Shown: positions 1 to 64,000 of the stretch, piece after piece
How the letters are laid out: every line of letters begins with the position of its first letter
How positions within the stretch are numbered: the first letter of the stretch is position 1
Translations under genes and position numbers: made by a program
NCBI GenBank assembly: GCA_964016885.1
Contig: OZ024756.1
Coordinates: 9,486,001 to 9,550,000 of the forward strand
Length of the DNA stretch: 64,000 bases
Origin: Eledone cirrhosa
Taxonomy: Eukaryota
Reading direction: 5' to 3'
Notes under the pieces: generated by a model
Databases searched by the model: none
Seen by the model: only the letters and a program-made list of their open reading frames with translations
Told to the model about the DNA's origin: nothing

Positions 1-120
1 TCACCTCGGCCAGTCGCCCTCAAAGTGATGGCTACTTGGTCTGCTAATGACGATCTGGTGAGGGGGCGAAGGCTTATAATGTACTACCACCTCGCCGTGA
101 AAGAATAACAAAAAAAATGA

Positions 121-163
121 AAGAAAGAAAGAAAGAAAGAAAGAAAGAAGAAAAAAGAAAGAA
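121..163. repeat. (AAAG)n microsatellite
   Basis: Direct tandem AAAG run. Confidence 0.9.
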
Positions 164-295
164 GTCAGCGTAAAAGTCACACTACAGTCATGCTAGAAAA
201 CGCCGCGAAAAATGTTATTCCTAAGAATCTATATTTAACAAAGGCATATATAATGGGTGTCTGTAGGGTCTAATGTGTGAACAGAAAATTGGAAC

Positions 296-393
296 GTATG
301 ACCCCCGACGGCAGAGATCAAACCGTTTCGACGGCTATTTCTGGACTAGAAATAGCCGTCGAAACGGCTTGAGCTCTGCCGTCGGGGTCATAC
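296..393. repeat. ~47 bp-arm inverted repeat containing the 3' half of a type I hammerhead
   Basis: gtatgacccccgacggcagag...tatttct pairs with agaaatagccgtc...gtcggggtcatac. The + arm reads GAAA-CGGC-loop-GCCG-TC-ggggtc. Confidence 0.75.
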
Positions 394-422
394 TTTTTCC
401 TATATATATATATATATATTGA

Positions 423-675
423 TATACTTTGGGAGGGTCATGTTGCCAATAAGAAACACACGCACCAGTTGCTTTCACTTCAATTTATTATAATAAATTT
501 ATAAATTTAGGAATTTATAAATTTCCGGTTGGTTGGTTGGTTCCACAACCAGATGGTTGTTTATATATTGTCAAAGTTCTTTCGTCACACATTCTGTGAC
601 CTCTTCAGTGGCTGGGGATTCTTTTCTTTGTTTTTTGTGCCTCTCCTTTGTTCTGTCCTACGCCATCTTGTTTTC
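423..675 (-). mobile_element. Short interspersed repeat, copy 1 (second copy 6425-6575); possible PLE pLTR fragment
   Basis: Shares tatactttgggagggtcatg..., ttcaatttattata and gtgacctcttcagtg with 6425-6575. The minus strand has CTGAAGA followed by a GTCACA/TGTGAC hairpin. Confidence 0.55.
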
Positions 676-1876
676 TATATATAAACACATATATATATAT
701 AAACATATATATATATAAATATATATATATATAAACATATATATATATAAATATATATATAAACACATATATATATATAAACATATATATATATAAATAT
801 ATATATATATAAACATAATATAAGATCAAAAGATGGTTAAAGGAGTTCAATATATTTTATTATGCGCATTTCAAAAACAAACATCATGAAACAATAATAT
901 TTGTGTTTTCATCAGATAAAACAGGAGAACATGATATGAAGGCTAAAAAAACACTTGTTGATAGTGCAGTTTTAAATCAACATATGAAAAGTGGTTTTAG
1001 ATTGATGTGTGATATTGGGAAAAATATTTTATTTAGAGAGGGGGGGAGAGAAAAGGATGAAAAGGGAAGGAGATGAGAGGGAGAGATGGGTGATAGAGAG
1101 AAAGAGATAGTTTTTATAACAGAGAGGAGATATATTTTATATAGAGGGGTTGAAAACCGTTGGAAGATACTGTATAAATTAAAAATTTTGAAAATTAACG
1201 AAGGGAGGATATGTGCGAGGAAAAAATATATTATATTTAGGGAGGGGTGGGGGTGGAAAGGATGAAAAAAAAGGGGAGGAGATGAGAGTGAAGGTGGAAA
1301 GGGAGAGATGGGTGATAGAGAGAAAGAGATAGTTTTTATAACTGAGAAAAAGATATAATGTTTTAATATAGAGAGGTTGGGAACCGTTGGAAGATAATGT
1401 ATAAATTAAAGGAATTTGAAAATTAACGAAGGGAAATTATGTATGGAGATAGAGAGAAAAAAATAACGAAGGGAGATTATGTATGGAGATAGAGAGAAAA
1501 AAAAAAAAAAAAAAAAAAAAAAATAATAATTGTGGGTGAATATTCAAAAGGAGAAATGTAGGAATTTTAAAATTAGCAAAGAGAAAAAGTTTATGTATAG
1601 GATTTGAGAAAAATAATGTGAAGTTAAAGTTTTTATATTGAATTCATATGTATTAATAATGAGTTCGTTGATGGGGAGAAAAAAATAATAATAAATTAAG
1701 GATGAAATTGAGATTAAAAAGATTTATGATAGAGAGAAAAAATAATAATGATTGCGGATGAATACTCAAAATGTCAAAAACAAATGTTATTGTTTTACGA
1801 GGAGATATAATGAGGGTGATGAGTAAACGGGTATTATAGAGTGTATAATGCCCTTTAAAGTGTATAATGCCCTTTA

Positions 1877-2251
1877 AACTTAATTTATGAATGTAAAATT
1901 ATAACTAGCACCAACTCCTTCACCTATTTTGGCTCCACTTCCACCTCTTTTAAAGCTCGTCTCTATAATCATCATTCATCTTTCAAATACAAACTTAAAA
2001 GAACTAACACTGCTCTCTCAGAACTCATATGGTCCTTAAAAGACAAAAACATTAAATATAACATCTTTTGGAAAAAGATTTCTTCTGCATCCTCGTACTT
2101 GAACAGTTCTCTATCTAAAATCTGTAATCTCTGCCTAAATGAAAAATTTACCATTATCTCTAACCTAGAATCCATAATAAATAGACGCTCGGATTTGTTT
2201 TCCATCTGCCTGCATAAATTCCATAGAACTTTTCACAAAGTATACAGTTAA
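1877..2251 (+). pseudogene. C-terminal GIY-YIG endonuclease domain of a Penelope-like element (no start codon, 5'-truncated)
   Basis: Manual translation, open for 124 codons: NLIYECKIITSTNSFTYFGSTSTSFKARLYNHHSSFKYKLKRTNTALSELIWSLKDKNIKYNIFWKKISSASSYLNSSLSKICNLCLNEKFTIISNLESIINRRSDLFSICLHKFHRTFHKVYS*. Shows IY..YFG, FKxRxxxH, CxLCLxEK and NxRS..CxH motifs typical of PLE endonucleases. Confidence 0.9.
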
Positions 2252-2305
2252 TATTCAATTCTTTATCAATTTAGAATCTTTTCTCAAAGGCACATATACA
2301 TACAC

Positions 2306-2745
2306 CTCTTTAAAATATACCCATCTACCTTACTTTAAAGGGCATTATACACTCTATAGTACTCGTTTACTCATTTACCTCATCCTATCTTCTCGTAAAA
2401 CAATAACATTTGTTTTTGACATTTTGAATATTCATCCGCAATCATTATTATTTTTTTTTTTTTCCCTCTATCATAAATCTTTTTAATCTCAATTTCATCC
2501 TTAATTTATTATTATATATTTTTTTTAATATATACTCATATATTCTTTAAAATATACCCATCTACCTTACTTTAAAGGGCATTATACACTCTATAATACC
2601 CGTTTACTCATCACCCTCATTATATCTCCTCGTAAAACAATAACATTTGTTTTTGACATTTTGAGTATTCATCCGCAATCATTATTATTTTTTCTCTCTA
2701 TCATAAATCTTTTTAATCTCAATTTCATCCTTAATTTATTATTAT
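2306..2745 (+). repeat. Direct duplication (~210 bp, two diverged copies) in the PLE 3' region
   Basis: tttaaaatatacccatctaccttactttaaagggcattatac...ccttaatttattatta occurs at ~2309 and ~2546. Confidence 0.8.
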
Positions 2746-2910
2746 TTTTTTCTCCCCATCAACGAACTCATTATTAATACATATGAATTCAATATAAAAA
2801 CTTTAACTTCACATTATTTTTCTCAAATCCTATACATAAACTTTTTCTCTTTGCTAATTTTAAAATTCCTACATTTCTCCTTTTGAATATTCACCCACAA
2901 TTATTATTAT

Positions 2911-2945
<35 letters not shown>

Positions 2946-3520
2946 CTCTCTATCTCCATACATAATCTCCCTTCGTTATTTTTTTCTCTCTATCTCCATA
3001 CATAATTTCCCTTCGTTAATTTTCAAATTCCTTTAATTTATACATTATCTTCCAACGGTTCCCAACCTCTCTATATTAAAACATTATATCTTTTTCTCAG
3101 TTATAAAAACTATCTCTTTCTCTCTATCACCCATCTCTCCCTTTCCACCTTCACTCTCATCTCCTCCCCTTTTTTTTTCATCCTTTCCACCCCCACCCCT
3201 CCCTAAATATAATATATTTTTTCCTCGCACATATCCTCCCTTCGTTAATTTTCAAAATTTTTAATTTATACAGTATCTTCCAACGGTTTTCAACCCCTCT
3301 ATATAAAATATATCTCCTCTCTGTTATAAAAACTATCTCTTTCTCTCTATCACCCATCTCTCCCTCTCATCTCCTTCCCTTTTCATCCTTTTCTCTCCCC
3401 CCCTCTCTAAATAAAATATTTTTCCCAATATCACACATCAATCTAAAACCACTTTTCATATGTTGATTTAAAACTGCACTATCAACAAGTGTTTTTTTAG
3501 CCTTCATATCATGTTCTCCT

Positions 3521-3589
3521 GTTTTATCTGATGAAAACACAAATATTATTGTTTCATGATGTTTGTTTTTGAAATGCGCATAATAAAAT
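3521..3589 (+). ncRNA. Minimal type I hammerhead ribozyme motif (family H1)
   Basis: Stem I gttttat/ataaaat; CTGATGA at 3528; stem II aaacacaaat/gtttgttttt; GAAA at 3571; palindromic TGCGCA; AUA cleavage triplet. Antisense copy at ~855-922. Confidence 0.75.
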
Positions 3590-3798
3590 ATATTGAACTC
3601 CTTTAACCATCTTTTGATCTTATATTATGCATACTCCAGTCCCACAAACTGTAGAGTGCTTCTTATCCGATATCTGCATTGCTTTATTGTACTACAATAA
3701 AACTCACCTCCTACATATATAAACACATATATATATAAACACACACATATATATATACACACATATATATATATATAAACACACACACACACACACAC

Positions 3799-3853
<55 letters not shown>

Positions 3854-3994
3854 GCTAGTTTACCAACGACAATCCTCTCATAAACTGAATTATGTCAACT
3901 TCTAAACAGGAACAACTTATAACAACATAAAATATATCTTCATTAACAAATAAAACAAAACAAAAATACCAAACAAGAAGAGACTCACACACGT

Positions 3995-4406
3995 ATATAT
4001 GTACGTTCCTACCCACACACACAGTCACAAACATACACACACACACACTCATACTCATTCAGACACACGCATATATATATATATATGTACGTTCCTACCC
4101 ACACCCACAGTCACATACATACACACACACTCACTCATACTCATTCAGACACACGCATATATATATATATATGTACGTTCCTACCCACACACACAGTCAC
4201 AAACATACACACACACACACTCATACTCATTCAGACACACGCATATATATATATGTACGTTCCTACCCACACACACAGTCACAAACATACACACACACAC
4301 ACTCATACTCATTCAGACACACGCATATATATATATGTACGTTCCTACCCACACACACAGTCACAAACATACACACACACACACTCATACTCATTCAGAC
4401 ACACGC

Positions 4407-4446
<40 letters not shown>

Positions 4447-4468
4447 TCATACTCATTCAGACACACGC

Positions 4469-4519
<51 letters not shown>

Positions 4520-4547
4520 CATACACACTCATACTCATTTAGACACA

Positions 4548-4591
<44 letters not shown>

Positions 4592-4640
4592 CATACACAC
4601 ACACACTCATACTCATTCAGACACACGCATATATATATAG

Positions 4641-4672
<32 letters not shown>

Positions 4673-4736
4673 GTACATTCCTACCCCCACATACAGTCAC
4701 ATACATACACACACACACACTCATACTCACGCATAT

Positions 4737-4774
<38 letters not shown>

Positions 4775-4844
4775 GTACGTTCCTACCCACACACACAGTC
4801 ACACACATACACACACACACACACTCATACTCATTCAGACACAC

Positions 4845-4921
<77 letters not shown>

Positions 4922-4927
4922 TATACA

Positions 4928-4996
<69 letters not shown>

Positions 4997-5015
4997 TCAT
5001 ATTCATTCAGACACA

Positions 5016-5057
<42 letters not shown>

Positions 5058-5137
5058 TATATATATATATATATGTACGTTCCTATACACACACACAGTC
5101 ACATACGTAACACACTCATACTCATTCAGACACATGC

Positions 5138-5174
<37 letters not shown>

Positions 5175-5250
5175 TATATATATGTACGTTCCTATACACA
5201 CATACAGTCACATACGTAACACACTCACACACTCATTCAGACATACGCAT

Positions 5251-5255
<5 letters not shown>
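3995..5255. repeat. Compound minisatellite (~75-90 bp units with internal CA/TA tracts)
   Basis: Recurrent atgtacgttcctacccacacacacagtcac...ctcatactcattcagacacacgc(at)n. Confidence 0.9.
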
Positions 5256-5301
<46 letters not shown>

Positions 5302-5328
5302 GTAATAATAATAAATTTGAAGACTATA

Positions 5329-5369
<41 letters not shown>

Positions 5370-5541
5370 CACACACGCACATATATACACACACACATGC
5401 ACGCACACATATATATACACACACACGCGCGCGCACACATATATATACACACATGATCGTGTACTATTAGAAACGTTTGTATGGTTTTGTGGATGTGCGT
5501 GCGTTAGCATGTGTGTGCGCATATGTATATATATACACATA

Positions 5542-5586
<45 letters not shown>

Positions 5587-5590
<4 letters not shown>

Positions 5591-5783
5591 AAACCACAGA
5601 CCCTACATCTCAAATCCACTTTTGAAAAGCAGAAGAACTGCGAAACCGGTAAAGGAACCAAATAAATATATATATTTTTTTAAATAAGACTCCAGTTGCA
5701 TTTTCGATTTCATCTTTTTTTCTTTATACTTTCACTCGTGTAGGACACCTCGGTTATTTTTCATTTTGTAAAAAAACCTCACA

Positions 5784-5790
<7 letters not shown>
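5587..5790 (+). mobile_element. ~200 bp HHR-bearing element (family H2) in (TA)n
   Basis: Homologous to 19127-19335. Contains TTGAAAA-GCAG-aagaa-CTGC-GAAA-CCGG-TA-aagg (5618-5655) then AATAAA. Confidence 0.75.
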
Positions 5791-5827
<37 letters not shown>

Positions 5828-5828
<1 letters not shown>

Positions 5829-6418
5829 TAGCCGAATTACCCGCGCCTTGCTGCGTTTCACACATTTTTTTTGTAAGAAAATGATGATTGATTTTAAATC
5901 AGTGATATCATTTATGGAGAAAAACTCTGCATTTCAATATTACTCAATGTAAAATGTAATGCATGAAAAATTGGAAAACATTATTTTCTGTAATATATCA
6001 AATCATTTACGGGGTCGATAAAATAAAGTACCAGTAATACACTGGTTAATTGCTGGCCTTGTGCCTAACGTAGAAACAATTATTACATTATTAAATTTCA
6101 TTCTTATTTTGAATCTTGTAAATAATTTTTTCAAAATATCAATTCAAAACTTTTGTGAATAGGCATCATATCTTGTCATTTACCTATGGTTTAAATATTT
6201 CATATAAATCGAAGGGAAACAATTTTCAGCGGGGGTTTTCTGCAGGGGTTTGTGGCCCGGGGAACCGTTTGATTAAAATGAAATATACTTATCCAAGTAC
6301 CCTGGGCAATGTAGTTTCAGAATATATATGGTTATGGGGCGTCTATCTCCAAAACCTTAGGACTAGTTCGTGAACAAACAAACAAACAAACAGGAATACA
6401 ACTTTATACATATATAGA
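5828..6418 (-). mobile_element. Non-autonomous Helitron-like element
   Basis: Minus strand begins A|TCTATATATGTATAAAG followed by (GTTT)n, and ends with an imperfect GC hairpin (cgcagcaaggcgcgggt) then CTAG|T. AT target, no TSD. Confidence 0.7.
6007..6083 (+). mobile_element. SINE family A, 3' fragment, nested in the Helitron
   Basis: ttacggggtcgataaaataaagtaccag...gctggccttgtgcc..gtagaaacaattat matches other copies. Confidence 0.85.
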
Positions 6419-6424
6419 TATTGT

Positions 6425-6640
6425 TATACTTTGGGAGGGTCATGCTGCCAATAAAAACACACGGCCCTGTTGGTTCTACTTCAATTTATTATAAATTTTC
6501 GGTTGGTTGTTTCAATAACTGGATGGTTGTCACACATTTTGTGACCTCTTCAGTGACTGATTTGTTATTTTGTGTCTCTCACAACACACAAAAACAAGAT
6601 GATATAGGACATAACGAAGGAGAGACACAAAATAACAAAT
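6425..6640 (-). mobile_element. Short interspersed repeat, copy 2 of the 423-675 family, with an inverted terminal segment
   Basis: Homology to 423-640. 6585-6632 is the reverse complement of the segment seen at ~630-673. Confidence 0.55.
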
Positions 6641-6708
6641 CAATGTTTGTTTTTATAACAGGCTGAATGAGTTGGGGTACAAAACCCAATGAAACTGTTG
6701 TAACTAAT

Positions 6709-6741
<33 letters not shown>

Positions 6742-6784
6742 GTATATATATTGGAAAATGTCTGAGATCTTGGTACAATTAGGT

Positions 6785-6938
6785 ATATTTGAAAAAAGGA
6801 AAATAATGACTTCACTTGTGTTAAAAAATTTATGATTTAATGTTATAATATTATAATAGATCTACCAACTTTTAATATCATAACATTAAATCATAAACTT
6901 TTTAACGCTACAAGTGAAGTCATTCTTTTCCTTTTTTT

Positions 6939-6944
<6 letters not shown>
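6785..6944. repeat. AT-rich foldback (~70 bp arms), MITE-like or inverted pLTR remnant
   Basis: atatttgaaaaaaggaaaataatgacttcacttgt...atttaatgttat pairs with ataacattaaat...acaagtgaagtcattcttttcctttttttcaaatat. Confidence 0.7.
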
Positions 6945-6997
<53 letters not shown>

Positions 6998-6999
<2 letters not shown>

Positions 7000-7601
7000 G
7001 TTATCTCTTTCTCTTAATTTCGAGTATATTTTTTTTGACCGGCCACCTTCCTGGTGGCAAGGTTGTAAAAGAAAAGAAATTGTCATCCTTTGAATCGCAA
7101 GAATGTTTTGCAAATTTTGAAGGTGCCAACTATCGCAGCTATTTGTAGACTATGAATTAGGGAGCTGCGCTTTTTGCCCGCAAATCCAAGTTCAGTCATA
7201 CTTTGGTCCAAGCGGGTTGGTATATAACCCGTAGCTCCAATAATGATGGGTATGAAGCTAAAGGTGTATCTTGGATACTGGATTTGTAAACTCCTCATCA
7301 ATGATCCGTAGATGTCCTCCTTCTCCTGCATTTTTCTGACAACGTTTACATCAAGTGGGCAGCTGATCTCCACAACAGAACACGTTTTCAATGTGTGGTC
7401 CCAAACAACAATATCAGGCCGGTTGTGCTTTAATTTGGTGGCAGTTTTTATTTTCAGGTTCCACCAGTATTCCTTAGTGCCATCTGTCTCAATATATTCT
7501 TCCTCGTTTGTTGTTAATTTTGTTTTCCGAAGTGCGTTCCAGATGGTTCTAGCTATCCCATCGTGTCTCATGGGGAGGTAGTAGCGAGATGACATTCTTT
7601 C
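6998..7601 (-). mobile_element. 5'-truncated RLE-type non-LTR retrotransposon (R4/Dong-like), endonuclease C-terminus plus 3' UTR
   Basis: After its repeat-derived N-terminus, ORF 7083-7721 reads YLPMRHDGIA...WWN..IKT..KHNRPDIVVWD...VVEISCPLD..EKEDIY...IPIIIGATG. These are the RHD and PD-(D/E)xK-type restriction-like endonuclease motifs. Confidence 0.85.
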
Positions 7602-7691
7602 GTATGTATGTATGTATGTATGTATGTATGTATGTATGTATGTATGTATGTATGTATGTATGTATGTATGTATGTATGTATGTATGTATGT
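7602..7691. repeat. (TATG)n microsatellite
   Basis: Perfect tandem run. Confidence 0.95.
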
Positions 7692-8306
7692 CAGGTCACC
7701 AGTTGGTGCTACTGGTAACATGTATCCCAGTACAACCTATCTTATGGTCGGGTCGTTGGCGACTAAACTGGCAACCCCACTAAGGTTTTTTGGTGAGGCG
7801 GGTGACTTTGGACATCCTGCAGGACTAAAAACAAAACCTGTCAAAGGGCAAAGGAGCTCTTAAGAGTCAATGGCCATCCAAAATTACCGGGAGAGATGAC
7901 CCCTTAGCCTTTGTCAAAGCAGAATTCTAGGAGAAGGAAAACTCTGATATAACACCTGCAACCTTGATGATATCCAATGATGTTGACTTGTTCTTCTTTT
8001 TGGTAAATATCATCTTGGTTAAGAGAGTGGGACTGGCTTTGTGCAGTGCCTTTGCTCACTATAAAAGCTTCACGGCACAGGCATTGCTTTATATCTGGAG
8101 ATCTCTCTGCACTTGTCGTCACATGGTACCATGGGCCCAGCACTATGTGTCAATAATTGTCACAGGTGTAGTGTTTGTACCAGAGTTTTCAAGTTACAGG
8201 CTGGACTAAAAAGTCACACTCGTTCAGCGCATTGGTATGGGTTCTCCTACATGGATATAAAGTAGTAGCCGTACTCGAAAACGAGTTGGCAGCCACCATA
8301 TATATA
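7692..8306 (+). mobile_element. Probable internally deleted RTE-like LINE derivative (5' UTR-like part, terminal C2H2 finger, 3' stem-loop)
   Basis: 8167-8232 translates CSVCTRVFKLQAGLKSHTRSAH (C-x2-C-x3-F-x5-L-x2-H-x4-H), followed by an actcg-aaaa-cgagt hairpin and a TA tail. ggagaaggaaaactctgat upstream resembles RTE 5' UTRs (recalled, not searched). Confidence 0.5.
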
Positions 8307-8460
8307 CATGATTGTTTGTTCAATCATGTAATCTCACAAAGCTGTGGAGGAGAACTAAAGTTCATACGAGAACTGACATCAGCTATGAACACGTCATTTT
8401 GTCCGTTTCCTAGATTCTTGCCTTTGGTTGCGATTGCCTCGGAAACACAACCTTATTACA

Positions 8461-8650
8461 TAATTGTTTCTACTTTAGGCACAAGGCCAGCAATTACCCA
8501 GTACATTACTGGTACTTTATTTTATCGACCCCGTAAGGATGAAAGGCAAAGCCTACCTCGGCGGGATTTGAACTCAGATCGTAAAGGGACGTAACTATGC
8601 TGGAAAGCATGGCGTCCGACCCTCTACCGATACTGCCAATCCACCGCCCC
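8461..8650 (-). mobile_element. Full-length tRNA-derived SINE, family A
   Basis: Minus strand has A-box TGGCAGTATCGG, B-box GAGTTCAAATCC and core GCCTTTCATCCTTACGGGGTCGATAAAATAAAGTACCAG. TSD acaaccttattacataat on both sides. Confidence 0.9.
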
Positions 8651-8677
8651 TTAATACAACCTTATTACATAATGACA

Positions 8678-8756
8678 CTGTCTGATGAGATCACGTGACC
8701 GGTCACGTGATTGAACAATCACGTAGCCACGGTCATAATTGAAATATCTATCACAG
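8678..8756 (+). ncRNA. Type I hammerhead motif (family H3, copy 1)
   Basis: ctgt-CTGATGA-gat...att-GAAA-tatcta-TC-acag. Flanks homologous to 23600-23745. Confidence 0.6.
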
Positions 8757-8946
8757 CTTTATTATAAAGGATTCTTTAACATCTACACCAAACTTTGCAT
8801 TTTCCTTATTCTACATATTCTCCATCATCGACTGACAAATGTTATTTGAAAGAAAAAACATGACGTTGAGTGCTTGTTTGAATTACATCATTATTTACTG
8901 ATTGATGCGTTACATACGCGACCCCGTTCAGTCGGCACGTTTACTG

Positions 8947-8985
<39 letters not shown>

Positions 8986-9096
8986 TATCCACAGTAAGTT
9001 GTGGGGTCTAGTCTGCATGAAGAACTCAATGTAATCCATATGTTGAAAATGTTGTAGGTTAAAATAAATCCCGGAAAACAATAAAGCAGAGTCATT

Positions 9097-9236
9097 ATTG
9101 CTTTTGACAACAGCTGGTGATATGCATGTAAGTAAATATTCTCTTTATCTGATATTTTGTAACTAACCTTACATAGATCGATATCGAAGTATAGTTACGA
9201 TATATTATCATCACCTAGAAACGATCGTAAAGCAGT
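9097..9236 (+). ncRNA. Type I hammerhead motif, U3:A8 variant with long stem II insert (family H4)
   Basis: attgctt-TTGACAA-...ggtgat...atcacc..-GAAA-CGATCG-TA-aagcagt. 7 bp stem I; base of stem II imperfect. Confidence 0.5.
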
Positions 9237-9280
9237 GAAGTATATTTCTAATGACTTGATTTTTTATTTCATTGTTTTAA

Positions 9281-9354
<74 letters not shown>

Positions 9355-9496
9355 TTATCTTTATCTGATATTTTGTAACTAACCTTACATAGATCGATAT
9401 CGAAGTATAGTTACGATGTATTATCATCACCTAGAAACGATCGTAAAGCAGTGAAGTATATTTCTAATGACTTGATTTTTTATTTCATTGTTTTAA

Positions 9497-9564
<68 letters not shown>

Positions 9565-9706
9565 TTATCTTTATCTGATATTTTGTAACTAACCTTACAT
9601 AGATCGATATCGAAGTATAGTTCCGATGTATTATCATCACCCAGAAACGATCGTAAAGCAGTGAAGTATATTTCTAATGACTTGATTTTTTATTTCATTG
9701 TTTTAA

Positions 9707-9756
<50 letters not shown>
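9134..9756. repeat. Tandem triplication of a ~150 bp unit plus (TA)n
   Basis: aaatatt.tctttatctgatattttgtaac...cattgttttaactta(ta)n at ~9134, ~9350 and ~9560. Confidence 0.9.
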
Positions 9757-9761
<5 letters not shown>

Positions 9762-10097
9762 GTTATTTCTCTCTATATATATATATATTGTATAGAAATG
9801 ACTTCTACAAACACACAAACACATATGTGCGTGTATATACATATACATGTGCCGATATGACCGTGTGTGTGTGTGGATTTATACAGAAAGGTTCTTGAAT
9901 TTACGCCAAAATAACTGAGATATCAGAAAATATCTAAATCATTGTTATCGAGAATTCTATCACAATGGAGGTGGGTGGTAATAGGGTTTACATATACATT
10001 GAAACACAGAAACACACACAGATATAATGCACACATGTGAAGTGACTCGCTGCATATACACACACACTGGCATAGATCAAACCAGATGTGGTTTCCT

Positions 10098-10642
10098 CTC
10101 CATACTATGGACAAACACACAATAACACGTTAATATATAGCACTACACACTATCCATACTATGGACACATACACAAAAACACGTCGTTAATATATAGCAC
10201 TACACACTATCCATACTATGGACAAACACACAATAAAACGTTAATATATAGCACTACACACTATCCATACTATGGACAAACACACAATAAAACGTTAATA
10301 TATAGCACTACACACTATCCATACTATGGACAAACACACAATAAAACGTTAATATATAGCACTACACACTATCCATACTATGGACAAACACACAATAAAA
10401 CGTTAATATATAGCACTACACACTATCCATACTATGGACAAACACACAATAAAACGTTAATATATAGCACTACACACTATCCATACTATGGACAAACACA
10501 CAATAAAACGTTAATATATAGCACTACACACTATCCATACTATGGACAAACACACAATAAAACGTTAATATATAGCACTACACACTATCCATACTATGGA
10601 CACATACACAATAAAACGTCGTTAATGTATAACACTACATAC
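10098..10642. repeat. 54 bp minisatellite, ~10 copies
   Basis: Unit ccatactatggacaaacacacaataaaacgttaatatatagcactacacactat; 18-aa period in the overlapping ORF. Confidence 0.95.
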
Positions 10643-10682
10643 TAAAGAAATAACTATTGTTACTAAAATAGACACGTATATA

Positions 10683-11691
10683 AAAGGGTAAAGACCCCCT
10701 CGGCTACGAATGACCATGGGATTTGTACCTAGAAGGTTTTCCGGGCAAAATTGTTTGTGGAAGACCAGCAGTCAGCCATACATTCCAGTCTCCCCTCTCC
10801 ACACCACTGATGTTGTCCAAGGGAAAGGTAATGGCTGATACAACTTGGCACCAGTGACATCACAACATATACTATATATATACTTTATATATATCATATA
10901 TACACTGTGTTTAGTATATATTATACACTATATATGATGTCCAAGGGAAAAGCAATGGCTGATACAACTTGGCACCAGTGACATCACAACATATACTATA
11001 TATATACTTTATATATATCATATATACACTGTGTATAGTATATATTATACACTATATATGATGTTGTCCAAGGGAAAGGCAATGGCTGATACAACTTGGC
11101 ACCAGTGACATCACAACATATACTATATATATACTTTATATATATCATATATACACTGTGTTTAGTATATATTATACACTATATATGATGTCCAAGGGAA
11201 AAGCAATGGCTGATACAGCTTGGCACCAGTGACATCACAACATATACTATATATATACTTTATATATATCATATATACACTGTGTATAGTATATATTATA
11301 CACTATATATGATGTTGTCCAAGGGAAAGGCAATGGCTTATACAGCTTGGCACCAGTGACGTCTCAACTCATATATACATAATATACAGTACATATACAC
11401 TATATAAACCTTATATACATACTATTACAGTATATATACACTATATATACCTTATATATACACTATTATAATATATATACACTATATGTGATGATGTCCA
11501 AGGGAAAGGCAATGGCCGATACAGCTTGACACCAGTGATGTCACAACTCATTTCAACAGCTGAGTGAACTGGAGCAACGTGAAATAAAATGTCTTGCTGA
11601 AGGACATAACGCATCTCCCGGTCCGAGAATCGAACTCACTACTTTCCGATTGCAAGCCCAATGCTCTAACCACCAAGACATGCGCCTTCAC
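10683..11691 (-). mobile_element. tRNA-derived SINE family B (CORE/V-like central domain) with internal tandem expansion
   Basis: Minus-strand head gtgaaggcgcatgtcttggtggttagagc...gagttcgattctcgg, then gtccttcagcaagacattttatttcacgttgctccagttcactcagctg. The tail continues to ~10683. Confidence 0.8.
10809..11548. repeat. ~125 bp minisatellite built from a SINE segment, 6 units
   Basis: gatg(tt g)tccaagggaaa..caatggctgatacaacttggcaccagtgacatcacaac plus a TA-rich spacer, repeated. Confidence 0.9.
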
Positions 11692-12036
11692 ACACGTATA
11701 TATATATGTATACAAAGTCGTCACGGACTCATATATACACTCGTGTTCACGCAAACGCGCAATGAATCTCTTATACAATCATAAATAGCAAGGCATGGTA
11801 TGGTCCCTTAACTGTTGAGGGAATCGTTGGGGCGCCATATTGATACACAGCATTTCTAGGGATTTATTCTAAACCTGGCAGAGCCCCTCTCCAGGTCTGA
11901 ATACAGCAAATTTCTTCCCGAGAGAGGCAGAATCGACCACAGTAATAATCTGGTACTTATTTTTATCGACCTTCAAGCGTTAAACTAATATATTCCTTCC
12001 ATATACTAAACCGGTTACGTTGTTATTTCTGTTTAC

Positions 12037-12085
<49 letters not shown>

Positions 12086-12231
12086 TTTTGTCTGTTATTT
12101 CCTCATATTTTGTAATTTGATAAATAGCTCTGATTATTGAGTTATTTTAATTATTTTGAATATCTTAGCTCTCTCGGTCATCGAGCAAAACTTGTTAAGG
12201 CGGACACCACACACACACACACACCACACAC

Positions 12232-12312
<81 letters not shown>

Positions 12313-12336
12313 ATATGTGTGTGCATTTCATTATTA

Positions 12337-12427
12337 TTGCCTTTCATCCTTACGGGGTCGATAAAATAAAGTACCAGTAATGTAATGGGTAATTGCTGGC
12401 CTTGTGCCAAAAGTAGAAACAATTATT
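12337..12427 (+). mobile_element. SINE family A, 3' half
   Basis: ttgcctttcatccttacggggtcgat...gtagaaacaattat. Confidence 0.85.
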
Positions 12428-12670
12428 ATATTTCCCAAACTCCCTTATGGTCAAGTTAACCCTGGAGTGTATTAACTGCTTTTTCTAGCAAATACGTTAT
12501 TCGCTCACTGTTTACCTTACTACTCTTCTGTGACCAATGTATCATGTTTATTTCTCTCCTCGCCCCTCGAGAAATTCTCTCTGGCTACGAAAGAAATACT
12601 CCTTTATTTACCCCTATATCACGTGTTAATTTCTCCCTCCGCCTCGAGAGATTTTTTCACTTCTTTCTGA

Positions 12671-12767
12671 GGGGTCTCTTGATAAGCCGTACCAACCTCA
12701 CAGCGATGATGCATTTCTATAGTGCAGAAATTTGCGTACGGATCGGCGAAACTGCAGTCGGGACTTT
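12671..12767 (+). ncRNA. Type I hammerhead ribozyme, U3:A8 variant (family H5)
   Basis: ggggtctc-TTGATAA-GCCG...CGGC-GAAA-CTGCAG-TC-gggacttt. All three stems pair; GUC cleavage triplet; palindromic stem III. Confidence 0.75.
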
Positions 12768-12805
12768 GAATGAAAAATAGGTATATTTTTGTCTATTATT
12801 TCCTC

Positions 12806-12850
<45 letters not shown>

Positions 12851-13547
12851 CTTGAATGTTTGCAGGGAACTCGGGAATGTGATTGTTATTGGTTGAGATG
12901 CGAGGCAAGTCAAAGGTTAAAATGTAGGATAACAAACAACGAAAATGTAATTTTGTGCGACGATTGTATGATTGTATACTTACGCGTATTAAATCTTATT
13001 CTACATAAAAACAAACATACATGCATGCATACACACGCTGGTTGTATATATGTTTAGCGTGTGTATATGCGTCTATATAGGTGATTAAACATCCCTGGTA
13101 ACTTCTGTGAGTCCGTTGTAATACAGTAAACCATTGTATATATTAAACATGTATCACAGAAAAACAAGAATCAGTAATTTTACAACTGTGTTCCTATTGA
13201 GAATCTGGTGTTAACGCAACAGTTGTAACCTTTATTTAGTTCTCTACTTGCAGAGTTGTGGCTAACATCATAAAATATGTAGAAGCTGCAGTAATAAATA
13301 TAGAAATATTTGTGTAAATACATCGTTGTATAGAATCTAGTATAGAGAGAACAATAAAATCTAAAGAAATCTAAAGATTAATATATCAGTGAAATAATAA
13401 AATTAGGAAGACTTGTGGTAGAGTCAATCTTAAATTAGTTGTCCCTTGGAGAGGTTTAGCCAAATATTATTGTGTAATAACTATCAACACTAGAGCAGAG
13501 AAACTATATCATAAAATATAGCAATCAATAGACAGTATTTACAAATT

Positions 13548-15128
<1,581 letters not shown>

Positions 15129-15341
15129 TAAGAAACAAATGGTTTTCTAATTATAAAATAGCCCTGGATATGTTCAATTGGAAGTGAGGAGAAGGTGGAG
15201 GCGGTAAGAGACTGTACACAGCAGTCTAGGTGGGATGTCAGAGTTTCACCCCCTCGGATAAAATAGCGAAGGTATTGCCACAGATATCAGAAAACAGCAG
15301 CCATTGCATCACAGATTCTACCTCATGAGGAGGCCTTGCTA

Positions 15342-16736
15342 GTGATGGTGGGGGTGGAGGTGGTGGTGGTGTGATGGTGGTGTGGTGGTGGTGGTGGTGG
15401 TGTGGTGGTGGTGGTGGTGGTGGTGTGGTGGTGGTGGTGGTGGTGTGGTGGTGGTGGTGTGGTGGTGGTGGTGGTGGTGTGGTGGTGGTGGTGGTGGTGG
15501 TGTGGTGGTGGTGATGGTGGTGGTGATGGTGGTGGTGGTGGTGGTGGTGGTGGTAGTGTGGTGGTGGTGGTGGTGGTGGTGGTGGTAGTGGTGGTGGTGT
15601 GGTGGTGGTGTGGTGGTGTAGTGGTGGTGGTGATGGTGGTGTGGTGGTGGTGATGGTGGTGGTGGTGATGGTGGTGGTGGTGCGGTGGTGATGGTGGTGG
15701 TGATGTGGTGGTGGTGGTGGTGTGGTGGTGGTGGTGTGGTGGTGGTGATGGTGGTGTGGTGGTGGTGATGGTGGTGTGGTGGTGATGGTGGTGTGGTGGT
15801 GGTGGTGGTGTGGTGGTGGTGATGGTGGTGTGGTGATGGTGGTGTGGTGGTGTGGTGGTGGTGTGGTGGTGGTGGTGGTGTGGTGGTGGTGATGGTGGTG
15901 TGGTGGTGTGGTGGTGGTAGTAGTGGTGGTGGTGTTGTGGTAGTGGTGATGGTGGTGTTGGTGGTGATGGTGTTGTTGGTGGTGATGGTGTTGTTGGTGG
16001 TGATGGTGTAGTTGTTGTTGTTAGTGGTGGCGGAGGTTGTGGTGGTGGTGGTGTGGTGGTGGTGGTGATGGTGGTGGTGGTGGTGGTGGTGGTGGTGTGG
16101 TGGTGGTGGTGGTGGTGGTGGTGGTGGTGGTGGGGTGGTGGTGGTGGTGTGATGGTGGTGTGGTGGTGGTGTGGTGGTGGTGATGGTGGTGGTGATGGTG
16201 GTGGTGGTGGTGGTGGTGTGGTGGTGGTGGTGGTGTGGTGGTGGTGTAGTGGTGGTGGTGGTGGTTGTGGTGGTGGTGGTGGTGGTGGTGGTGGTGTGGT
16301 GGTGGTGTGGTGGCGTAGTGGTGGTGGTGGTGTGGTGGTGGTGATGGTGGTGTGGTGGTGGTGATGGTGGTGGTGGTGATGGTGGTGGTGGTGTGGTGGT
16401 GATGGTGGTGGTGGTGTAGTGGTGGTGGTGGTGAGGTGGTGGTGGTGTGGTGGTGGTGATGGTGGTGTGGTGGTGGTGATGGTGGTGTGGTGGTGATGGT
16501 GGTGTGGTGGTGGTGGTGGTGGTGTGGTGGTGGTGATGGTGGTGTGGTGGTGTGGTGGTGGTGTGGTGGTGGTGGTGTGGTGGTGGTGATGGTGGTGTGG
16601 TGGTGGTGGTGGTGTTGTGGTAGTGGTGATGGTGGTGTTGGTGGTGATGGTGTTGTTGGTGGTGATGGTGTTGTTGTTGTTGTTCGTGGTGGTGGAGGTG
16701 GTGGTGGTGGTGGTGGTGGTGGTGGTGGTGGTGGTG
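15342..16736. repeat. ~1.4 kb degenerate (GGT)n trinucleotide array
   Basis: GGT/GAT/GT units, with internal duplicated blocks (15930-16020 vs 16610-16690). Confidence 0.95.
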
Positions 16737-16850
16737 CAATTTGGGATGGAAATAATTACCGTGACAGAGTGAAGCAGGCAGAGTGTCTGAGTATGGCGCT
16801 GTGGTTAGGGAGACAGGTTCACTGATTCTCAGAGTTATTATATTTACAGC

Positions 16851-17021
16851 CGGTAGAGTGTCGGACGCCATGCTTTCCAGCACAGTTACGTCCCTTTACG
16901 ATCTGAGTTCAAATCCCGCCGAGGTTGACTTTGTCTTTCATCCTTACGGGGGTCAATAAAATAAAGTACCAGTAATGCACTGGCGTAATTGCTGGCCTTG
17001 TGCCTAAAGTAGAAACAATTA
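16851..17021 (+). mobile_element. SINE family A, slightly 5'-truncated
   Basis: B-box and core present. TSD attatatttacagc at 16837-16850 and 17018-17031. Confidence 0.9.
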
Positions 17022-17380
17022 TATTTACAGCAGGGGTAGGTGGAAGAGGTCGGGGTAAGGGGACAGAAGGCCATATGTTTGATTGGAGGTAAAATGAGGA
17101 CGGAACAGAGAGAGAGGGAGATAGGAGAGAGAGTGAGGGAGAGGAAGGGAGAGAGAGAGAGAGAGAGAGAGAGAGGAAGGGAGAGAGAGCGAGAGAGAGA
17201 GGGAGAGAAAAGAAAGAAAAAAGAAAGAGAAAGGAAGCATCTGTCCAAAGATGTCATCGCGGTACAGTCTACCTATAGGCAGGATGTCGTGGCCAAAACA
17301 CTGCGACGCAATCCGTAGAAAAGATACATACATACACTGTCTGTGTGTGGGTAAGAGAAAGAGAGACACGGCAAGGGGTA

Positions 17381-17433
<53 letters not shown>

Positions 17434-17494
17434 GTGTGAATGAGAGAGAGAGAGTGAATGCGAGAGGGTGATATTTACATTTACAACCCAAAAG

Positions 17495-18272
17495 ATAATG
17501 GTTTCTGATTTAGGCACAAGGCCAGCAATTTTCGATGAGGGGAAAGTTGATTAAGGCGACCTCAGTACATTACTGGTACTTTATTTTATCGACCCCGTAA
17601 GGATGAAAGGCAAAGTTAACCTCGGCGGGATTTGAACTCAGATCATACAGGGAGGTAACTCTATGCGTCAAAGCATGGCGTCCGCCCCTCTACCGATACT
17701 GCCAATCCCCTGCTTATAATAATTGTTTCTACTTTAGGCACAAGCCCAGCAATTACCCCAGTGCATTACTGGTACTTTATTCTATCGACCCCGCAAGGAT
17801 GAAAGGCAAAGTTAACCTCGGCGGGATTTGAACTCAGATCATACAGGGAGGTAACTCTACCCTGCTTATAATAATTGTTTCTACTTTAGGCACAAGGCCA
17901 GCAATTACCCAGTTCATTACTGGTACTTTATTTTATCGACCCCGTAAGGATGAAAGGCAAAGTCAACCTCGGCGGGATTTGAACTCAGATCGTAAAGGGA
18001 CGTAACTATGCTGGAAAGCATGGCGTCCGACCCTCCACCGATACTGCCAATCCACCCCTGCTTATAATAATGAGAGCGCGGTGGATTGGCCGTATCAGTA
18101 GAGGGTCGGACGCGATGCTTTGAAGCATAGAGTTACGGCCCTTTATGATCTGAGTTCAAATCCTGCCGAGGTTAACTTTGCCTTTCATCCTTACGGGGTC
18201 GATAAAATAAAGTACCAGTAATGCACTGGGATAATTGCTGGCCTTGTGCCAATAGTAGAAACAATTATAATA
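17495..18272. mobile_element. Cluster of four family A SINEs (three minus, one plus)
   Basis: Copies at ~17495-17708(-), 17717-17858(-), 17869-18056(-) and 18076-18270(+), with shared target duplications. Confidence 0.9.
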
Positions 18273-18360
18273 ATGAGATATACATAAATAGTTAGAATAT
18301 AAAACTGAATAGATTTGTAAATCTATTGCTCTTGCATCACAAGTATATATATATATATAT

Positions 18361-18698
18361 ATATACGATATTAACAAATGGAAACTATATTTATAAAACC
18401 ATATTTATTTCATTATACATATTTCAAGGATACCAAGTTAAATTATGGTATGCCTTCATCAGACAAAATACAATATATACCAGTTTTATAAATACTATCC
18501 TGATGTTTTATAGATACTATCCTGATGTCTTCCAAAACTAAGGGTCGCATTTTGAAAGGGTACGTCAATGTTAAAACTGGTATATATTGTATTTTGTCTG
18601 ATGAAGGCATACCATAATTTAACTTGCTTTCCTTGAAATATGTATAATGAAATAAATATGGTTTTATAAATATAGTTTCCATTTGTTAATATCGTATA
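18361..18698. mobile_element. Inverted pair (~127 bp arms) of an HHR-bearing element (family H6)
   Basis: 18361-18487 is the reverse complement of 18573-18698. The + arm has attttgt-CTGATGA-agg...cctt-GAAA-tatgta-TA-atgaaat (18591-18653). Confidence 0.7.
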
Positions 18699-18780
18699 TC
18701 TACTCCAAATACTTGTCGAGTGCTTTATATCAGTTATAAAATATTTACTTGTTGTATCCCAACAATTTAAATAGAACTTT

Positions 18781-18822
<42 letters not shown>

Positions 18823-18862
18823 AATGAAGTAATTCCGCCGGAAAGGTCCAGGAAAAAAGAGT

Positions 18863-19396
<534 letters not shown>

Positions 19397-19599
19397 TGTA
19401 TATACATGTATGAATGTATATACATATTTATACCTACATATGTATATATATATATACACACATATATGTGTGTGTGTGCCAGTTAACTTGATTATATAAA
19501 TAAGCTATTCTATAATTCAATATTCCACACAATGTTTACCATAATTACGAAGAAAGCAAAGCCAAAATATTGTAATGTATATATATATATATATACTCT

Positions 19600-19632
<33 letters not shown>

Positions 19633-19648
19633 AGAGTATATATATACT

Positions 19649-19721
<73 letters not shown>

Positions 19722-19746
19722 TCATATATATATATACACACGCATA

Positions 19747-19793
<47 letters not shown>

Positions 19794-19812
19794 TCATATA
19801 TATAAATATATA

Positions 19813-19883
<71 letters not shown>

Positions 19884-19959
19884 GTAGTATGTTTGTATGT
19901 ATGTTATGTATGTAATTATATATATAAAGTATGTATCTATGTATATATGTATGTATGTA

Positions 19960-20035
<76 letters not shown>

Positions 20036-20292
20036 CTATGATTTCTGCTCCCGAAATAAAGAAAATGAATCGAATAAAGATGAATAATTGATTAACTGGT
20101 TGACAGCAGTAAGAATATATTGATTTTTGGTTCGTACCAGAAGATGGTTGGCTATCGATGATTTGATTCTTCAACTCATTTCGATGCCAGACTCTGATGG
20201 GCCTTCGTCTGTGTCGACGACGAGCACTCCAGCTAGTTCGTTCAACGGAACAGTCTGTATGTGGATATAACGTGAACGTGAAATTGGTTGAA

Positions 20293-20532
20293 CATGCCAC
20301 AGACACGTCTGTTACTCTTTATGTAGTTCTCAGGGAGATTCATCTTGCCATAATATTGTGAGGTGACAAAGGTGGTTCATTGAATTTTACAGGTATATCT
20401 TATGTCAGTTGGGTGGACTGGTGGAGTCAGGTGAGTGTCTTCCTTGCTCAAGGATACATCGTGTCGCCGGGAATGAAACCCACAACTTCTCCGTGATGAA
20501 CCGAATACTCTAACATTTAAACTACGATGCCA
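20293..20532 (-). mobile_element. Diverged tRNA-derived SINE related to family B
   Basis: gggtggactgg...ccttgctcaaggatacatcg...ccgggaatgaaacccacaac...ctctaac resembles 11560-11675. Confidence 0.55.
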
Positions 20533-20543
20533 GTTGAGGTTAA

Positions 20544-20623
<80 letters not shown>

Positions 20624-20628
20624 ACACA

Positions 20629-20722
<94 letters not shown>

Positions 20723-20723
<1 letters not shown>

Positions 20724-21561
20724 GTAGGAGGTGAGTTTTATTGTAGTACAATAAAGCAATGCAGATATCGGATAAGAAGCACTCTACAGTTTGTAGGACT
20801 GGAGTATAAATAATATATAAGATCAAAAGATGGTTAAAAGAGTTCCATGTATTTTATTATGCGCATTTCAAAAACAAATATCATCATACAATAACATTTG
20901 TGTTTTCATCAGATAAAATAGGAAGACATGATATGAAGGTTAATTTGATGTTGATTTAAAACTGCACTATTCACAAGTGTTTTTTAACCTTCATATCATG
21001 TCTTCCTATTTTATCTGATGAAAACACAAATGTTATTGCATGATGATATTTGTTTTTGAAATGCGCATAATAAAATACATGGAACTCTTTTAACCATCTT
21101 TTGATCTTATATATATATATATACATATATGTAGGAGGTGAGTTTTATTGTAGTACAATAAAGCAATGCAGATATCGGATAAGAAGCACTCTACAGTTGT
21201 AGGACTGGAGTATACATAATATATAAGATCAAAAGATGGTTAAAGGAGTTCCATGTATTTTATTATGCGCATTTCAAAAACAAACATCATCATGCAATAA
21301 TATTTGTGTTTTCATCAGATAAAACAGGAGAACATGATATGAAGGCTAAAAAACACTTGTGGATAGTGCAGTTTTGAATCAACATATGATTTAAAATCAA
21401 CATGTTGATTTAAAACTGCACTATCCACAAGTGTTTTTTAGCCTTCATATCATGTTCTCCTGTTTTATCTGATGAAAACACAAATATTATTGCATGATGA
21501 TGTTTGTTTTTGAAATGCGCATAATAAAATACACGGAACTCCTTTAACCATCTTTTGATCT

Positions 21562-21570
<9 letters not shown>
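20723..21570. mobile_element. Four pLTR-end fragments of the 814-3715 PLE, arranged as two consecutive palindromes (-,+,-,+)
   Basis: Each matches part of 3460-3715. H1 HHRs at 21007-21077(+) and 21462-21532(+), with antisense copies at ~20850-20920 and ~21255-21325. Confidence 0.85.
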
Positions 21571-21596
<26 letters not shown>

Positions 21597-21599
<3 letters not shown>

Positions 21600-21833
21600 A
21601 AATGAGGTCGTTTTTCCAAAATGAAAAAAAAAACGAGATGTCCTACACGAGTGAAAGTATAAGGTAAACAGATGAAATCAAAAATGCAACTGGAGTATTT
21701 TTAAGAATATTTATTTGTTTCCTTTAACGGTTTCACAGTTCTTATGCTTTTCAAAAGTAGAATTGTAAAGGAAACAAATAAATATTCTTAAAAAGACTCC
21801 AGTTGCATTTTCCATTTCATCTTTTTACCTTAT
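21597..21833 (-). mobile_element. Diverged family H2 element with partial inverted copy
   Basis: cctacacgagtgaaagtataa...cctttaacggtttcacag...gcttttcaaaag, followed by a + strand copy starting taaaggaaacaaataaa. Confidence 0.7.
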
Positions 21834-22004
21834 GAAATACTGTTGGCTTCACGCTCACAATAATTTCTATACTTTCATTTATATATATATATATATATAG
21901 AGAGAGAGATTTTGAGTATATATTGGTTGTATACCAACACCTCAGAATGCAGGCTGGAGCACTCGACGAAGTGCGCAGGTTGATTTGGTTACTCCGGAGT
22001 AATG

Positions 22005-22107
22005 TAAAATAAAGTTAAATAAAAAGTCAAATGTTTAAAATTTAAAATTTAGCTTCATTTATAATAAACGAAGCTAAATTTTAAACATTTGACTTTTTAT
22101 TTAACTT

Positions 22108-22114
<7 letters not shown>
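22005..22114. repeat. AT-rich foldback (~50 bp arms)
   Basis: taaaataaagttaaataaaaagtcaaatgtttaaaattt..agcttc pairs with gaagctaaattttaaacatttgactttttatttaactttatttta. Confidence 0.75.
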
Positions 22115-22180
<66 letters not shown>

Positions 22181-22994
22181 ATCCACTGACATGAATTCTG
22201 AACACGTGCACACGCCTAGGTCACATTAAGGTCAACTGCAGGAATCGGTGATAAATTATAAAACAGTGTGATGTTCAATGACCTGGAAGTTGGCCTACCA
22301 TAAGATTAGTCCGAAGAATGAAACCCAAATCATATGTTGACGAATATTCGTACTCCCGGCATGTTAATTGTAACATGTCGTCTTTGAGAGTAGAGTTTAT
22401 TTTGTCGATATTTCGAGGTGTTGGATCGTGGGAAGATTAACACAAATTAAGACGCAACTTCTCCCCCATTATTGACACTTTGCAACAGTGAACGTTACAA
22501 GGTCCTCTTTAGGGCCAACACTTCTGATTGTTTATCCGATTTATTATGATGTGTTTTCTCGAGTTATGCCTACTTATAGGGGGAAAACGGGAGGGTTTTA
22601 TTGAATTGTTTCATTCATTCGAAGGGCTTTAGTAACAGTGATATACAAGGTTGCTTGAATAATACCTGAATATGTTCACTCGGTTATAATGTCTTCAATA
22701 ATTGCGATGACTTCCTCAATTGTTCTGTGTTTGTTCTTGGGTAGTAAGTTTGCTATTCTTATACATAAGTTTGTTGAATAAGTTCGATAATCTTCGAGCT
22801 CAAATTTCCCCGGCTTATTCACTCTGAATGAAGAAAGCTGGATGGAAGGACTTATGACTTAAACAGCTATTGATAGTTCCACACAAAAAATTGATCTGCT
22901 ATAAACACATCTAGCATAGGTTGCTATTAAAAATCTAGTATGGGCACCCAGCGTCGCTAGCATTTTCAGGTGCACTCTGGGAACTGCGAATAAC

Positions 22995-23031
22995 CCTACC
23001 TTTCCCGGGTATTACCGGGTACTGCAGCTAG
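22995..23031 (+). mobile_element. Helitron-like 3' terminus (5' end not located)
   Basis: cccgggtattaccggg hairpin, ~9 nt spacer, CTAG|T, followed by (TA)n. Confidence 0.5.
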
Positions 23032-23144
23032 TATATATATATATACCCAGGCAGTGTAACTTGGAGCTACTGTAGGTTCAGCCGAGTGAGCACTCGATGT
23101 TTAGGTTGACTTCTGTGTCGAGGTGTAGAGCTAGACAGAGTGTA

Positions 23145-23329
23145 GTATAGTGAAATAAAATAACAATCATTTTCCCATTAACATTACAAGGGGACTGATG
23201 AGCCGTGGATTACAGAGTCGGGTCAGATCAATACAGATCGAACCTTGAGCTGATCAGTGGCGAAACGCGCGTCACCAACCAATAAACGTAATGAAGGAGT
23301 AACCAATCGTCCTTGTTATTTTATTTCAC

Positions 23330-23333
<4 letters not shown>
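23145..23333 (+). mobile_element. Short element with inverted ends and HHR motif (family H7)
   Basis: gtatagtgaaataaaataacaa pairs with ttgttattttatttcactatac. CTGATGA-GCCG...TGGC-GAAA-CGCGCG-TC at 23195-23273, then AATAAA; stem I is weak. Confidence 0.65.
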
Positions 23334-23399
<66 letters not shown>

Positions 23400-23468
23400 C
23401 TTACAGTAAACATTGTTGCAATTCAATTCAAGCACTACTTTTTCCACATAGGAATGACGGAGTATATT

Positions 23469-23979
23469 TAGAATAAGAAAATGCGAAGTAGTTTCAGATG
23501 TTAAAGTCCTTTATTGATAAGGCTGAGATACATATTTCAATGAGGACAGTTGCCACACGACAGGGAACGGGGGAAGGATCCAAGAAAACCCGCTTTGTCC
23601 GTTCTCTTGTCGATTCAATTTGGATTGCTTCGGGAACGTAACCTTATGTAAGAAGCTGTCTGATGAGATCACGGCACTGGGTACTACGGAATCGTGTGGC
23701 CACTGTCGTCATTGAAATATGTATCACAGCATTATCAATAAAGCGGTGGATTGGCAGTATCGGTAGTGGGTTGGACGCCATGCTTTGACGTATAGAGTTA
23801 CGGCCCTTGCTATTCTGAGTTCAAATCCCTCCGAGGTTAACTTTTCCTTTCATCCTTACGGGGTCGATAAAATAAAGTACCAGTAATGTACTGGGTTATT
23901 GCTGGCCTTGTGCCTAAAGTAGAAACAATTATCAACAAAGGACTTTAACATCTGAAACTACTTCACATTTTCTTATTCT
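23469..23979 (+). mobile_element. Family H3 element with inverted 5' copy, interrupted by a SINE
   Basis: 23469-23560 is the reverse complement of 23692-23742 joined to 23930-23979. HHR gctgt-CTGATGA-gat...att-GAAA-tatgta-TC-acagc at 23655-23730. Confidence 0.75.
23743..23932 (+). mobile_element. Full-length SINE family A
   Basis: A-box, B-box and core present. TSD attatcaa(t/c)aaag. Confidence 0.9.
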
Positions 23980-24036
23980 CTCTCTCTCTCCCTCTCTCTC
24001 TCTCCCTCTCTCTCTCTCCCTCTCTCTCTCTCCCTC

Positions 24037-24134
<98 letters not shown>

Positions 24135-24372
24135 ACGAAGGAAATGTGGTAAGGAACCAGGTGGACCATAACGCACCAAAGTACTCAATACTTAGGGTAG
24201 TAGAGTGGGTAATAGGAACTCGTTCCTATATATATATATATATAAATGAAAATAGGTAAACGGAAATAACAACACAGTCGGTACAGTATATGATATAAAT
24301 ATAAATTTAATATAGAAATTGTTTCTACATGACTAGAACTGTTTCACTCGTATGAAATCATCAGGAAAGCCT

Positions 24373-24735
24373 TGTCCTCTATATAAGGTATATGTATGTA
24401 AGTGTATGTATATGTCCTCTACATAAGGTATATATATGTAAGTGTATGTATATGTCCTCTACATAAGGTATATATATGTAAGTGTATGTATATGTCCTCT
24501 ACATAAGGTATATATATGTAAGTGTATGTATATGTCCTCTACATAAGGTATATGTATGTAAGTGTATGTATATGTCCTCTACATAAGGTATATATATGTA
24601 AGTGTATGTATATGTCCTCTACATAAGGTATATATATGTAAGTGTATGTATATGTCCTCTACATAAGGTATATATATGTAAGTGTATGTATATGTCCTCT
24701 ACATAAGGTATATATATGTAAGTGTATGTATATAT
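24373..24735. repeat. 40 bp minisatellite, ~9 copies
   Basis: Unit gtcctctacataaggtatatatatgtaagtgtatgtatat. Confidence 0.95.
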
Positions 24736-24866
24736 AAGAGTATATCGATGTAAGTGTATGTGTATGTAAGTGTATATCTATGGTTTCCTCTATATTCTAA
24801 GGTTAATGGCTAAGAAGCCACAGTTCTCTTTCGTGAAGTTATTTCTCAAGACATAAGTGGCAAATG

Positions 24867-24869
<3 letters not shown>

Positions 24870-24899
<30 letters not shown>

Positions 24900-25029
24900 C
24901 TTCTTCTTCTTCTTCTTCTTTGCCTTCTTCTTCTTCTTCTTTTTCTTTGTTTTCTTCTTCTTCTTCTTCTTCTTCTTCTTCTTCTTCTTCTTCTTCTTCT
25001 TCTTCTTCTTCTTCTTCTTCTTCTTCTTC
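24870..25029. repeat. (TTC)n microsatellite
   Basis: Direct run. Confidence 0.95.
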
Positions 25030-25193
25030 CCCCCCCCCTCCACCCTCTTCATCTTCAATAATTCAATAACCAACACCGCCCTCCCCCATCATCCGCTCCA
25101 CCCCCACAACCCCCCTCCACCTCTTATTCTTCATTTCTAAATCAGAGAGAGAAACCTTACAATTCCACATGTAGGCTATATAGCAAATATCTT

Positions 25194-25334
25194 TGTGTGT
25201 GTCAGTGTGTATGTGTCAGTGTATATATGTATGTATCAGTGTGTGTGTGTCAGTGTGTATGTGTCAGTGTATATATGTATGTATCAGTGTGTGTGTGTGT
25301 CAGTGTGTATGTGTCAGTGTATATATGTATGTAT

Positions 25335-25393
<59 letters not shown>

Positions 25394-26418
25394 AATGTAT
25401 ATATGTATGTATCAGTGTGTGTGTGTGTGTGTCTGTGTGTGTGTGTGTGTCAGTGTGTATGTATCAGTGTATATATGTATGTATCAGTGCGTGTGTGTCT
25501 GTCAGTGTGTATTTATCAGTGTATATATGTATGTATCTGTGTGTGTGTGTGTGTGTGTGTGTCAGTGTGTATGTATCAGTGTATATATGTATGTATCAGT
25601 GCGTGTGTGTCTGTCAGTGTGTATTTATCAGTGTATATATGTATGTATCTGTGTGTGTGTGTGTGTGTGTGTCAGTGTATATATGTATGTATCAGTGTGT
25701 GTGTGTGTCAGTGTGTATGTGTCAGTGTATATATGTATGTATCAGTGTGTGTGTGTGTGTCAGTGTGTATGTATCAGTGTGTGTGTATGTGTGTGTGTGT
25801 CAGTGTATATATATATGTATCAGTGTGTGTGTGTGTGTGTGTGTCAGTGTGTATGTGTCAGTGTATATATGTATGTATTAGTGTGTGTGTGTATGTGTCA
25901 GTGTGTATGTATCAGTGTATATATGTATGTATCAGTGTGTGTGTGTGTGTGTCAGTGTGTATGTATCAGTGTATTTATGTATGTATCAGTGTGTGTGTAT
26001 CAGTGTATATATGTATGTATCAGTGTGTGTGTGTGTGTGTATGTATCAGTGTATATATGTATGTATCAGTGTGTGTGTGTGTGTGTGTCAGTGTGTGTGT
26101 ATCAGTGTATATATGTATGTATCAGTGTGTGTGTATCAGTGTATATATGTATGTATCAGTGTGTGTGTGTGTGTGTCAGTGTGTATGTATCAGTGTATAT
26201 ATGTATGTATCAGTGTGTGTGTATGTGTCAGTGTGTATGTATCAGTGTATATATGTATGTATCAGTGTGTGTGTATGTGTGTGTCAGTGTGTATGTATCA
26301 GTGTATATATGTATGTATCAGTGTGTGTGTGTGTCAGTGTGTATGTATCAGTGTATATATGTATGTATCAGTGTGTGTGTGTGTCAGTGTGTATGTATCA
26401 GTGTATATATGTATGTAT

Positions 26419-26461
<43 letters not shown>

Positions 26462-26550
26462 AGTGTGTATGTATCAGTGTATATATGTATGTATCAGTGT
26501 GTGTGTGTGTGTGTGTCAGTGTGTATGTATCAGTGTATATATGTATGTAT

Positions 26551-26587
<37 letters not shown>

Positions 26588-26948
26588 AGTGTGTATGTAT
26601 CAGTGTATATATGTATGTATCAGTGTATATATGTATGTATCAGTGTGTGTGTGTGTGTGTCAGTGTGTATGTATCAGTGTATATATGTATGTATCAGTGT
26701 GTGTGTATCAGTGTATATATGTATGTATCAGTGTGTGTGTATGTGTGTGTCAGTGTGTATGTATCAGTGTATATATGTATGTATCAGTGTGTGTGTATGT
26801 GTCAGTGTGTATGTATCAGTGTATATATGTATGTATCATTGTGTGTGTATGTGTGTGTCAGTGTGTATGTATCAGTGTATATATGTATGTATCAGTGTGT
26901 GTGTATGTGTGTGTCAGTGTGTATGTATCAGTGTATATATGTATGTAT

Positions 26949-26981
<33 letters not shown>

Positions 26982-29086
26982 AGTGTGTATGTATCAGTGT
27001 ATATATGTATGTATCAGTGTGTGTGTGTGTGTGTGTCAGTGTGTATGTATCAGTGTATATATGTATGTATCAGTGTGTGTGTGTCAGTGTATATATGTAT
27101 GTATCAGTGTGTGTATGTATGTATCAGTGTATATACGTATGTATCAGTGTATATATGTATGTATCAGTGTGTGTGTGTGTGTGTGTCAGTGTGTATGTAT
27201 CAGCGTATATATGTATGTATCAGTGTGTGTATGTGTCAGTGTGTATGTATCTGTGTATATATGTATGTATCAGTGTGTGTGTGTGTGTCAGTGTGTATGT
27301 ATCAGTGTATATATGTATGTATCAGTGTCTGTGTGTCTGTCAGTGTGTATGTGTCAGTGTATATATGTATATATCAGTGTGTATGTGTGTGTCAGTGTGT
27401 ATGTATCAGTGTATATATGTATGTATCAGTGTGTGTCAGTGTGTATGTATCAGTGTGTGAGTGTGTGTGTCAGTGTATATATGTATGTATCAGTGTGTGT
27501 GTGTGTCAGTGTGTATGTATCAGTGTATATATGTATGTATCAGTGTGTGTGTGTGTCAGTGTGTATGTATCAGCGTATATATGTATGTATCAGTGTGTGT
27601 ATGTGTCAGTGTGTATGTATCAGTGTATATATGTATGTATCAGTGTGTGTGTGTGTCAGTGTGTATGTATCAGTGTATATATGTATGTATCAGTGTGTGT
27701 GTGTCTGTCAGTGTGTATGTGTCAGTGTATATATGTATATATCAGTGTGTATGTGTGTGTCAGTCTGTATGTATCAGTGTATATATGTATGTATCAGTGT
27801 GTGTGTCAGTGTGTATGTATCAGTGTATATATGTATGTATCAGCGTGTGTATGTGTCAGTGTGTATGTATCAGTGTATATATGTATGTATCAGTGTGTGT
27901 CAGTGTGTATGTATCAGTGTGTGTGTGTGTGTCAGTGTATATATGTATGTATCAGTGTGTGTGTGTGTGTGTGTGTGTCAGTGTGTATGTATCAGTGTGT
28001 GTGTATGTGTGTGTGTGTCAGTGTGTATGTATCAGTGTATATCTGTATGTATCACTGTGTGTGTGTGTCAGTGTGTATGTGTCAGTGTATATATGTATGT
28101 ATCAGTGTGTGTGTGTGTGTCAGTGTGTATGTGTCAGTGTATATATGTATGTATCAGTGTGTGTGTGTCAGTGTGTATGTATCAGTGTATATATGTATGT
28201 ATCAGTGTGTGTGTGTGTGTGTGTGTGTGTCAGTGTGTATCTATCAGAGTATATCTGTATGTATCAGTGTGTGTGTGTGTCAGTGTGTATGTATCAGTGT
28301 ATATATGTATGTATCAGTATGTGTGTGTGTCAGTGTGTATGTATCAGTGTATATATGTATGTATCAGTGTGTGTGTGTGTGTCAGTGTGTATGTGTCAGT
28401 GTATATATGTATGTATCAGTGTGTGTGTGTGTGTCAGTGTATATATGTCAGTGTATATATGTATGTATCAGTGTGTGTGTGTCAGTGTGTATGTGTCAGT
28501 GTATATATGTATGTATCAGTGTGTCTGTGTGTGTCAGTGTGTATGTGTCAGTGTACATATGTATGTATCAGTGTGTGTGTGTGTCAGTGTGTATGTGTCA
28601 GTGTATATATGTATGTATCAGTGTGTGTTTGTGTCAGTGTGTATGTATCAGTGTATATATGTATGTATCAGTGTGTGTATGTGTCAGTGTGTATGTATCA
28701 GTGTATATATGTATGTATCACTGTGTGTCAGTGTGTATGTATCAGTGTATATATGTATGTATCAGTGTGTGTGTGTGTCAGTGTGTATGTATCAGTGTAT
28801 ATATGTATGTATCAGTGTGTATGTGTGTGTCTGTGTCAGTGTGTATGTATCAGTGTGTGTGTGTGTCAGTGTGTATGTATCAGTGTATATATGTATGTAA
28901 CAGTGTGTGTGTGTGTCAGTGTATGTATCAGTGTATATATGTATGTATCAGTGTGTGTGTGTATGTGTGTCAGTGTGTATGTATCAGTGTATATATGTAT
29001 GTATCAGTGTGTGTGTGTCAGTGTGTATGTGTCAGTGTATTTATGTATGTACCAGTGTGTGTGTGTGTGTGTCAGTGTGTATGTAT

Positions 29087-29145
<59 letters not shown>

Positions 29146-29503
29146 AGTGTGTATGTATCAGTGTATATATGTATGTATCAGTGCGTGTGTGTCTGTCAGT
29201 GTGTATTTATCAGTGTATATATGTATGTATCTGTGTGTGTGTGTGTCTGTGTGTGTGTGTGTGTCAGTGTATATATGTATGTATCAGTGTGTGTGTGTGT
29301 CAGTGTGTATGTGTCAGTGTATATATGTATGTATCAGTGTGTGTGTGTCAGTGTGTATGTATCAGTGTGTGTGTATGTGTGTGTGTGTCAGTGTATATAT
29401 GTATGTATCAGTGTGTGTGTGTGTGTGTGTGTGTGTGTCAGTATGTATGTATCAGTGCGTGTGTGTCTGTCAGTGTGTATTTATCAGTGTATATATGTAT
29501 CTA

Positions 29504-29534
<31 letters not shown>

Positions 29535-31300
29535 CAGTGAATATATGTATGTATCAGTGTGTGTGTCAGTGTGTATGTATCAGTGTATATATGTATGTAT
29601 CAGCGTGTGTATGTGTCAGTGTGTATGTATCAGTGTATATATGTATGTATCAGTGTGTGTGTCAGTGTGTATGTATCAGTGTATATATGTATGTATCAGT
29701 GTGTGTGTGTCTGTCAGTGTGTATGTGTCAGTGTATATATGTATGTATCAGTGTGTATGTGTGTGTCAGTGTGTATGTATCAGTGTATATATGTATGTAT
29801 CAGTGTGGGTGTCAGTGTGTATGTATCAGTGTATATATGTATGTATCAGTGTGTGTCAGTGTGTATGTATCAGTGTGTGTGTGTGTGTCAGTGTATATAT
29901 GTATGTATCAGTGTGTGTGTGTGTGTGTGTGTCAGTGTGTATGTATCAGTGTGTGTGTATGTGTGTGTGTGTCAGTGTGTATGTATCAGTGTATATCTGT
30001 ATGTATCAGTGTGTGTGTGTGTCAGTGTGTATGTGTCAGTGTATATATGTATGTATCAGTGTGTGTGTGTGTGTGTCAGTGTGTATGTGTCAGTGTATAT
30101 ATGTATGTATCAGTGTGTGTGTGTCAGTGTGTATGTATCAGTGTATATATGTATGTATCAGTGTGTGTGTGTGTGTGTGTGTGTCAGTGTGTATCTATCA
30201 GTGTATATCTGTATGTATCAGTGTGTGTGTGTGTCAGTGTGTATGTATCAGTGTATATATGTATGTATCAGTATGTGTGTGTGTCAGTGTGTATGTATCA
30301 GTGTATATATGTATGTATCAGTGTGTGTGTGTGTGTCAGTGTGTATGTGTCAGTGTATATATGTATGTATCAGTGTGTGTGTGTGTGTCAGTGTATATGT
30401 GTCAGTGTATATATGTATGTATCAGCGTGTGTGTGTCAGTGTGTATCTATCAGTGTATATCTGTATGTATCAGTGTGTGTGTGTGTCAGTGTGTATGTAT
30501 CAGTGTATATATGTATGTATCAGTATGTGTGTGTGTCAGTGTGTATGTATCAGTGTATATATGTATGTATCAGTGTGTGTGTGTGTCAGTGTGTATGTGT
30601 CAGTGTATATATGTATGTATCAGTGTGTGTGTGTGTGTCAGTGTGTATGTATCAGTGTGTGTGTATGTGTGTGTGTGTCAGTGTATATATATATGTATCA
30701 GTGTGTGTGTGTGTGTGTGTGTCAGTGTGTATGTGTCAGTGTATATATGTATGTATTAGTGTGTGTGTGTATGTGTCAGTGTGTATGTATCAGTGTATAT
30801 ATGTATGTATCAGTGTGTGTGTGTGTGTGTCAGTGTGTATGTATCAGTGTATTTATGTATGTATCAGTGTGTGTGTATCAGTGTATATATGTATGTATCA
30901 GTGTGTGTGTGTGTGTGTATGTATCAGTGTATATATGTATGTATCAGTGTGTGTGTGTGTGTGTGTGTGTCAGTGTGTGTGTATCAGTGTATATATGTAT
31001 GTATCAGTGTGTGTGTATCAGTGTATATATGTATGTATCAGTGTGTGTGTGTGTGTGTCAGTGTGTATGTATCAGTGTATATATGTATGTATCAGTGTGT
31101 GTGTATGTGTCAGTGTGTATGTATCAGTGTATATATGTATGTATCAGTGTGTGTGTATGTGTGTGTCAGTGTGTATGTATCAGTGTATATATGTATGTAT
31201 CAGTGTGTGTGTGTGTCAGTGTGTATGTATCAGTGTATATATGTATGTATCAGTGTGTGTGTGTGTCAGTGTGTATGTATCAGTGTATATATGTATGTAT

Positions 31301-31341
<41 letters not shown>

Positions 31342-31430
31342 AGTGTGTATGTATCAGTGTATATATGTATGTATCAGTGTGTGTGTGTGTGTGTGTCAGT
31401 GTGTATGTATCAGTGTATATATGTATGTAT

Positions 31431-31467
<37 letters not shown>

Positions 31468-31828
31468 AGTGTGTATGTATCAGTGTATATATGTATGTAT
31501 CAGTGTATATATGTATGTATCAGTGTGTGTGTGTGTGTGTCAGTGTGTATGTATCAGTGTATATATGTATGTATCAGTGTGTGTGTATCAGTGTATATAT
31601 GTATGTATCAGTGTGTGTGTATGTGTGTGTCAGTGTGTATGTATCAGTGTATATATGTATGTATCAGTGTGTGTGTATGTGTCAGTGTGTATGTATCAGT
31701 GTATATATGTATGTATCATTGTGTGTGTATGTGTGTGTCAGTGTGTATGTATCAGTGTATATATGTATGTATCAGTGTGTGTGTATGTGTGTGTCAGTGT
31801 GTATGTATCAGTGTATATATGTATGTAT

Positions 31829-31861
<33 letters not shown>

Positions 31862-33964
31862 AGTGTGTATGTATCAGTGTATATATGTATGTATCAGTGT
31901 GTGTGTGTGTGTGTGTCAGTGTGTATGTATCAGTGTATATATGTATGTATCAGTGTGTGTGTGTCAGTGTATATATGTATGTATCAGTGTGTGTATGTAT
32001 GTATCAGTGTATATACGTATGTATCAGTGTATATATGTATGTATCAGTGTGTGTGTGTGTGTGTGTCAGTGTGTATGTATCAGCGTATATATGTATGTAT
32101 CAGTGTGTGTATGTGTCAGTGTGTATGTATCTGTGTATATATGTATGTATCAGTGTGTGTGTGTGTGTCAGTGTGTATGTATCAGTGTATATATGTATGT
32201 ATCAGTGTCTGTGTGTCTGTCAGTGTGTATGTGTCAGTGTATATATGTATATATCAGTGTGTATGTGTGTGTCAGTGTGTATGTATCAGTGTATATATGT
32301 ATGTATCAGTGTGTGTCAGTGTGTATGTATCAGTGTGTGAGTGTGTGTGTCAGTGTATATATGTATGTATCAGTGTGTGTGTGTGTCAGTGTGTATGTAT
32401 CAGTGTATATATGTATGTATCAGTGTGTGTGTGTGTCAGTGTGTATGTATCAGCGTATATATGTATGTATCAGTGTGTGTATGTGTCAGTGTGTATGTAT
32501 CAGTGTATATATGTATGTATCAGTGTGTGTGTGTGTCAGTGTGTATGTATCAGTGTATATATGTATGTATCAGTGTGTGTGTGTCTGTCAGTGTGTATGT
32601 GTCAGTGTATATATGTATATATCAGTGTGTATGTGTGTGTCAGTCTGTATGTATCAGTGTATATATGTATGTATCAGTGTGTGTGTCAGTGTGTATGTAT
32701 CAGTGTATATATGTATGTATCAGCGTGTGTATGTGTCAGTGTGTATGTATCAGTGTATATATGTATGTATCAGTGTGTGTCAGTGTGTATGTATCAGTGT
32801 GTGTGTGTGTGTCAGTGTATATATGTATGTATCAGTGTGTGTGTGTGTGTGTGTGTGTCAGTGTGTATGTATCAGTGTGTGTGTATGTGTGTGTGTGTCA
32901 GTGTGTATGTATCAGTGTATATCTGTATGTATCACTGTGTGTGTGTGTCAGTGTGTATGTGTCAGTGTATATATGTATGTATCAGTGTGTGTGTGTGTGT
33001 CAGTGTGTATGTGTCAGTGTATATATGTATGTATCAGTGTGTGTGTGTCAGTGTGTATGTATCAGTGTATATATGTATGTATCAGTGTGTGTGTGTGTGT
33101 GTGTCAGTGTGTATCTATCAGAGTATATCTGTATGTATCAGTGTGTGTGTGTGTCAGTGTGTATGTATCAGTGTATATATGTATGTATCAGTATGTGTGT
33201 GTGTCAGTGTGTATGTATCAGTGTATATATGTATGTATCAGTGTGTGTGTGTGTGTCAGTGTGTATGTGTCAGTGTATATATGTATGTATCAGTGTGTGT
33301 GTGTGTGTCAGTGTATATATGTCAGTGTATATATGTATGTATCAGTGTGTGTGTGTCAGTGTGTATGTGTCAGTGTATATATGTATGTATCAGTGTGTCT
33401 GTGTGTGTCAGTGTGTATGTGTCAGTGTACATATGTATGTATCAGTGTGTGTGTGTGTCAGTGTGTATGTGTCAGTGTATATATGTATGTATCAGTGTGT
33501 GTTTGTGTCAGTGTGTATGTATCAGTGTATATATGTATGTATCAGTGTGTGTATGTGTCAGTGTGTATGTATCAGTGTATATATGTATGTATCACTGTGT
33601 GTCAGTGTGTATGTATCAGTGTATATATGTATGTATCAGTGTGTGTGTGTGTCAGTGTGTATGTATCAGTGTATATATGTATGTATCAGTGTGTATGTGT
33701 GTGTCTGTGTCAGTGTGTATGTATCAGTGTGTGTGTGTGTCAGTGTGTATGTATCAGTGTATATATGTATGTAACAGTGTGTGTGTGTGTCAGTGTATGT
33801 ATCAGTGTATATATGTATGTATCAGTGTGTGTGTGTATGTGTGTCAGTGTGTATGTATCAGTGTATATATGTATGTATCAGTGTGTGTGTGTGTGTCAGT
33901 GTGTATGTGTCAGTGTATTTATGTATGTACCAGTGTGTGTGTGTGTGTGTCAGTGTGTATGTAT

Positions 33965-34021
<57 letters not shown>

Positions 34022-34379
34022 AGTGTGTATGTATCAGTGTATATATGTATGTATCAGTGCGTGTGTGTCTGTCAGTGTGTATTTATCAGTGTATATATGT
34101 ATGTATCTGTGTGTGTGTGTGTCTGTGTGTGTGTGTGTGTCAGTGTATATATGTATGTATCAGTGTGTGTGTGTGTCAGTGTGTATGTGTCAGTGTATAT
34201 ATGTATGTATCAGTGTGTGTGTGTCAGTGTGTATGTATCAGTGTGTGTGTATGTGTGTGTGTGTCAGTGTATATATGTATGTATCAGTGTGTGTGTGTGT
34301 GTGTGTGTGTGTGTCAGTATGTATGTATCAGTGCGTGTGTGTCTGTCAGTGTGTATTTATCAGTGTATATATGTATCTA

Positions 34380-34410
<31 letters not shown>

Positions 34411-35920
34411 CAGTGAATATATGTATGTATCAGTGTGTGTGTCAGTGTGTATGTATCAGTGTATATATGTATGTATCAGCGTGTGTATGTGTCAGTGTGT
34501 ATGTATCAGTGTATATATGTATGTATCAGTGTGTGTGTCAGTGTGTATGTATCAGTGTATATATGTATGTATCAGTGTGTGTGTGTCTGTCAGTGTGTAT
34601 GTGTCAGTGTATATATGTATGTATCAGTGTGTATGTGTGTGTCAGTGTGTATGTATCAGTGTATATATGTATGTATCAGTGTGGGTGTCAGTGTGTATGT
34701 ATCAGTGTATATATGTATGTATCAGTGTGTGTCAGTGTGTATGTATCAGTGTGTGTGTGTGTGTCAGTGTATATATGTATGTATCAGTGTGTGTGTGTGT
34801 GTGTGTGTCAGTGTGTATGTATCAGTGTGTGTGTATGTGTGTGTGTGTCAGTGTGTATGTATCAGTGTATATCTGTATGTATCAGTGTGTGTGTGTGTCA
34901 GTGTGTATGTGTCAGTGTATATATGTATGTATCAGTGTGTGTGTGTGTGTGTCAGTGTGTATGTGTCAGTGTATATATGTATGTATCAGTGTGTGTGTGT
35001 CAGTGTGTATGTATCAGTGTATATATGTATGTATCAGTGTGTGTGTGTGTGTGTGTGTGTCAGTGTGTATCTATCAGTGTATATCTGTATGTATCAGTGT
35101 GTGTGTGTGTCAGTGTGTATGTATCAGTGTATATATGTATGTATCAGTATGTGTGTGTGTCAGTGTGTATGTATCAGTGTATATATGTATGTATCAGTGT
35201 GTGTGTGTGTGTCAGTGTGTATGTGTCAGTGTATATATGTATGTATCAGTGTGTGTGTGTGTGTCAGTGTATATGTGTCAGTGTATATATGTATGTATCA
35301 GCGTGTGTGTGTCAGTGTGTATGTGTCAGTGTATATATGTATGTATCAGTGTGTCTGTGTGTGTCAGTGTGTATGTGTCAGTGTACATATGTATGTATCA
35401 GTGTGTGTGTGTGTCAGTGTGTATGTGTCAGTGTATATATTTATGTATCAGTGTGTGTTTGTGTCAGTGTGTATGTATCAGTGTATATATGTATGTATCA
35501 GTGTGTGTATGTGTCAGTGTGTATGTATCAGTGTATATATGTATGTATCACTGTGTGTCAGTGTGTATGTATCAGTGTATATATGTATGTATCAGTGTGT
35601 GTGTGTGTCAGTGTGTATGTATCAGTGTATATATGTATGTATCAGTGTGTATGTGTGTGTCTGTGTCAGTGTGTATGTATCAGTGTGTGTGTGTGTCAGT
35701 GTGTATGTATCAGTGTATATATGTATGTAACAGTGTGTGTGTGTGTCAGTGTATGTATCAGTGTATATATGTATGTATCAGTGTGTGTGTGTATGTGTGT
35801 CAGTGTGTATGTATCAGTGTATATATGTATGTATCAGTGTGTGTGTGTGTGTCAGTGTGTATGTGTCAGTGTATTTATGTATGTACCAGTGTGTGTGTGT
35901 GTGTGTCAGTGTGTATGTAT

Positions 35921-35973
<53 letters not shown>

Positions 35974-36333
35974 AGTGTGTATGTATCAGTGTATATATGT
36001 ATGTATCAGTGCGTGTGTGTCTGTCAGTGTGTATTTATCAGTGTATATATGTATGTATCTGTGTGTGTGTGTGTCTGTGTGTGTGTGTGTGTCAGTGTAT
36101 ATATGTATGTATCAGTGTGTGTGTGTGTCAGTGTGTATGTGTCAGTGTATATATGTATGTATCAGTGTGTGTGTGTGTGTGTCAGTGTGTATGTATCAGT
36201 GTGTGTGTATGTGTGTGTGTGTCAGTGTATATATGTATGTATCAGTGTGTGTGTGTGTGTGTGTGTGTCAGTATGTATGTATCAGTGCGTGTGTGTCTGT
36301 CAGTGTGTATTTATCAGTGTATATATGTATCTA

Positions 36334-36367
<34 letters not shown>

Positions 36368-37826
36368 AGTGAATATATGTATGTATCAGTGTGTGTGTCA
36401 GTGTGTATGTATCAGTGTATATATGTATGTATCAGCGTGTGTATGTGTCAGTGTGTATGTATCAGTGTATATATGTATGTATCAGTGTGTGTGTCAGTGT
36501 GTATGTATCAGTGTATATATGTATGTATCAGTGTGTGTGTGTCTGTCAGTGTGTATGTGTCAGTGTATATATGTATGTATCAGTGTGTATGTGTGTGTCA
36601 GTGTGTATGTATCAGTGTATATATGTATGTATCAGTGTGGGTGTCAGTGTGTATGTATCAGTGTATATATGTATGTATCAGTGTGTGTCAGTGTGTATGT
36701 ATCAGTGTGTGTGTGTGTGTCAGTGTATATATGTATGTATCAGTGTGTGTGTGTGTGTGTGTGTGTGTCAGTGTGTATGTATCAGTGTGTGTGTATGTGT
36801 GTGTGTGTCAGTGTGTATGTATCAGTGTATATCTGTATGTATCAGTGTGTGTGTGTGTCAGTGTGTATGTGTCAGTGTATATATGTATGTATCAGTGTGT
36901 GTGTGTGTGTGTCAGTGTGTATGTGTCAGTGTATATATGTATGTATCAGTGTGTGTGTGTCAGTGTGTATGTATCAGTGTATATATGTATGTATCAGTGT
37001 GTGTGTGTGTGTGTGTGTGTCAGTGTGTATCTATCAGTGTATATCTGTATGTATCAGTGTGTGTGTGTGTCAGTGTGTATGTATCAGTGTATATATGTAT
37101 GTATCAGTATGTGTGTGTGTCAGTGTGTATGTATCAGTGTATATATGTATGTATCAGTGTGTGTGTGTGTGTCAGTGTGTATGTGTCAGTGTATATATGT
37201 ATGTATCAGTGTGTGTGTGTGTGTCAGTGTATATGTGTCAGTGTATATATGTATGTATCAGCGTGTGTGTGTCAGTGTGTATGTGTCAGTGTATATATGT
37301 ATGTATCAGTGTGTCTGTGTGTGTCAGTGTGTATGTGTCAGTGTACATATGTATGTATCAGTGTGTGTGTGTGTCAGTGTGTATGTGTCAGTGTATATAT
37401 TTATGTATCAGTGTGTGTTTGTGTCAGTGTGTATGTATCAGTGTATATATGTATGTATCAGTGTGTGTATGTGTCAGTGTGTATGTATCAGTGTATATAT
37501 GTATGTATCACTGTGTGTCAGTGTGTATGTATCAGTGTATATATGTATGTATCAGTGTGTGTGTGTGTGTCAGTGTGTATGTATCAGTGTATATATGTAT
37601 GTATCAGTGTGTATGTGTGTGTCTGTGTCAGTGTGTATGTATCAGTGTGTGTGTGTGTCAGTGTGTATGTATCAGTGTATATATGTATGTAACAGTGTGT
37701 GTGTGTGTCAGTGTATGTATCAGTGTATATATGTATGTATCAGTGTGTGTGTGTGTGTCAGTGTGTATGTGTCAGTGTATTTATGTATGTACCAGTGTGT
37801 GTGTGTGTGTGTCAGTGTGTATGTAT

Positions 37827-37863
<37 letters not shown>

Positions 37864-38147
37864 AGTGTGTATGTATCATTGTATATATGTATGTATCAGT
37901 GCGTGTGGGTCTGTCAGTGTGTATTTATCAGTGTATATATGTATGTATCTGTGTGTGTGTGTGTCTGTGTGTGTGTGTGTGTCAGTGTATATATGTATGT
38001 ATCAGTGTGTGTGTGTGTCAGTGTGTATGTGTCAGTGTATATATGTATGTATCAGTGTGTGTGTGTGTGTGTGTGTGTGTGTCAGTATGTATGTATCAGT
38101 GCGTGTGTGTCTGTCAGTGTGTATTTATCAGTTTATATATGTATCTA

Positions 38148-38178
<31 letters not shown>

Positions 38179-38804
38179 CAGTGTGTATGTATCAGTGTAT
38201 ATATGTATGTATCAGTGTGTGTGTATGTGTCAGTGTGTATGTATCAGTGTATATATGTATGTATCAGTGTGTGAGTATGTGTGTCAGTGTGTATGTGTCA
38301 GTGTATTTATGGATGTATCAGTGTGTGTGTATCAGTGTATATATGTATGTATCAGTGTGTGTGCGTGTGTGTATGTATCAGTGTATATATGTATGTATCA
38401 GTGTGTGTGTGTGTGTGTGTGTCAGTGTGTGTGTATCAGTGTATATATGTATGTATCAGTGTGTGTGTATCAGTGTATATATGTATGTATCAGTGTGTGT
38501 GTGTGTGTGTCAGTGTGTATGTATCAGTGTATATATGTATGTATCAGTGTGTGTGTATGTGTCAGTGTGTATGTATCAGTGTATATATGTATGTATCAGT
38601 GTGTGTGTATGTGTGTGTCAGTGTGTATGTATCAGTGTATATATGTATGTATCAGTGTGTGTGTATGTGTGTGTCAGTGTGTATGTATCAGTGTATATAT
38701 GTATGTATCAGTGTGTGTGTCAGTGTGTATGTATCAGTGTATATATGTATGTATCAGTGTGTGTGTGTGTCAGTGTGTATGTATCAGTGTATATATGTAT
38801 GTAT

Positions 38805-38846
<42 letters not shown>

Positions 38847-39262
38847 CAGTGTGTATGTATCAGTGTATATATGTATGTATCAGTGTGTGTGTGTGTGTGT
38901 GTGTGTGTCAGTGTGTATGTATCAGTGTATATATGTATGTATCAGTGTGTATGTATCAGTGTATATATGTATGTATCAGTGTGTGTGTGTGTGTGTCAGT
39001 GTGTATGTATCAGTGTATATATGTATGTATCAGTGTGTGTGTGTGTGTGTCAGTGTGTATGTATCAGTGTATATATGTATGTATCAGTGTGTGTGTGTGT
39101 GTGTGTCAATGTGTATGTATCAGTGTATATATCTATGTATCAGTGTGTGTGTGTCAGTGTGTATGTGTGTGTCAGTGTGTATGTATCAGTGTATATATGT
39201 ATGTATCAGTGTGTGTGTATGTGTGTGTCAGTGTGTATGTATCAGTGTATATATGTATGTAT

Positions 39263-39305
<43 letters not shown>

Positions 39306-40776
39306 AGTGTGTATGTATCAGTATATATATGTATGTATCAGTGTCTGTGTGTCTGTCAGTGTGTATGTGTCAGTGTATATATGTATATATCAGTGTGTAT
39401 GTGTGTGTCAGTGTGTATGTATCAGTGTATATATGTATGTATCAGTGTGTGTCAGTGTGTATGTATCAGTGTGTGTGTGTGTGTGTCAGTGTATATATGT
39501 ATGTATCAGTGTGTGTGTGTGTCAGTGTGTATGTATCAGTGTATATATGTATGTATCAGTGTGTGTGTGTGTGTGTGTCAGTGTGTATGTATCAGCGTAT
39601 ATATGTATGTATCAGTGTGTGTATGTGTCAGTGTGTATGTATCAGTGTATATATGTATGTATCAGTGTGTCAGTGTGTATGTATCAGTGTATATATGTAT
39701 GTATCAGTGTGTGTGTCAGTGTGTATGTATCAGTGTATATATGTATGTATCAGTGTGTGTGTGTGTGTCAGTGTGTATGTATCAGTGTATATATGTATGT
39801 ATCAGTGTGTGTGTGTCTGTCAGTGTGTATGTGTCAGTGTATATATGTATGTATCAGTGTGTATGTGTGTGTCAGTGTGTATGTATCAGTGTATATAGGT
39901 ATGTATCAGTGTGTGTGTGTCTGTCAGTGTGTATGTGTCAGTGTATATATGTATGTATCAGTGTGTATGTGTGTGTCAGTGTGTATGTATCAGTGTATAT
40001 ATGTATGTATCAGTGTGTGTGTCAGTGTGTATGTATCAGTGTATATATGTATGTATCAGTGTGTGTCAGTGTGTATGTATCAGTGTGTGTGTGTGTGTGT
40101 GTCAGTGTATATATGTATGTATCAGTGTGTGTGTGTGTCAGTGTGTATGTATCAGTGTATATATGTATGTATCAGTGTGTGTGTGTGTGTGTGTCAGTGT
40201 ATATATGTATGTATCAGTGTGTGTGTGTGTGTGTGTGTGTCAGTGTGTATGTATCAGTGTGCGTGTATGTGTGTGTGTGTCAGTGTGTATGTATCAGTGA
40301 ATATCTGTATGTATCAGTATGTGTGTGTGTCAGTGTGTATGTGTCAGTGTATATATGTATGTATCAGTGTGTGTGTGTGTGTCAGTGTGTATGTGTCAGT
40401 GTATATATGTATGTATCAGTGTGTGTGTGTGTCAGTGTGTATGTGTCAGTGTATATATGTATGTATGTATCAGTGTGTGTGTGTGTGTCAGTGTGTATGT
40501 ATCAGTGTATATATGTATGTATCAGTGTGTGTGTGTGTCAGTGTATGTATCAGTGTATATATGTATGTATCAGTGTGTGTGTATCAGTGTGTATGTATCA
40601 GTGTATATATGTATGTATCAGTATGTGTGTATGTGTCAGTGTGTATGTATCAGTGTATATATGTATGTATCAGTGTGTGTGTATGTGTCAGTGTGTATGT
40701 GTCAGTGTATATATGTATGTATCTGCGTGTGTGTGTATGTGTCATTGTGTATGTATCAGTGTATATATGTATGTAT

Positions 40777-40811
<35 letters not shown>

Positions 40812-40908
40812 AGTGTGTATGTATCAGTGTATATATATAGGTATCAGTGTGTGTGTGTGTCTGTGTGTGTGTGTCATTGTGTATGTATCAGTGTATATAT
40901 GTATGTAT

Positions 40909-40947
<39 letters not shown>

Positions 40948-42519
40948 AGTGTGTATGATGTATCTGTGTATATATGTATGTATCAGTGTGTGTGTGTGTG
41001 TGTGTGTGTGTCAGTGTGTATGTATCAGTGTATATATGTATGTATCAGTGTGTGTGTGTCAGTGTGTATGTATCAGTGTATATATGTATGTATCAGTGTG
41101 TGTGTGTGTGTGTGTGTGTCAGTGTGTATGTATCAGTGTATATCTGTATGTATAAGTGTGTGTGTGTGTCAGTGTGTATGTATCAGTGTATATATGTATG
41201 TATCAGTGTGTGTGTGTGTGTCAGTGTGTATGTATCAGTGTATATATATATGTATCAGTGTGTGTGTGTCAGTGTGTATGTGTCAGTGTATATATGTATG
41301 TATCAGTGTGTGTGTGTGTGTCAGTGTGTATGTGTCAGTGTATATATGTATGTATCAGTGTGTGTGTGTGTGTGTCAGTGTGTATGTGTCAGTATATATA
41401 TGTATGTATCAATGTGTCTGTGTGTGTCAGTGTGTATGTGTCAGTGTACATATGTATGTATCAGTGTGTGTGTGTGTCAGTGTGTATGTGTCAGTGTATA
41501 TATGTATGTATCAGTGTGTGTTTGTGTCAGTGTGTATGTATCAGTGTATATATGTATGTATCAGTGTGTGTATGTGTCAGTGTGTATGTATCAGTGTATA
41601 TATGTATGTATCAGTGTGTGTCAGTGTGTATGTATCAGTGTATATATGTATGTATCAGTGTGTGTGTGTGTGTCATTGTGTATGTATCAGCGTATATATG
41701 TATGTATCAGTGTGTGTGTGTGTCAGTGTGTATGTATCAGTGTATATATGTATGTAGCAGTGTGTATGTGTGTGTCTGTGTCAGTGTGTATGTATCAGTG
41801 TGTGTGTGTGTGTCAGTGTTTATGTGTCAGTGTATATATTTATGTATCAGTGTGTGTGTGTGTGTCAGTGTGTATGTATCAGTGTATATATGTATGTATC
41901 AGTGTGTGTGTGTGTGTCATTGTGTATGTATCAGTGTATATATGTATGTATCAGTGTGTGTGTGTGTCAGTGTGTATGTATCAGTGTATATATGTATGTA
42001 TCAGTGTGTATGTGTGTGTCTGTGTCAGTGTGTATGTATCAGTGTGTGTGCGTGTGTCAGTTTGTATGTGTCAGTGTATATATTTATGTATCATTGTGTG
42101 TGTGTGTGTCAGTGTGTATGTGTGTTAGTGTGTATGTATCAGTGTATATATGTATGTATCAGTGTGTGTGTGTGTCAGTGTGTATGTATCAGTGTATATA
42201 TGTATGTATTAGTGTGTATGTGTCAGTGTGTATGTATCAGTGTATATATGTATGTATCAGTGTGTGTGTCAGTGTGTATGTATCAGTGTATATATGTATG
42301 TATCAGTGTGTGTGTGTGTCAGTGTTTATGTATTAGTGTATATATGTATGTATCAGTGTGTGTCTGTGTGTGTGTCAGTGTGTATGTATCAGTGTATATA
42401 TGTATGTATCAGTGTGTGTGTGTCATTGTGTATGTATCAGTGTATATATGTATGTATCAGTGTGTGTGTGTGTGTGTGTGTGTGTCAGTGTGTATGTATC
42501 TGTGTATATATGTATGTAT

Positions 42520-42562
<43 letters not shown>

Positions 42563-42643
42563 AGTGTGTATGTATCAGTGTATATATGTATGTATCAGTG
42601 TGTGTGTGTCAGTGTGTATGTATCAGTGTATATATGTATGTAT

Positions 42644-42688
<45 letters not shown>

Positions 42689-43659
42689 AGTGTGTATGTA
42701 TCAGTGTATATCTGTATGTATCAGTGTGTGTGTGTGTCAGTGTGTATGTATCAGTGTATATATGTATGTATCAGTGTGTGTGAGTGTGTGTCAGTGTGTA
42801 TGTATCAGTGTATATATGTATGTATCAGTGTGTGTGTGTGTCAGTGTGTATGTGTCAGTGTATATATGTATGTATCAGTGTGTGTTTGTGTGTCAGTGTG
42901 TATGTATCAGTGTATATATGTATGTATCAGTGTGTGTGTGTGTGTGTGTCAGTGTGTATGTATCAGTGTATATATGTATGTATCAGTGTGTGTGTGTGTG
43001 TCATTGTGTATGTATCAGTGTATATATGTATGTATCAGTGTGTGTGTCTGTGTCAGTGTGTATGTATCAGTGTATATATGTATGTATCAGTGTGTGTGTG
43101 TGTGTCAGTGTGTATGTGTCAGTGTATTTATGTATGTACCAGTGTGTGTGTGTGTGTCAGTGTGTATGTATCAGTGTGTGTGTGTGTGTATGTATCAGTG
43201 TATATATGTATGTATCAGTGTGTGTGTGTGTCAGTGTATGTATCAGTGTATATATGTATGTATCAGTGTGTGTGTGTATGTGTGTCAGTGTGTATGTATC
43301 AGTGTATATATGTATGTATCAGTGTGTGTGTGTGTGTCAGTGTATTTATGTATGTACCAGTGTGTGTGTGTGTGTGTCAGTGTGTATGTATCAGTGTGTG
43401 TGTGTGTGTATGTATCAGTGTATATATGTATGTATCAGTGTGTGTGTGTGTGTGTCAGTGTGTATGTATCAGTGTATATATGTATGTATCAGTGTGTGTG
43501 TATCAGTGTATATATGTATGTATCAGTGTGTGTGTATGTGTGTGTCAGTGTGTATGTATCAGTGTATATATGTATGTATCAGTGTGTGTGTATGTATGTA
43601 TCAGTGTGTGTGTGTGTGTGTGTGTCAGTGTGTATGTATCAGTGTATATATGTATGTAT

Positions 43660-43706
<47 letters not shown>

Positions 43707-46700
43707 AGTGTGTATGTATCAGTGTATATATGTATGTATCAGTGTGTGTCTGTGTGTGTGTCAGTGTGTATGTATCAGTGTATATATGTATGTATCAGTG
43801 TGTGTGTGTGTGTCAGTGTGTATGTATCAGTGTATATATGTATGTATCAGTGTGTGTGTGTCAGTGTGTATGTATCAGTGTATATATGTATGTATCAGTG
43901 TGTGTGTGTGTCAGTGTGTATGTGTCAGTGTATATATGTATGTATCAGTGTGTGTCAGTGTGTATGTATCAGTGTGTGTGTGTGTGTCAGTGTATATATG
44001 TATGTATCAGTGTGTGTGTGTGTCAGTGTGTATGTATCAGTGTATATATGTATGTATCAGTGTGTGTGTGTCTGTCAGTGTGTATGTGTCAGTGTATATA
44101 TGTATGTATCAGTGTGTATGTGTGTGTCAGTGTGTATGTATCAGTGTATATATGTATGTATCAGTGTGGGTGTCAGTGTGTATGTATCAGTGTATATATG
44201 TATGTATCAGTGTGTGTCAGTGTGTATGTATCAGTGTGTGTGTGTGTGTCAGTGTATATATGTATGTATCAGTGTGTGTGTGTGTGTGTGTGTGTGTCAG
44301 TGTGTATGTATCAGTGTGTGTGTATGTGTGTGTGTGTCAGTGTGTATGTATCAGTGTATATCTGTATGTATCAGTGTGTGTGTGTGTCAGTGTGTATGTG
44401 TCAGTGTATATATGTATGTATCAGTGTGTGTGTGTGTGTGTCAGTGTGTATGTGTCAGTGTATATATGTATGTATCAGTGTGTGTGTGTCAGTCTGTATG
44501 TATCAGTGTATATATGTATGTATCAGTGTGTGTGTGTGTGTGTGTGTGTCAGTGTGTATCTATCAGTGTATATCTGTATGTATCAGTGTGTGTGTGTGTC
44601 AGTGTGTATGTATCAGTGTATATATGTATGTATCAGTATGTGTGTGTGTCAGTGTGTATGTATCAGTGTATATATGTATGTATCAGTGTGTGTGTGTGTG
44701 TCAGTGTGTATGTGTCAGTGTATATATGTATGTATCAGTGTGTGTGTGTGTGTCAGTGTATATGTGTCAGTGTATATATGTATGTATCAGCGTGTGTGTG
44801 TCAGTGTGTATGTGTCAGTGTATATATGTATGTATCAGTGTGTCTGTGTGTGTCAGTGTGTATGTGTCAGTGTACATATGTATGTATCAGTGTGTGTGTG
44901 TGTCAGTGTGTTTGTGTCAGTGTATATATTTATGTATCAGTGTGTATGTGTGTGTCAGTGTGTATGTATCAGTGTATATATGTATGTATCAGTGTGGGTG
45001 TCAGTGTGTATGTATCAGTGTATATATGTATGTATCAGTGTGTGTCAGTGTGTATGTATCAGTGTGTGTGTGTGTGTCAGTGTATATATGTATGTATCAG
45101 TGTGTGTGTGTGTGTGTGTGTGTGTCAGTGTGTATGTATCAGTGTGTGTGTATGTGTGTGTGTGTCAGTGTGTATGTATCAGTGTATATCTGTATGTATC
45201 AGTGTGTGTGTGTGTCAGTGTGTATGTGTCAGTGTATATATGTATGTATCAGTGTGTGTGTGTGTGTGTCAGTGTGTATGTGTCAGTGTATATATGTATG
45301 TATCAGTGTGTGTGTGTCAGTGTGTATGTATCAGTGTATATATGTATGTATCAGTGTGTGTGTGTGTGTGTGTGTGTCAGTGTGTATCTATCAGTGTATA
45401 TCTGTATGTATCAGTGTGTGTGTGTGTCAGTGTGTATGTATCAGTGTATATATGTATGTATCAGTATGTGTGTGTGTCAGTGTGTATGTATCAGTGTATA
45501 TATGTATGTATCAGTGTGTGTGTGTGTGTCAGTGTGTATGTGTCAGTGTATATATGTATGTATCAGTGTGTGTGTGTGTGTCAGTGTATATGTGTCAGTG
45601 TATATATGTATGTATCAGCGTGTGTGTGTCAGTGTGTATGTGTCAGTGTATATATGTATGTATCAGTGTGTCTGTGTGTGTCAGTGTGTATGTGTCAGTG
45701 TACATATGTATGTATCAGTGTGTGTGTGTGTCAGTGTGTATGTGTCAGTGTATATATTTATGTATCAGTGTGTGTTTGTGTCAGTGTGTATGTATCAGTG
45801 TATATATGTATGTATCAGTGTGTGTATGTGTCAGTGTGTATGTATCAGTGTATATATGTATGTATCACTGTGTATCAGTGTGTATGTATCAGTGTATATC
45901 TGTATGTATCAGTGTGTGTGTGTGTCAGTGTGTATGTATCAGTGTATATATGTATGTATCAGTGTGTGTGAGTGTGTGTCAGTGTGTATGTATCAGTGTA
46001 TATATGTATGTATCAGTGTGTGTGTGTGTCAGTGTGTATGTGTCAGTGTATATATGTATGTATCAGTGTGTGTTTGTGTGTCAGTGTGTATGTATCAGTG
46101 TATATATGTATGTATCAGTGTGTGTGTGTGTGTGTGTCAGTGTGTATGTATCAGTGTATATATGTATGTATCAGTGTGTGTGTGTGTGTCATTGTGTATG
46201 TATCAGTGTATATATGTATGTATCAGTGTGTGTGTCTGTGTCAGTGTGTATGTATCAGTGTATATATGTATGTATCAGTGTGTGTGTGTGTGTCAGTGTG
46301 TATGTGTCAGTGTATTTATGTATGTACCAGTGTGTGTGTGTGTGTCAGTGTGTATGTATCAGTGTGTGTGTGTGTGTATGTATCAGTGTATATATGTATG
46401 TATCAGTGTGTGTGTGTGTCAGTGTATGTATCAGTGTATATATGTATGTATCAGTGTGTGTGTGTATGTGTGTCAGTGTGTATGTATCAGTGTATATATG
46501 TATGTATCAGTGTGTGTGTGTGTGTCAGTGTATTTATGTATGTACCAGTGTGTGTGTGTGTGTGTCAGTGTGTATGTATCAGTGTGTGTGTGTGTGTGTA
46601 TGTATCAGTGTATATATGTATGTATCAGTGTGTGTGTGTGTGTGTCAGTGTGTATGTATCAGTGTATATATGTATGTATCAGTGTGTGTGTATCAGTGTA

Positions 46701-46849
46701 TATATGTATGTATCAGTGTGTGTGTATGTGTGTGTCAGTGTGTATGTATCAGTGTATATATGTATGTATCAGTGTGTGTGTATGTATGTATCAGTGTGTG
46801 TGTGTGTGTGTGTGTCAGTGTGTATGTATCAGTGTATATATGTATGTAT

Positions 46850-46898
<49 letters not shown>

Positions 46899-48024
46899 AG
46901 TGTGTATGTATCAGTGTATATATGTATGTATCAGTGTGTGTCTGTGTGTGTGTCAGTGTGTATGTATCAGTGTATATATGTATGTATCAGTGTGTGTGTG
47001 TGTGTCAGTGTGTATGTATCAGTGTATATATGTATGTATCAGTGTGTGTGTGTCAGTGTGTATGTATCAGTGTATATATGTATGTATCAGTGTGTGTGTG
47101 TGTCAGTGTGTATGTGTCAGTGTATATATGTATGTATCAGTGTGTGTCAGTGTGTATGTATCAGTGTGTGTGTGTGTGTCAGTGTATATATGTATGTATC
47201 AGTGTGTGTGTGTGTCAGTGTGTATGTATCAGTGTATATATGTATGTATTAGTGTGTGTGTGTCTGTCAGTGTGTATGTATCAGTGTATATATGTATGTA
47301 TCAGTGTGTGTGTCAGTGTGTATGTATCAGTGTATATATGTATGTATCAGTGTGTGTCAGTGTGTATGTATCAGTGTGTGTGTGTGTGTCAGTGTATATA
47401 TGTATGTATCAGTGTGTGTGTGTGTCAGTGTGTAAGTATCAGTGTATATATGTATGTATCAGTGTGTGTGTGTGTGTGTGTGTGTGTCAGTGTATATATG
47501 TATGTATCAGTGTGTGTGTATGTGTGTGTGTGTCAGTGTGTATGTATCAGTATATATCTGTATGTATCAGTGTGTGTGTGTGTCAGTGTCTATGTGTCAG
47601 TGTATATCTGTATGTATCAGTGTGTCTGTGTGTGTCAGTGTGTATGTGTTAGTGTATATATGTATGTATCAGTGTGTGTGTATGTGTGTGTTTATCAGTG
47701 TGTATGTATCAGTGTATATCTGTATGTATCAGTGTGTGTGTGTCAGTGTGTATGTGTCAGTGTATATATGTATGTATCAGTGTGTCAGTGTGTATGTGTC
47801 TGTGTACATATGTATGTATCAGTGTGTGTGTGTGTCAGTGTGTATGTGTCAGTGTATATATGTATGTATCAGTGTGTGTGTGTGTCAGTGTGTATGTGTC
47901 AGTGTATATATGTATGTATGTATCAGTGTGTGTGTGTGTGTCAGTGCGTATGTATCAGTGTATATATGTATGTATCAGTGTGTGTGTGTGTCAGTGTATG
48001 TATCAGTGTATATATGTATGTATC

Positions 48025-48087
<63 letters not shown>

Positions 48088-49334
48088 GTGTGTATGTATC
48101 AGTGTATATATGTATGTATCAGTGTGTGTGTGTGTGTCAGTGTGTACGTATCAGTGTATATATGTACGTATCAGTGTGTGTGTGTGTCAGTGTGTATGTG
48201 TCAGTATATATATGTATGTATCAGTGTGTGTGTGTGTGTGTCAGTGTGTATGTATCAGTGTATATATGTATGTATCAGTGTGTGTGTGTGTGTGTCAGTG
48301 TGTATGTATCAATGTATATATGTATGTATCAGTGTGTGTGTATGTGTCAGTATGTATTATCAGTGTATATATGTATGTATCAGTGTGTGTGTGTGTCAGT
48401 GTGTATGTATCAGTGTATATATGTATGTATCAGTGTGTGTGTGTGTCAGTGTGTATGTATCAGTGTATATATGTATGTATCAGTGTGTGTGTGTCAGTGT
48501 GTATGTATCAGTGTATATATGTATGTATCAGTGTGTGTGTGTGTGTGTCAGTGTGTATGTATCAGTGTATATATGTATGTATCAGTCTGTGTATGTATGT
48601 ATCAGTGTATATATGTATGTATCAGTGTGTGTGTGTGTGTCAGTATGTATGTATCAGTGTATATATGTATTTATCAGTGTGTGTCAGTGTGTATGTATCA
48701 GTGTGTGTGTGTGTGTCAGTGTATATATGTATGTATCAGTGTGTGTGTGTGTCAGTGTGTAAGTTTCAGTGTATATATGTATGTATCAGTGTGTGTGTGT
48801 GTGTGTGTGTCAGTGTATATATGTATGTATCAGTGTGTGTGTATGTGTGTGTGTGTCAGTGTGTATGTATCAGTGTATATCTGTATGTATCAGTGTGTGT
48901 GTGTGTCAGTGTATATCTGTATGTATCAGTGTGTCTGTGTGTGTCAGTGTGTATGTGTCAGTGTATACATGTATGTATCAGTGTGTGTGTGTGTCAGTGT
49001 GTATGTATCAGTGTATATCTGTATGTATCAGTGTGTGTGTGTGTCAGTGTGTATGTGTCAGTGTATATATGTATGTATCAGTGTGTCTGTGTGTGTCAGT
49101 GTGTATGTGTCAGTGTACATATGTATGTATCAGTGTGTGTGTGTGTCAGTGTGTATGTGTCAGTGTATATATGTATGTATCAGTGTGTGTGTGTGTCAGT
49201 GTGTATGTGTCAGTGTATATATGTATGTATGTATCAGTGTGTGTGTGTGTGTCAGTGTGTATGTATCAGTGTATATATGTATGTATCAGTGTGTGTGTGT
49301 GTCAGTGTATGTATCAGTGTATATATGTATGTAT

Positions 49335-49376
<42 letters not shown>

Positions 49377-51180
49377 GTGTGTATGTATCAGTGTATATAT
49401 GTATGTATCAGTGTGTGTGTGTGTGTCAGTGTGTATGTATCAGTGTATATATGTATGTATCAGTGTGTGTGTGTGTCAGTGTGTATGTGTCAGTGTATAT
49501 ATATATATCAGTGTGTGTGTGTGTGTGTGTCAGTGTGTATGTATCAGTGTATATATGTATGTATCAGTGTGTGTGTGTCAGTGTGTATGTATCAGTGTAT
49601 ATATGTATGTATCAGTGTGTGTGTGTGTGTGTGTCAGTGTGTATGTATCAGTGTATATATGTATGTATCAGTGTGTGTGTGTCGGTGTGTATGTATCAGT
49701 GTATATATGTATGTATCAGTGTGTGTATGTATGTATCAGTGTATATATGTATGTATCAGTGTGTGTGTGTGTGTCAGTGTGTATGTATGAGTGTATATAT
49801 ATATGTATCAGTGTGTGTGTGTCTGTCAGTGTGTATGTGTCAGTGTATATATGTATGTATCAGTGTGTATGTGTGTGTCAGTGTGTATGTATCAGTGTAT
49901 ATATGTATGTATCATTGTGTCTGTGTGTGTCAGTGTGTATGTGTCAGTGTACATATGTATGTATCAGTGTGTGTGTGTGTCAGTGTGTATGTGTCAGTGT
50001 ATATATGTATGTATCAGTGTGTGTGTGTGTCAGTGTGTATGTGTCAGTGTATATATGTATGTATGTATCAGTGTGTGTGTGTGTGTCAGTGCGTATGTAT
50101 CAGTGTATATATGTATGTATCAGTGCGTGTGTGTGTCAGTGTATGTATCAGTGTATATATGTATGTATCAGTGTGTGTGTGTGTCAGTGTGTATGTATCA
50201 GTGTATATATGTATGTATCAGTGTGTGTGTGTGTCAGTGTGTATGTATCAGTGTATATATGTATGTATCAGTGTGTGTGTGTCAGTGTGTATGTATCAGT
50301 GTATATATGTATGTATCAGTGTGTGTGTGTGTGTGTCAGTGTGTATGTATCAGTGTATATATGTATGTATCAGTGTGTGTGTGTCAGTGTGTATGTATCA
50401 GTGTATATATGTATGTATCAGTGTGTGTATGTATGTATCAGTGTATATATGTATGTATCAGTGTGTGTGTGTGTGTCAGTGTGTATGTATCAGTGTATAT
50501 ATATATGTATCAGTGTGTGTGTGTCTGTCAGTGTGTATGTGTCAGTGTATATATGTATGTATCAGTGTGTATGTGTGTGTCAGTGTGTATGTATCAGTGT
50601 ATATATGTATGTATCAGTGTGTGTGTGTGTGTGTGTGTGTCAGTGTATATATGTATGTATCAGTGTGTGTGTATGTGTGTGTGTGTCAGTGTGTATGTAT
50701 CAGTGTATATCTGTATGTATCAGTGTGTGTGTGTGTCAGTGTCTATGTGTCAGTGTATATCTGTATGTATCAGTATGTCTGTGTGTGTCAGTGTGTATGT
50801 GTCAGTGTATATATGTATGTATCAATGTGTGTGTATGTGTGTGTTTATCAGTGTGTATGTATCAGTGTAAATCTGTATGTATCAGTGTGTGTGTGTGTGT
50901 CAGTGTGTATGTGTCAGTGTATATATGTATGTATCAGTGTGTCAGTGTGTATGTGTCAGTGTACATATGTATGTATCAGTGTGTGTGTGTGTCAGTGTGT
51001 ATGTGTCAGTGTATATATGTATGTATCAGTGTGTGTGTGTGTCAGTGTGTATGTGTCAGTGTATATATGTATGTATGTATCAGTGTGTGTGTGTGTGTCA
51101 GTGCGTATGTATCAGTGTATATATGTATGTATCAGTGTGTGTGTGTGTCAGTGTATGTATCAGTGTATATATGTATGTAT

Positions 51181-51234
<54 letters not shown>

Positions 51235-52446
51235 GTGTGTATGTATCAGTGTATATATGTATGTATCAGTGTGTGTGTGTGTGTCAGTGTGTATGTATCA
51301 GTGTATATATGTATGTATCAGTGTGTGTGTGTGTCAGTGTGTATGTGTCAGTATATATATGTATGTATCAGTGTGTGTGTGTGTGTGTGTCAGTGTATAT
51401 GTATCAGTGTATATATGTATGTATCAGTGTGTGTGTGTGTGTGTCAGTGTGTATGTATCAATGTATATATGTATGTATCAGTGTGTGTGTATGTGTCAGT
51501 ATGTATGTATAAGTGTATATATGTATGTATCAGTGTGTGTGTGTGTCAGTGTGTATGTATCAGTGTATATATGTATGTATCAGTGTGTGTGTGTGTCAGT
51601 GTGTATGTATCAGTGTATATATGTATGTATCAGTGTGTGTGTGTCAGTGTGTATGTATCAGTGTATATATGTATGTATCAGTGTGTGTGTGTGTGTGTCA
51701 GTGTGTATGTATCAGTGTATATATGTATGTATCAGTCTGTGTATGTATGTATCAGTGTATATATGTATGTATCAGTGTGTGTCAGTGTGTATGTATCAGT
51801 GTGTGTGTGTGTGTCAGTGTATATATGTATGTATCAGTGTGTGTGTGTGTCAGTGTGTAAGTTTCAGTGTATATATGTATGTATCAGTGTGTGTGTGTGT
51901 GTGTGTCAGTGTATATATGTATGTATCAGTGTGTGTGTATGTGTGTGTGTGTCAGTGTGTATGTATCAGTGTATATCTGTATGTATCAGTGTGTGTGTGT
52001 GTCAGTGTCTATGTGTCAGTGTATATCTGTATGTATCAGTGTGTCTGTGTGTGTCAGTGTGTATGTGTCAGTGTATACATGTATGTATCAGTGTGTGTGT
52101 GTGTCAGTGTGTATGTATCAGTGTATATCTGTATGTATCAGTGTGTGTGTGTGTCAGTGTGTATGTGTCAGTGTATATATGTATGTATCAGTGTGTCTGT
52201 GTGTGTCAGTGTGTATGTGTCAGTGTACATATGTATGTATCAGTGTGTGTGTGTGTCAGTGTGTATGTGTCAGTGTATATATGTATGTATCAGTGTGTGT
52301 GTGTGTGTCAGTGTGTATGTGTCACTGTATATATGTATGTATGTATCAGTGTGTGTGTGTGTGTCAGTGTGTATGTATCAGTGTATATATGTATGTATCA
52401 GTGTGTGTGTGTGTCAGTGTATGTATCAGTGTATATATGTATGTAT

Positions 52447-52484
<38 letters not shown>

Positions 52485-55400
52485 GTGTGTATGTATCAGT
52501 GTATATATGTATGTATCAGTGTGTGTGTGTGTGTCAGTGTGTATGTATCAGTGCATATATGTATGTATCAGTGTGTGTGTGTGTCAGTGTGTATGTGTCA
52601 GTGTATATATATATATAAGTGTGTGTGTGTGTGTGTGTCAGTGTGTATGTATCAGTGTATATATGTATGTATCAGTGTGTGTGTGTCAGTGTGTATGTAT
52701 CAGTGTATATATGTATGTATCAGTGTGTGTGTGTGTGTGTGTGTCAGTGTGTATGTATCAGTGTATATATGTATGTATCAGTGTGTGTATGTATGTATCA
52801 GTGTATATATGTATGTATCAGTGTGTGTATGTATGTATCAGTGTATATATGTATGTATCAGTGTGTGTGTGTGTGTCAGTGTGTATGTATCAGTGTATAT
52901 ATATATGTATCAGTGTGTGTGTGTCTGTCAGTGTGTATGTGTCAGTGTATATATGTATGTATCAGTGTGTATGTGTGTGTCAGTGTGTATGTAACAGTGT
53001 ATATATGTATGTATCAGTGTGTCTGTGTGTGTCAGTGTGTATGTGTCAGTGTACATATGTATGTATCAGTGTGTGTGTGTGTCAGTGTGTATGTGTCAGT
53101 GTATATATGTATGTATCAGTGTGTGTGTGTGTCAGTGTGTATGTGTCAGTGTATATATGTATGTATGTATCAGTGTGTGTGTGTGTGTCAGTGCGTATTT
53201 ATCAGTGTATATATGTATGTATCAGTGTGTGTGTGTGTCAGTGTATGTATCAGTGTATATATGTATGTATCAGTGTGTGTGTGTGTGTCAGTGTGTATGT
53301 ATCAGTGTATATATGTATGTATCAGTGTGTGTGTGTGTCAGTGTGTATGTGTCAGTATATATATGTATGTATCAGTGTGTGTGTGTGTGTGTCAGTGTGT
53401 ATGTATCAGTGTATATATGTATGTATCAGTGTGCGTGTGTGTGTGTCAGTGTGTATGTATCAATGTATATATGTATGTATCAGTGTGTATGTATGTGTCA
53501 GTATGTATGTATCAGTGTATATATGTATGTATCAGTGTGTGTGTGTGTCAGTGTGTATGTATCAGTGTATATATGTATGTATCAGTGTGTGTGTGTGTCA
53601 GTGTGTATGTATCAGTGTATATATGTATGTATCAGTGTGTGTGTGTCAGTGTGTATGTATCAGTGTATATATGTATGTACCAGTGTGTGTGTGTGTGTGT
53701 CAGTGTGTATGTATCAGTGTATATATGTATGTATCAGTGTGTGTGTGTCAGTGTGTATGTATCAGTGTATATATGTATGTATCAGTCTGTGTATGTATGT
53801 ATCAGTGTATATATATATGTATCAGTGTGTGTGTGTGTGTCAGTGTGTATGTATCAGTGTATATATGTATGTATCAGTGTGTGTCAGTGTGTATGTATCA
53901 GTGTGTGTGTGTGTGTCAGTGTATATATGTATGTATCAGTGTGTGTGTGTGTCAGTGTGTAAGTATCAGTGTATATATGTATGTATCAGTGTGTGTGTGT
54001 GTGTGTGTGTGTGTCAGTGTCTATGTGTCAGTGTATATCTGTATGTATCAGTGTGTCTGTGTGTGTCAGTGTGTATGTGTCAGTGTATATATGTATGTAT
54101 CAGTGTGTGTGTGTGTCAGTGTGTATGTATCAGTGTATATCTGTATGTATCAGTGTGTGTGTGTGTGTCAGTGTGTATGTGTCAGTGTATATATGTATGT
54201 ATCAGTGTGTCTGTGTGTGTCAGTGTGTATGTGTCAGTGTACATATGTATGTATCAGTGTGTGTGTGTGTCAGTGTGTATGTGTCAGTGTATATATGTAT
54301 GTATCAGTGTGTGTGTGTGTCAGTGTGTATGTGTCAGTGTATATATGTATGTATGTATCAGTGTGTGTGTGTGTGTCAGTGTGTATGTATCAGTGTATAA
54401 ATGTATGTATCAGTGTGTGTGTGTGTCAGTGTATGTATCAGTGTATATATGTATGTATCAGTGTGTGTGTGTGTGTGTGTGTGTGTGTTAGTGTGTATGT
54501 ATCAGTGTATATATGTATGTATCAGTGTGTGTGTGTGTGTGTCAGTGTGTATGTATCAGTGTATATATGTATGTATCAGTGTGTGTGTGTGTCAGTGTGT
54601 ATGTGTCAGTGTATATATATGTATCAGTGTGTGTGTGTGTGTGTCAGTGTGAATGTATCAGTGTATATATGTATGTATCAGTGTGTGTGTGTGTGTGTCA
54701 GTGTGTATGTATCAATGTATATATGTATGTATCAGTGTGTGTGTATGTGTCAGTATGTATGTATCAGTGTATATATGTATGTATCAGTGTGTGTGTGTGT
54801 CAGTGTGTATGTATCAGTGTATATATGTATGTATCAGTGTGTGTGTGTGTCAGTGTGTATGTATCAGTGTATATATGTATGTATCAGTGTGTGTGTGTCA
54901 GTGTGTATGTATCAGTGTATATATGTATGTATCAGTGTGTGTGTGTGTGTGTCAGTGTGTATGTATCAGTGTATATATGTATGTATCAGTGTGTGTGTGT
55001 CAGTGTGTATGTATCAGTGTATATATGTATGTATCAGTGTGTGTATGTATGTATCAGTGTATATATGTATGTATCAGTGTGTGTGTGTGTGTCAGTGTGT
55101 ATGTATCAGTGTATATATATATGTATCAGTGTGTGTGTGTCTGTCAGTGTGTATGTGTCAGTGTATATATGTATGTATCAGTGTGTATGTGTGTGTCAGT
55201 GTGTATGTATCAGTGTATATATGTATGTATCAGTGTGTGTGTCAGTGTGGATGTATCAGTGTATATATGTATGTATCAGTGTGTGTCAGTGTGTATGTAT
55301 CAGTGTGTGTGTGTGTGTGTAAGTGTATATATGTATGTATCAGTGTGTGTGTGTGTCAGTGTGTATGTATCAGTGTATATATGTATGTATCAGTGTGTGT

Positions 55401-55844
55401 GTGTGTGTGTGTCAGTGTATATATGTATGTATCAGTGTGTGTGTGTGTGTGTCAGTGTGTATGTATCAGTGTATATATGTATGTATCAGTGTGTGTGTCA
55501 GTGTGTATGTGTCAGTGTATATATGTATGTATCAGTGTGTCTGTGTGTGTCAGTGTGTATGTATAAGTGTATATATGTATGTATCAGTGTGTGTGTATGT
55601 GTGTGTCAGTATGTATGTATCAGTGTATATATGTATGTATCAGTGTGTGTGTATGTGTCAGTGTGTATGTATCAGTGTATATATGTATGTATCAGTGTGT
55701 GTGTCAGTGTGTATGTATCAGCGTATATATGTATGTATCAGTGTGTGTGTTTGTCATTGTGTATGTATCAGTGTATATATGTATGTATCAGTGTGTGTGT
55801 GTGTGTGTGTCAGTGTGTATGTATCAGTGTATATATGTATGTAT

Positions 55845-55905
<61 letters not shown>

Positions 55906-57628
55906 AGTGTGTATGTATCAGTGTATATATGTATGTATCAGTGTGTGTCTGTGTGTGTGTCAGTGTGTATGTATCAGTGTATATATGTATGTATCAGTGT
56001 GTGTGTGTGTGTGTGTGTCAGTGTATATATGTATGTATCAGTGTGTGTGTGTGTGTGTCAGTGTGAATGTATCAGTGTGTGTGTATGTGTGTGTGTGTCA
56101 GTGTGTATGTATCAGTGTATATCTGTATGTATCAGTGTGTGTGTGTGTCAGTGTCCATGTGTCAGTGTATATCTGTATGTATCAGTGTGTCTGTGTGTGT
56201 CAGTGTGTATGTGTCAGTGCATATATGTATGTATCAGTGTGTGTGTATGTGTGTGTGTGTAAGTGTGTATGTATCAGTGTATATCTGTATGTATCAGTGT
56301 GTGTGTGTGTCAGTGTGTATGTGTCAGTGTATATATGTATGTATCAGTGTGTCTGTGTGTGTCAGTGTGTATGTGTCAGTGTACATATGTATGTATCAGT
56401 GTGTGTGTGTGTCAGTGTGTATGTTTCAGTGTATATATGTATGTATCAGTGTGTGTGTGTGTCAGTGTGTATGTGTCAGTGTATATATGTATGTATCAGT
56501 GTGTGCGTGTGTCAGTGTGTATGTGTCAGTGTATATATGTATGTATCAGTGTGTGTGTGTGTGTCAGTGTGTATGTATCAGTGTATATATGTATGTATCA
56601 GTGTATATATGTATGTATCAGTGTGTGTGTGTGTGTGTCAGTGTGTATGTATCAGTGTGTGTGTATGTGTGTGTGTGTCAGTGTGTATGTGTCAGTGTAT
56701 ATATGTATGTATGTATCAGTGTGTGTGTGTGTGTCAGTGTGTATGTATCAGTGTATATATGTATGTATCAGTGTGTGTGTGTCAGTGTGTATGTATCAGT
56801 GTAAATATGTATGTATCAGTGTGTGTGTGTGTGTCAGTGTGTATGTATCAGTGTATATATGTATGTATCAGTGTGTGTGTCAGTGTGTATGTGTCAGTGT
56901 ATATATGTATGTATCAGTGTGTGTGTGTGTGTCAGTGTGTATGTATCAGTGTATATATGTATGTATCAGTGTGTGTGTGTGTGTGTGTGTCAGTGTATAT
57001 ATGTATGTATCAGTGTGTGTGTGTGTGTGTGTCAGTGTGTATGTATCAGTGTATATATGTATGTATCAGTGTGTGTGTCAGTGTGTATGTGTCAGTGTAT
57101 ATATGTATGTATCAGTGTGTCTGTGTCTGTGTCAGTGTGTATGTATCAGTGTATATATGTATGTATCAGTGTGTGTGTGTGTGTGTGTGTCAGTGTATAT
57201 ATGTATGTATCAGTGTGTGTGTGTGTGTGTGTCAGTGTGTATGTATCAGTGTATATATGTATGTATCAGTGTGTGTGTTAGTGTGTATGTGTCAGTGTAT
57301 ATATGTATGTATCACTGTGTCTGTGTGTGTCAGTGTGTATGTATCAGTGTATATATGTATGTATCAGTGTGTGTCTGTGTGTGTGTCAGTGTGTATGTAT
57401 CAGTGTATATATGTATGTATCAGTGTGTGTGTATGTGTCAGTGTGTATGTATCAGTGTATATATGTATGTATCAGTGTGTGTGTGTGTCAGTGTGTATGT
57501 ATCAGCGTATATATGTATGTATCAGTGTGTGTGTGTGTCAGTGTGTATGTATCAGTGTATATATGTATGTATCAGTGTGTGTGTGTGTGTGTGTCAGTGT
57601 GTATGTATCAGTGTATATATGTATGTAT

Positions 57629-57669
<41 letters not shown>

Positions 57670-59298
57670 AGTGTGTATGTATCAGTGTATATATGTATGT
57701 ATCAGTGTGTGTGTGTGTGTCAGTGTGTATGTATCAGTGTATATATGTATGTATCAGTGTGTGTGTGTCAGTGTGTATGTATCAGTGTATATCTGTATGT
57801 ATCAGTGTGTGTGTGTGTCAGTGTCCATGTGTCAGTGTATATCTGTATGCATCAGTGTGTCTGTGTGTGTCAGTGTATATGTGTCAGTGCATATATGTAT
57901 GTATCAGTGTGTGTGTATGTGTGTGTGTGTCAGTGTGTATGTATCAGTGTATATCTGTATGTATCAGTGTGTGTGTGTGTCAGTGTGTATGTGTCAGTGT
58001 ATATATGTATGTATCAGTGTGTCTGTGTGTGTCAGTGTGTATGTGTCAGTGTACATATGTATGTATCAGTGTGTGTGTGTGTCAGTGTGTATGTTTCAGT
58101 GTATATATGTATGTATCAGTGTGTGTGTGTGTCAGTGTGTATGTGTCAGTGTATATATGTATGTATCAGTGTGTGTGTGTGTCAGTGTGTATGTGTCAGT
58201 GTATATATGTATGTATCAGTGTGTGTGTGTGTGTCAGTGTGTATGTATCAGTGTATATATGTATGTATCAGTGTATATATGTATGTATCAGTGTGTGTGT
58301 GTGTGTGTCAGTGTGTATGTATCAGTGTGTGTGTATGTGTGTGTGTGTCAGTGTGTATGTGTCAGTGTATATATGTATGTATGTATCAGTGTGTGTGTGT
58401 GTGTCAGTGTGTATGTATCAGTGTATATATGTATGTATCAGTGTGTGTGTGTCAGTGTGTATGTATCAGTGTAAATATGTATGTATCAGTGTGTGTGTGT
58501 GTGTCAGTGTGTATGTATCAGTGTATATATGTATGTATCAGTGTGTGTGTCAGTGTGTATGTGTCAGTGTATATATGTATGTATCAGTGTGTGTGTGTGT
58601 GTCAGTGTGTATGTATCAGTGTATATATGTATGTATCAGTGTGTGTGTGTGTGTGTGTGTCAGTGTATATATGTATGTATCAGTGTGTGTGTGTGTGTGT
58701 GTCAGTGTGTATGTATCAGTGTATATATGTATGTATCAGTGTGTGTGTCAGTGTGTATGTGTCAGTGTATATATGTATGTATCAGTGTGTCTGTGTCTGT
58801 GTCAGTGTGTATGTATCAGTGTATATATGTATGTATCAGTGTGTGTGTGTGTGTGTGTGTCAGTGTATATATGTATGTATCAGTGTGTGTGTGTGTGTGT
58901 GTCAGTGTGTATGTATCAGTGTATATATGTATGTATCAGTGTGTGTGTTAGTGTGTATGTGTCAGTGTATATATGTATGTATCACTGTGTCTGTGTGTGT
59001 CAGTGTGTATGTATCAGTGTATATATGTATGTATCAGTGTGTGTCTGTGTGTGTGTCAGTGTGTATGTATCAGTGTATATATGTATGTATCAGTGTGTGT
59101 GTATGTGTCAGTGTGTATGTATCAGTGTATATATGTATGTATCAGTGTGTGTGTGTGTCAGTGTGTATGTATCAGCGTATATATGTATGTATCAGTGTGT
59201 GTGTGTGTCAGTGTGTATGTATCAGTGTATATATGTATGTATCAGTGTGTGTGTGTGTGTGTGTCAGTGTGTATGTATCAGTGTATATATGTATGTAT

Positions 59299-59339
<41 letters not shown>

Positions 59340-60570
59340 AGTGTGTATGTATCAGTGTATATATGTATGTATCAGTGTGTGTGTGTGTGTCAGTGTGTAT
59401 GTATCAGTGTATATATGTATGTATCAGTGTGTGTGTGTCAGTGTGTATGTATCAGTGTATATCTGTATGTATCAGTGTGTGTGTGTGTCAGTGTCCATGT
59501 GTCAGTGTATATCTGTATGCATCAGTGTGTCTGTGTGTGTCAGTGTATATGTGTCAGTGCATATATGTATGTATCAGTGTGTGTGTATGTGTGTGTGTGT
59601 CAGTGTGTATGTATCAGTGTATATCTGTATGTATCAGTGTGTGTGTGTGTCAGTGTGTATGTGTCAGTGTATATATGTATGTATCAGTGTGTCTGTGTGT
59701 GTCAGTGTGTATGTGTCAGTGTACATATGTATGTATCAGTGTGTGTGTGTGTCAGTGTGTATGTGTCAGTGTATATATGTATGTATCAGTGTGTGTGTGT
59801 GTCAGTGTGTATGTGTCAGTGTATATATGTATGTATCAGTGTGTGTGTGTGTCAGTGTGTATGTGTCAGTGTATATATGTATGTATCAGTGTGTGTGTGT
59901 GTGTCAGTGTGTATGTATCAGTGTATATATGTATGTATCAGTGTGTGTGTGTGTGTCAGTGTATGTATCAGTGTATATATGTATGTATCAGTGTGTGTGT
60001 GTGTGTCAGTGTGTATGTATCAGTGTGTGTGTATGTGTGTGTGTGTCAGTGTGTATGTGTCAGTGTATATATGTATGTATGTATCAGTGTGTGTGTGTGT
60101 GTCAGTGTGTATGTATCAGTGTATATATGTATGTATCAGTGTGTGTGTGTCAGTGTGTATGTATCAGTGTATATATGTATGTATCAGTGTGTGTGTGTGT
60201 GTCAGTGTGTATGTATCAGTGTATATATGTATGTATCAGTGTGTGTGTGTGTGTGTCAGTGTGTATGTGTCAGTGTAGATATGTATGTATCAATGTGTGT
60301 GTGTGTGTGTCAGTGTGTATGTGTCACTGTGTATGTGTCAGTGTATATATGTATGTATCAGTGTGTGTGTGTCTGTGTCAGTGTGTATGTATCAGTGTAT
60401 ATATGTATGTATCAGTGTGTGTGTGTGTGTGTCAGTGTGTATGTATCAGTGTATATATGTATGTATCAGTGTGTGTGTATGTGTCAGTGTGTATGTGTCA
60501 GTGTATATATGTATGTATCAGTGTGTGTGTGTGTGTCAGTGTGTATGTATCAGTGTATATATGTAAGTAT

Positions 60571-60621
<51 letters not shown>

Positions 60622-62298
60622 ATTGTGTATGTAGCAGTGTATATATGTATGTATCAGTGTGTGTGTGTGTGTGTGTGTGTGTGTCAGTGTGTATGTATCT
60701 GTGTAAATATGTATGTATCAGTGTGTGTGTGTGTGTGTGTGTCAGTGTGTATGTATCTGTGTATACATGTATGTATCAGTGTGTGTATATGTCAGTGTGT
60801 ATGTATCAGTGTGTGTGTATGTGTCAGTGTGTATGTATAAGTATATATATGTATGTATCAGTGTGTGTGTATGTGTCAGTATGTATGTATCAGTGTATAT
60901 ATGTATGTATCAGTGTGTGAGTGTGTCAGTGTGTATGTATCAGTGTATATATGTATGTATCAGTGTGTGTGTGTGTCAGTGTGTATGTATCAGTGTATAT
61001 ATGTATGTATCAGTGTGTGTGTGTGTGTCAGTGTGTATGTATCAGTGTATATATGTATGTATCAGTGTGTGTGTGTGTGTGTCAGTGTGTATGTATCAGT
61101 GTATATATGAATGTATCAGTGTGTGTGTGTCAGTGTGTATGTATCAGTGTATATATGTATGTATCAGTGTGTGTATGTATGTATCAGTGTATATATGTAT
61201 GTATCAGTGTGTGTGTGTGTGTCAGTGTGTATGTATCAGTGTATATATATATGTATCAGTGTGTGTGTGTCTGTCAGTGTGTATGTGTCAGTGTATATAT
61301 GTATGTATCAGTGTGTATGTGTGTGTCAGTGTGTATGTATCAGTGTATATATGTATGTATCAGTGTGTGTGTCAGTGTGTATGTATCAGTGTATATATGT
61401 ATGTATCAGTGTGTGTCAGTGTGTATGTATCAGTGTGTGTGTGTGTGTGTCAGTGTATATATGTATGTATCAGTGTGTGTGTGTGTGTGTGTCAGTGTGT
61501 ATGTATCAGTGTATATATGTATGTATCAGTGTGTGTGTGTGTGTGTCAGTGTGTATGTGTCAGTGTATATATGTATGTATGTATCAGTGTGTGTGTGTGT
61601 GTCAGTGTGTATGTATCAGTGTATATATGTATGTATCAGTGTGTGTGTGTCAGTGTGTATGTATCAGTGTATATATGTATGTATCAGTGTGTGTGTGTGT
61701 GTCAGTGTGTATGTATCAGTGTATATATGTATGTATCAGTGTGTGTGTGTGTGTGTCAGTGTGTATGTGTCAGTGTATATATGTATGTATCAGTGTGTGT
61801 GTGTGTGTCAGTGTGTATGTGTCAGTGTATATATGTATGTATCAGTGTGTCTGTGTCTGTGTCAGTGTGTATGTATCAGTGTATATATGTATGTATCAGT
61901 GTGTGTGTGTGTGTGTCAGTGTATATATGTATGTATCAGTGTGTGTGTGTCAGTGTGTATGTATCAGTGTATATATGTATGTATCAGTGTGTGTGTCAGT
62001 GTGTATGTGTCAGTGTATATATGTATGTATCAGTGTGTCTGTGTGTGTCAATGTGTATGTATCAGTGTATATATGTATGTATCAGTGTGTGTGTATGTGT
62101 GTGTCAGTGTGTATGTATCAGTGTATATATGTATGTATCAGTGTGTGTGTGTGTCAGTGTGTATGTATCAGCGTATATATGTATGTATCAGTGTGTGTGT
62201 GTGTCAGTGTGTATGTATCAGTGTATATATGTATGTATCAGTGTGTGTGTGTGTGTGTGTGTGTCAGTGTGTATGTATCAGTGTATATATGTATGTAT

Positions 62299-62331
<33 letters not shown>

Positions 62332-64000
62332 AGTGTGTATGTATCAGTGTATATATGTATGTATCAGTGTGTGTCTGTGTGTGTGTCAGTGTGTATGTAT
62401 CAGTGTATATATGTATGTATCTGTGTGTGTGTGTGTGTCAGTGTATATGTATCAGTGTATATATGTATGTATCAGTGTGTGTGTGTCAGTGTGTATGTAT
62501 CAGTGTATATATGTATGTATCAGTGTGTGTGTGTGTCAGTGTGTATGTATCAGTGTATATATGTATGTATCAGTGTGTATGTGTGTGTCAGTGTGTATGT
62601 ATCAGTGTATATATGTATGTATCAGTGTGTGTCAGTGTGTATGTATCAGTGTGTGTGTGTCAGTGTATATATGTATGTATCAGTGTGTGTGTGTGTCAGT
62701 GTGTATGTATCAGTGTGTGTGTGTGTGTGTGTCAGTGTATATATGTATGTATCAGTGTGTGTGTGTGTGTGTGTCAGTGTGTATGTATCAGTGTGTGTGT
62801 ATGTGTGTGTGTTTCAGTGTGTATGTATCAGTGTATATCTGTATGTATCAGTGTGTGTGTGTGTCAGTGTCCATGTGTCAGTGTATATCTGTATGTATCA
62901 GTGTGTCTGTGTGTGTCTGTGTGTATGTGTCAGTGGATATATGTATGTATCAGTGTGTGTGTATGTGTGTGTGTGTCAGTGTGTATGTATCAGTGTATAT
63001 CTGTATGTATCAGTGTGTGTGTCAGTGTGTATGTGTCAGTGTATATATGTATGTATCAGTGTGTCTGTGTGTGTCAGTGTGTATGTGTCAGTGTACATAT
63101 GTATGTATCAGTGTGTGTGTGTGTCAGTGTGTATGTGTCAGTGTATATATGTATGTATCAGTGTGTGTGTGTGTCAGTGTGTATGTGTCAGTGTATATAT
63201 GTATGTATCAGTGTGTGTGTGTGTCAGTGTGTATGTGTCAGTGTATATATGTATGTATCAGTGTGTGTGTGTGTGTCAGTGTGTATGTATCAGTGTATAT
63301 ATGTATGTATCAGTGTGTGTGTGTGTGTGTCAGTGTGTATGTATCAGTGTGTGTGTATGTGTGTGTGTGTCAGTGTGTATGTGTCAGTGTATATATGTAT
63401 GTATCAGTGTGTGTGTGTGTGTCAGTGTGTATGTATCAGTGTATATATGTATGTATCAGTGTGTGTGTGTCAGTGTGTATGTATCAGTGTATATATGTAT
63501 GTATCAGTGTGTGTGTGTGTGTCAGTGTGTATGTATCAGTGTATATATGTATGTATCAGTGTGTGTGTGTGTGTGTCAGTGTGTATGTGTCAGTGTATAT
63601 ATGTATGTATCAGTGTGTGTGTGTGTGTCAGTGTGTATGTGTCAGTGTATATATGTATGTATCACTGTGTGTGTGTCTGTGTCAGTGTGTATGTATCAGT
63701 GTATATATGTATGTATCAGTGTGTGTGTGTGTGTGTGTCAGTGTGTATGTATCAGTGTATATATGTATGTATCAGTGTGTGTGTGTGTGTGTCAGTGTGT
63801 ATGTATCAGTGTATATATGAATGTATCAGTGTGTGTGTGTCAGTGTGTATGTATCAGTGTATATATGTATGTATCAGTGTGTGTATGTATGTATCAGTGT
63901 ATATATGTATGTATCAGTGTGTGTGTGTGTGTGTCAGTGTGTATGTATCAGTGTATATATATATGTATCAGTGTGTGTGTGTCTGTCAGTGTGTATGTGT
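25194..64000. repeat. ~39 kb TCAG-punctuated TG/TA satellite array, running off the window end
   Basis: Monomers TCAG(TG)n, TCAGTGTGTATGT(A/G) and TCAGTGTATATATGTATGTA throughout, with no unique sequence. Confidence 0.98.

Follow-up and report, generated by a model that had tools for sequence, protein, structure and literature searches.

The window analysed here is a 64,000-nt stretch of the Eledone cirrhosa genome, and all positions given below refer to it. Judged by its sequence, the segment at 12671-12767 is a real type I hammerhead motif. It sits at the 3' end of a non-coding unit of 0.47-0.89 kb with a GC content of 35-40%. The features of the motif and of the surrounding unit are as follows:

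12084-12336, plus strand: unit start, corresponding to what comes after the hammerhead tail in tandem arrangements (aligned to tandem copy L016)
12204-12310, plus strand: expanded (AC)n inside the unit start
12337-12432, plus strand: inserted 3' fragment of a SINE-like repeat with a very high copy number
12472-12488, plus strand: branch-point-like and splice-acceptor-like motif, the putative end of a retained intron
12489-12659, plus strand: pyrimidine-rich internal subrepeats upstream of the hammerhead
12668-12672, plus strand: predicted 5' strand of a pseudoknot, UGAGG, in the 5' flank of stem I
12671-12678/12760-12767, plus strand: stem I in its 8-pair form, with 4/8 pairs G-U (sequence and descriptor scan)
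12674-12678 with 12760-12764, plus strand: 5' arm of stem I, 5-bp core (alignment)
12679-12685, plus strand: 5' half of the catalytic core, UUGAUAA, a U3-A8 variant (sequence)
12686-12747, plus strand: long stem II, with GCCG (12686-12689) and CGGC (12744-12747) closing a 54-nt insert
12696-12700, plus strand: predicted 3' strand of the pseudoknot, CCUCA, in a pyrimidine-rich bulge early in stem II
12710-12726, plus strand: apical hairpin in the stem II insert (sequence and descriptor scan)
12748-12751, plus strand: GAAA of the core (sequence and descriptor scan)
12748-12759, plus strand: GAAA, palindrome ACUGCAGU and GUC, with predicted cleavage after C12759
12751-12758, plus strand: 8-nt palindrome ACTGCAGT (sequence)
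12760-12812, plus strand: 3' arm of stem I and tail, up to the usual 3' end of the element
12780/12781, plus strand: splice-donor-like site
12812-12848, plus strand: 3'-junction (TA)n, which usually adjoins the 3' ends of this family

The type I core, (C/U)UGAN(G/A)A...GAAA...UH with a 3-8 pair, is represented by UUGAUAA, GAAA and GUC. Inspection of the sequence and a descriptor scan placed stem I, stem II with its 54-nt insert and hairpin, the palindrome and the GUC where a preliminary description of this DNA had drawn them. That description had called the GUC site canonical. The core is TTGATAA rather than CTGATGA, and its U3-A8 pair had been missed. A descriptor with a stem I of at least 8 bp found one match in window positions 1-25300 and none in 60 dinucleotide shuffles. 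In the genome, the exact core pattern gave 29 matches against 0 for a reversed control, and a relaxed core pattern gave 313 against 9. By the shuffles and the exact cores, the motif is more than a chance likeness. Rfam returned no match at the gathering score across the window and, within 12300-13000, no ribozyme match at E values up to 10, with five chance matches there. The long stem II insert is the likely reason for this miss.

The palindrome is predicted to form stem III in two ways, as 2 bp with a tetraloop in the monomer and as an intermolecular duplex in the dimer. The computed energy of the self-duplex of 12752-12758 is -8.9 kcal/mol. Covariation of stem III is unreadable because the palindrome was fixed by the search pattern.

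Alignment to tandem copy L016 delimits 12084-12815 as one whole repeat unit plus about 30 nt. The unit start aligns to L016 at 110/120 and 45/52 positions, and its first position, 12084, lies 27 nt past the cleavage-site equivalent of a missing upstream hammerhead. The preliminary description had presented the motif as a stand-alone ribozyme followed by (TA)n, like a solo pLTR. The (TA)n is indeed present at 12812-12848. The motif itself is not stand-alone, as it ends a complete short non-coding unit that is repeated head-to-tail at 0.46-0.89 kb, and the reading as a solo pLTR is not supported, given the whole unit present here and the lack of a parent ORF in the sampled loci.

Two further elements of the unit are distinctive. 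The fragment at 12337-12432, which we take from copy L016 to derive from a SINE, is common to one subfamily (10/51 copies examined), and such SINE-like repeats presumably resemble octopod ones. In L016 (positions 1039-1242) and nine other copies, the pattern is that of a SINE-like repeat that entered the unit once and then spread along with it, of which the window retains the 3' part only. The branch- and acceptor-like motif recurs in 58 copies in the sampled loci. Together with the donor-like site, the keeping of these motifs suggests a retained intron. A search for a spliced genomic copy gave 0 matches at up to 2 mismatches, a threshold of limited sensitivity at about 10% divergence.

Copy number and insertion pattern

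A motif search of the 3.0 Gb assembly returned 995 candidates, and the best 40 of the 995, when scored, gave 42 matches. Among these best 40, the other copies are 87-92% identical to the window copy. The motif is therefore multi-copy outside the window, as this genome-wide check of copy number established. Within the window, the description of the motif as single copy holds for its own family, of which no second hammerhead was found there. It does not hold for hammerheads at large, as 12 further hammerhead-like motifs from three other families are present. One of these families has a U3-A8 core, a short stem II and a 6-nt palindrome, with copies at 5621-5651 (plus), 19055-19085 (minus), 19162-19192 (plus) and 21725-21754 (minus), two of the four lying back to back. 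Six hammerhead-like motifs belong to two families of Penelope-like element (PLE) type and form inverted pairs, at 18414-18462 (minus), 18598-18646 (plus), 20858-20912 (minus), 21015-21069 (plus), 21264-21318 (minus) and 21469-21523 (plus).

More than one hammerhead was found in 31 of the 149 hammerhead-bearing loci, a count that includes a few loci representing the same place sampled twice. The additional hammerheads lie 456-885 bp away when on the same strand, or are inverted. At least two consecutive hammerhead-bearing non-coding units, which is how Li et al. (10.64898/2026.07.22.740005) delimit a retrozyme, are present at some loci, among them L016 and L022/L092; the window copy has a single hammerhead.

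The ends of the copies differ in character. At the 3' side, a TA run lies within 40-85 nt of the cleavage site in 76/115 copies, 27/115 continue into the unit and 12/115 end otherwise. The optional 3' extension here is about 170 nt; the PLE tail is described as 30-40 bp in PMC8557442. The 50 mapped 5' ends are scattered, as in 5'-truncated copies. Three of them (copies L103, L120 and L013) fall within 1 nt of the predicted cleavage site, and six lie between -1 and +9. Such ends may be a fossil of cleavage in vivo, a weak hint from too few copies to rely on.

PLE insertions are described as mostly 5'-truncated, with partial tandems, inverted 5' copies and microsatellite targets (PMC8557442). 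The copies here display 5' truncation, partial tandems, inverted copies, a defined 3' end and microsatellite targets. This match in truncation, tandem arrangement, inversion and (TA)n ends supports an element of PLE type.

Covariation and the predicted stem I/stem II pseudoknot

Relaxed and follow-up searches identified related families in which the core's 3' half and the long stem II recur, with inserts of 33-62 nt, and which carry C3-G8 instead of U3-A8. These were compared in two alignments, A1 (32 rows) and A2 (30 rows), whose rows were chosen by hand among matches to the core pattern. Given the relatedness of these rows, we read the covariation as a small number of events, about four, rather than dozens. 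In A1, the 3-8 pair is U-A in 17/32 rows, C-G in 11/32, U-G in 2/32 and unpaired in 2/32, and the stem II pair of alignment columns 29 and 102 is C-G in 17/32 and U-A in 12/32. The 5-bp stem I is paired in 83% of cells of the hand-picked rows, with double changes in 4/5 pairs. Compensatory changes are thus found in both stems I and II, again among related, hand-picked rows with few independent events. This cross-family covariation, together with the insertion architecture, backs the hammerhead identity, the predicted cleavage position and the PLE-like context proposed earlier. The U3-A8 core itself has been reported in Schistosoma PLEs (PMC4209133), and a U3-A8 hammerhead has been reported as active in vitro (PMC3088659).

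The 5' flank of stem I is complementary to the bulge early in stem II, and a pseudoknot is predicted between them. The commonest helix in family A, to which the window copy belongs, is UGAGG/CCUCA; the counterparts are UGAGAA/UUCUCA in family B, AAGAA/UUCUU in family G, ACAGAA/UUCUGU in family H and, as read from the alignment, AAGACU/AGUCUU in family I. Going by these sequences, five families keep a knot helix with five different sequences. With anchors that excluded both knot strands, a Watson-Crick helix of at least 5 bp was found in 51/89 copies of A, 11/16 of B, 12/22 of G, 11/13 of H and 2/10 of I. Control windows gave 0, save for one control in family B with 6/16 at 5 bp. When strands were taken from different copies, helices of at least 5 bp formed in 40-83% of combinations within a family versus 0-10% across families.

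In an independent MAFFT alignment of 30 hand-picked rows, knot cells were paired in 76% versus 66% after shuffling, with 0/500 shuffles as high, and sliding the strands gave 42-60%. The outer knot pairs are unpaired in 14/30 and 13/30 rows. Measures of pair count and pair type applied to the knot alone did not beat the shuffles (266/500 and 277/500). Overall, a Watson-Crick helix joining the stem I and stem II regions is predicted, with support from covariation. Stem I/II pseudoknots of this kind hold the active geometry and speed cleavage in other hammerheads, according to PMC3088659. We predict that the knot here replaces the distal G-U pairs of stem I and acts as the tertiary contact linking stem I with stem II. 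The 8-bp stem I of the preliminary description can be paired as drawn, but its three distal pairs are weakly kept and compete with the better-supported pseudoknot.

Folding calculations bear on the state of the window copy. Its minimum free energy (MFE) is -26.0 kcal/mol, compared to -23.6 kcal/mol with the hammerhead constrained, and the MFE fold is not a hammerhead (z 0.33), which disagrees with its earlier rating as the best-formed candidate. An open-core fold exceeded 10% of the ensemble in 0/30 copies, under a model without tertiary contacts. Comparison with other copies and with three sequencing runs (X1 and X2, of unrecorded kind, and X4, DNA), which also showed the repeat to be multi-copy, indicated that the window copy departs from most copies at 12692, 12717, 12736-12737 and 12771-12772. 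The changes at 12692 and 12736-12737 give rise to a competing helix in its MFE. Because these private substitutions favour a misfold, the window copy is probably inactive, a decayed member of the family. Circular folding of four hammerhead-to-hammerhead units gave mixed results, with z from -0.86 to -5.88 (25 shuffles each).

Autonomous PLEs and the search for a coding parent

The same genome contains an autonomous Neptune-like PLE with an 821-aa frame, a tandem period of 3.9 kb and 57,019 candidate matches, many of which are 99% identical and have open 821-aa frames. It was assigned to this clade by the CxC..C linker described in PMC8557442 rather than by a tree. Its layout is like that of the unit, with a hammerhead and 8-nt palindrome 1.0-1.3 kb after the endonuclease. 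One copy lies in the window:

823-3716: 5'-truncated, partly inverted young autonomous Neptune-like PLE copy, with an endonuclease frame at 1868-2251, plus strand
3528-3582, plus strand, and 861-915, minus strand: hammerhead motifs of this copy

In the 81 loci compared, the unit shared only two known neighbours and simple repeats with three autonomous PLE families, and no homology to a pLTR of these families was found. The three families (L268-L317 and L090) have hammerhead-like cores with a long stem II region of 36, 38 and 64 nt, which suggests that the PLEs of this genome may often have long inserts.

A parent was sought by tblastn of the 821-aa PLE protein against the sampled loci. No ORF with RT and GIY-YIG contiguous with a hammerhead-bearing unit was found in this sample, and the check for a parent PLE proposed in the preliminary description accordingly yielded no parent ORF there. 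RT/EN matches at L034, L141, L143, L152, L164 and L178 were rejected as parents, being separate insertions or split from the unit by other repeats. For the remaining RT/EN matches near copies, only their position and shared coverage were used. In the sampled loci, hammerheads follow one another at about 0.5 kb without an intervening ORF, and the master element therefore appears to be non-autonomous.

Two other components of the window were recorded. A 217-aa frame at 7083-7736 (minus strand) has no Pfam match; we take it to resemble the C-terminal restriction-like endonuclease region of R2/R4-type non-LTR retrotransposons. The segment 25194-64000 is a strongly strand-skewed satellite of 39 kb, in which a 52-bp period recurs in 755 copies with 80% matches.

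Proposed origin and activity of the family

The motif, its copy number, the unit structure and the covariation of the core, stem II and knot strands are direct observations. From these we consider it likely that the locus holds a U3-A8 type I hammerhead at the 3' end of a multi-copy non-coding unit, probably a non-autonomous, retrozyme-like PLE, with a predicted pseudoknotted fold. Tandem master copies would be transcribed and then reverse transcribed in trans by the GIY-YIG/RT protein of a Neptune-like PLE, with copying begun some 50-60 nt beyond the cleavage site and insertion at (TA)n. As in other hammerheads, the pseudoknot would keep stem I alongside stem II, and cleavage after C17 could then occur with the 2-bp stem III of the monomer, or more readily as a palindrome dimer. 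The knotted hammerhead could divide the transcript into unit-length pieces. For type I hammerheads whose palindromic stem III is short, cleavage is reported to be better as dimers, with a 2-bp stem III and tetraloop allowing some monomer cleavage (PMC7229834). Counting against our reading, 8/9 predicted Xenopus retrozyme dimers were reported as uncleaved in vitro (10.64898/2026.07.22.740005). Cleavage may be dispensable for copying, because 15 of the 26 copies that continue into a downstream unit reach at least 8 nt upstream of the upstream cleavage site. For an anole PLE in vitro, uncleaved RNA is the main template (PMC11167929). The window copy would be a dead-on-arrival monomer.

Alternatively, as the preliminary description suggested, the copies could be 5'-truncated pLTR stubs of an old, unsampled autonomous PLE, with a hammerhead of the usual dimer-dependent PLE kind. 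Most PLE insertions are 5'-truncated, the donor-, branch- and acceptor-like motifs resemble a retained PLE intron, and the DNA searches scored only the best 40 candidates each. We nevertheless regard this origin as unlikely, since head-to-tail copies recur every 0.46-0.89 kb with no ORF between in the sampled loci, compared to every 3.9 kb in the autonomous family, and no sequence further upstream is common to the copies. A different objection accepts the element and concerns the knot, which might not be activating. Stem I would then continue through 8 bp into a distal U/A helix, and the complementarity would be inhibitory or switching, or a by-product of few ancestral changes.

The two helices are exclusive because G12671 and G12672 cannot join both. 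In 13/30 copies the constrained hammerhead fold is 2.0 kcal/mol less stable than the MFE fold, which retains the long stem I, and the long stem I extension as a whole beats its own shuffles (60.9% versus 53.4%). The predicted knot duplex is only -5.3 kcal/mol. However, double changes number 0, 2 and 2 at the disputed distal pairs of stem I, which lack pairing in 7/30, 12/30 and 15/30 rows, whereas the inner knot pairs have 9 and 7 double changes and lack pairing in 1/30 and 8/30. The geometry also recurs in five families with different letters, and we give a non-activating knot a lower probability than the stubs. That the motif is a chance or non-functional likeness inside an unrelated repeat is very improbable. 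The lack of an Rfam match and the non-hammerhead MFE of the window copy would fit such a likeness, but the core, stems and 3-8 pair covary across families, and the shuffle and reversed-pattern controls speak against it.

The preferred reading, a non-autonomous and retrozyme-like PLE, places the family between systems already described. As reported in PMC4209133, metazoan PLE pLTR hammerheads, including the U3-A8 hammerhead of Schistosoma Cercyon, are likewise type I with a palindromic stem III and U3-A8, and are located near the 3' end of the element in mostly single dispersed copies. They are described there as minimal, with a short stem II and without tertiary contact, in contrast to the 33-62 nt stem II inserts, the knot-capable 5' flank of stem I and the lack of an ORF here. 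Animal non-LTR retrozymes, as described in PMC7229834 and 10.64898/2026.07.22.740005, are also non-coding units with one type I hammerhead and a GC content below 45%, present as head-to-tail dimers and many monomers, with a proposed dependence on PLEs. The length of the unit falls inside the 51-972 bp retrozyme range of Li et al. (10.64898/2026.07.22.740005), a study that derives animal retrozymes from PLEs, and we judge the unit to be close to them. Compared to the retrozymes in these two papers, arrays here have at most 2 same-strand units in the sampled loci. The copies also have PLE-like truncation, inversion, (TA)n ends and intron-like signals, and a Watson-Crick knot where a canonical loop 1/loop 2 contact would be expected.

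Perreault et al. 2011 (PMC3088659) described hammerheads in which stem I forms Watson-Crick pairs with stem II; these included all three types, I, II and III, and made up about 40% of the set studied. The cases treated in its text are mainly type II and prokaryotic or metagenomic, and the figures or supplements of that paper may contain similar type I cases. In the present animal repeat, the knot partner of the stem I flank is a bulge inside a long stem II. PMC8557442 mentions PLE 'half cores' at a spacing of 35-50 nt and assigns them no fold. Already known are the hammerhead, the U3-A8 core, the PLE context and, in general, hammerheads with a pseudoknot. The searches made did not find, for any animal non-autonomous PLE-like family, a covarying knot combined with a long bulged stem II. 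The literature search found neither this family nor a pseudoknotted PLE or retrozyme hammerhead, and papers or supplements beyond its coverage, Repbase and Dfam may contain the family.

The window copy alone is minor, and the family is of modest importance. Descriptions of animal PLE hammerheads present them as minimal, slow motifs that depend on dimers. Here, the covarying knot and the natural switch from C3-G8 to U3-A8 indicate a fold under selection in at least 5 subfamilies of non-coding elements. It is possible, and we put this forward tentatively, that these represent a long-lived non-autonomous, Penelope-dependent lineage with a bulge-to-flank hammerhead architecture undescribed in animal retroelements. 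Such a hammerhead would be fast and monomer-competent, and the lineage a living link between PLEs and retrozymes. The family is relevant to the proposed view of animal retrozymes as non-autonomous PLEs, and it exemplifies a class of motif missed by Rfam here. If the architecture holds, Rfam and short-loop descriptors miss such ribozymes, and many motifs, including the long-spaced 'half cores' that PLE surveys left out of account, could be uncounted ribozymes.
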